Origin: Gemmatimonadales bacterium
GTDB lineage: Bacteria > Gemmatimonadota > Gemmatimonadetes > Palauibacterales > Palauibacteraceae
Direction: 5' to 3'
Assembly (NCBI GenBank): GCA_030636765.1
Contig: DAOVWI010000003.1
Location: forward strand, 1 to 43,932
DNA: 43,932 nt
A model generated the notes under the pieces. It saw nothing but the letters and a program-made list of their open reading frames with translations, was not told where the DNA came from and made no database searches. Below are positions 1 to 43,932 of the stretch, piece after piece (positions within the stretch are counted from its first letter, which is position 1; every line of letters begins with the position of its first letter). The position numbers and the translations under genes were made by a program.

Positions 1-582
1 GAGGAAGAGGTCGACTCCACCGTCGGCCTCGTCGACGCCGTCACCGCCTCGTGCTCGGTGCCGACCTTCTATCCGCCGGTCAAGATCGGCGACGCCTACT
101 ACGTGGATGGAGGCGTTCTGGACACGTTCGCGCTGCGCCGGGCCGCCGAGCTCGGCGCGACGCGGATTATCGCCGTGGACGCCACGCGGGACGGGACGGG
201 GGAGGACCCGGAGGGCACGATCAAGGAGGGGATGCTGGCGATCAACGAGCGCGTGTTCGGAATCGTGGCAGGGGCGCGCCGGCGCTCCTTGCTCGAAGAG
301 TGGTCGGACCCGCCGCTGACGCTCATCCGGCCGGCTGCCTCCGCCATCCCGGCGTTCGATTTCGGCTTCAACGACTACCTGGTGGACGAGGGGTACCGGG
401 CGACCCACGAGGCCCTGGCTGGGGCTGCCGCCGCAGAGCCCGCCGGCGCCGCGACGGAGGAATCTTCCACCGCGGCCAAGTCCACTGGTGCCGAGCTGGC
501 CGCCACCGCAGCCGACCCCGCCACTGCGGCCGAATCGACGGCTGCCCCCGGCTCCGAATCGGGCGCCCTCCAGGCCTCCTGA
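1..582 (+). CDS. Patatin-like phospholipase, C-terminal part (5' end outside window)
   Basis: Frame is open from base 1: EEEVDSTVGLVDAVTASCSVPTFYPPVKIGDAYYVDGG. This matches the patatin ASxxxPxxF/YxPV motif and catalytic DGG. Ala/Ser/Thr-rich low-complexity tail. Confidence 0.8.
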   Translation, partial: EEEVDSTVGLVDAVTASCSVPTFYPPVKIGDAYYVDGGVLDTFALRRAAELGATRIIAVDATRDGTGEDPEGTIKEGMLAINERVFGIVAGARRRSLLEEWSDPPLTLIRPAASAIPAFDFGFNDYLVDEGYRATHEALAGAAAAEPAGAATEESSTAAKSTGAELAATAADPATAAESTAAPGSESGALQAS

Positions 583-612
583 ACTCTCGCTCCAGGCCGC
601 GCTTCCCGCAGC

Positions 613-654
613 CTTGACACTGTTAACTTAACGATGTTATCTTAACGGTGTTAA
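613..654 (+). promoter_or_regulatory. Sigma70-type promoter overlaid by three tandem 14-bp palindromic operators (consensus CTTAAC-N3-GTTAA)
   Basis: TTGACA at 614-619 and TG-n-TATCTT at 635-643. Repeats are CTTGACACTGTTAA (613-626), CTTAACGATGTTAT (627-640) and CTTAACGGTGTTAA (641-654). AT-rich island directly upstream of a TetR gene. Confidence 0.8.
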
Positions 655-772
655 TCGACCGCCTCCGTTGGGAAACCAACGGCGTGGCGGGCACGTACTC
701 TTAGGTACGGCCACGGACCGATCGCGGCCCGAATCCGATCCGAGTCCGGGCCAAGGAACCGGCGGGAGAGCC

Positions 773-1495
773 ATGCCCAAAGTAGCCGACCCACAGCGCG
801 CTGCGGAGACCGAGGCGACGATCATCGAGGCCGCCAAGAACATCCTGGCGGAGAACGGTCTGGAGGCGTTGTCGATGCGGGCGGTCGGCGCCCGCGTCGG
901 GCTCAGCGCCACGGCGCTTTACAACTACTTCGAGAACAAGCAGGCGCTGGTCGATCGAGTCGTGGCCCGCGGCTTCCGCCGTTTCGAGAGCTACCTGTGG
1001 AGCGCCGTGGAGAGCATTCCGGCGGGCCGACTCGAGCGCGTACGAGCGCTCGGCGCGGCGTACATCCGGTTCGCGATGGAGAACGAGCAGTACTTCAAGA
1101 TCATGTTCACGATCCAGCCCGAGGATCCGAGGGAGATCGAGGAGCTGCCAGGGCAGGGGGGGCGCCGGATCCTTCGGGACAGCGTGGCGGATGCGATCGC
1201 CGCCGGCGAGATCCGGGAGGCCGATCCCGATCTGGTCACCCTCTATCTGTGGTCGAGCGTGCACGGCCTGGCGACGCTCTCGCTCGCGTGCGACTTCACC
1301 GGTGAGTGCCTGTGCGGCGATCACGAATGGGCCAGGGACGGCCTCACCGTCGAGGGGCTGTACGACCTGTTCGGCGGCTTCCTCGCGGACGGACTCAAGC
1401 CCCGCGATACGGGGCGGGTTGACGGTGCAGGGAAGAGGCGGATGGACGGAAAGGGAAACGGAAGAGATGCTGAGCATAGAGATGGGACGACGTAG
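773..1495 (+). CDS. TetR/AcrR family transcriptional regulator
   Basis: HTH: IIEAAKNILAENGLEALSMRAVGARVGLSATALYNYFENKQAL; C-terminal WSSVHG. ATG 773 follows GGGAGAG and is preferred to the TTG at 668. Confidence 0.93.
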   Translation: MPKVADPQRAAETEATIIEAAKNILAENGLEALSMRAVGARVGLSATALYNYFENKQALVDRVVARGFRRFESYLWSAVESIPAGRLERVRALGAAYIRFAMENEQYFKIMFTIQPEDPREIEELPGQGGRRILRDSVADAIAAGEIREADPDLVTLYLWSSVHGLATLSLACDFTGECLCGDHEWARDGLTVEGLYDLFGGFLADGLKPRDTGRVDGAGKRRMDGKGNGRDAEHRDGTT

Positions 1496-2579
1496 GGGTG
1501 CCCGCGGGAGAGCGGCGTTTGGGCTGACGGCCGCTCTGGCGGTCTCAGTCTCGGCGGCGGCGTGCGGCGCCGGCCAGGCGGGGGAGCCTGACCAAGCCGC
1601 CGACGAGACGTATCGGCGCACCGTCAACGTGGAGGTCATCGAGGTGCAGCCGTCTCAGTTCTCGACGGCCGTGCGCCTCATCGGGGTTGTCGAGGCCATG
1701 AACGACGTCACGGTGAGCGCCGAGGAAGACGGCGTGATAGAGCGGTTCTTCGTCGAGAAGGGCCAGGTGGTCCGCCGCGGCCAGCCGCTGGCGAAGATCG
1801 ACGATAGGCTCCTGAGGGCTCAGGCGGCGGAGGCCGAGGCCGACGCCAAAGCCGCTCGTGACCGATACGAGCGCAGGCGGCGTCTCTACCAGGAGGAAGG
1901 GATCGGCACGGAGGCCGACTTCGTAGCCGCCGAGGCCGAGGCGGAGGCTGCCGCGGCGCGCGAAGCGGCGCTGCAGGCACGGCTGGATCGCACGACGGTG
2001 CGAGCCCCGATCTCCGGAATCTTCGATGAGCGCTACGTGGATGCCGGCGAGATGGTGGGATCGGGCGATCAGGTCGGGCGCATCATCGACGCCGCCCGGG
2101 TCAAGATCGTGGGCGGTGTTCCCGAGCGGTACGCGGCGGACGTGCGCGTGGGCGGCCGCGCCGAGATCACGCTGGACGTGTACCCCGGGCAGGTGTTCGA
2201 GGGCGAGATCGCGTTCGTTGGCGCCTCGGTCGACCTGCGAAGCCGGACGTTCCTCATCGAGATCCTGCTGGAGAATCCGGGGGGACTGATCAAGCCTCAG
2301 ATGGTCGCCGGCGTTGAGCTCGCGACGCGCACCCTCGAGAACGTGCTCGTCGTGCCCCAGGAGGCGTTGCTGCGCGTGGAGGATGGCTACCAGATCCTCG
2401 TAGTGACCGAGGTTGGGGACGAGCTGCAGGCCGACGTGCGCCGCGCTGTCCTCGGGCCATCGGCCGCGAACCGGGTCGTGATCGAAAGTGGCCTGGAGTC
2501 GGGAGACCGGGTCATCATCCGTGGTCAGGAGCAGGTGGATCCGGGGGACCGCGTCCAGCTGGTCGGCGGGTCGGCCTGA
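1467..2579 (+). CDS. RND efflux periplasmic adaptor (membrane fusion protein)
   Basis: Lipoprotein-like signal (AAAC), VEKGQVVRRGQPLAKID lipoyl half-motif, helical hairpin, TTVRAPISG. Start is 1467 or 1482; the ORF-track start at 1191 overlaps TetR. Confidence 0.92.
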   Translation: MLSIEMGRRRGARGRAAFGLTAALAVSVSAAACGAGQAGEPDQAADETYRRTVNVEVIEVQPSQFSTAVRLIGVVEAMNDVTVSAEEDGVIERFFVEKGQVVRRGQPLAKIDDRLLRAQAAEAEADAKAARDRYERRRRLYQEEGIGTEADFVAAEAEAEAAAAREAALQARLDRTTVRAPISGIFDERYVDAGEMVGSGDQVGRIIDAARVKIVGGVPERYAADVRVGGRAEITLDVYPGQVFEGEIAFVGASVDLRSRTFLIEILLENPGGLIKPQMVAGVELATRTLENVLVVPQEALLRVEDGYQILVVTEVGDELQADVRRAVLGPSAANRVVIESGLESGDRVIIRGQEQVDPGDRVQLVGGSA

Positions 2580-2607
2580 GCCTCCGATGAGCCTGAGCCT
2601 CCGATGA
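2574..2607 (+). repeat. Perfect 17-bp tandem duplication GCCTGAGCCTCCGATGA x2 at the MFP/RND junction
   Basis: Read directly at 2574-2590 and 2591-2607. The first copy contains the MFP stop and the second the RND ATG. Confidence 0.9.
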
Positions 2608-5600
2608 AGATGAAGGGTTTCCGCCTCACCACGCTGGCCGTCGATCATCCCACCAGCGTCCTCGTTCTGACGGCCATCATCATCCTCGCCGGGCTCGTCT
2701 CCTACTTCAGCATTCCGAAGGAGTCCATGCCGGAGATCACCGTGCCCTTCGTCGCGGTGAACACCGTCTACTCCGGCGTGGCGCCGGAGGACATGGAGAC
2801 CCTGATCACGCGGCCGCTGGAGGAGGATCTCAACGAGATCGCCGATGCGGAGGAGATCCAGTCGACGTCGGTCGAGGGCTACTCGAGCATCGTCATCGAG
2901 TTCAGGGCGGGCATGGACATGACCGAGGCGCTCCAGCTCGTTCGGGAGAAGGTGGACATCGCCAAGGCGGATCTTCCCTCGGCGGCCGAGGAGCCGACCA
3001 TCGTCGAGTTCAACCTCTCCGAGTTCCCGATCATGCAGGTGAACGTCTCCGGGGAGTACAGCCTACGCCGGCTGAAGGAGGTCGCGGAGCGTCTGCAGGA
3101 CCGGCTCGAGCTCATTCCCTCGATCCTCGAGGTCACGCTGTCGGGCGGACTGGAGCGCGAGGTGCAGGTGAACGTCGACCTCGCGAAGTTGCAGTTCTAC
3201 AGGCTCGCTTTCGACGACGTGATAGACGCGATCCGGGAAGAGAACCTCACGATCCCGGGCGGGACGATCGACGTCGGCGAGCGGGAGTACCTGGTTCGGG
3301 TGCCGGGCGAGTTCGAGGACACGCGGCTTATCTCGGACATCGTCATCGCGTCGCCGAACGACAGGCCCGTGTACGTCCGGGACGTGGCCGAGGTGGAGTT
3401 CGGCTTCAAGGAGCGGGAGAGCTTCGCGCGCCTGGACGGCAACCCGGTCGTCACGCTTGGCATCGTAAAGCGCACGGGCCAGAACATCATCGAGACCTCG
3501 GACGCGGTGAAGCGTGTCATCCAGGAGGCGCAGGCGAGCTTCCCGCCGACGACGGTCGTGAAGATCACCTCCGACCAGTCGGAGGACATCCGAAGGATGG
3601 TGTCGAACCTGGAGAACAACATCATCTCCGGGCTGATCCTGGTGGTGGCGGTCCTGCTCTTCTTCCTCGGCATCGCGAACGCGTCGTTCGTCGGCATCGC
3701 GATACCGCTCTCGATGCTGCTCTCCTTCAGCATTATGCAGCTCATCGGTTTCACGATGAACATGGTGGTGCTCTTCAGCCTCATCCTGGCGCTCGGGATG
3801 CTGGTGGACAACGCGATCGTCGTCGTCGAGAACATCTTTCGCTTCCTGGAGCAGGGATACGACCGGAAGGAGGCGGCGAAGCTGGCCACCGCGGAGGTCG
3901 CCATGCCGGTAATCGCCGCGACGGCTACGACCCTGGCGGCGTTCGCTCCGATGGCGTTCTGGCCCGGCCTGATCGGGGAGTTCATGGCGTACCTGCCCCT
4001 CACCCTGATCATCACGCTGAGCGCCTCGCTCTTCGTGGCGCTCGTCGTCAACCCGACGATCTGTTCGCTCTTCATGCGACTGGACGGCGATCGGGCGCCG
4101 GGCCTCACACCCGCGGCCCGCTGGTCGCTGATCGGTCTTGGCGCGCTCTCGTTTGCGGTCGTGTTCGCCATGCGGCCGCTCACGGCGGTGCTGCTGGCCC
4201 TGATGGCGGGGCTGCTTTGGGCCTTGCATCGCTGGGCTCTGTATCCGGCCGGAGGTTGGTTCCAGCACACGGCGCTCCCCACCGTGCTCCGGCGCTACGA
4301 GCGGTTCCTCCGCTGGGCGCTGGCGCACCGGGCGCGGGTGATGGGCGCGACCGCCGGGGTCCTGGTCGCTTCGGTATGGGCGTTCGCGGCGTTCAACGCG
4401 GGGATCGAGTTCTTTCCCGAGGACATCCCTCCCGAGACCGTGTACGTCCAGATCGAGATGCCGCCCGGAACGCGGGCCGAGGCCACCGACCAGGTCGTCC
4501 GCCGGATCGAGCGGGAGCTGGCCGCGCTCCCGACCCAGGCGGACTTCCAATCGGTCGTCGCCACGGTCGGGTCGAGCGGGGACGGCGGCTCCCGCTCGGG
4601 CGCGAACGAGGGAACGGTGGCGGTGAACTTCGTCGATTTCGAGCTGCGCGAGCGGGATTCTTTCGAGACGCTCGAGCTGATGCGCGGCACGGTCGGGAGG
4701 CGGATCGCCGGAGCGGAGATAACGGTCGAGAAGCCGCAGGATGGACCGGGGTCGGGCCCGCCGGTCAGCGTCGAGATCGCCGGCGAGGATGACGAGGTGC
4801 TGAAGCGGTTGGCGGATGAGGCGTACCGGACCCTCGCCAACGCGCCCGTGGCCCGGAAGCTGGAGGGGCTCGACAGTGACATCGCGGATGCGCGGCCGGA
4901 GCTGCGCATCGAGGTGGACCGCGAGCGGGCAAGGCTGTTCGACCTGAGCACGGCGGAGATCGGAGCGACGGTGCGGAGCGCGATCAACGGCACCGAGGTC
5001 TCCGAGTTCCGATTCGGAGAGGAGGAGTACGACATCGTCGTGCGGCTCGCCCCCCGCTACCGGGAGGACCTGGACGCGCTTGCCGACCTGATGATCGTGA
5101 CCGAGGACGGGGACCAGGTGCCGCTCTCCTCGCTCGCCAACTGGAGGGTGGACGAGAGCTATAGCGGGATCAACCGGAAGAGCCTCGAGCGCGTCGCGAC
5201 GATCTCGGCCGACGTGCGGTCGGCGTACAACGCGAACCGGGTGCTCGAGGAGGTGCGGACCGAGCTCGCCGGCTTCGCGCAGTCCCTGCCGGCGGGCTAT
5301 ACGCTGCAGTACACCGGCCAGCAGGAGGATCAGGCCGAGTCGGAGGCGTTCTTGTTCGGGGCGTTCCTGATCGCGCTGATGCTCATCGCCCTGATCCTGG
5401 TCTCGCAGTTCGACTCGGTGGTCCGGCCGCTCATCATCCTGAGCTCGGTCCTCCTCTCGACGGCGGGGGTGTTGATCGGACTGCTCGTGTTTCGCATGCC
5501 GTTCGGGATCATCATGACCGGTGTCGGCGTGATCAGCCTGGCCGGCATCGTCGTCAACAACGCCATCATCCTGGTGGACTACATCGGGGTCCTGAGGAAG

Positions 5601-6029
5601 AGGGACGGCATCGACGCGCACGAGTCGCTGGTCGTCGGCGGGATGACCCGCTTCCGGCCCGTCACGCTGACGGCGGTCACGACGGTGCTGGGGCTCACGC
5701 CGCTGGCGATCGGGCTCAACTTCGACTTCGCCGGTTTCTTCACGCGCCTCAGCCCGAACCTCTTTTGGGGCGGTGAGCAGGCGGCGTGGTGGGGTCCGAT
5801 GGCGATCGCGGTCATCGCCGGGCTCACCTTCGCGACGTTCCTCACGCTCGTGCTCGTGCCCGTGATGCACTCGCTGACCGACGACCTGACGACGTTCCTC
5901 GACCGGCATCTGCGGCGGAGCGAGCAGGAGTCACCGGACGAGTCGGGCTCATCGGACGAGCGAGGAGCGGGCTCGCGGGAGCCGGAGGTACGGCCGGAGA
6001 AGCGGGAGCCGGAGCTCGTTACGGCTTAG
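2604..6029 (+). CDS. RND efflux transporter permease subunit (AcrB/AcrD/AcrF family)
   Basis: 1141 aa. TM4 motif LGMLVDNAIVVVENI, GIVVNNAIILVD, RFRPVTLT, and two large periplasmic loops. Confidence 0.96.
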   Translation: MKMKGFRLTTLAVDHPTSVLVLTAIIILAGLVSYFSIPKESMPEITVPFVAVNTVYSGVAPEDMETLITRPLEEDLNEIADAEEIQSTSVEGYSSIVIEFRAGMDMTEALQLVREKVDIAKADLPSAAEEPTIVEFNLSEFPIMQVNVSGEYSLRRLKEVAERLQDRLELIPSILEVTLSGGLEREVQVNVDLAKLQFYRLAFDDVIDAIREENLTIPGGTIDVGEREYLVRVPGEFEDTRLISDIVIASPNDRPVYVRDVAEVEFGFKERESFARLDGNPVVTLGIVKRTGQNIIETSDAVKRVIQEAQASFPPTTVVKITSDQSEDIRRMVSNLENNIISGLILVVAVLLFFLGIANASFVGIAIPLSMLLSFSIMQLIGFTMNMVVLFSLILALGMLVDNAIVVVENIFRFLEQGYDRKEAAKLATAEVAMPVIAATATTLAAFAPMAFWPGLIGEFMAYLPLTLIITLSASLFVALVVNPTICSLFMRLDGDRAPGLTPAARWSLIGLGALSFAVVFAMRPLTAVLLALMAGLLWALHRWALYPAGGWFQHTALPTVLRRYERFLRWALAHRARVMGATAGVLVASVWAFAAFNAGIEFFPEDIPPETVYVQIEMPPGTRAEATDQVVRRIERELAALPTQADFQSVVATVGSSGDGGSRSGANEGTVAVNFVDFELRERDSFETLELMRGTVGRRIAGAEITVEKPQDGPGSGPPVSVEIAGEDDEVLKRLADEAYRTLANAPVARKLEGLDSDIADARPELRIEVDRERARLFDLSTAEIGATVRSAINGTEVSEFRFGEEEYDIVVRLAPRYREDLDALADLMIVTEDGDQVPLSSLANWRVDESYSGINRKSLERVATISADVRSAYNANRVLEEVRTELAGFAQSLPAGYTLQYTGQQEDQAESEAFLFGAFLIALMLIALILVSQFDSVVRPLIILSSVLLSTAGVLIGLLVFRMPFGIIMTGVGVISLAGIVVNNAIILVDYIGVLRKRDGIDAHESLVVGGMTRFRPVTLTAVTTVLGLTPLAIGLNFDFAGFFTRLSPNLFWGGEQAAWWGPMAIAVIAGLTFATFLTLVLVPVMHSLTDDLTTFLDRHLRRSEQESPDESGSSDERGAGSREPEVRPEKREPELVTA

Positions 6030-6037
6030 CGCGGACG

Positions 6038-6173
6038 GTCGACCTCTGCACGTAAGGGGAGGGTGGAGGTTCCTCCGCGCGCCCGCAAATCGCTTGCAGC
6101 ACCACAGCTCGCGGGATCCGGGAGCGACTTATGCGCGCTCCGAAATCCTCCGCCTCCCCTGGGAGAGGTCGAC
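6038..6173 (+). repeat. ~136-bp imperfect palindromic element (MITE/REP-like), copy 1
   Basis: Ends GTCGACCTCT...AGAGGTCGAC. Nested pairings GGGGAGGGTGGAGG/CCTCCGCCTCCCC, GCGCGC/GCGCGC and AAATCGCT/AGCGACTT. An inverted second copy lies at 8708-8841. Confidence 0.88.
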
Positions 6174-6365
6174 GTGCGGTGACGGGGAGCACGGTCCGCC
6201 ACGCCCCTCGGCAACCGAGACGCTTGTGGCGGGGCCGTCCTCATCAAGAGGGCTGCTGGTGGGCCGCCAGCAGCAGCCAGTCGGCAAGCCTTCGCGATCT
6301 CCCGGGCGCCCATCTCCGCGTTCGCCCTTCCGGCCAGCCGCTTGACCAGGACCAGGCGGCTCCCG

Positions 6366-6394
6366 TCGACAGAGTGCCCTCCCGTCCGTACGAT
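6366..6394 (+). promoter_or_regulatory. Putative sigma70 promoter of the DUF3604 gene
   Basis: TCGACA (6366-6371), 17-bp spacer, TACGAT (6389-6394), about 60 bp upstream of GAGG plus ATG 6456. Confidence 0.5.
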
Positions 6395-6455
6395 ATCCGA
6401 ACCTCCGTCACAGGATTCCGTCGAACAAGTCTTTTCACTGACAGCCGAGGTCGAA

Positions 6456-8387
6456 ATGACATGCCTGCTGAGACTCGCGGCTATCTCTCTCCTTCTTCTC
6501 ATCGCTGGTCCCGCTTCCGCGCGGTCCCAGGTTCCCCCGCCACCTGACGGTGCCGCGGCGCTGAACGACGTCTACCGGGGCAGCACGTACTCGCCCTACG
6601 CCGGCCGCAACTTCCCGAGCCGCGTGTTCTGGGGCGACACGCATCTGCACACCGCGTTGTCCATCGACGCCGGGGCATTCGGCAACCGGCTGGGACTGGA
6701 CGACGCCTACCGGTTCGCTCGGGGAGACGAGGTGACCACTTCGACCGGACTGAAGGCCCGGTTGTCCCGACCTCTAGACTTTCTGGTGATCGCGGACCAC
6801 TCGGACATGATGGGCTTCTTCCCTGATCTGTTCGCGGGCGCCGATCATATCCTCAGCGACCCGCTCGGCAGGGACTTCTACGATCGGATCCAGGCCGGTG
6901 ACGGTGTCAGCGTGGCGCTGGAGATCATCAGCATGGCCTCGCAAGGGGACCTCCCCGAGTTCATGGAGGTGGGCTACAGCCCCGACTCGAAGCCCTACAG
7001 GAATGCCTGGCAAGCGACCGTGGACGCCGCGGAGGCGTTCGACGATCCTGGCCACTTCACGGCGTTCATCGGCTACGAGTGGACCTCCCTGGTCCGCGGC
7101 AACAACATGCACCGTGTCGTGATCTACCGGGACGGCGGCGACAAAGGGAGCCAGATGGTTCCCTTCACGATGACCCCCCCGGGAAGCACGAATCCTCGTG
7201 ACCTGTGGCGGTGGCTCGAGACGTACGAGGAGCGGACGGGGGGCGAGGTCCTGGCCATCGCGCACAACGGCAACCTGGCCAACGGCATCATGTTCCCACT
7301 CGAGGCCCAGTACGACGGCCGGGTCCTGGACGAGGAGTACGTCACGACGCGCGCGCGTTGGGAACCCCTCTACGAGGTGACCCAGATCAAGGGCGATGGC
7401 GAAACGCATCCCTTCCTCTCGCCCGACGACGAGTTCGCGGACTACGAGACGTGGGACGTCGGCAACCTGGACGTGTCGGAGGCCAAGACCGACAACATGT
7501 TGGCAGGGGAGTACGCCCGCGAAGCCCTCAAGCGGGGACTGGTGATCGAGGACCGCTTCGGCACGAACCCCTATGAGTTCGGGATGATCGGATCCACCGA
7601 CAGCCACACGTCGCTGGCTACTGCCCAGGAGGACAATTTCTTCGGCAAGCACTCCGGCTACGAGCCCAGTCCGGAACGCATGACTCACCCCTTCATGGCG
7701 ACCGCGAGCGGTACGATCTACGCCTGGCAGCAGGTCTCGTCGGGGCTTGCTGCGGTGTGGGCCACGGAGAACACTCGCGAGGCCATCTTTGACGCCATGG
7801 AGCGGAAGGAGGTCTACGCGACCACCGGCTCGCGGCTGGCTGTCCGCTTCTTCGGCGGTTGGGACTACACCGAACAGGATATGAACAGCCGACAGCCGGC
7901 GTTCGCCGGCTACGAAAAGGGCGTGCCAATGGGCGGCACGCTACGCGCCAGGCCTGCCGGCGCGGGAGCACCCACGTTCATGGTCTATTCCCTTCGGGAC
8001 GTCCAGGGCGCCAATCTCGACCGCATCCAAATCATCAAGGGCTGGCTGGGCGACGACGGTCAGACCCACGAAGTGGTCTACGACGTCGCGTGGTCCGGAG
8101 ACCGGCAGCCTGGGTCCGACGGCAGGCTGCCCCCGGTGGGTAACACCGTGGACGTCGAAAACGCCAACTGGACCAACACGATCGGCGCCGCCGAGCTCGG
8201 TACCGTGTGGACCGATCCGGACTTCGATCCGGATCAGAAGGCGTTCTACTACGCCAGAGTCATCGAGATCCCGACGCCCCGGTGGTCGACATACGACGCG
8301 TTCCGCTTCGGAATCGACCTCCCGGAGGGTGCACCGACGTCGACCCAGGAGCGAGCGTATACGTCACCGATTTGGTACGCGCAGTAA
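6456..8387 (+). CDS. DUF3604 domain-containing secreted protein (PHP-like metal-binding fold)
   Basis: Signal peptide ([15 protein letters not shown]). Motifs [57 protein letters not shown] and [11 protein letters not shown], as recalled for DUF3604. Confidence 0.9.
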
Positions 8388-8440
8388 CCGAACAACCGCC
8401 GAGGCTAGTAGACACAGGTTCCAAGCAGTAAGTAGCGGCA

Positions 8441-8479
8441 AGAGGGCAAAGCCCGCGATTCTCGCGGGCTTTGCCCTCT
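8441..8479. terminator. Perfect 18-bp-stem hairpin, probably a terminator between convergent genes
   Basis: AGAGGGCAAAGCCCGCGA-TTC-TCGCGGGCTTTGCCCTCT, about 54 bp after the DUF3604 stop. Confidence 0.7.
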
Positions 8480-8707
8480 ACAGGGCGAACTTCCTGGGCG
8501 AGGATAGGCGCGATCCGGGCTCTCACGGAAAACACGGAGGTGTGGGACGACGTGCCCACGGCACAAGACGCTGCGGCACAAGCGCTCATTCCCGTCCTGT
8601 CAACTACTGTTATAGTAGATCGATCGCCGTGGCGACGGTCCAAACGACAGGACCGACCCGGTGGCTTCCAGCGGCGCAGTAGACGGCGCGGCTATCCGGC
8701 GCGGTGG

Positions 8708-8841
8708 GTCGACCTCTCTCAGGGAAGGCGGAGGATCCCGGAGCGCGCATAAGTCGCTCCCGGATCCGGCGGGCCGTGGTGATGCAAGCGATTTGCGGGC
8801 GCGCGGAGGAACCTCCGCCTCCCCCACAAGAAAAGGTCGAC
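8708..8841 (-). repeat. ~134-bp imperfect palindromic element, copy 2 (inverted relative to copy 1)
   Basis: The reverse complement of 8708-8816 matches 6065-6173 with 8 mismatches in 109 bp (manual count). Same GTCGACCT...AGGTCGAC termini. Confidence 0.88.
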
Positions 8842-8856
8842 GTACGGACGGTCAGG

Positions 8857-10194
8857 CTAGTCGATCGGGAGGGTTGCGACCACGGTGCGGACGGTGCCGT
8901 CGGGGCCCGTGTCCGTCCACGCCAGGATCACGTCGTTGCCCAGCGCCGCCATGCGGGGAAAGCCGCTCGCCCGGCTCACGTCAGTGATGGCGACGGTCGC
9001 CGGAAGGCTCGCCTCGCCGTCCGGCCGGACACGCCGGGCCCTCACGTCGGCGCCCCGATCCGTGGTCTCGAGCCACACGACCAGCGCCGCCCCGTCCTTG
9101 AGCAGCATGACGTCGACGCGGCCCAGGGGTCTTCCCTCGTCCACCCGGCTCGGCTCGCCGAACGTCTTCCCTGCATCGCCGGAGAAGGCGACCTGCACCT
9201 TCGGCTCGTCGTTCGCGGCGGTGTACCACGCGACGGCGACCCGTTCTTTCTTCGCGGCGACCGCGGGGCCGTTCACGGGGCACGCGGGCATGTACCACCC
9301 ATCGGCGTGGATCGTGGAGGGAGCCGTCCATTCGCTCCCGACCAGGCGGACGACGGAGATGTCCCGGATCTCGCTCTCCGACCGATCCCGGTACACGAGG
9401 ACCGGCCCCTCGGAGGTGAGCGCGGCGGAGGTCTGACAACAGTCGCAGGAGCGGGCATCGAGGAGGGTCTGGCTTCCTGGGGCGCCATCGACGCCGATCT
9501 CCGCGTACCGGAGGGACATGTCGCCCTCGAGCGGTCCGCCCTCGGCCACCTCCGCGAAGTCTCGTCCGTCGAGCCACACGGCCGCCAGAGCGCCATCCGC
9601 CGCCGGGAAGAGGGATACGAAGCCGTGCTCCGTCAGAGTCCCGTCAACGTGGGGCGTCACGGGGTCGCTCCACGAAAGCCCCCCGTCTACGGAGCGGGCG
9701 ATCCGAACGCCGTACGCGTACGTGCCCGGACCCTCGCGCTGGAGCCAATGCGCCGCGAGAGTGCCGTCTGGGAGCTCCACGATGGACGGGAAGTCGGCCC
9801 AGTTCACGAAGAAGTCCTCGCCGCGCGCGATCGTGTGCGGCTCGCTCCACCCTGATGCGCTCAGCTCGGCCATCCGGACGGCATGGCCGCTCTCATCGGG
9901 CTCCTGCCAGCTCATGTAGACGGTGCCCTCGCGGCCTGCCCACAGGTAGGGCGTCATGCTGCCCCGGCCGGTCGGGGGTGGCACCTCCCGCAGCCCCGTG
10001 AAGGTGGACCCGAGCGCGGGGCCCTCGGTCTCGTCCGGGCCGTCGGCCCCGATCCGCCGTTCGCCAGAGGCTTCGCCGCTCGCCTCCGGCCCACACGAGA
10101 GGAGAGCGACGGAGGTCACGAGGATCGCCCCGGCTTGGCTGAGCGGTTGATTCACGGAGAAAAGGCACCTGCGGCACTTCCTGAAGAACGGCAT
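8857..10194 (-). CDS. BNR/Asp-box (sialidase-like beta-propeller) lipoprotein
   Basis: Asp-boxes RSVDGGLSW and FSGDAGKTF, plus FVNWADFP, CDCCQT and CPVNGP; lipobox-like LLSC. Start uncertain (10194 ATG or 10155 GTG). Confidence 0.75.
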   Translation of the reverse strand: MPFFRKCRRCLFSVNQPLSQAGAILVTSVALLSCGPEASGEASGERRIGADGPDETEGPALGSTFTGLREVPPPTGRGSMTPYLWAGREGTVYMSWQEPDESGHAVRMAELSASGWSEPHTIARGEDFFVNWADFPSIVELPDGTLAAHWLQREGPGTYAYGVRIARSVDGGLSWSDPVTPHVDGTLTEHGFVSLFPAADGALAAVWLDGRDFAEVAEGGPLEGDMSLRYAEIGVDGAPGSQTLLDARSCDCCQTSAALTSEGPVLVYRDRSESEIRDISVVRLVGSEWTAPSTIHADGWYMPACPVNGPAVAAKKERVAVAWYTAANDEPKVQVAFSGDAGKTFGEPSRVDEGRPLGRVDVMLLKDGAALVVWLETTDRGADVRARRVRPDGEASLPATVAITDVSRASGFPRMAALGNDVILAWTDTGPDGTVRTVVATLPID

Positions 10195-10259
10195 GGAGAA
10201 CAACTTGCCGGCAGCTGCCGTCGGCCGCAATCAGCGCGCGGGCTACACGGAGGGGGAGG

Positions 10260-11330
10260 TCAGCTCGCGTTGGCGGCGCGTGCGGTCGTCACTTCCTCCA
10301 TGGACCATGGGCCGGCGACGACCGCCCGGTTTCCGCCTTCCCGCTTCGCGGAGTACAGGGCGATGTCTGCCGCCAGAAGGAGATCGTCCTGGTCTTTCGT
10401 CGACGAGTTGGAGACGGCGATTCCGCAGCTCATCGTCACGGGAATGGCGAAGTTCCGATAGCGCGCGGCCACCGTCTCGAGCACCCGGTCCGCGAAGATG
10501 AGGGCGCCCTTCACGCTCTCGCCCGGAAGGAGGGCGAGGAACTCATCGCCGCCGAACCGGCCGCTGAGGTCCGAGCGGCGGGTGTTCATCTCGAGGGCCT
10601 GGGCGACAGCGCGGAGCACCTCGTCTCCGGCCTGGTGGCCCTCGGAGTCGTTGATCCTCTTGAAGTTGTCGATGTCCAGCAGGATGATCGCGCATGGCCG
10701 GCCGCGTGCTACTCCCGCGAACTCCTGTGCCAGGAAGAGCTCCAGCACGCGCCGGTTCGGCAGGCCCGTGAGGGGATCCGCGTAGGCGAGCTTCAGTGCG
10801 TCGGCCGTCGTCCTTCGGTGCGCTTCGGAGACGAGACCCGCGCCCAGGCTGACGCCGATGAGGACGGCCGTGACGCCGCCGACCAACCACCAGGCCACCG
10901 GCTGGGTGAGCAGGAGGGAGATGCCCACCTCGAGGGCGGCGAGGAGAATCATCGTCGCCACCAGGGAAATCGTTGCGCCCCGCCAGCCCTTGTAGTAGGC
11001 CAAGAGGAACGCCGGGATGAGGGCGAGCAGCCAGACGAGAGCGGAGTAGTCGCCCATCGACTCCGGCCACAGGAGGCTGGCGGTTGCAGCCGCGGCGAGG
11101 GAGAGGGAGCTCAGGACGAGCGCCTTCGTCGGCACTCGACCCGGAAGGATGTTGACGGCCGACGTCAGCGGGCCCTCGACTTCGCTCCCGCCCCATGAGG
11201 GTGAGTCGGGCACGCCGACCGCTCCCCCGCGCATCGACCCTCGGTCCGCCAGCTGCCTATAAGATGTATTCATCCTTGACCTGATTGCATTCAAACCATG
11301 GCCTTTGGCGAATCCGGCCGGCGGCCGCAC
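10260..11330 (-). CDS. Membrane-anchored GGDEF diguanylate cyclase
   Basis: About 4 TM helices, then DPLTGLPNRR, LDIDNFKRIND, I-site RRSD and an intact GGDEF. True start is probably downstream of 11330. Confidence 0.92.
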   Translation of the reverse strand: MRPPAGFAKGHGLNAIRSRMNTSYRQLADRGSMRGGAVGVPDSPSWGGSEVEGPLTSAVNILPGRVPTKALVLSSLSLAAAATASLLWPESMGDYSALVWLLALIPAFLLAYYKGWRGATISLVATMILLAALEVGISLLLTQPVAWWLVGGVTAVLIGVSLGAGLVSEAHRRTTADALKLAYADPLTGLPNRRVLELFLAQEFAGVARGRPCAIILLDIDNFKRINDSEGHQAGDEVLRAVAQALEMNTRRSDLSGRFGGDEFLALLPGESVKGALIFADRVLETVAARYRNFAIPVTMSCGIAVSNSSTKDQDDLLLAADIALYSAKREGGNRAVVAGPWSMEEVTTARAANAS

Positions 11331-11602
11331 GGGCGACCAGCCGGCGCCTCATGCGCCATTGCGTACGGTCGTACTCCGTTGTGCGTTCACGGCTTAACCT
11401 GTTTTCGCGGGTTGTACCGGTCGCCGCTCCCGCCGTAGCGATGCACGACACATGAGTGCACTTTCGGTGCCGGACGGTGTAGCGAGCGAGGTTCCGTACG
11501 GAAGCGCAGGGTGCAAAGCGGAAACCCGGCCGGCCGCAACGCTGTTCTTGATGGCGGTGCGGCGGGTCAACACCGGGCGTAAGAGACGCGTGGGAGCGAA
11601 CT

Positions 11603-12214
11603 TTGAGCAGCACGGGTAGATCGAAGGGTCTGTTGTGGGCCGTGGCGGTGCTCGTCGGCATCGGGGGCCTGGTCGTCGCGTTTTCCGGCGGCTTGATGCG
11701 TTCCGCGGGCGCGGAGGCTGGAGGGGCTCCATCGCGTTGGCTCGAGGTGGAGGCGCCCGTGGCCGAGTTCGCTACGCTGGACGGCGGAATGGCCTCCCTG
11801 GCGGATTACCGAGGGCAGGTCGTGATCCTCAACATGTGGGGCACCTGGTGCCCGCCGTGCCGGCGCGAGATACCGGAGCTCGTCCACCTGCAGGAGGCAC
11901 TGATCGGCCGGGGAGCGACGGTGGTCAGCATCGCCGTGGACTCGGGAACGGAGGAGGGCATTCGGAACTTCGCCGACGAGTTCGGGATGAACTACCCGAT
12001 CTGGATCGCGGGCACGGACGCCGTCGTCTCGCACTTCCACGCGATCGGGTTTCCGTTTTCCCTCTTGATCGATCGGGAGGGGCTCATCCGGAAGGAGTAC
12101 CTGGGGCCTCAGACCTACGAGTCGCTGCTCGCCGATGCTGACGTATGGATCAACGGTGGGAGCGACGTGGACACGCCGACGTACACTCCGGTGTCGGCGG
12201 TCGGTTCGAAGTAG
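11603..12214 (+). CDS. TlpA/ResA family thiol-disulfide oxidoreductase
   Basis: N-terminal TM anchor; YRGQVVILNMWGTWCPPCRREIP (CxxC); FPFSLLIDREG. Confidence 0.92.
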   Translation: MSSTGRSKGLLWAVAVLVGIGGLVVAFSGGLMRSAGAEAGGAPSRWLEVEAPVAEFATLDGGMASLADYRGQVVILNMWGTWCPPCRREIPELVHLQEALIGRGATVVSIAVDSGTEEGIRNFADEFGMNYPIWIAGTDAVVSHFHAIGFPFSLLIDREGLIRKEYLGPQTYESLLADADVWINGGSDVDTPTYTPVSAVGSK

Positions 12215-14295
12215 CGTCCGCCGAACGCGTTCGGCACTACCGAACCGTTGTACCGGGTCGAGAAGAGGTTGTCCACGCCGACGTAGGGCAGGAGCTCCCA
12301 CCCCCCCGGCCGCACGCGGGCGGACAGCCGCAGGTCGACCACCGCGTAGGACCAGTTGAACGCCGTGTTGGCGTCGTTCACGGCGAACGCGTCCACCCAG
12401 CGAAGCCGTCCAACCGCCAGCCACCCCTCCCGGGCATAGGAGAGCTCCAGGTCCAGCTGGTGCACGGGCACGCCCGGCTCTCGGTTCCCCGAGAAGTCCC
12501 CTTCGATGGTCTCGAACTGCTCGAGGATGAAGTCCTGATACGTGTAGGCGAGCCGGGCATCCAGTCCCGGCAAGGCCGTCCAGACTCCCTGCAACTCGAT
12601 CCCTCGGCGCGTCACCTCACCGGCGTTTCGGAAGAACACTTGCTCACCGGGCCCCTGGAACGGGAGGATCGCGTCGTCCACGTCGGACACGTACACGGCG
12701 AAGTCGTACGTAACTCGTGAACGGACTATTTGGCCCTTCGCGCCGATGGAGAAGCTCAGCGTCGTCTCCGGCCCGAGGAGCGGGTTGAAGCCACCCTCGC
12801 CGGTGGGCCGGTTGGACAGCTCACTGGTCGTCGGCGTCTGAAAGGCCGTGGCGACGTTCGCGTAGAGGTTGACCGATGGCGCCGCGGCCAGGTCGATCCC
12901 CAGCATCGGGCTGAAGTGCGTGAACGTCCGGGTTCCCGAGTCGTCGCCGTCATCCAGCAGCCGGTCCGTGGCCCGGAAGTCGTAGAGGTCGAAGCGGCCG
13001 CCCGCGGTCAGGCGTACTCGCCGGCTGGGCGCGTACGCCAGCTCGACGAAGGGCCCGATCGCCACGACTTCCTCGCGCTGGTCCACGAGGACCGCGCCCT
13101 CCCGTGCGCGCCCACCCTCCTCGCCCACTCCCAGGTTCTCGAACTCCTCCCTGTCATCGCCCAGGTAGGAGATGTCGGTACCCGCGACCCATGTGATGGG
13201 AGTTCGTCCGATGCGCTCTCCCTCCTCGTAGGTCGCCCGCAGGCCGCCGGAGAAACGGCCGAGGGCGATGATCCGGCCCGGGATGGGGTTCCAGACGTCC
13301 CGCACCAGCCCCCATCCGGAGATCTGAAGCGTGCGGCCCTCCGAGAGCTCTCCCTCCAGCGCGACGCCGAACTGTCCCTGCTGGATCTCCTTGCCGGCGC
13401 CCTGTGCGATGATGAAAGGTCTCACGAAGCGAGGCCGGTCCCGCGCGTCCTCTTCGTTCAGCGAGCTCGGGTTCTCGGCGAAGGGCATCGAGAAGAAGCT
13501 CCCGGTGCCGCGCAGCTCGAACCGCCGTGAGAGCGGGACGCGCGTCGTCACGTACAGCCGGTAGAACTCCGCCTCGCCGTACTCGCGAAAGCCGGTCCAG
13601 TGCGTGCCCTCGAAGTCGGCCAGGTACCCTGTGCTCCCCGCGGTGCCGGACAGCTTCACCCGGGCCATGGCGTATCCGTAGGCGCCGACGGCCGCTTGCG
13701 GCCGCATGGTGAGCGGGGTCGGAGGGAAGTCCTCGGTCTGGAAGCTGATGACGCCCCCGGCGGCGTTTCCGTACAGGGACGACGCGGGTCCGCGAATCAC
13801 CTCGGTCCGGCCCACCGCCAGGAGATCCAGGTTGCTCAGGGTCGCCTGGCCGTCCGGAAGCGTGAGCGGAATGCCGTCGGCGATGATCATGATCCCGCGG
13901 ACGCCGAACTGGGCCCGGGCCCCCGCGCCACGGATCATCACCCTGTCACCCAGGGAGAAGTTCTGCCGGTTCTGCACGGTGACGCCCGGCACTCCCCGCA
14001 GCGCCTGGTCGAGCGACAGGCCGCGCTCGCCGCGCTGGATTCGCTCGCCCGGGACGAGGGAGAGCGCGTACGGGACCCGCGCCCAGTCCCGGCTCGAGCG
14101 GGTGACGGTCACGCGCAGATCCTCGAGCCGGTAGCCCGGGGGCACGTCGAGCGTGTCGGCCTGGGCCTCGAGGGTGTCAGCCTGGGTCCCGTGCGGATCC
14201 GCCTGGGCCGCGTGCGCTTCCGCGGGCGGGATGGCGACGGCGACCAGGAGGGTCGCCGCTGTCGAAAAGGGCCGGAGGGGCCCGAGGCGGATCAA
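12115..14295 (-). CDS. TonB-dependent outer-membrane receptor
   Basis: Plug motifs IRGAG, IIADGIP and EVIRGPASSLYGNAAGGVISF, then a beta-barrel ending VDNLFSTRY. Real start is probably TTG 14295, overlapping the ABC gene's TGA. The 16272 start in the ORF track is off-frame read-through of the ABC gene. Confidence 0.9.
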   Translation of the reverse strand: MIRLGPLRPFSTAATLLVAVAIPPAEAHAAQADPHGTQADTLEAQADTLDVPPGYRLEDLRVTVTRSSRDWARVPYALSLVPGERIQRGERGLSLDQALRGVPGVTVQNRQNFSLGDRVMIRGAGARAQFGVRGIMIIADGIPLTLPDGQATLSNLDLLAVGRTEVIRGPASSLYGNAAGGVISFQTEDFPPTPLTMRPQAAVGAYGYAMARVKLSGTAGSTGYLADFEGTHWTGFREYGEAEFYRLYVTTRVPLSRRFELRGTGSFFSMPFAENPSSLNEEDARDRPRFVRPFIIAQGAGKEIQQGQFGVALEGELSEGRTLQISGWGLVRDVWNPIPGRIIALGRFSGGLRATYEEGERIGRTPITWVAGTDISYLGDDREEFENLGVGEEGGRAREGAVLVDQREEVVAIGPFVELAYAPSRRVRLTAGGRFDLYDFRATDRLLDDGDDSGTRTFTHFSPMLGIDLAAAPSVNLYANVATAFQTPTTSELSNRPTGEGGFNPLLGPETTLSFSIGAKGQIVRSRVTYDFAVYVSDVDDAILPFQGPGEQVFFRNAGEVTRRGIELQGVWTALPGLDARLAYTYQDFILEQFETIEGDFSGNREPGVPVHQLDLELSYAREGWLAVGRLRWVDAFAVNDANTAFNWSYAVVDLRLSARVRPGGWELLPYVGVDNLFSTRYNGSVVPNAFGGRYFEPTADTGVYVGVSTSLPPLIHTSASASSDS

Positions 14296-16082
14296 GCCAC
14301 CGGGTCGAGGACGAGCTGTCCGCGGTAGAGGCGGGCGTACAGGCCGTCCTGCACGAGCAGCTCCTCGTGCGGGCCGTCCTCCACGATGCGGCCGGCTTCG
14401 AGGACCAAGAGACGGTCGGCCCGCAGCACGGTCCGGAGGCGGTGGGCGATGATCAACGTCGTGCGTCCCTGCATCAGGGTCGTCAGCGCTTCCTCGACGA
14501 GCCGCTCGCTCTCCGTGTCGAGGCTGCTCGTCGCCTCGTCCAGGATGAGGATGCCGGGGGCCTTGAGCACAACGCGTGCGATCGCGAGACGTTGGCGCTG
14601 GCCTCCGGACAGACGCACCCCCCGCTCGCCCACGAGCGTCTCGTAGCGATTCGGCAGGCGCTCGATGAACTCGTGCGCGTACGCCGCCCGAGCCGCTTCC
14701 TCGACCTCCTCCGCCGTGGCGCCCGTCCGGCCGTAGGCGATGTTCTCGTACACGGTTCCCGAGAAGAGGGTGGGTTCCTGTGGCACGAAGCCGATCGATC
14801 CCCGGAGGTCCGCCAGGCGCACGTCCCGGATGTCCAGGCCGTTCCATGTGATTCGGCCCCTTTCGGGATCCCAGAATCGAAGGACGAGCGCGGCGAACGT
14901 GGACTTGCCGGCGCCACTCGGCCCGACGAGGGCGACGACCTCGCCCTGCCGCAGCGTGGCGGTGACTCCGCGGAGCGCCCACGGCTCTTCCGGTCCGTAC
15001 CGGAAACTGACATCCTCGAAGGCGATCTCGGGGATCTCCAGCGTGGGGATCGGGGCCGGCTCCGGCGGGTCGGCGATCTCCGGGCGCTGCTCCAGGAGGT
15101 CGAAGACACGGCGCGCCGCTCCCTGGGCCTGCTGGTACGAGCCCCAGAGTGAGGCCATGGCCGTGATCGCGGCGGCGACCTGGACGGCGTAGAGGAGGAA
15201 GGAGACGAGCTCGCCCGCGGTAATCTGGCCCGCCAGCACGAGACGGCCGCCCTGCCAGAGGACGACCACGATCCCCCCGAAGGCGACGAACGCGAGAATG
15301 CCAAAGAACAGCCCCCGGGCGAAGGCGCGGCTGATGGCGGCGCGCAGCGACGCATCGATGCGCGCGCCGTAGCGAGCCGCCTCCCACGCCTCCCGGACGA
15401 AGCTCTGCACGATGGGGATCTGGCCGAGGGCCTCCTCGGCCACCGCGTTGGCCTCGGCAATCCGATCCTGCACCTCCGTCGATTTGCGCCGGACGTAGCG
15501 GCCAAAGGCTATGGCGATAAAAACGACCAGCGGCGCGACCGCCGCCGTCGTCACCATGAGCTGCGGGTGCAGGAACGCGAGCAGCGTGAGCGCGCCGACC
15601 AGGTACATCGCCTGCCGCAACAGCTCCGCGATCTGGTGGCCGAGCACCGCCTGGAGGGTCGAGCAATCGGAGGTGAGCCGGCTCGTCAGCTCTCCCGAAG
15701 TGCGCTCCGTGAAGAAGCCTGGGGAAAGGTCGAGGAAGTGGCTGAACAGGTTCTTTCGAAGGCGCGCGATCACCTGCTCCCCGGTCGCGCCGAGCAGGTA
15801 GACCTCGAAGAAGTTCAGCACGCCCTTGATCGCGAACAGCCCGAGCAGGCCGAGGGCGATGGCGTTCAGATTGTAGAGGTTCCGCGTGACGAACGCGGCG
15901 TCCATCAAGTACCGTACGACGAGTGGGAAGGCGAGCCCGATCGCCGAGCTGAACACCAGGGCCACCATGGCCCCCGCTACCTTTCCCCGATGGGGGCGCA
16001 CAAGCGGCGCCAGCTTGCGGATGGCGAACAGGGAAAAGCGTCGTCGTCCCCTCTCGTGGCGCTGTCCGGTATTCGCCTCTAT
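14292..16082 (-). CDS. MsbA-like ABC exporter (fused TMD + NBD)
   Basis: Walker A GPSGAGKST, signature LSGGQRQR, Walker B ILILDEATSSLD, IAHRL. Start is GTG 16001 or an ATA at 16082 preceded by GGAGG. Confidence 0.92.
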   Translation of the reverse strand: MEANTGQRHERGRRRFSLFAIRKLAPLVRPHRGKVAGAMVALVFSSAIGLAFPLVVRYLMDAAFVTRNLYNLNAIALGLLGLFAIKGVLNFFEVYLLGATGEQVIARLRKNLFSHFLDLSPGFFTERTSGELTSRLTSDCSTLQAVLGHQIAELLRQAMYLVGALTLLAFLHPQLMVTTAAVAPLVVFIAIAFGRYVRRKSTEVQDRIAEANAVAEEALGQIPIVQSFVREAWEAARYGARIDASLRAAISRAFARGLFFGILAFVAFGGIVVVLWQGGRLVLAGQITAGELVSFLLYAVQVAAAITAMASLWGSYQQAQGAARRVFDLLEQRPEIADPPEPAPIPTLEIPEIAFEDVSFRYGPEEPWALRGVTATLRQGEVVALVGPSGAGKSTFAALVLRFWDPERGRITWNGLDIRDVRLADLRGSIGFVPQEPTLFSGTVYENIAYGRTGATAEEVEEAARAAYAHEFIERLPNRYETLVGERGVRLSGGQRQRLAIARVVLKAPGILILDEATSSLDTESERLVEEALTTLMQGRTTLIIAHRLRTVLRADRLLVLEAGRIVEDGPHEELLVQDGLYARLYRGQLVLDPVA

Positions 16083-16204
16083 CTTCCCGCCTCCCGTGGG
16101 TGTGAGGTCCGCGCGAGCCCGACCGGGGCCGGCGCGATCGTGGCCACCTGCCCGCGCAAGCCCGGAACGGGCCCGCGCTTCGTCGATCGTCCGCCAATTG
16201 ATCC

Positions 16205-17119
16205 ATGAACGAGACGACCCGCAACGATACCCGTCGCTGGGGCAGGCTCGCCGCCGCCGCGGCCGTGGCCACCTACGCCCTGATCGTGTTCGGAGGGATC
16301 GTCCGGATCACGGGCAGCGGCATGGGGTGCGGCGACGACTGGCCGCTCTGCGACGGCCGGCTGATCCCACCGATGGACCTGGAGACGATGATCGAGTACG
16401 GCCACCGGTTGGCGGCGGCCGCGGTGAGCGTGCTCGTTGTTCTGCTGGCGGGCCTCGCCTGGTGGCCCGCCCGCCCGCCGGCCTGGAGGCCGCTCCGGCG
16501 GATCGGGGCCCTGGCGCTCGTGATTCTGATCGTGCAGGTGCTGCTAGGGGCCGTGACCGTGTGGCTCGAGCTCCCGCCGAGCAGCGTCGTGCTTCACTTC
16601 GGCACCGGACTGGCGCTCCTCGCCGTGTTGAGCGTCGGTGGGTGCGTGGGGCTGATGGGAGGGTCGCGAAGCGCCCGGCGAAACGACGAGGCGACGCGCT
16701 GGGCCGCCGCCCTCGCCCTCTCCGCCTTCGGGGTCGCCCTGCTCGGAGCCCTGGTGGCAAACCTGGATGCGGGGCCGGCATGCCTAGGCTTTCCGGCGTG
16801 CAACGGCTCGTGGCTCCCGCCGGGCGGCGGCCTCGTGCAGGTGCACTGGATGCACCGCCTGGCGGCCTACATGCTCTTCGCGCTCCTGGCGGCGTTCCCG
16901 TTCCTCGTGCGGCGGTGGCGGCCCGCGGAGCGGCCGGCCCTCGTCGCGGCCTGGCTCGGGCTGCTGTTGGGCGTCGCGCAGATCGTGGTGGCCGCGGCGA
17001 TGGTCCTCACCCTCTTTCCTGGAGCCTTGCGGGTGGCGCACCTGGCGGCGGGCGCCGCCCTCGTGGCGGTGCTGGTGGTGGCGGCGTGGCTGGTGGCGCG
17101 GCCGAGCGACGTGGCCTAG
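16205..17119 (+). CDS. ctaA: Heme A synthase (COX15/CtaA family)
   Basis: GGIVRITGSGMGCGDDWPLC, EYGHR, second Cys pair CLGFPAC, HWMHR, about 8 TM helices. Confidence 0.9.
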   Translation: MNETTRNDTRRWGRLAAAAAVATYALIVFGGIVRITGSGMGCGDDWPLCDGRLIPPMDLETMIEYGHRLAAAAVSVLVVLLAGLAWWPARPPAWRPLRRIGALALVILIVQVLLGAVTVWLELPPSSVVLHFGTGLALLAVLSVGGCVGLMGGSRSARRNDEATRWAAALALSAFGVALLGALVANLDAGPACLGFPACNGSWLPPGGGLVQVHWMHRLAAYMLFALLAAFPFLVRRWRPAERPALVAAWLGLLLGVAQIVVAAAMVLTLFPGALRVAHLAAGAALVAVLVVAAWLVARPSDVA

Positions 17120-17164
17120 CAAGGTCTCGCGACGACGAGCCTGCCAGCGGCCGAGCGACGTGGC
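17098..17164 (+). repeat. 18-bp direct repeat GCGGCCGAGCGACGTGGC x2 with a 31-bp spacer at the convergent ctaA/tnaA junction
   Basis: Copies read directly at 17098-17115 and 17147-17164. Confidence 0.85.
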
Positions 17165-18534
17165 TACAGCGGCTTCAGCCGAGCGGTAAAGTGTCGGAGG
17201 TGGGCGGGCTCCTCGACGATGCGGAGTCCCCTCAGACTCTCCCGCCGTTCGGCGACGGCCGTCGCCACGTCGAGGACGTAGTCGATCTGGCTCTTGGTGT
17301 ACGTGCGCCGGGGGATCGCCAGCCGGAGTAGCTCCAGGGGCACGGTCCGCTCCTCGCCCGTCGAGGGGTCGGTGCCGCCGAACATGAGCGTCCCGATCTC
17401 CACGCCGCGGATTCCGCCCTCGGTGTAGAGCGCGCACGCCAGGGCCTGGGCCGGGAGCTCCCTGGGTCCGATGGCGGGCAGGAAGCTTCCCGCGTCGATG
17501 TAAACCGCGTGTCCGCCGGGCGGCCGCACGATCGGGTAACCCGCCTCCATCAATCCCTCCCCCAGGTACGCCACCGACGCCACGCGGTAGCGCAGGTAGT
17601 CCTCCTCGACGACTTCCCGGAGCCCGATGGCAATCGCCTCCAGGTCGCGGCCGGCCAGACCACCGTAAGTGGGGAACCCCTCGGTGAGGATGAGGAGCTC
17701 CTGCTCACGGCGTGCCAGCCGGTCGTCGTTGGATCCCAGGAACCCGCCGATGTTGGCGAGGCCGTCCTTCTTCGCGCTGAACGTGGCCCCATCCGCCAGG
17801 GAGAAGGTCTCCCGCGCGATCGATTCGACCGTGCGCTCGGCGTATCCCTTCTCGCGCAGCTTGATGAAGTAGGAGTTCTCGGCGAACCGACAGGCGTCGA
17901 GATAGAACGGAACGTCGCGAGAGCGGCAGAGCTCGCTGGCCGCCCGGATGTTGGCCATTGAAGCCGGCTGCCCGCCGCCCGAGTTGTTGGTGATCGTGTG
18001 GATGACACAAGCCACGTCGCTTGCGTCGTCGGAAAGAACGCCGCGAAGCGCATCGAGGTCGATGTCGCCCTTGAACGGATGCTCTTCGTCGGGCCTGAGA
18101 GCTTCGGGCACCGGGATGTCGAGCGCCTGCCCTCCCAGGTACTCGACGTTGGCCCTTGTCGTGTCGAAATGAGTGTTGGAGACGACCAGCTTGCCGGCCA
18201 CATCCAGGCAGGAAAAGAGAATTCTCTCGGCCGCGCGTCCCTGGTGGGTGGGTACGATGTGCTCGAAGCCGGTCAGCTCCCTGACCCGGTCCCGGAAGCG
18301 GTACCAGGATTCCGCTCCGGCGTACGACTCGTCGCCCCTCATGATGCCGGCCCACTGCTCCGACGACATCGCCCCCGTCCCGGAATCCGTGAGGAGGTCG
18401 ACGAGAATATCGCGGGCGCGGATGCGAAAGAGGTTCCAGTCGGCCGCGACGATAATGCGTTCGCGTTCCTGCCGCGTCGTCATCCGAAGCGGCTCGACCA
18501 CCTTGATCCGAAACGGCTCGATGATCCTCGGCAT
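17164..18534 (-). CDS. tnaA: Tryptophanase (beta-eliminating lyase; tyrosine phenol-lyase not excluded)
   Basis: EPFRIKVVEP, DLLTDSGT, HQGRAAE, PLP-lysine SAKKDGLANIGG, EGFPTYGGLAGRD, RLAIPRR, LRHFTA. Confidence 0.88.
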   Translation of the reverse strand: MPRIIEPFRIKVVEPLRMTTRQERERIIVAADWNLFRIRARDILVDLLTDSGTGAMSSEQWAGIMRGDESYAGAESWYRFRDRVRELTGFEHIVPTHQGRAAERILFSCLDVAGKLVVSNTHFDTTRANVEYLGGQALDIPVPEALRPDEEHPFKGDIDLDALRGVLSDDASDVACVIHTITNNSGGGQPASMANIRAASELCRSRDVPFYLDACRFAENSYFIKLREKGYAERTVESIARETFSLADGATFSAKKDGLANIGGFLGSNDDRLARREQELLILTEGFPTYGGLAGRDLEAIAIGLREVVEEDYLRYRVASVAYLGEGLMEAGYPIVRPPGGHAVYIDAGSFLPAIGPRELPAQALACALYTEGGIRGVEIGTLMFGGTDPSTGEERTVPLELLRLAIPRRTYTKSQIDYVLDVATAVAERRESLRGLRIVEEPAHLRHFTARLKPL

Positions 18535-18567
18535 GCTAGTGTACCGTCTCAGAAGTCACGAGCCCTG

Positions 18568-19857
18568 CTAGACCGCTTCGAGGAGTGCTATGTGGCCGAG
18601 CCCGCCCGCCGCGCAGATGCTCACGATGGCCCGGGAGCCGGCCGGCAGATCGGCCAGCTCGAGCACGGCCTGGGAGAGCAGACGAGCGCCGGTGGCCGCG
18701 AACGGGTGGCCGAGGGCCAGGCTCCCGCCGTTAGGGTTCATCCGGTCGATCGGGAACCGGCCCAGGTCGCCCTCCACGCCCGCTCGCTCCCGCAGCCACG
18801 TGTCGTCCTCCAGGGCTCGCAGGGTGCATAACACCTGGGCGGCAAACGCCTCGTGGATCTCCCAAAGGTCGATGTCCTCGTAGCCTAGGCCGTGCCGCGT
18901 GAGGAGCCGGGGGATGGCGATCGCCGGCGCCATGAGGAGCCCGTCTCGGGCGATGTCCACCGCCGCCTGCTCCCAGTCGAGGAGCTGCGCGCGGGCCACC
19001 TCTTCGCTCAGTCGGGACAGACCCTCCTCGCTCGCCACCCAGCATGCCGCGGCCCCGTCGGTGAGCGGCGTGGAGTTGCCGGCCGTGAGCGTGCCGTCTT
19101 CCCCGAAGGCGGGCCTCAGGTCCGCGAGACGGTCGAGCGACGTATCGCCGCGAGGGATCGTGTCCGCGTCGATCGGAAACGTGCCCGGCGAGACCAGCAG
19201 CTTCCGGAAGAAGCCCTTTTCCGCCGCGGAGACGGCCCGACGGTGGCTGGTGAGGGCGAACCGGTCCTGCTCCTCGCGGGAGATGTTCCAGACCCTGGCC
19301 ATCTCCTCGGCATGCTGGCCCATGGTCTTGCCGGTTTTCCGTTCCTTCGCCTGCGGGACCGAGATCCGGACGTCCGAGGCCCGGACACCGGCGAGGGTGC
19401 GCATGATGGCGCCGGCCCCCCGGGCGGCGGCCGCTCGGCGGATCGTCCGGCTCAGTGCCTTCGAGAGCCCGACCTGCGTGAAGCTCATCGACTCCACGCC
19501 CCCGCAAAGAACGAGGTCGGCTCGGCCGACCCGCACCTGCGCGGCGGCGTACGTGGCGGCGGCGAGGCTGGTCGCGCACTGCTGGACGATCGTGAGGGCC
19601 GGTACCTGCTGGTCGAGCGCGGCATCGAGCCACACCTCCCGCCCCCAGTTGCTCACCGCCAGGACGGGGATCACCGAGCCCCAGATGGCGAGATCGACGT
19701 CCCGGTCGCGGCCGGGGCCCACGCCCCTATCGCCCACGACGGTCTGCTGCGTAACCGGCACGGAAAGCTCCAGGGCGTCCAGGGCCTCGACCCCGCGATC
19801 GATGCGAGCGAACGGGCTGCGCAGACCCTGTACGATGTAGGCGGTCTTGCTTGGCAT
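18568..19857 (-). CDS. Acetyl-CoA C-acyltransferase (thiolase, FadI-like)
   Basis: Starts MPSKTAYIVQGLRSPF after GAGGAGG. Catalytic QQCATS, HEAFA, GHPFAATG and CAAGG. Confidence 0.92.
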   Translation of the reverse strand: MPSKTAYIVQGLRSPFARIDRGVEALDALELSVPVTQQTVVGDRGVGPGRDRDVDLAIWGSVIPVLAVSNWGREVWLDAALDQQVPALTIVQQCATSLAAATYAAAQVRVGRADLVLCGGVESMSFTQVGLSKALSRTIRRAAAARGAGAIMRTLAGVRASDVRISVPQAKERKTGKTMGQHAEEMARVWNISREEQDRFALTSHRRAVSAAEKGFFRKLLVSPGTFPIDADTIPRGDTSLDRLADLRPAFGEDGTLTAGNSTPLTDGAAACWVASEEGLSRLSEEVARAQLLDWEQAAVDIARDGLLMAPAIAIPRLLTRHGLGYEDIDLWEIHEAFAAQVLCTLRALEDDTWLRERAGVEGDLGRFPIDRMNPNGGSLALGHPFAATGARLLSQAVLELADLPAGSRAIVSICAAGGLGHIALLEAV

Positions 19858-20037
19858 GGCCTCCTCTCGGCTGGCGGGGACTCGAGTCTCGGTGCAAGAT
19901 GCACGGCGCGCCGACCGCGTCGCAACGCGCCAAAGCCGGACGAGCGAGCTTGGACCAGGAGCGACACGAGGGACTTGGGGCGGGACGGAATAGAGGATCC
20001 GGTGGAACGGAATGAACGATCCGACGAGCGAGAGCGC

Positions 20038-21549
20038 ATGAGCCCCCCCGGCGCTCCGGACACCGCGGGACACCGCGCCGCACGCCCCCCGCGGGTGCGC
20101 TTCGCGCCGAGCCCGACGGGCCACCTGCACGTGGGAGGCGCCCGTACCGCTCTGTTCAACTACCTCTTCGCCCGGAACGCCGGCGGTACGTTCGTGCTGC
20201 GAATCGAGGACACGGACCGGGCGCGTTCGAGCGACGAGATGACGCGCTCGATCCTCGACGCGATGGAGTGGCTCGGCCTGGATTTCGACGAGGGTCCGTA
20301 CCATCAGGCCGACGGACTCGAGCGCCACCGCGCCGACGCGCATCGGCTCCTCGAGCTGGGGGCGGCGTACCGCTGCTTCTGTCCGCCGCCGCCGGGCAGA
20401 GCGGGCAGGCCCGACGCCGCGGGATGCGGCTGCGCGACCCTGTCGCGGGCCGAGGAGAAGACGCGGGCCGCAGCCGGGGAGGCGTTCGCCCTGCGCTTTC
20501 GGGTTCCGGAGGGCGAGACCGCATGGGACGACGCCGTCCACGGTCGCAGGGCCGTGGCGAACGAGCACGTACAGGACTTCGTGCTCCTCCGCTCCGATGG
20601 AACTCCGGTGTACAACCTGGCCGTCGTGTCGGACGACATCGAGATGGGCATCACGCTCGTTCTCCGCGGCGACGACCACCTGTCGAACACGCCGAAGCAG
20701 ATTCTCCTCTACCGGGCGCTCGGCGCGCCGCTTCCCACCTTCGCCCACGTGCCGATGATTCTCGGACCGGACGGCAGGCGCCTCTCCAAGCGTCACGGGG
20801 GGACGTCGGTGGAGGCCTACCGGGAGCAGGGGATCCTTCCGGAAGCCCTCTTCAACTTCCTTGCCCTCCTCGGCTGGTCTCCCGGCGACGACCGGGAGGT
20901 GATGGATCCCGGCGAGCTGATCGAGGCGTTCAGCCTGGGACGCATCCTGAAGAAGAGCGCGGTCTTCGATCCCGAGAAGCTCACATGGCTGAACCGGCAG
21001 CATATCGCGCGCATGCCAATCGACCGGCTCGTGGAGCTGGCGAGCGAGCCTCTGCGGGCGCTCGGGGTCCCGCTGACGGCGCTGGAGGAGCGGCCGGAGC
21101 GCGTGCGCGAGGTTCTCGACGTCGTGCGCGAGCGCGGGGTCACGGTGGAGGCCGTGGCCCTCCAGGCGGCCCCCTTCTTCCTGGAGGAGGTGGCCTACGA
21201 GGAGGCGGCGGTGGCGAAGTTCTGGAAGCGGCCGGCCGGGGCGGCGGAGCTGCTGCGTGCGGCGCGGGACCGATTGGCCGAAGTGGCCTCGTTCGAGCCA
21301 GATGCTCTGGAGCATGCTATCAGACAACTTGCTGCAGACAAAGACGTTGGGGCTGGAAAGATAATCCATCCTCTCAGGGTAGCGCAGATGGGAACGAGCG
21401 TCAGTCCCGGGATCTTCGTCGTGCTCTCCCTGATGGGTCGCCAGCGAGCGCTGGAGCGGATCGATCGGGCGCTCGGCTACCTGGACGCGATGGCCGCCAC
21501 GGAGGGGACGGGCGCAGAGGACGAGGCAGCGGGCGCGGAGGCCGAGTGA
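20038..21549 (+). CDS. gltX: Glutamate--tRNA ligase
   Basis: RVRFAPSPTGHLHVGGARTAL (HIGH), LRIEDTD, RGDDHLSNT, RLSKR (KMSKS) and an anticodon-binding domain. Confidence 0.95.
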   Translation: MSPPGAPDTAGHRAARPPRVRFAPSPTGHLHVGGARTALFNYLFARNAGGTFVLRIEDTDRARSSDEMTRSILDAMEWLGLDFDEGPYHQADGLERHRADAHRLLELGAAYRCFCPPPPGRAGRPDAAGCGCATLSRAEEKTRAAAGEAFALRFRVPEGETAWDDAVHGRRAVANEHVQDFVLLRSDGTPVYNLAVVSDDIEMGITLVLRGDDHLSNTPKQILLYRALGAPLPTFAHVPMILGPDGRRLSKRHGGTSVEAYREQGILPEALFNFLALLGWSPGDDREVMDPGELIEAFSLGRILKKSAVFDPEKLTWLNRQHIARMPIDRLVELASEPLRALGVPLTALEERPERVREVLDVVRERGVTVEAVALQAAPFFLEEVAYEEAAVAKFWKRPAGAAELLRAARDRLAEVASFEPDALEHAIRQLAADKDVGAGKIIHPLRVAQMGTSVSPGIFVVLSLMGRQRALERIDRALGYLDAMAATEGTGAEDEAAGAEAE

Positions 21550-21992
21550 TCGAGGAGCGGTGGATGCGGCGGGCGCTCGAGCTCGCGGAGGAGGCCGGAC
21601 GGCTCGGCGAGGTTCCGGTGGGAGCCATCGTCGTCGCGGAGGACGGGTCCGCGTTCGAGGCGCACAATCGAACGAGGGAGCTCTCCGATCCAACGGCTCA
21701 CGCCGAGGTGCTGGCGCTGCGCGAAGCCGCCGCGTCCGTGGGCGATTGGCGGCTCACCGGGCACACGCTCTACGTGAGCCTCGAGCCGTGCGCGATGTGC
21801 GCCGGCGCGATCGTCCTCGCCCGCGTACCGTGCCTCGTGTTCGGCGCGGCCGACCCGAAGGCGGGCATGTGCGGCTCGCTCGGAAGCCTCGTTCAGGATC
21901 CCCGCCTCAACCACCGCGTCGAGCTGCTGGGGGGGCTGCTGGCCGACGAGGCGGGCGAGCTCTTAAGGCGCTTCTTCCGCCAGCGGCGCTAG
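21546..21992 (+). CDS. tadA: tRNA adenosine(34) deaminase
   Basis: GEVPVGAIVV, DPTAHAEV, LEPCAMCAGA, FGAADPKAG, LLRRFFRQRR. GTG overlaps the gltX stop. Confidence 0.93.
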   Translation: MIEERWMRRALELAEEAGRLGEVPVGAIVVAEDGSAFEAHNRTRELSDPTAHAEVLALREAAASVGDWRLTGHTLYVSLEPCAMCAGAIVLARVPCLVFGAADPKAGMCGSLGSLVQDPRLNHRVELLGGLLADEAGELLRRFFRQRR

Positions 21993-23929
21993 AGGCTCGG
22001 CTCGGCGCTCGGCCGGCCGACGAAGCGCACGAGCGCGAACAGGATCCCCGCTCCGAGGAGATACGAGATCCCCGGATGCATCCCGAAGGCCGTGGGCAGA
22101 TTGCCCACGGCGAGCGCTGTAGCGGCCACGACCAGGGCATACGGGAGCTGGGTCCGCACGTGGTCCACGTGGTCACACGCGGACGCGAGCGAGCTCATCA
22201 CGGTCGTGTCCGAGATCGGCGAGCAGTGGTCTCCGAAGATGGACCCGGCGAGGATCGAAGCGATCGCGCCCAGGGTCAGCGTGTAGTGCCCTCCGGACTC
22301 GAAGCCGATGCCGCCTCCGAGCGCCACCGAGAGCGGGACCACGATCGGAAAGAGGATCGCCATGGTGGCCCACGAGGTACCGGTGGCGAACGCGATCACC
22401 GACGCGATCACGAAGACGAGTGCGGGCAGGAGCTGCGGAAGCAGGTTCTCGCTCAGCACCTGGGTCACATAGGCCGCCGTCCCGAGCACGGACGTCACCT
22501 CGCCGAGCGACCACGCGAGCGTGAGGATGACGGCCGCGAGCATCATCGCCTTGAGCCCGCCGAGCCACGCGCTGATCGCCTCCCCCGCCGGAAGGATCTG
22601 CTGACCGACGGCCAGCGCGAACGCCGTCAGGCACCCCGCCAGGGAGCCCCAGAGCAGGGCCTTGAACGGGTCGGCCGCTCCGAACACGTCCCATAGGGAC
22701 CCATCTCCGGCCGCCGCCAGGCCATCGAAGTAGAGTCCCAAGAGAACCACGAGGACCACGGTCAGCACGGGCACGGCCGCGTTGTACCACCGCGGCGGCT
22801 TTCCCTCCGGAGGCGTCATCTCCAGGGCGGTGGTGTCGACCATGAGCTCGGCGCCTTCACGGTAGAGGCCATCCCCGCGGCGGGCACGACGCTCCGCGCC
22901 GAGCATCGGGCCGAAGTCCCGTTGGGTCAGGACGAGCAGCCCGACCATCAGGATGGCGAGGATCGGGTAAAAGAGGTACGGGATCGAGTGCAGAAAGACC
23001 GTGAACGGGCTCGCCGCCAAGAGCTCCGCCGCGACCTCGGGTGACGTGCCCGGCTGGGCCGCCGCGATCTCCAGCGCGTCGCGGATCAGCGAGATCTGAA
23101 AGCCGACCCAGGTCGACACGAACACGATCGCCGCCACGGGGGCTGCCGTGGAGTCGACCAGGTACGCGAGCTTCTCCCGGGAGACTCTCACGCGGTCGGT
23201 GATCGGACGGAAGGTGTGTCCGACGATCAGGGTGTTGGCGTAGTCGTCGAAGAAGATGGCGAGACCGGCGAGCCACGTGGCGAGCTGCGCCCGGCGCGGC
23301 GACCCGGACAGCGGCCGGAGCGCGTCCACGATCCCCTGCGTGCCGCCGCTCCGTCCCATGATCCCGACCATGCCGCCGAGAAGGAGGGAGAAAACGAGGA
23401 TCGAGGCGTGGCCACTGTTCGCCAGCGCCGGGACGATGAAGCGGTCGATGGACCTCCAGAGCGCGGCCAGCGGGTTCAGGCCCGCGAAAAAGAACGCGCC
23501 CAGCCAGACGCCGAGAAAGAGCGATATCACGACCTCGCGGATGAGCATGGCCAGAAGAATCGCCACCAGGGGAGGGAGCAGGCTGACCCAGCCGGGCAGC
23601 CACCGGATGTCGATGGCCTGCGAGGTGGCGGCGTACTCGAGCTGGAGCGGCAGGTCGCCTCCACCGGCCAGGAGGAGGCCTCCGATCGTCCTCTCCTCGC
23701 CGGGCTCGAGCCGCCCGGAGGCCAGATCGTCGCCCCGCGCCGTGCGGAGGAGGAAATCCACCGGCGCGCCCTCCTCGGGAACGCGGAGCGTGAGTGAGAG
23801 CGGCACGCCGGAGAGAGCGATGGAGGGTGCATCGATCAGGATCTCGGGAGGTTCTTGGGCGGTCGCCGGGCCGGCAAGCGGGCCGGCGCCGAGGCTCAGG
23901 GCGATGAGAGGAAGCGCAAGGCGAATCAT
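21989..23929 (-). CDS. Na+/H+ antiporter NhaC family protein
   Basis: SLLPPLVAI, IFFDDYAN, SREKLAYLVDSTAAP, FATGTSW, GDHCSPISDTT, HVRTQLPYA; N-terminal signal peptide and soluble extension. Confidence 0.92.
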   Translation of the reverse strand: MIRLALPLIALSLGAGPLAGPATAQEPPEILIDAPSIALSGVPLSLTLRVPEEGAPVDFLLRTARGDDLASGRLEPGEERTIGGLLLAGGGDLPLQLEYAATSQAIDIRWLPGWVSLLPPLVAILLAMLIREVVISLFLGVWLGAFFFAGLNPLAALWRSIDRFIVPALANSGHASILVFSLLLGGMVGIMGRSGGTQGIVDALRPLSGSPRRAQLATWLAGLAIFFDDYANTLIVGHTFRPITDRVRVSREKLAYLVDSTAAPVAAIVFVSTWVGFQISLIRDALEIAAAQPGTSPEVAAELLAASPFTVFLHSIPYLFYPILAILMVGLLVLTQRDFGPMLGAERRARRGDGLYREGAELMVDTTALEMTPPEGKPPRWYNAAVPVLTVVLVVLLGLYFDGLAAAGDGSLWDVFGAADPFKALLWGSLAGCLTAFALAVGQQILPAGEAISAWLGGLKAMMLAAVILTLAWSLGEVTSVLGTAAYVTQVLSENLLPQLLPALVFVIASVIAFATGTSWATMAILFPIVVPLSVALGGGIGFESGGHYTLTLGAIASILAGSIFGDHCSPISDTTVMSSLASACDHVDHVRTQLPYALVVAATALAVGNLPTAFGMHPGISYLLGAGILFALVRFVGRPSAEPSL

Positions 23930-23935
23930 CGCGCC

Positions 23936-23964
23936 AAGCTAGAGGGGGCCGAGATGGTCGACAA
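23936..23964 (-). promoter_or_regulatory. Putative promoter for a leaderless nhaC transcript
   Basis: Minus strand: TTGTCG, 17 bp, TAGCTT, 6 nt, ATG (23929). No Shine-Dalgarno. Confidence 0.55.
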
Positions 23965-23972
23965 GCAGCACG

Positions 23973-24001
23973 TTGATCGGTCTCCAGCGGCTACGTATAC
24001 T
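23973..24001 (+). promoter_or_regulatory. Putative sigma70 promoter of the pyr operon
   Basis: TTGATC (23973-23978), 17 bp, TATACT (23996-24001), 80 bp upstream of pyrR. Confidence 0.65.
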
Positions 24002-24081
24002 GCGGCTCGACGGCTTTTTCTCCGTCAGGGCGTCGAAGCATTACACCGAAGAGGAGTCACGCCATAGCGGCGAAATCGAGC

Positions 24082-24639
24082 ATGTCGGTGGCTTCCGGGA
24101 CCGAGGTGCTCCTGGACCGGGAGCAGACGGACGTGACGCTCCGGGACCTCGCACGCCAGATTCTGGAGCGAGAGCCGGAGACGGGCGACCTGCTGCTCAT
24201 CGGCATCCGCCGCCGCGGCGTCGAGCTGGCGGAGCGCCTGGCGGCGCACATCGAGAGGCAGAGCGGCGCCCGGATACCGACCGGCTCCCTCGACATCACG
24301 CTGTACCGCGACGACTTCCACCAGATCGGCCCGAAGCCCGTGATCGGTTCCACCGAGCTCCCGGTCGAGATCACGGGCCGGCGGGTCGTGATCGTCGATG
24401 ACGTGCTTCACACGGGCCGCACCATAAGGGCGGCGCTGAACGAGCTGGCCGACTTCGGGCGGCCGCGCCGCGTCGAGCTCTGCGTGCTCGTGGACCGTGG
24501 CGGCCGGGAGCTGCCGATCCAGCCCGACTACGTGGGCCGTAGCTTCGAGGTGCGGGCGGGCCAGGAGATCGCCGTGAGCGTGCGGGGCCTGGACGGAGAG
24601 CTGCTCGTTCGGCGGGTGCCGGTCGCGGGAGTCCGATGA
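24082..24639 (+). CDS. pyrR: Bifunctional pyr operon regulator / uracil phosphoribosyltransferase
   Basis: [47 protein letters not shown]. Confidence 0.95.
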
Positions 24640-25670
24640 GCGCGTCCCGCGGGGATCCGGTGAGCGCGGGCCGCGGGGGCTCGGCGAGCGCCGCCCGCGC
24701 GAACGGAGGCTCGGGCGGGCTCGGTCTGGGCAAGGACCTCACGGGGCTCGAGTCCCTCACCGGGGCGCAGATCGAGGCGATCCTCGACACGGCCGAGCCG
24801 TTCAAGGAGATCAGCGAGCGCCGCATCAAGAAGGTGCCCGTCCTTCGGGGCAAGACGATCGTGAACCTCTTCTTCGAGCCCTCGACCCGAACGCGCATCT
24901 CCTTCGAGTTCGCCGAGAAGCGACTGAGCGCCGACACGGTGTACATTGGGGCGTCCGACTCCTCCGTGGAGAAGGGTGAGAGCCTCGTGGACACGGCCCG
25001 CAACCTCGAGGCGATGCGGATCGACATGGTGGTGATCCGGCACGGCTCCTCCGGCGCGGCCGCGTTTCTCGCCGATCGCATCCCGTCCAACGTCGTGAAC
25101 GCGGGAGACGGCCAGCACGAGCACCCGACGCAGGGGCTGCTCGACCTCCTGACGATCCGCGATCGGTTCGGCTCGCTCGCCGGTCGGCGGGTGTGCATCA
25201 TCGGCGACATCCTCCACTCGCGCGTCGCCCGCTCCAACATCTGGGGTCTCCTCGCCTGCGGAGCGGAGGTCGCCGTGTGCGGGCCGAAGACCCTCATCCC
25301 GCTCGGCATCGAGGAGCTGGGCGTGACGGTTCTGTCGCGACTGGAGGAGGCGATCGAGTGGGCCGACGTGCTGTACGTTCTCCGGCTGCAGCTCGAGCGG
25401 ATGAGCGCGGGATTCGTCCCGTCCTTGCGCGAGTACAACCGCGTCTTCGGTGTGAGCCGAGCCCGGCTGGAGCGAGCACCGAGGGAGATGGTGGTGCTGC
25501 ACCCCGGGCCGATGAACCGCGGGGTCGAGATCGACTCGGACGTGGCCGACGGCCCCTGGTCGCTCATTCTTCCCCAGGTCACAAACGGTGTGGCCGTGCG
25601 GATGGCCGTCCTCTACCTGCTCGCGGGCGGCGCTCCCGAGCTGGCCGAGGCCGCCAAGGAGGGCGCGTGA
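24636..25670 (+). CDS. pyrB: Aspartate carbamoyltransferase catalytic subunit
   Basis: [58 protein letters not shown]. Confidence 0.96.
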
Positions 25671-27028
25671 GCAGACCGTTCCTGCTCACCGGCGGCCGCC
25701 TGGTGGATCCCTCTCAGGAGCTGGATGGCCCGGGCGACATCCTGGTACGCGACGGGCGGATAGAGGCGTGCGGCGACGGGATCGCCGGTCCGGAGGAAGC
25801 GGAGGTCGTGGACGTGGGCGGCCTCGTCGTCGCTCCCGGCTTCATCGATGTTCACGTTCACCTCCGGGAGCCGGGTGGGGAGCACAAGGAGACGATCGAA
25901 AGCGGAGCGCGGGCTGCCGCGGCCGGCGGCTTCACGACGGTGTGGACGATGCCGAACACGGATCCGCCGATCGACGATCCCGCGGCCGTAGGATACGTGA
26001 GGGCCGCCGGAGAGAGAGCCGAGGGAGCCCGGGTCTTTCCGATCGGCGCCGCCTCCTGCGGGCTGGCGGGCGAGCGGATGACCGAGGTGGGCGAGCTGGT
26101 CGCGGCGGGAGCCGTGGCTGTTTCGGACGACGGATGCCCGATCTGGGATGCCGACCTGCTGCGTCGCCTGCTCGAGTACACGCAGACCTTCGGCATCCCC
26201 GTCCTCCAGCATTCGGAGGACACGGCGCTCTCGCGGCACGGCGTGATGAACGAGGGGAAGGTGGCCACGGCGCTGGGTCTGCGCGGCAGCCCGAACGTGG
26301 CCGAGGCCGCCATGGTGGCGCGCGACTGCTACCTCGCCGAGCTCACGGGAGGCCACCTGCACGTGTGCCATGTGTCGACCCGTGAGGCGGTCGAGCAGAT
26401 CCGAAGGGCGAAGGATCGCGGCGCGCGGGTTACCGCGGAGGTCACGCCGCACCACCTGGCCCTCACGGAGGATGCGGTCCGCGGGTACCGGACCGAGGCG
26501 AAGATGAACCCTCCGCTTCGCACGCAAGAGGATCGGGAGGCCGTGACCCAGGCCCTCGTCGATGGCACGATCGACGTCATCGCGAGCGACCACGCGCCGC
26601 ACCATTACGAGGAGAAGGAGCGGGAGTTCGACGACGCGCCGTTCGGCGTCGTGGGTCTCGAGACGACGCTCGGGGTGGCGATGCGGGAGCTCGTCGAGCC
26701 GGGGAGGCTCACGCTATCGGGGCTCGTGGACCGGCTCTCGTGCGCGGCGGCCAGGACCATGGGTTTGGAGAGCGGCACATTGCGGCCGGGCAGCCCGGCC
26801 GACATTGTCGTCTTCGACCCCGAGGAGTGCTGGATCGTGGAGCCGTCGTCCTTCCTCTCCCGAGGCCGGAACACACCGTTCGCGGGTGTGGAGATGATAG
26901 GCCGCGTGCGGCACACGTGGGTGGGAGGCCGGTTGCGATACCGGCTGCCCAGGGAAGGGCAGGCTAGGAGCGGCGCGCTGGCAGCAGCGGGCTCGGAACC
27001 CATGAAGGGCAAGGTGTTCAGCCGATGA
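25667..27028 (+). CDS. pyrC: Dihydroorotase
   Basis: [49 protein letters not shown] 25667 overlaps the pyrB stop. Confidence 0.95.
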
Positions 27029-27759
27029 ACCAGAAGACTCGACCGGAACCGGTCATCCCGAAGGAGATCGTGCGGCTACTCGACCGGCGTGCCACGCTCG
27101 GCGGGTGGCTCGCCAAGCTGAACGAGTTGCGGGGGACCGTGCGCCCCGAGGTCTACGAGAAGGTTCGGGGCGACTACGAGGAGCGCCTCCGCGCCCAGGA
27201 AACGGAGCTGGCGGCGCACCGGTCCGACATGGAGGCGGCCCTGGCGGAGCGCCGCGCCCGGGTGCTTCAGCTCGAGGCCGATCGTGATGAGAGGGCCGCC
27301 GAGTTGGAGGAGGCGGAGCTTCGCTTCGCGGTCGGCGAGTTTAAGGAGGGCGAGTACGAGAAGCGCAAGGAGCAGCACGACCACACACTGGCCCAGCTGG
27401 ACGCCGAGCTCGAGGCCGATCGGGCGGCCCTGGCGAAGCTGGATGAGGTCGTTGGTGTGTTGAGTCGCCTGGGCGAAGAGACTCCCGGCGCCGAAACGGG
27501 CCCTCTCACGACGGAAGCGCTTCCGCCCGTGGCCGAGCCGCCGCCGCCCGTCGACCAGGAGCCCGATGCGGTCGAGTCAGCTGAAGCCGAGGCGGTGGAG
27601 GTGCTGCCCGAGAAGGCGCCGGCAGTCGCCGACGACGCGGACTACCTGGACGATCTGGAGTTTCTCGAGTCTCTCTCCCTGGACGACGCTACGGGCTTCG
27701 ACAGAATGTCGGCCCTGCTTGATGCAGAGGCCGAGAAGGAGGGGAATGCGGAGGCGTAG
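27025..27759 (+). CDS. Hypothetical coiled-coil protein with an acidic tail
   Basis: ATG overlaps the pyrC stop; host-like codon usage; long E/R/L/A-rich helical region. Confidence 0.75.
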   Translation: MNQKTRPEPVIPKEIVRLLDRRATLGGWLAKLNELRGTVRPEVYEKVRGDYEERLRAQETELAAHRSDMEAALAERRARVLQLEADRDERAAELEEAELRFAVGEFKEGEYEKRKEQHDHTLAQLDAELEADRAALAKLDEVVGVLSRLGEETPGAETGPLTTEALPPVAEPPPPVDQEPDAVESAEAEAVEVLPEKAPAVADDADYLDDLEFLESLSLDDATGFDRMSALLDAEAEKEGNAEA

Positions 27760-27807
27760 GGCCGGGGCGTCAGACCCGCCGGCGGGCGGGCCCCGGACGT
27801 TGGTTCC

Positions 27808-28065
27808 TCAGGCGGATAGCTGCCGGACGTGACGCGCGAGCCGGGCCTTTCGGCGAGCCGCCGTGTTCGGGTGGAAGATGTGCCGCGCGGCAGCCCGATC
27901 CAGCATCGTGTAGAGTTCGCGAAGGGCGGTCTGTGCCTCCTCGGCGGAATCCATCTCGAACAGCTTGCGCATCCGCGTCCTGATCGCGGACCTGGCAGCG
28001 CGATTGCGCTCCCGTCGCTTTATCGACTGGCGCAGCCGCTTAACGGCACTCCTTGAATTCGGCAC
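27808..28065 (-). CDS. rpsT: 30S ribosomal protein S20
   Basis: (M)PNSRSAVKRLRQSIKRRERNRAARSAIRT...LDRAAARHIFHPNTAARRKARL; GTG start at 28065. Confidence 0.95.
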   Translation of the reverse strand: MPNSRSAVKRLRQSIKRRERNRAARSAIRTRMRKLFEMDSAEEAQTALRELYTMLDRAAARHIFHPNTAARRKARLARHVRQLSA

Positions 28066-28162
28066 GTGGTCTATCCTTGTCGTCTGGGCTCGCGCCTCGA
28101 GGGCGGGCAAGAGAGCGGCAGATTATACGATTCCGGCGCAACGAGATCAAGAATACCTCCGG

Positions 28163-28825
28163 ATGATGCCCTCCTACGACGCACTGCTCCTGTTCGTTCC
28201 CGTCCTTCTCCTCTCCGTCGTCGCGCACGAGTATGCGCACGCACGCGTCGCGGTCTCACAGGGGGATCTCACTCCGGTGATGTTGGGGCGGCTCACGATG
28301 AACCCCGTCCCCCACATCGATCCCGTCGGGACGGTGCTGGTTCCGCTTCTCCTCTTCTTCAGTCAGGCGGGCTTTCTTTTCGGATGGGCGAAGCCGGTTC
28401 CGGTCAATACCCGGAACTTTCGCGACTACCGGAGGGGCGACGTCCTGGTTTCTGTGGCCGGTGTCGCGGCCAACTTCCTTCTGGCGCTGGCCTTCTTCCT
28501 GGCGGCGCTCGCGCTGGCGGCGGGCGGGGTGACCGCGAGCTCCCCCGGCGTGCCGGGCGCGCTACGGCGAATGGCGCAGTTCGGCCTCTTCTTCAACCTG
28601 CTGCTCGGCGTCTTCAACCTGATACCGATACCGCCGCTGGACGGATCGCACGTCCTCTACCATCTCCTTCCCCCGGCGCTTGGGGCACGCTACCGAGCTT
28701 TGGGTCGTTACGGGATCCTCATGCTCTTCCTGGTGCTCATAGTGCCCGGAGGCCTCGACGTTCTGCTCGTTCCCGTTCGCTTTCTCATGGCTGTGGCGCA
28801 GGGCGTCATCGATGGTGTGGCGTGA
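28163..28825 (+). CDS. Site-2 protease family (M50) membrane metalloprotease
   Basis: HEYAH, GRLTMNP, FGWAKPVPVN, FNLIPIPPLDG. Confidence 0.93.
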   Translation: MMPSYDALLLFVPVLLLSVVAHEYAHARVAVSQGDLTPVMLGRLTMNPVPHIDPVGTVLVPLLLFFSQAGFLFGWAKPVPVNTRNFRDYRRGDVLVSVAGVAANFLLALAFFLAALALAAGGVTASSPGVPGALRRMAQFGLFFNLLLGVFNLIPIPPLDGSHVLYHLLPPALGARYRALGRYGILMLFLVLIVPGGLDVLLVPVRFLMAVAQGVIDGVA

Positions 28826-28838
28826 GGGTGATGATCTG

Positions 28839-29630
28839 ATGGGCACGGCCGCTCCGTCGCAGCCCCGCCCGCGCCCGCGCGATCTGCTCGGCCCGGAGCC
28901 CTTCGTCGTCGACCTCGAGAGGTTCAGCGGTCCTCTGGACCTCCTCTTGCACCTGATCCGGTCACAGGACATCGATATCCTGGACATCCCCATTGCCCGG
29001 ATCACCAACCAGTTCCAGGCCGTGCTTGACGAGGGGATCCAGCAGATGGACCTGGACCGGGCCGGCGAGTTCCTGGAGATGGCTGCGACCTTGATTCGGA
29101 TCAAGGTTCACCTCCTGCTACCGCGCTCGGGCGACCTCGAATGGGATGAGGATCCTCGGGCCGAGTTGGTGCGGAGGCTTCTCGAGTACGAGCACTTCCA
29201 GGAGATCTCGCACCTTCTTTCCCGTGCGGAAGGTGATCGCTCCCGGCACTTCGGCAAGGGGTTCAGCCCGCCGCGACCGGAGGCGACGACAGTGGAGCGG
29301 AGAATCGAGTTCGGAATCATCGACTTCATGGAAGCCGCCCGACGTGCGCTCGAGCGGGCGGCGCAGCGAGTTCACACCGCGCCCGTTCCAGGCGTCAGCG
29401 TCAGGGAAAAGATCGCCCTCGTCCGCCGGCTGATCGGGAAGGCACGGCGCGTTGCGTTCAGGAAGCTGTTCGAGCCGTGGGGAACCCGACAGCACGCCGT
29501 CGCCGCGCTGCTTGCGTGCCTGGAGCTGGCGCGCCGACAGGTGATCCGCGTGGAGCAAGCTGCACCGTTCAGCTCCATCTTCGTGCTGAGAGGAAAGCGA
29601 GTGGGCGATCCCGCCCAGGAGGAAACATGA
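28839..29630 (+). CDS. scpA: Segregation and condensation protein A
   Basis: FSGPLDLLLHLI, DILDIPIARIT, EFLEMAATLIRIK, DPRAELVRRLLEY, LELAR. Confidence 0.93.
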   Translation: MGTAAPSQPRPRPRDLLGPEPFVVDLERFSGPLDLLLHLIRSQDIDILDIPIARITNQFQAVLDEGIQQMDLDRAGEFLEMAATLIRIKVHLLLPRSGDLEWDEDPRAELVRRLLEYEHFQEISHLLSRAEGDRSRHFGKGFSPPRPEATTVERRIEFGIIDFMEAARRALERAAQRVHTAPVPGVSVREKIALVRRLIGKARRVAFRKLFEPWGTRQHAVAALLACLELARRQVIRVEQAAPFSSIFVLRGKRVGDPAQEET

Positions 29631-30313
29631 GGCCCACGCAGATCGTGGAGGCCACTCTGTTCGCGAGCCAGTCCCCGCTCACGCCGAGTGAGTTGGCGCG
29701 CGCCGACGGGTCGCTGACGCCGGAGATTGTCGAGAGGTCCCTGGGCGAGCTCAGGGAGGAGTACGAGAAGGAGGACAGAGCTTTCCAGGTCTACAACCTA
29801 GGCGACGGCTACCAGATCCTGACCCGGCCCGAATACGCTCCGTACCTGGAGCGCTTCGATTCGGTGCCGCGCACCCTCGGCCTCTCCGCCGCCGCCCTGG
29901 AGACTCTGGCCATCATCGCCTACCGGCAGCCGATGAGCCGCGTCGATATCGAGGAAATCCGCGGTGTCGGATCCACGACCGTCCTTCACACCCTTCAGGA
30001 GTGGGAGATGATCGACGTGGTCGGACGCGGCGAGGGACTCGGTCGTCCGCTCCTGTACGGCACGACGCGGCGCATGCTGGATCACTTCGGCCTGCGCGAC
30101 TTGGCCGACCTGCCGAGGCTGGAGGATCTTCCGGTAACCCTGCAGGCCGAGCGGACGCTCGAGGTGCCGCTCGAGGAGGGGCCCGTGGAGGCCGAGAGGC
30201 CTGTGGAGGCCGAGGGGCCCGCAGAGGTCGAGGAGCCTGCAGAGGCCGAGGAGCCAGCGGAGGCAGAGGAGCCTGCGCAGGCCCGGCCAGACGCCCAGCC
30301 CGCGACCGTTTGA
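29627..30313 (+). CDS. scpB: SMC-Scp complex subunit ScpB
   Basis: VEATLFAS, LSAAALETLAIIAYRQP, IEEIRGV, GRPLLYGTT, FGLRDLADLP. Confidence 0.95.
   Translation: MRPTQIVEATLFASQSPLTPSELARADGSLTPEIVERSLGELREEYEKEDRAFQVYNLGDGYQILTRPEYAPYLERFDSVPRTLGLSAAALETLAIIAYRQPMSRVDIEEIRGVGSTTVLHTLQEWEMIDVVGRGEGLGRPLLYGTTRRMLDHFGLRDLADLPRLEDLPVTLQAERTLEVPLEEGPVEAERPVEAEGPAEVEEPAEAEEPAEAEEPAQARPDAQPATV
30175..30282 (+). repeat. Degenerate 18-bp coding tandem repeat (about 6 units, E-E/G-P-A/V-E-A) in the scpB tail
   Basis: Translates as EGPVEA ERPVEA EGPAEV EEPAEA EEPAEA EEPAQA. Confidence 0.8.
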
Positions 30314-31092
30314 CCGAAGAGGGCGTCCGGCTCCAGAAGTACCTGGCGCGAGCCGGCGTCGCGTCGCGCCGCGCGTGCGAGGAGCTGATCGCGGAAGGGC
30401 GCGTGCGGGTGGACGGCCGACTCGTCACGGAGCCGGGCACGCGGGTTCGATCAGGAAGCCTGGTCGAAGTGGACGGCCGTCGGGTGCAGCCTGCACCGGC
30501 CCGGTGGGTGGCCCTCCATAAGCCTCCCGGCTATGTCTGCACGCGTGAGGACCCCCAGGGCAGGCCGACCGTCTACAGCCTCTTGCCCGAGCGCATGAGC
30601 CAGCTGTTTCATGTCGGGCGGCTGGACCTCATGACGGAGGGTCTGCTCCTTCTCACGAACGAGGGGGAACTGGCCCACCGCGTGCTGCACCCGAGCCACC
30701 GAACGCCGCGGCGGTACGAGGTCGTCTTGCATGGGCAACCACCTTCCCATCTACTGGATCGCTTGCTGCGCGGTGTCGAGCTGGAGGACGGAATGGCGAC
30801 CGCCGACGCGGCGAGCTTGGCTCCGGGGCCGGACGCCGGTGCGCCGCTGCTGGTGATCGAGATCCACGAGGGACGAAACCGGGAGATCCGGCGCATGATG
30901 GACGCGCTCGGCGTGAAGATCCGGTCCCTGAAGAGGGTGACGCTCGGGCCGATCGAGCTCGGGGACCTGTCGTTGGGAGGCTGGCGCGAGCTTTCGGTGG
31001 AGGAGGTGAACGCGCTTCGAGCGATCGCGACGACCGGCGGCGAACGGAGTGCGGAACAGGAAGGCACGGCTGGGAGTGAAGCTTGGACATAG
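30310..31092 (+). CDS. rluB: rRNA pseudouridine synthase (RluB/RsuA family)
   Basis: S4 domain RLQKYLARAGVASRRACEELI, HKPPG, VGRLD, EGRNREIRRM. TTG overlaps the scpB stop. Confidence 0.88.
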   Translation: MTEEGVRLQKYLARAGVASRRACEELIAEGRVRVDGRLVTEPGTRVRSGSLVEVDGRRVQPAPARWVALHKPPGYVCTREDPQGRPTVYSLLPERMSQLFHVGRLDLMTEGLLLLTNEGELAHRVLHPSHRTPRRYEVVLHGQPPSHLLDRLLRGVELEDGMATADAASLAPGPDAGAPLLVIEIHEGRNREIRRMMDALGVKIRSLKRVTLGPIELGDLSLGGWRELSVEEVNALRAIATTGGERSAEQEGTAGSEAWT

Positions 31093-32735
31093 CTGATCGC
31101 GTGACCGTCATCCTCGGCGGCTCGGGTCTCGTCGGCTCGGCGATCGCCCGCCGCCTGATCCCCCTGCGGCCGGCCCGGATCGTCATCGGCGGCCTCCGCG
31201 AGGCTGAGGCTCGAGACACCGTCGAGGAGCTTCGCCGGGTACCGGGAGCCGACGAAATAGAGATCATCCCCGAGTGGGGCGATATCTTCGTTCGGCGGGA
31301 GCACCGCGAGCTTTCCCGCAGCGCCATGCTCGAGTCCAAGGAGCGCCGGGGAGAGCTGCTCGAAGATATCTTTGGGGAGCTGAACGAGGAGGCGTTCGCC
31401 AACTCGACCCTCTTCTCGCTCCTCCAGCGGCACCGCCCGCACATCGTCATCGACTGCATCAACACCGCCACGGCGATCGCCTATCAGGAGCTCTACGCGT
31501 CCGCACAGCGCCTGCGGGAGGCCGCCGCGGGCGGCCAGGTCACGCCGGACGACGTGGAGACTCACCTGACGATGCTGTACCTCCCACAGCTCATCCGGCA
31601 CGTGCAGCTGCTTCTGGAGGGCATGCGAAGGGCGGGCACGCGGATCTACGTGAAGATCGGCACCTCCGGCACGGGCGGCATGGGCCTCAACGTCCCGTTC
31701 ACGCACTCCGAGGAGCGTCCGTCACGCTCCCTGCTCGCCAAGGCCAGCGTGGCCGGTGCGCAGTCGCTGCTGCTCTTCCTCATGGCCAGGACGCCGGATG
31801 CCCCGGTCGTGAAGGAGGTGAAACCCACGGCGGCCATCGCCTGGCGGCGCGTGGCGTATGGACCCGTGATGCGGGGAGGACGGCCGATTCCGCGTTACGA
31901 TGCGGTGGCGCCGGTCGTCCTTGAGGAGATGCTGGACGTGCCGGTGGCGGAGGCGTGCCGGCCGCTGGGGGAAGCGATCGAGTCGGTGTATCTGGACGCC
32001 GGAGAGAACGGTCTCTTCAGCCTGGCGGAGTTCGAGACGATCTCGGAGCTCCGGATGATGGAGATCATCACGCCCGAGGAGATCGCGAAGACCGCGATCG
32101 ACGAGATCGAGGGCAGGCCGACCGGACGCGACATCGTGGCCGCGCTCGATGCGTCCAGCTCCGGCCCGACGTACCGCGGCGGGATCATGCGAGAGGCGGC
32201 CCTCCGCCGCATGGAGGAGCTCGAGGGGGAACACGGCGTCCGGTCGATTGCGTTCGAGATGCTGGGGCCCCCGCGGCTCAGCAAGCTGCTCTTCGAAGCG
32301 GCGATCCTGAGGGAGCTCTTCGAGGACGTACGAACCGCCGGCCAGCTCGAGGAAAAGGAGACGGCGGAGCGGGCGGCCGAGCTGATCGAGGTCGACCGGG
32401 ACTTGCGGTCCGCGATCGTGTCGATCGGGCTGCCGATCCTTCTGCCCGATGGCCGGCACGTCCTGCGGGGCCCGGATGTCAAGGTGCAGCCGCCGGAGGG
32501 TCAGGTGCTGCACGATGCTCGCTTGGCGAGCCAGGGATGGGTGGACCTTCGTGCCGTTTCTTGGGTCAAATGGCGAGAGCGGTGCACGGCCTTCATCCAG
32601 GACCAGGTGGACGGCGCGGGAGCGGATGCGGGGTCGGGTCGCGATCTCGATCCGCGGGCGCGTACCGGCCAGATCCGGCCGGGGGCGCTCGCGGCTTTCG
32701 TCTTTCGTGTGGAGGACGAGGGCGAGCGAGCGTAG
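31083..32735 (+). CDS. Uncharacterised NAD(P)-binding Rossmann-fold (SDR-like) protein
   Basis: N-terminal VILGGSGLVGSAIAR dinucleotide motif; VIDCINTAT; KIGTSGTGGMG; 550 aa with host-like codon usage. Confidence 0.72.
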   Translation: MDIADRVTVILGGSGLVGSAIARRLIPLRPARIVIGGLREAEARDTVEELRRVPGADEIEIIPEWGDIFVRREHRELSRSAMLESKERRGELLEDIFGELNEEAFANSTLFSLLQRHRPHIVIDCINTATAIAYQELYASAQRLREAAAGGQVTPDDVETHLTMLYLPQLIRHVQLLLEGMRRAGTRIYVKIGTSGTGGMGLNVPFTHSEERPSRSLLAKASVAGAQSLLLFLMARTPDAPVVKEVKPTAAIAWRRVAYGPVMRGGRPIPRYDAVAPVVLEEMLDVPVAEACRPLGEAIESVYLDAGENGLFSLAEFETISELRMMEIITPEEIAKTAIDEIEGRPTGRDIVAALDASSSGPTYRGGIMREAALRRMEELEGEHGVRSIAFEMLGPPRLSKLLFEAAILRELFEDVRTAGQLEEKETAERAAELIEVDRDLRSAIVSIGLPILLPDGRHVLRGPDVKVQPPEGQVLHDARLASQGWVDLRAVSWVKWRERCTAFIQDQVDGAGADAGSGRDLDPRARTGQIRPGALAAFVFRVEDEGERA

Positions 32736-32774
32736 GGCTGAAAAGGAGAAGGGTCCGCCGATGCGTGAAGACGG

Positions 32775-33797
32775 ATGATGGAGCAGGCGGGAGTGGCAGA
32801 GCGACTGTCGGAGGCGGAGCTCGAGCGGCTGGCAGGTGAGATCGGCGACGCCTCCTCGTTCCTGACGGACATCCGAGAGGCCGTCGCGCGCCGCGTCGTC
32901 GGGCAGCGCGAGATGATCGACCGGCTGCTGATCGGCCTGCTCACCGGAGGGCACGTCCTGCTGGAGGGCGTGCCGGGGCTCGCCAAGACGCTGACCGTGC
33001 GCACGCTGGCTGACGCCCTCCATGTCGTCTTCCGGCGCATCCAGTTCACTCCGGACCTCCTGCCCGCCGATCTGATCGGCACGCTCATCTGGGACGAGGG
33101 ATCGGGCGACTTCGTGCCGAAGCGAGGCCCGATCTTCAGCAACCTCGTGCTGGCCGACGAGATCAACCGCGCACCGGCCAAGGTCCAGTCCGCTCTCCTG
33201 GAGGCGATGCAGGAGCGTCAGGTCACGATTGGTGACACGAGCTACGAGCTCCCGGCGCCGTTTCTGGTGCTGGCCACCCAGAACCCGATCGAGCACGAGG
33301 GCACGTATCCGCTCCCGGAGGCCCAGGTCGACCGCTTTATGTTCAAGGTGCGGGTGGACTACCCGAGTCGTGAAGAGGAGCGGGAGGTGATGAGGCGGAT
33401 GACGAGCGACCGACTGAAGCCGATCGAGGCGGTGATCCGGCCGGAGCGGATCCTGGAGATCCGCGAGCAGCTTCAAGAGATCTACCTGGACGACCGGGTG
33501 GAGAACTACATCCTGGACCTCGTGCTCGCGACGCGCGATCCGGCGGCTGCGGGACTCTCCGACCTCGAGGAATGGGTGGAGTACGGGGCCTCGCCTCGCG
33601 CGAGCATCTATCTGGCGCGGGCCTCCCGCGCCCACGCCTTCATGGAGGGACGGCCGTTCGTTCTCCCGGAGGACGTACAGCAGGTAGCCCGGGACGTGCT
33701 GAGGCACCGCGTCATCCTCACCTTCCAGGCCGAGGCGGAGCAGATCAGCCCGGAGGTCGTGCTGGACCGCCTGCTGGAGACCGTTCCCGTGCCGTGA
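32775..33797 (+). CDS. MoxR family AAA+ ATPase
   Basis: GHVLLEGVPGLAKT, RIQFTPDLLPAD, LADEINRAPAKVQSALLEAMQE, ATQNPIE, GASPRA. Confidence 0.96.
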   Translation: MMEQAGVAERLSEAELERLAGEIGDASSFLTDIREAVARRVVGQREMIDRLLIGLLTGGHVLLEGVPGLAKTLTVRTLADALHVVFRRIQFTPDLLPADLIGTLIWDEGSGDFVPKRGPIFSNLVLADEINRAPAKVQSALLEAMQERQVTIGDTSYELPAPFLVLATQNPIEHEGTYPLPEAQVDRFMFKVRVDYPSREEEREVMRRMTSDRLKPIEAVIRPERILEIREQLQEIYLDDRVENYILDLVLATRDPAAAGLSDLEEWVEYGASPRASIYLARASRAHAFMEGRPFVLPEDVQQVARDVLRHRVILTFQAEAEQISPEVVLDRLLETVPVP

Positions 33798-34723
33798 TTC
33801 GGCTCTGGCGCAGGGACGCCGTCGAGGGTGGCGCGCAGATGCTGTCGAGTGCCGAGCTGGCCGCTCGAGCCAGGCGACTCGAGCTGAAGGCGCGGCGGCT
33901 CGTAGACGGCCGCGCGCTTGGAGCCTACGACTCGGTGTTTCGAGGGCACGGCATCGAGTTCTCGGAGGTGCGCGCCTACCAGTCCGGCGATCCGTTCAGC
34001 TCGATCGACTGGAAGGTGACGGCCCGGATGGGCAAGCCGTACGTCAAGCGCTTCGTCGAGGAGCGCGAGCTCACCGTTCTTCTCGTCGTCGATCTTTCCT
34101 CCTCCACCGACTTCGGGACCAGGCAGCGGCTGAAGCGGGAGCTGGCGTTTGAGGTGGCGGGTGTGCTGGCCCTCGCGGCGGCTCGCAACAACGATCGGGT
34201 CGGTCTGCTGCTCTTCACCGACAAGGTGGAGCGGTTCGTGCCTCCGCTGCGCGGCCGCGGCCGCGTCCTTTGCCTTCTCTACGATCTGCTCCGGTTTCGG
34301 CCGGAGGGGAAGGGGACCGACCTGCCGCAGGCGCTCGATGCGGCGAACCGCTACCTCAAGGTCCGGTCGCTGATTTTCGTGATCTCGGATTTCCAGGGAA
34401 CGGGACCGCCGCGCGCGCTGCGCGCTGCCTCGGGACGGCATGACGTCGTGGCGATCGAGATTCACGATCCGGCGGAGTTCGAGCTGCCCAGGTCGGGACT
34501 CATCGAGGTCGAGGATCCGGAAACCGGCGCCCGTGAGATCGCGGACCTGGCTGACGGCGTGACACGCAGGCGCCTCCGGGGCCTGGCGGAGGCGGAGCAC
34601 GAGAGGACGGTGCGGGCGATCCGCGGTGCGGGCATCGACCGAGTGGAGCTGCGCACGGACCAGCCGTACGCCGCCGAGCTTGCCGCGTTCTTCGGGGCTC
34701 GGGCGAGAGCGAGGCGACGGTGA
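33794..34723 (+). CDS. DUF58 domain-containing protein
   Basis: FRGHGIEFSEVRAYQSGD, IDWKVTAR, FVEERE, DLSSS, ISDF; follows MoxR. Confidence 0.92.
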   Translation: MIRLWRRDAVEGGAQMLSSAELAARARRLELKARRLVDGRALGAYDSVFRGHGIEFSEVRAYQSGDPFSSIDWKVTARMGKPYVKRFVEERELTVLLVVDLSSSTDFGTRQRLKRELAFEVAGVLALAAARNNDRVGLLLFTDKVERFVPPLRGRGRVLCLLYDLLRFRPEGKGTDLPQALDAANRYLKVRSLIFVISDFQGTGPPRALRAASGRHDVVAIEIHDPAEFELPRSGLIEVEDPETGAREIADLADGVTRRRLRGLAEAEHERTVRAIRGAGIDRVELRTDQPYAAELAAFFGARARARRR

Positions 34724-35643
34724 GGATCCTAACGGCCGCCGCAGGCGCCCTCGGGGCGGCGTTGCTCGGCGCGTCGATCCCAGCGACGGTGCACGGGCAG
34801 GCTTCGCCGCCCTCGCAGGTACGTGCCGCCGCCGCCCTGCTTCCGGACACGGTCCTGGTGGGCCAGCCGTTCCGCCTCGGCGTGACCGTCCAGGCGCCGC
34901 GCGGCCTGCGGATCCGGTTTCCCGGCGCGCTCGAGCTCACCGATGACCTCGAGCAGGTGGGAGCCGTGGAGCTCGGCCATCGGCGGCCGAGAACGGGCGT
35001 CATGCGCGCCTACTACCGCGTGGTCGCCTGGACGGCCGGCGAGCACTCGGTTCCGCCGATTCACGTCAAGCTGTACGCGGACCCGGCGGTGGGCGATCCG
35101 TTGGACCTGGCCGTCGCCGTGCCCCCGCTCATCGTCCGGACGGTGCTTCCGGCGGACGCTCGGGGGCTGGAGCTCCGGCAGGGGCTCCCGTTCCTCGACC
35201 CGTCGCCGTTTCCGTGGATCGCCCTCCTCCTGCTGATTGCGATCCTCGTGGGCCTGTGGGCCTACTACCGGTATCGAAAGCGTGATGAAACGGCCGATGA
35301 GGCCGTGCGCGTCCTCACGCTGTGGGAGAGTGCCCTCGAGGAGCTGCGGGCGCTGGCGGAGGAGTGGAGGACCGGTCGCCTGACGCCGGACGCCTTCGGC
35401 GATCGGCTGGAGGGCATTCTGTGGGGATACCTGGCCGCGACCGACGGATGGGTGCCGGGCAGACCCGTTCGCGCCGCGGTCAACGGGGATAGGCGCTTCG
35501 CCCGGGCGCTTGACTACTCGGCCCGCGTACGCTTCGCGCGCCTCGAGGGCGGGTACGGCGGTCCGATCGAGGCGACCGATGCCTGCGAGGCGTGGATCCT
35601 CTCGCGCCACGAGCCGGCCGGCGCTCCGGAGGAAGGCCCGTGA
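34720..35643 (+). CDS. Bat-operon accessory single-pass membrane protein
   Basis: Signal peptide, beta-rich periplasmic domain, one TM, ALEELRAL and VRFA helical tail; sits between DUF58 and BatA. Confidence 0.7.
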   Translation: MRILTAAAGALGAALLGASIPATVHGQASPPSQVRAAAALLPDTVLVGQPFRLGVTVQAPRGLRIRFPGALELTDDLEQVGAVELGHRRPRTGVMRAYYRVVAWTAGEHSVPPIHVKLYADPAVGDPLDLAVAVPPLIVRTVLPADARGLELRQGLPFLDPSPFPWIALLLLIAILVGLWAYYRYRKRDETADEAVRVLTLWESALEELRALAEEWRTGRLTPDAFGDRLEGILWGYLAATDGWVPGRPVRAAVNGDRRFARALDYSARVRFARLEGGYGGPIEATDACEAWILSRHEPAGAPEEGP

Positions 35644-36632
35644 GCGCCCTCTCCTTCACCGGCTGGCCGTATCTCGCGCTGCTTCCGCTGATCCCGCTGG
35701 GCTGGTGGTGGGCCGCTCGCCGCCGCGTGCGCGTGCCGTATCCGGGCACCTCTCTGCTCCGATCGGCGGCCCGTCCCTCTCGCTGGATCTGGTGGTACTG
35801 GCAGCCAGCGTGGAGGAGCGCGGCCCTCGTCCTCATCCTGCTGGCCCTCCTCCAGCCGCAGAGGCTCTTCCAGAGAGTGGAAGAGGTGACCGAGGGCATC
35901 GCAATCATCCTGGTGGTGGACATCTCGAGCTCCATGCTCGCCGAGGACTTTCGGCCCCAGAACCGCCTCGCGATCGCGAAGCGCGAAGTGCAGCGCTTCA
36001 TAGAGGGGCGGGAGTCGGACTGGATCGGGCTCGTCAGCTTCTCCGGCGAGGCGCTCACGGTGATCCCGGGAACGCTGGACCACGATCTGGTGGTGAAGGC
36101 GGTCGAGCAGCTCGACGTGGGCCAGCTCCGGGATGGGACGGCGATCGGGGTCGCCCTCGCCACGGCGGCCAACCGTCTACGGGGTCTCGAGTCGAGCTCG
36201 AAGGTCGTGGTCCTCCTGACCGACGGGGACAACAACAGCGGCACGATCGCGCCGCTCGATGCGGCGGGTGCTGCGGAGGCGCTGGGGATCCGGGTGTACA
36301 CGGTCGGGATCGGACGCGACGGCGTGGCGCCGGTGCCGATCGCTCGCACCGCCTATGGTTACCAGTACGCGAACGTCCAGGTGCGGGTGAACGACGAGCT
36401 CCTGCAGTCGATCGCCGATGGAACCGGCGGCCTTTACTTCCGGGCGACGGACCCGGAGGCGCTCGGCCGCATCTACCGGCGGATAGACGAGCTCGAAACG
36501 GCCCCGATCCGGGAGGTGAGGACCGTGGACCGCGTGGCGCTCCGGCCCGAGCTGCTCTGGCTCGCGGTGGGCGCGCTACTCCTCGAGCTGGCCGGAGCGG
36601 CGACCCGCGGCCTGAGGATGCTGCAGGTATGA
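35640..36632 (+). CDS. VWA domain protein, BatA-like
   Basis: N-terminal TMs, MIDAS DISSSM, DGTAIGVALATA, LLTDGDNN, IADGTGGLYFRA. Confidence 0.88.
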   Translation: MSALSFTGWPYLALLPLIPLGWWWAARRRVRVPYPGTSLLRSAARPSRWIWWYWQPAWRSAALVLILLALLQPQRLFQRVEEVTEGIAIILVVDISSSMLAEDFRPQNRLAIAKREVQRFIEGRESDWIGLVSFSGEALTVIPGTLDHDLVVKAVEQLDVGQLRDGTAIGVALATAANRLRGLESSSKVVVLLTDGDNNSGTIAPLDAAGAAEALGIRVYTVGIGRDGVAPVPIARTAYGYQYANVQVRVNDELLQSIADGTGGLYFRATDPEALGRIYRRIDELETAPIREVRTVDRVALRPELLWLAVGALLLELAGAATRGLRMLQV

Positions 36633-37615
36633 CCGGGGCGCTCGTCTTCCTCGCCGTCTTTCTGGTGCTCGCCTTGCGGGCCGCCGCGGTGCTGCGTGCG
36701 CGACAGGAGCGGGAGCGCTTCGCGGACCGCCGCGTGCTGGGGCTGATGGTCGGGGAGCCATCCCCGGCTCTGATCGTGCTGCGGGCGGTCGCGCTGGCCC
36801 TCGGGGCCGCGGCTCTCGGGCTGACGGTGTTCGGCGCCTCCGGGGAGGCCGGGGAGCGACCGGATTCGGCGGGCCTCGAGACGGTTCTCGTGCTGGATGC
36901 GTCGAACTCGATGCTCGCCGGCGACATCGTGCCCAACCGGCTGACCCTTCAGCAGGAGATCGCTCAGGGTCTGATCGCGTCCCTGCCGGGTCGGATCGGC
37001 ATCGTCTACTTCGCGGGCCGGGGCTACGTGCTCTCACCGCTGACCACGGACCGGGAGGCCGCGCTCATGTACGCGGAGAGCGTGCACCCCGCCGTCGTCG
37101 GCCGTGGCGGCTCGGCGCTCGCCTCGGGGCTCGTGCAGGCGCTGCAGGTGCTCGAGGGCGGAGAAGGGACCGAGCGCCAGGCGATCGTGCTCATCACGGA
37201 CGGGGAGTCCACGGCGGGAGAGAACCAGGAGCTGCTGGATGCGACGGAGCGTGCGGCGCGCGCCGGCGTGCCGGTTCATGCGGTCGGCCTCGGAACGCCC
37301 GAGGGCGGCCGGATCGCCGCGGCGGCCGCCGTGGGCCTCGCGGGGCGGCGTGCGGGCCCCGAGGGCAGCTTCCTCCGGGGGCCGGACGGCGAGATCGTCG
37401 TGACCAGGCTCGAAGACGACGTGCTCAAGAGCATCGCTCGGGAGACGGACGGATCCTACGAGGTCGCGGACGAGAACACGGTGAGCCGGATCGTCTTTCG
37501 TCTGAGCCTCTCCGGCAGAGAGGACGGCCCGGCGAACGCCGGCTCCGCCAACCTCTTCCTCGTGCTGGCTTTTCTCGCCCTCTGGGCCGAGGGCTTCGTG
37601 GCGGTGCGATCGTGA
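36629..37615 (+). CDS. VWA domain protein, BatB-like
   Basis: DASNSMLAGDIVPNRL, PLTTD, ITDGE, VGLGTPEG, VVTRLEDDVLKSIA. Confidence 0.85.
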   Translation: MTGALVFLAVFLVLALRAAAVLRARQERERFADRRVLGLMVGEPSPALIVLRAVALALGAAALGLTVFGASGEAGERPDSAGLETVLVLDASNSMLAGDIVPNRLTLQQEIAQGLIASLPGRIGIVYFAGRGYVLSPLTTDREAALMYAESVHPAVVGRGGSALASGLVQALQVLEGGEGTERQAIVLITDGESTAGENQELLDATERAARAGVPVHAVGLGTPEGGRIAAAAAVGLAGRRAGPEGSFLRGPDGEIVVTRLEDDVLKSIARETDGSYEVADENTVSRIVFRLSLSGREDGPANAGSANLFLVLAFLALWAEGFVAVRS

Positions 37616-38280
37616 CGCTGCCTCGCTCTCTCCTCCTCGTGGTCGCTCTTACGGTCCTCGGCGCCGCTCAGGTCCCGACGGAGGGCCCGCCTCCGCCGGC
37701 TGCGGATTCGCTGATCGCGGTCTACCGGGAGCGCGCGGCCGACTCCGAGAACCCTCGAGACTGGTACAACCTCGGCACGGCCTACCTGGAGGCCCGGATG
37801 TGGCCCGATGCCCGGGGCGATCTCACCCGGGCCTCGGAGGAGGGTGAGGGCAAGGTAGCGCGCTTCTCCCGCTACAACCTCGGGGTGGCGAACGCCATGG
37901 AGGGGCATCCGGAGGGTGATGCCCCGGCCGAGGAGCGCCGCGGCCGCTTGTTGGCCGCCCGGGATGCGTTCCGCGCCGTGCTCGGGGAGGACGCGGAGGA
38001 CCCGAACGCCCGCTGGAACCTGGAGCTGGTGAACAAGTGGCTCGAGGAGACGCAGTCCGAGGGCGGAAGCTCCGACCAGGACGAGGAGCAGCAACAGGGC
38101 GGTGCGGGTGGATCCTCCGGCCAGCAGGGTCCGGCCGACCCCGGTGGCGAGGCGCCCTCGCTGACCCGGGAGGAGGCGGAGCGCCTCCTGCAGCAGGCGG
38201 CGGGCGCCGAGGAGGATGTCCGCAACAAGACGCTTCGGCGCGGACGGCTTCGAGACCCGGTGGTCGAGCGAAACTGGTAG
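37612..38280 (+). CDS. TPR protein, BatC-like
   Basis: WYNLGTAYL, YNLGVA, NARWNLEL, Q/E/G-rich linker, EAERLL, terminal ERNW. Confidence 0.82.
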   Translation: MTLPRSLLLVVALTVLGAAQVPTEGPPPPAADSLIAVYRERAADSENPRDWYNLGTAYLEARMWPDARGDLTRASEEGEGKVARFSRYNLGVANAMEGHPEGDAPAEERRGRLLAARDAFRAVLGEDAEDPNARWNLELVNKWLEETQSEGGSSDQDEEQQQGGAGGSSGQQGPADPGGEAPSLTREEAERLLQQAAGAEEDVRNKTLRRGRLRDPVVERNW

Positions 38281-38320
38281 GCAGGCCTGGGACCTGGCAG
38301 CCGGCCGGGGCGGCGGCCGC

Positions 38321-38992
38321 TTACTCCTCGCCGACCTCGCTTTCGATGAGGGGGACGAAGCGCGCGCCCTCCACCGCTTCCCGCTCGAGCTCACCGTCCA
38401 CCTTCCTGTAGCGGTAGATGGTCTGTAGGCCGTAGCCGCCGACCGGGGCGACGATCACGCCGCCGGGGGCAAGCTGCTCGATCAGCGGGGGCGGCACGTC
38501 GGGTGCTCCCGCCGTGATGATGATCCGATCGAACGGCCCCTCCTCGGGCCACCCTTTGCTGCCATCCGCGACCCGCAGGCGCACGCGGTCGAGGTAGCCT
38601 GCCGCCGCGAGGTTTTCCCGGGCCAGCTCCGCGAGCTCGGGGATCCGTTCGATGGAGTAGACCTCCATCCCGCACGCGGCCAAGACGGCAGCCTGGTATC
38701 CGGATCCGGTGCCGACCTCGAGCACCCTGAGCCCCCGCTTCGGCTCGAGCACCTTGGTCATCAGGGCGACGATGTAGGGCTGGGAGATCGTCTGTCCGTG
38801 GCCGATGGGCAGCGCGTGGTCGCCGTACGCCTCGACGACGGATCGGGCGCGGACGAACTCGTGGCGCGGGACCTCGAGGAGCGCTCGCAGCAGCGGCTTC
38901 TCGGTAAGGCCGCGGGCGCGGATCTGACCCTCCACCATCTGCTTTCGCAGGCTGGCCGGCTCATCGGGCGCCCGGTTCCTGAACCACCTCAC
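38321..38992 (-). CDS. pcm: Protein-L-isoaspartate(D-aspartate) O-methyltransferase
   Basis: VPRHEFV, LPIGHGQTISQPYIVA, VLEVGTGSGYQAA, PFDRIIITAG, RFVPL. Confidence 0.96.
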   Translation of the reverse strand: MRWFRNRAPDEPASLRKQMVEGQIRARGLTEKPLLRALLEVPRHEFVRARSVVEAYGDHALPIGHGQTISQPYIVALMTKVLEPKRGLRVLEVGTGSGYQAAVLAACGMEVYSIERIPELAELARENLAAAGYLDRVRLRVADGSKGWPEEGPFDRIIITAGAPDVPPPLIEQLAPGGVIVAPVGGYGLQTIYRYRKVDGELEREAVEGARFVPLIESEVGEE

Positions 38993-39089
38993 GTAGCGGA
39001 TTCTCGATCTGGGGAACCGCCCCGAAGCGGCAGCCCGCCGAAGTCATCCAGGATAGCGAGCGATCGGCGAAACCCGCCTCGCGGCGTAG

Positions 39090-39119
39090 TTGCAGGCGCC
39101 TCCGCGGCGCCCGTAGCTT
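39090..39119 (+). promoter_or_regulatory. Putative promoter for a leaderless selD transcript
   Basis: TTGCAG (39090-39095), 18 bp, TAGCTT (39114-39119), 5 nt, ATG 39125. No Shine-Dalgarno. Confidence 0.5.
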
Positions 39120-39124
39120 CCCGC

Positions 39125-40177
39125 ATGAACACGCCCACGGCTGAAAGGGTCCGGCTCACTCAATATTCCCACGGCGCCGGCTGAGCGTGCAAGCTGGGTC
39201 CGGAGGACCTGCGGCACGTGCTGGGATTCGTGGAGCTGAGGGAGGACCCGAAGCTCCTGATCGGGCTGGAGACGCCCGACGACGCCGCGGTGTATCGGCT
39301 GGGGGAGGACCAGGCGATCGTCGCGAGCTTGGACTTCTTCGCGCCCGTGGTGGACGATCCGGCGGACTTCGGGGCGATCGCCGCGGCGAATGCCCTCAGC
39401 GATCTGTACGCGATGCGGGCGCGTCCCCTCTTCGCGCTCAACATCCTGGCGGTGCAGCTCGAACAGCTTGGGGGCGAAGTGGTCGGTGCGATTCTGCGCG
39501 GCGCGTCGGAGACCTGCGCCGAGGCGGGCATCTCGATCGCCGGCGGCCACTCCATCGACGACCCGGAACCGAAGTTCGGGCTGGTAGCGCTGGGCACCGT
39601 GAACCCCGAAACGCTCTGGAGGAAGTCGAGCGCCCGGCCAGGGAACGCGATCATCCTGGGAAAGGCTCTCGGGACCGGAGTCATCACGACCGGGCTCAAG
39701 CAAGGGACGGCCTCGCCGGGGTCCGTGGCGGCCGCCGTGGGCTCCATGCGACGGTTGAACCAAGAGGCTGCTGCCGTGCTCGCCCGGTACCGCGTGGATG
39801 CCGCCACGGACGTCACGGGCTACGGGCTCCTCGGCCACCTTGCGGAAGTCTGCCGTGCCTCGGGCGTGGCAGCTCGCGTGCGCGCCTCCGCGCCGGAGCT
39901 GCTGCCGGGCGCCATCGAGCTTGCCGCCGAAGGGATCCGGCCGGGCGGCACGGATCGGAACCGGCGCTGGGTGGAGGAGATCGTGACCTGGGCCGATTCG
40001 ATCGAGGAGGCGCGGCGGGTGCTGCTGTGCGATGCGCAGACATCGGGCGGGCTGCTGGCGTGCCTGCCCGAGGAGGAGGCGGAGTTGGCGGCCGACGAGC
40101 TCCGGGAAGCTGGGTACGCGGCGGCCGTCGTCGGGTCGATCGAGGAGGGAGAACCGCACATCTTCGTTGAGGAATGA
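39125..40177 (+). CDS. selD: Selenide, water dikinase (selenophosphate synthetase), selenocysteine-containing
   Basis: MNTPTAERVRLTQYSHGAG-[TGA 39182-39184]-ACKLGP continues in frame into the 39218..40177 ORF (DDAAVY, DFFAP, AANALSDLYAM, GGHSI, TDVTGYGLLGH, DAQTSGGLL). The UGA occupies the catalytic Cys/Sec position (GUxxK). Confidence 0.95.
39187..39217 (+). promoter_or_regulatory. Bacterial SECIS-like hairpin of selD
   Basis: GTGC-AAGCT-GGGTCC-GGA-GGACCT-GCG-GCAC immediately 3' of the UGA, with a G-containing apical loop about 17-20 nt downstream. Confidence 0.72.
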
Positions 40178-40178
40178 C

Positions 40179-40820
40179 GTGAGCTCCGAACTGCCCAACC
40201 TGACCATCATCGATCACCCGCTCCTGCGTCACAAGGTGTCCCTGCTCCGGGACGTGAGCACGGAGAAAAAGGAGTTCATGGAGCTGGTCGATGAGATCGC
40301 GATGCTCATGGCGTACGAGGTGACGGCCGACCTGGAGACGGAGGAGTACGAGGTCGAGACCCCTCTGGAGTACACCCGAGGCTACCGGGTGCGGGGGCGG
40401 AAGCTCACGCTGATTCCGATCCTCCGGGCGGGGCTCGGGATGGTGGAAGGGGTCATGCGCCTTCTGCCGACGATGCGGGTGGGGCACATCGGGCTCCAGC
40501 GGGAGCATGAAACGCTTCAGCCCGTGGACTACTACTTCAAGATTCCGCCGCACGCGCAGGAACGGCAGTTCATCGTGACCGATCCGATGTTGGCCACCGG
40601 GGGCTCGGCGAGCGCGGCGATCGCCTTCCTCAAGAACAGCGGTGCGCTGAGCATACGCCTCATGTGCATCGTGGCCGCGCCCGAGGGCGTCCGGAAGCTC
40701 CTGCACGATCACCCGGACGTTCCGGTCTTCACCGCGTCGTTGGACCGGGAGCTGAATGAGCACGGCTACATCCTTCCGGGGCTGGGCGACGCGGGGGATC
40801 GGCTGTTCGGTACGCTCTAG
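40179..40820 (+). CDS. upp: Uracil phosphoribosyltransferase
   Basis: IDHPLLRHKVSLLRD, PILRAGLGM, DPMLATGGSA, GYILPGLGDAGDRLFGT; GTG 1 nt after the selD stop. Confidence 0.96.
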   Translation: MSSELPNLTIIDHPLLRHKVSLLRDVSTEKKEFMELVDEIAMLMAYEVTADLETEEYEVETPLEYTRGYRVRGRKLTLIPILRAGLGMVEGVMRLLPTMRVGHIGLQREHETLQPVDYYFKIPPHAQERQFIVTDPMLATGGSASAAIAFLKNSGALSIRLMCIVAAPEGVRKLLHDHPDVPVFTASLDRELNEHGYILPGLGDAGDRLFGTL

Positions 40821-40930
40821 CGGGCGGCTGCGGCGGCCGGTCGAGCGGTCGCACGCGCGAGGGAGCATGCCCGCCGCCCAACCCCTCTATAGGTTGGAGT
40901 GCCCTTCTTCCCTCACGGCGACAAGGAGAA

Positions 40931-42337
40931 ATGACCATGACGTTGCGACCCGACCCCACGTTCTATCCCTCCCCACAGCTTGCCACAGAGGCCCCTCCCG
41001 AGGAGCTGGCCTATGTCGTTCTCCTGAGCCCCGACGGCACGCGGCCGGACGCGATGGCGGTCGTCGACGTTGACCCCGAGTCCTCGAGCTACGGGCAACA
41101 GGTCGGACAGACCGATATGCCGAACGTCGGCGACGAGCTGCATCACTTCGGTTGGAACGCGTGCAGCTCGCATCTCTGCCCCTGGGCATCGCACGCTCAT
41201 GTGGAGCGCCGGTTCCTCGTCGTGCCCGGGCTCAACTCCTCGCGGATCCACATCCTCGACACGAAGGGGGATCCGAGGAATCCAGAGATCGTGAAGGTGA
41301 TCGAGGCCGACGAGCTGGCGAGCAAGACGGGTTACGCGTCTCCGCACACGGTCCACTGCGGACCGGATCGGCTTTACATCAGCGCGCTGGGGGCGCCCGA
41401 CGGAGAAGGCCCGGGCGGGATCTTCACGATGGACCACGAGACGTTCGAGCTCGAGGGTGTCTGGGAGGCCGACCGCGGTCCCCAGTACCTGGCGTACGAC
41501 TTCTTCTGGCACCTGGGTCACGACGCGCTGATCACCAGCGAGTGGGGCACGCCGAGCATGGTGAAGGAAGGCGTGAATCCAGAGATCCTCCTGGCAGGCG
41601 GGTACGGGCACCAGATCCACGTGTTCGATCTCAAGTCGCGTCAGCACCGGCAGGCGCTCGATCTGGGCGCCGAGCAGCAGATGGTGCTGGAGCTCCGCCC
41701 CGCACACGATCCGCGCAAGGCGTATGGTTTTGCGGGAGTCGTCCTGTCGCTGGAAGACCTCTCGGCTTCGGTCTGGCTGTGGTACCTCGATGGGAACGGG
41801 GACGGCGAGTGGAAGACGAAGAAGGTGATCGAGATCCCGGCCGAGCCCGCGGACGCCGACAATCTGCCCGAGCTCCTCAAGGGCTTCGGCGCCGTCCCTC
41901 CGCTGATCACCGACATCAACCTCACTGTGGATGACCAGCAGCTGTACGTTGCGTGCTTCGGCACGGGCGATATGAAACAGTACGACGTGTCCGACCCGTT
42001 CGAGCCCATACTGACCGGCTCGGTGCGGATCGGGGGCATCGTCGAGCGAGCGGCCCACCCCAGGGCACCCGGCACGCCGCTGAACGGCGGGGCGCAGATG
42101 GTGGAGGTGAGCCGCGACGGCCGGCGGGTCTACTTCACCAACTCACTGTACTCGCCATGGGACGCGCAGTTCTACCCCGATGGAATCGATGGCTGGATGG
42201 TGAAGCTCGACGCGAATCCCTCAGGGGGCATCGCGTTCGACGAGCGCTTCTTCGCCACCTTCAGCGAGGGCCTGCGCCCGCATCAGGTCCGGCTACAGGG
42301 CGGTGATGCCTCCTCGGACTCGTTCTGTTTTTCCTAG
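40931..42337 (+). CDS. 56-kDa selenium-binding protein (SBP56/SELENBP1, methanethiol oxidase family)
   Basis: PDPTFYPSP, DELHHFGWNACSS, PHTVHC, YDFFWH, SEWGTP, LELRPAH, QMVEVSRDGRRVYFTNSLY, GGDASSD; AAGGAG ribosome-binding site; no signal peptide. Confidence 0.93.
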   Translation: MTMTLRPDPTFYPSPQLATEAPPEELAYVVLLSPDGTRPDAMAVVDVDPESSSYGQQVGQTDMPNVGDELHHFGWNACSSHLCPWASHAHVERRFLVVPGLNSSRIHILDTKGDPRNPEIVKVIEADELASKTGYASPHTVHCGPDRLYISALGAPDGEGPGGIFTMDHETFELEGVWEADRGPQYLAYDFFWHLGHDALITSEWGTPSMVKEGVNPEILLAGGYGHQIHVFDLKSRQHRQALDLGAEQQMVLELRPAHDPRKAYGFAGVVLSLEDLSASVWLWYLDGNGDGEWKTKKVIEIPAEPADADNLPELLKGFGAVPPLITDINLTVDDQQLYVACFGTGDMKQYDVSDPFEPILTGSVRIGGIVERAAHPRAPGTPLNGGAQMVEVSRDGRRVYFTNSLYSPWDAQFYPDGIDGWMVKLDANPSGGIAFDERFFATFSEGLRPHQVRLQGGDASSDSFCFS

Positions 42338-42406
42338 ACCTGTCTTCTTCGAGGCGAGGTGGGGTCCGCCCTCGGGCGGGCCCGACTCCTCTCGGCGGGC
42401 CGGCGG

Positions 42407-43075
42407 ATGAACCTGGAAACGGCGTGGCCATGGCTGGCCCTGCTCCTGCTCGGGTCGCTGCACGGCCTGAACCCTGGCATGGGTTGGCTGTTCGCCGTCG
42501 CGCTCGGACTTCAGGAGGAAGACCGGCGCGCCGTGTGGCGGTCCTTGCTCCCGCTCGGCCTGGGGCACGCGATCGCGATCGCCGTCGCGCTCGTGGCCGT
42601 CGGCCTCCTCGGTCTCGTCGTATCGCTCTCGGCGCTCAAGTGGCTGGTGGCGGCGATGCTCATCGGGATCGGCGCCTACAAGTTCGCGCGCCTGCGACAC
42701 CCGAAGTACGGCGGGCTGCGCATGTCGTTTCGCCAGCTCACGATCTGGTCATTCCTCATGGCGTCGGCGCACGGCGCGGGTCTCATGGTGCTTCCGATCG
42801 TGCTGGGCGCGGCCCCGGGCGCTGGCGCATCCACTGGACCTGGCACCCACTCGTCTCACGGGACGAGCTTTGCGGGGCTGCTCTCCGACGGGCAGCTGGC
42901 GGGCGTGATGGCGACCCTGGTCCACTCAGGAGCCTATCTTTTCGTGTGCGGCTTGATCGCCGTCATCGTATACGAGAAGCTGGGTCTGCGACTCCTCCGC
43001 TCGGCGTGGGTGAATCTCGACTCGATCTGGGCGATCACCTTGATTGCCACAGGCATTGCCACACTGCTGCTCTGA
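42407..43075 (+). CDS. His-containing multi-pass membrane protein downstream of SBP56
   Basis: About 6 TM helices with [39 protein letters not shown] and WVNLD. Confidence 0.8.
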
Positions 43076-43076
43076 G

Positions 43077-43932
43077 ATGCTCGACCCACACGAGGCCCTC
43101 CACAAAGAGCTGAGCGACCGCTACGAGCTCCAGGACGTGCTGGGCGAGGGCGGTATGGGGACCGTCTACCTCGCCCGGGATAGGAAGCACGACCGGTCGG
43201 TCGCCATCAAGACCATCCATCCGGACGTATCGAGCGGGATCGGGCCAGAGCGCTTCGAGCGCGAGATTCGCGTTACCGCCAGCCTCCAACATCCGCACAT
43301 CCTTCCTCTGATCGATTCCGGCGTTGCCGGGGAAACCCTCTACTATGTCATGCCCCATGTGGAGGGTGAATCACTCCGAAACCGGCTGGCCAGAGATGAG
43401 CGACTCCGGATCGATGAGGCAGTGAGAATAGCCTCTGATGTCGCCGAGGGGCTGGAGTATGCCCACCGGAACGGCGTGATACACCGAGACATCAAGCCGG
43501 CCAACATCCTGCTCACGTCGGACTACGCGCTGATCGCGGACTTCGGGATCGCGGCTATTGCGGACGCGGGGGGTGGGGAGACGCTGACGCAGACCGGGCT
43601 GGCCATCGGCACGCCGGCATATATGGCGCCCGAGCAGTTTGCCGGAGTGGCGACGCCGCGCAGCGACCTTTACTCCCTGGGTGCCGTGATGTACGAGGCG
43701 CTGGCGGGGCGGCGCTGGAACCTTGGTGCGGGCGCCGAGAAGACCGACTGGATGGGCGTTCCTCCGGCGCTAAGGCTCGTGCTGCAAAGGGCGCTCAGCG
43801 TCGGTACCCCCTTCTACATGAGTCCCGAGCAGGCCATGGCGGACCGGGAGCTGAGTCCGCGAACCGACATCTACTCCCTGGGGTGTGTCCTCTACGAGAT
43901 GCTGGTCGGACACCCGCCATTCACGGCCGGCA
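43077..43932 (+). CDS. Hanks-type Ser/Thr protein kinase (runs off window; subdomains VIII-IX duplicated)
   Basis: Translated by hand because it is not in the ORF track: [40 protein letters not shown]...SDLYSLG, then again [10 protein letters not shown]...TDIYSLG. Confidence 0.92.

Follow-up and report, generated by a model that had tools for sequence, protein, structure and literature searches.

The window analysed here, i.e., the whole stretch of 43,932 nt, contains an AcrB-type RND transporter gene and a BNR/sialidase-like gene that converge on a DUF3604 gene. Behind the stop codon of each of the two convergent genes lies one hairpin element, called A and B in the following (Table 1).

Table 1. 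Features at the DUF3604 locus (positions in the window)
Feature	Position	Strand	Basis and remarks
AcrB-type RND transporter gene	2604..6029	+	Pfam ACR_tran, E 1e-206; ORF list; stop codon TAG at 6027-6029
Hairpin element A ('RND-type' subtype)	6038..6173	+	Repeat search, BLAST, folding, model matches; sense to the RND gene
Promoter-like site (TCGACA, 17 nt, TACGAT)	6366..6394	+	Upstream of the DUF3604 gene; consensus match only
DUF3604 gene, 643 aa, signal-peptide-like N-terminus	6456..8387	+	PF12228, E 1e-245; N-terminus judged from sequence
GC-rich palindrome behind DUF3604, without T-run	~8448..8479		Sequence; inverted self-match to the G005 locus
Hairpin element B	8708..8841	-	Repeat search, BLAST, folding, model matches; sense to the BNR-like gene
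BNR/sialidase-like gene	8857..10230	-	Weak Pfam match below cut-off; ORF list; stop codon at 8857-8859

A repeat search of the window reports the two elements as inverted arms of 135 nt that are 86% complementary at a spacing of 2500 nt. By BLAST, B matches the reverse complement of A with 88% identity over 136 nt. The global alignment has 16 differing columns out of 136, with 8 in the best window of 109 columns, while alignment in direct orientation leaves just 94 of 142 columns identical. The preliminary description of this DNA, which had reported two inverted copies with 8 mismatches over a 109-bp core, is confirmed. Both copies start with GTCGACCT and end with AGGTCGAC, their termini are perfect over 9 bp (GTCGACCTC and GAGGTCGAC), and each element as a whole forms an imperfect palindrome; that is, A and B show MITE-type terminal inverted repeats on a short non-coding element.

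On either strand, each copy folds into one long imperfect hairpin (-76.6 to -80.7 kcal/mol, z -3.4 to -4.9), with the antisense fold slightly more stable than the sense fold for both A and B. None of 200 shuffles folds as stably, in agreement with the single hairpin per copy proposed before. The reported spacing of 8-15 bp behind the stops of the convergent genes also holds: A begins 8 nt past the TAG of the RND gene and B ends 15 nt short of the stop of the BNR-like gene, both in equal orientation relative to their gene. The outermost bases read GTCGAC on both sides and, since this motif is itself palindromic, a repeat end and a target-site duplication are indistinguishable for A and B. The suggested BLASTN count of copies returns just these two of their subtype, both behind stops, in the window's genome (a MAG of 271 contigs, 83% complete).

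To the eye, the flanks of A and B (9 nt on the left, 6 nt on the right) are similar in direct orientation, with the cores inverted. A duplication of the gap followed by a flip of the core was considered and rejected, the likeness of the flanks being not significant (p 0.06-0.77, local-alignment shuffle of 28-nt flanks; G000, G005 and L072).

The stretch between the copies had been described as a unit of promoter, one secreted DUF3604 gene and a strong hairpin, and these parts can be located as the promoter-like site, the DUF3604 gene and the GC-rich palindrome of Table 1. The promoter-like region is kept in genome G005 and in the metagenome contig L072. The DUF3604 protein shares 97% amino acid identity with its counterpart in G005 and at most 65% with others in the genus. 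The palindrome is not called by the terminator scan and falls outside the hairpin family introduced below.

Species differ in the genes that occupy the gap between the RND and BNR genes, and these occur with or without hairpins. Three cassette-bearing lineages (G000, G005 and L072) carry DUF3604 in one orientation between the same flanks, and copy B is known from these only. In the synteny comparison of relatives called for earlier, three species (G002, G008 and G010) have one orthologous hairpin behind the RND gene and an LtrA gene instead of DUF3604, with no second copy found behind BNR. Three more (G003, G004 and G007) have an empty gap, and in another two (G006 and G011) it is filled by other genes without hairpins. 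The single copies are 72-75% identical to A and the neighbouring RND genes 78-79%, i.e., both have diverged to a similar degree. The RND gene has A as its resident hairpin; the same hairpin lies behind this gene in three species that lack DUF3604. For comparison, A of G000 and A of G005 share 93% identity, and A and B 88%. The hairpin-bearing genomes do not form one clade on the RND tree, such that several losses or two gains are needed.

Neither the RND-type subtype nor the A/B pair was found at a second locus in one genome per GTDB species and the JGI metagenomes, and no hairpin lies within about 3 kb of six DUF3604 homologues at other places in the genus. Mapping of reads for an inverted or excised 2.5-kb segment had been suggested as a further check. 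Here, we used Logan contigs of 200-500 nt, which cannot show transcript ends or strands. Contigs of the DNA runs X1 and X2 span both outer and both inner junctions as assembled, and among the contigs from three DNA runs no strand-change joint or skip between the elements is listed, a weak test in that rare inversions could escape it. The RNA run X19 yields one piece of 217 nt (6291-6507) and, inside DUF3604, short pieces that are more diverged; with no contig over A or B it bears on their transcription neither way. We infer that DUF3604 is an ordinary lineage-specific gene in this gap, which gains and loses genes, rather than cargo moved or inverted by the hairpins.

A and B belong, as diverged members, to an old hairpin-repeat family (about 135-170 nt) that is found in one family of marine Gemmatimonadota, and the pair is a diverged, locus-bound branch of this dispersed family. 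We used two models, i.e., R1 built from RND-type copies and R2 built without any of them. R1 matches other hairpins in the genus (E 3e-7 to 8e-2), and R2 matches the RND-type copies on the right strand (E 5e-5 to 7.5e-3). The RND-type copies are without the family's most conserved apical motif; their membership is based on these moderate reciprocal model scores. R2 yields 101 matches in 11 of the 12 genus genomes, i.e., about 1-16 per genome as a lower bound, with the highest number in G002. When applied to the phylum, with 20 candidates per genome scored, it gives matches in 2 of 151 genomes, a count of little weight. Strand-specific, conserved core sequences are common to 32 unrelated loci and to 9 of the 20 genera searched in the family.

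We examined the position of 102 copies from 11 species, made up of 96 R2 matches and the 6 RND-type copies, with gene calls taken from a custom GC3-based ORF filter rather than a gene finder. The nearest gene on the 5' side runs into the element for 93 of them; one copy is antisense (a doubtful call at a distance of 378 nt) and eight gave no gene call. Since orthologous copies are not independent, the copy counts overstate the evidence and the 32 independent loci into which the 93 copies fall are the fair number. The distance from stop codon to match has a median of 8 nt, with a copy within 100 nt at 27 of the 32 loci. That is, family members are placed shortly behind a stop codon, in the orientation of the upstream gene. 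Among the upstream genes are groEL, rpoB, rpsG, atpG, RNR and tamB, and copies lie between rpoB/rpoC, rpsG/fusA and atpG/atpD, for which the downstream rpoC, fusA and atpD were confirmed. A small separate hairpin with a T-run precedes some members.

The bracketing of a single gene also follows from this orientation rule at converging genes. Converging zincin and vgb-like genes have their own copy each, and on contig C36 of G011 a single 173-aa ORF lies between two inverted family copies, one of them behind an fbp gene.

Different species have inherited copies at orthologous sites, and compensatory changes preserve the stems. Most copies have their nearest relative in the orthologue from another species; between non-orthologous copies the median identity is 60% and, outside the A/B pair, the maximum 83%. 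Covariation, proposed earlier as a check, was assessed by shuffling: in the family core both sides have changed in 16 of 23 pairs with 89% of cells paired, and in the RND type in 9 of 45 pairs with 89.6% of cells paired, in both cases reached by none of 500 shuffles, although a palindrome maintained at the DNA level would produce such changes too. G-U pairs make up 7.9% on the sense strand versus 4.3% on the antisense strand; fold stability does not differ between strands (31 vs. 29 copies, Wilcoxon p 0.5). Outer stems vary by locus in the other family members, whereas the inner loops are conserved. Folding with 45-nt flanks produces spurious outer pairs and was rejected as a way to set the outermost hairpin bounds.

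The family appears to be undescribed. With an E limit of 1, Rfam has no hit in positions 5500-9500 of the window and nothing on the elements at eight loci of family members (elsewhere at these loci it reports one tRNA and two chance matches), as the preliminary description had asked to be checked. Plasmids and phages hold no match to the family, and a literature search returned no published description of it. The sole transposase family searched, Y1_Tnp (PF01797), exceeds its cut-off in one of the 12 genus genomes (71-92% complete) and is not found in G002.

The reading that we regard as probable, with room left for doubt, is that of an ERIC/YPAL-like repeat, retained as a 3' RNA structure that is co-transcribed, and of copy B as a local duplicate of A. 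The family would have first spread as a mobile, MITE-like element and been retained later. Its members would be transcribed together with the upstream gene, as is implied by the copies within the rpoB/rpoC, rpsG/fusA and atpG/atpD pairs. At the 3' side of the transcript, the RNA hairpin may then act as a barrier to 3' exonucleases, as a processing site or as a partial attenuator, and the conserved, asymmetric core is probably read by a factor acting in trans. Copy B would have arisen before the split of G000 and G005, and it is oriented as the family rule would have it for the BNR-like gene. The preliminary description had supposed an undescribed family that may mobilise or invert cargo, or act as a 3' RNA structure. 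The first part is supported by the database, plasmid, phage and literature searches, and the 3' RNA structure is favoured by the wider evidence; the mobilisation or inversion of cargo is not supported.

A stronger form of the 3' RNA structure reading is put forward tentatively only. Here, the family would be a dedicated, orientation-locked module of transcript 3' ends, i.e., a protein-bound hairpin a few bases behind stop codons, also in the rpoBC, str and atp operons, that sets 3' ends or differential stability of transcripts. The RND hairpin would have been duplicated and flipped when DUF3604 came between the RND and BNR genes, such that each gene has one sense copy.

The orientation rule could also stem from the way the elements insert. 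A non-autonomous transposable element that integrates beside stop codons with a preference for TAG, oriented by the target strand, would place its copies alike without any role of the RNA; purifying selection against other sites would add to the pattern, and A and B would be two insertions or the result of local transposition. We consider this unlikely, albeit well worth weighing. TAG is the main stop at 20 of the 32 loci versus 35% in the genome (p 0.0016), and the empty site of G003 equals the filled site of G010 after removal of the core and of one unit of a 10-nt direct repeat, in one comparison and with a repeat that is also palindromic; no general rule of target duplication was found at other loci. 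Both observations fit site- and strand-specific insertion, which is able to yield the orientation rule without RNA function. Furthermore, elements are present or absent at orthologous loci (e.g., absent in G000 after tamB, acyl-CoA dehydrogenase, upp and other genes), several sites show a short duplication of a gene end together with its stop codon, and many copies lie at contig ends, as is typical of repeats in assemblies. A precedent is YPAL/RU-2 of Yersinia, a 168-bp element, not A+T-rich, for which the review gives target duplications of 3-26 bp at or beside dyad symmetries (PMC2229807).

On the other hand, near-identical paralogues are absent from every genome. Many dispersed and similar copies, the mark of recently transposed MITEs, are not what we observe; the RND-type subtype is confined to one locus, and the family stays within the maximum identity given above. 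Orthologous sites keep their copies across species whose proteins are 60-80% identical. Variable outer stems around conserved inner loops are the reverse of what is expected for ends bound by a transposase, and the scarcity of Y1 transposases points the same way.

Plain terminators or structural DNA palindromes that evolved separately at each gene end, without shared origin, are improbable. An intrinsic (Rho-independent) terminator consists of a GC-rich stem followed by a T-run. The placement behind stop codons and the long, GC-rich stems agree with it, but T-runs are missing after the stems, and A and B are absent from the calls of the terminator scan. In addition, full termination would be harmful within the three core operon pairs named above, and the core sequence common to 32 unrelated loci and 9 genera requires common descent.

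The proposal of a non-autonomous composite that has the inverted hairpins as its ends, with DUF3604 captured and movable or invertible in trans, is largely refuted and highly improbable as a reading of the locus: the inverted and closely matching copies with perfect termini, which form the closest paralogue pair of the whole family, the self-contained cassette and its GC content slightly below that of the flanks speak for it, but a lone orthologous end without the cargo or the other end occurs in three species, the three cassette-bearing lineages agree in orientation and flanks, the contigs show no rearranged joints (a weak test), the pair was not found at another locus in one genome per GTDB species or the JGI metagenomes, six DUF3604 homologues elsewhere do without elements, and the gap takes in other genes without hairpins. 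That is, cargo and both ends are not seen to move or invert together, as they would in a composite transposon or invertible segment. Inverted repeats around one gene resemble a capture device, and here they are a by-product of the rule of one sense hairpin per gene end.

Compared to known systems, the ends of the elements are neither attC-like nor GTAG-REP-like, as had been claimed before. Integron attC sites carry the core sites RYYYAAC and GTTRRRY and follow each other in one orientation along an array next to intI, unlike the GTCGAC ends and the two inverted copies found here. REPIN doublets form long hairpins, which is a likeness to the present family, as is the location of such palindromes behind genes. 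For the extragenic palindromes REP, BIME and REPIN with their RAYT transposases, roles in mRNA stabilisation and termination have been proposed (PMC3733652). REPs differ in that the source describes them as 20-40 bp long with a GTAG/CGTC tag at one end (PMC3733652), versus 135-170 nt and the GTCGAC ends of A and B. A transposase of the Y1/RAYT type, moreover, is above the cut-off in a single genus genome and not in G002.

Correia/NEMIS repeats of Neisseria resemble the family as hairpin-forming repeats, in the review's account of 100-155 bp and co-transcribed with neighbouring genes; the processing of mRNA by RNase III involves their RNA stem-loops (PMC2229807). The same account gives them conserved terminal inverted repeats of 24 bp, TA duplications and a high copy number (PMC2229807). 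The Gemmatimonadota family differs by outer stems that vary from locus to locus and by its per-genome match numbers, which are lower bounds.

In size (100-200 nt) and fold, the family agrees with ERIC- and YPAL-like repeats. ERIC occurs in both orientations, compared to 93 sense copies and one doubtful antisense copy here, and it is found in conserved intergenic positions, as Wilson and Sharp reportedly described in 2006. Such positions are a likeness to the present family, as are the imperfect palindrome and the co-transcription that we propose. The review describes ERIC/IRU of enterobacteria as imperfect palindromes, about 127 bp in length, whose transcription is shared with adjacent genes, and in its account of De Gregorio et al. 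(2005) the orientation of ERIC decides the effect on the stability of the upstream mRNA (PMC2229807). Its table lists TA termini and target duplications for ERIC (PMC2229807), neither of which is seen here as a rule.

YPAL/RU-2 was compared by description, as given in the review, no relation in sequence being expected: it is intergenic, about 170 bp long and not A+T-rich, forms long hairpins with termini that lack TA, and resembles our family in all these respects (PMC2229807). Its targets at or beside dyad symmetries with duplications of variable length (PMC2229807) recall the 10-nt repeat of G010 and G003. YPAL differs in being recently mobile, versus a family without near-identical paralogues, and a strict sense orientation behind stops is not among the YPAL properties noted from the review (PMC2229807).

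The family marks a lineage-specific regulatory feature in little-studied, uncultured Gemmatimonadota of cold seeps and sediments. REP, ERIC and Correia elements occur in both orientations, and what they do is under debate. With an orientation of 93:1 over 32 loci, conserved across species and also within core operons, the hairpins studied here provide a clean system for separating RNA function from strand-specific insertion.

The two inverted hairpin copies of about 135 nt in the preliminary description, copy A behind an RND-type gene and copy B behind a BNR-like gene, are confirmed. A repeat search of the window yields inverted arms of 135 nt (86% complementary, 2500 nt between them), and BLAST aligns A and B at 88% over 136 nt on opposite strands. 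Globally aligned, they differ at 16 of 136 columns, with 8 differences in the best 109-column window, i.e., exactly the mismatch count previously given for a 109-bp core; in direct orientation only 94/142 columns match. Both copies start with GTCGACCT and end with AGGTCGAC, and each folds on either strand into a single long imperfect hairpin (-76.6 to -80.7 kcal/mol), a stability equalled by 0/200 shuffles. The elements described between the copies were likewise found (as a promoter-like site, a DUF3604 gene and a GC-rich palindrome), as was the close position of each copy behind the stop of a convergent gene. The window's genome (G000) is a Gemmatimonadota MAG of 2.3 Mb in 271 contigs with 67% GC; a BLAST of this genome, which is 83% complete, finds A and B as the only copies of their subtype (RND-type, i.e., A, B and their orthologues). 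Beside these features, the 230-nt non-coding stretch from the DUF3604 palindrome to hairpin B holds a short AT-rich palindrome (CTACT, 5 nt, AGTAG; 8604-8618), which could be a candidate protein-binding site.

Features of the hairpin pair and its flanking genes (window coordinates)
Feature	Position	Strand	Remark
AcrB-type RND gene	2604-6029	+	stop TAG; copy A begins 8 nt past TAG
Hairpin copy A	6038-6173	+	sense to RND gene
Promoter-like site	6366-6394		between A and B
DUF3604 gene	6456-8387		between A and B
GC-rich palindrome	near 8448-8479		between A and B
Hairpin copy B	8708-8841	-	sense to BNR-like gene
BNR-like gene	8857-10230	-	copy B 15 nt behind its stop

The pair belongs to a wider set of repeats. 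A model built from six RND-type copies (R1) also matches other long hairpins in the genus (E 3e-7 to 8e-2). These main-family hairpins share a core, specific to one strand, that surrounds two stems whose internal loops are conserved, and their outer stems vary between loci. A second model (R2), built from twelve main-family hairpins and zero RND-type copies, gives at least 101 one-strand matches in 11/12 genus genomes (1-16 per genome), which is a lower bound since scoring covered 150 candidates per genome out of several thousand and contig ends hold many of the copies. R2 recovers the RND-type copies on the correct strand (E 5e-5 to 7.5e-3); given these moderate scores, they are probably a diverged branch without the family's apical motif. 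Within the same taxonomic family, R2 matches occur in 13/41 genomes and 9/20 genera; in a phylum sample, at low sensitivity, they occur in 2/151 genomes. Searches of Rfam and of plasmid and phage collections gave no match to the elements, and a full-text literature search found no relevant description of Gemmatimonadota repeat families, such that the family appears to be undescribed, as had been suggested.

The only full main-family copy in G000 (C221:268-438, minus strand, locus L074) lies 9 nt behind a ribonucleotide reductase stop. Behind groEL (G000:C81 about 8690-8770, minus strand, L075), a small hairpin with a T-run precedes a family element of which just the 5' half is present; the orthologous site of G005, a genome of the same genus with about 93% DNA identity, has a full one. 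No hairpin follows the TAG of the window's uracil phosphoribosyltransferase gene upp (40458-40817), and a family copy is found 5-6 nt behind the orthologous stop in G010 and G011.

The copies follow an orientation rule. We examined 102 of them, i.e., 96 of the 101 R2 matches and the six RND-type copies, with gene calls from a custom filter (ORF >=80 codons, GC3 >=0.78, GC1 > GC2). The nearest gene on the 5' side runs into the element in 93/102 cases; for one copy the ORF is antisense and 378 nt off, a doubtful call, and eight, mostly at contig ends, have no gene call. The upstream proteins cluster into 32 independent loci, all of them (32/32) in sense. The distance from stop to model match has a median of 8 nt, with a copy at most 100 nt away in 27/32 loci, and the downstream gene may point in either direction. 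TAG is the main stop at 20/32 loci, compared with 35% of 1267 long ORFs in G000 (binomial p 0.0016). Upstream stand housekeeping genes with no relation to one another (groEL, tamB, acyl-CoA dehydrogenase, yebC, ribonucleotide reductase, htrA, tonB, atpG, rpsG, rpoB, upp, fbp and others). At three loci the downstream gene is rpoC, fusA or atpD, and those copies therefore sit inside core operons. At one locus (L105, L108, L129 and related loci), the gene ahead of the element, again in sense, is not protein-coding; its T-arm-like sequence, judged by eye, identifies it as a tRNA gene.

Copies A and B conform to this rule: a stop codon precedes each by a few bases, and each is in sense to the gene that ends there. 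Applied to converging genes, the rule generates inverted pairs by itself. In G003 and G010, the converging zincin and vgb-like genes carry one copy each, 105-126 nt apart, and on G011:C36 two inverted copies, one of them behind fbp, enclose a single 173-aa ORF.

With regard to conservation, most copies are closest to their counterpart at the same gene of a different species. Between non-orthologous copies, identity reaches 83% at most (median 60%); A and B, at 88%, are the closest paralogue pair. In the family core, both sides have changed in 16/23 base pairs, and 89% of cells are paired; 0/500 shuffles reach this covariation and slid controls stay far lower, in an alignment that was fitted to the model and thus favours the structure. 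For the RND type, both-side changes occur in 9/45 pairs, from six sequences that also served to derive the structure. Fold stability is equal in sense and antisense (31 vs 29 copies, p 0.5), and the sole strand measure favouring sense is the fraction of G-U pairs (7.9% vs 4.3%).

The gap between the converging RND and BNR-like genes was compared among relatives. G000, G005 and the metagenome contig L072 (97% identical to G005) hold DUF3604 and two inverted hairpins in like order and orientation. In G002, G008 and G010, one hairpin (72-75% identical to A) directly behind the RND stop is followed by an LtrA gene (PF06772), and a second hairpin is absent from the gap; the LtrA stop is 5 nt from the BNR stop in G010 and G008 and about 35 nt in G002. 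The gap is empty (about 40-90 nt) in G003, G004 and G007. Without a hairpin, it contains a di-haem cytochrome c peroxidase gene in G011 and a sigma-54 activator, a histidine kinase and a Spondin_N-like gene in G006. G009 has the BNR-like gene with no RND gene within 8 kb, and G001 has no BNR-like match. The contents of the gap thus point to gene gain and loss, whether or not hairpins are present.

Copy A of G000 is 93% identical to copy A of G005, i.e., closer than A is to B, and copy B therefore predates the split of the two genomes. In an RND protein tree of nine rows (G008 omitted for too little sequence, the G002 row unreliable due to an apparent frameshift), G000 and G005 cluster with G004 and G006 (support 99/96). 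Genomes with the hairpin thus do not form a single clade, which requires either several losses or two gains. The empty site of G003 equals the filled site of G010, except that it lacks the core and one unit of a palindromic 10-nt repeat, which would fit either an insertion with duplication or a precise deletion of a palindrome.

Several further observations concern these loci. A 15-nt direct repeat flanks the 1.3-kb LtrA cassette in G010 (L009 about 1826-1845 and 3121-3135; 15/15 matches) and G008 (L039; 14/15); it covers the last codons and stop of the BNR-like gene, suggesting duplication of either a target or a gene end. At several hairpin-less sites (G000:C103 about 14352, G000:C216 about 3366, G000:C230 about 1704), a second copy of a gene's final 9-15 nt, with the stop codon, follows in tandem or after a few bases, as also behind the RND stop in L035 (G003) and L039; insertions or slippage at gene ends may have left these traces. 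From hairpin A to the DUF3604 promoter region we count 166 nt in the window (6180-6346) and about 480 nt in G005 (L007 7993-8471) and L072, the extra stretch being of lower GC with no obvious gene by eye. The RND gene of G002 (L008 3207-5807) has a long mid-protein run of residues unlike G010, as after a frameshift, and may reflect an assembly error or a broken gene.

We favour a putative 3' RNA structure, a role already considered in the preliminary description: it fits the orientation rule, the placement of copies inside operons, their long conservation and their asymmetric loops, which are conserved too. The hairpin would be co-transcribed with the upstream gene; on the 3' side of that gene's message it would block exonucleases, mark a processing site or attenuate partially. 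Contigs of one RNA run include none over either element. The chief alternative, a mobile element with strand-specific insertion next to TAG stops, fits the TAG excess, the filled and empty orthologous sites and the duplicated gene ends; the missing recent copies, the variable outer stems and a Y1 transposase passing the cut-off in only 1/12 genomes speak against it. Both readings are compatible, as retention and origin of the elements.

That the pair captures, mobilises or inverts DUF3604, as initially proposed, is not supported: the single hairpin stands with LtrA in three species, and nothing ties the hairpins to DUF3604 movement. DUF3604 genes form a multi-copy family within the genus; outside the G000/G005 lineage, the best homologues reach 61-65% identity and sit at other loci, and no hairpin was found within about 3 kb of six such homologues. 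Pattern scans for the RND type in 185,579 species, represented by one genome each (17 loci), and in JGI metagenomes (10 loci), checked with R1, found no element beyond G000, G002, G005, G008, G010 and L072.

Passages of PMC2229807 ascribe a comparable role on the upstream message to ERIC in Yersinia, with orientation as the crucial factor, and to Correia elements. The hairpin family is a variant of the ERIC/YPAL/REP kind, from which it is set apart by its nearly absolute sense orientation.
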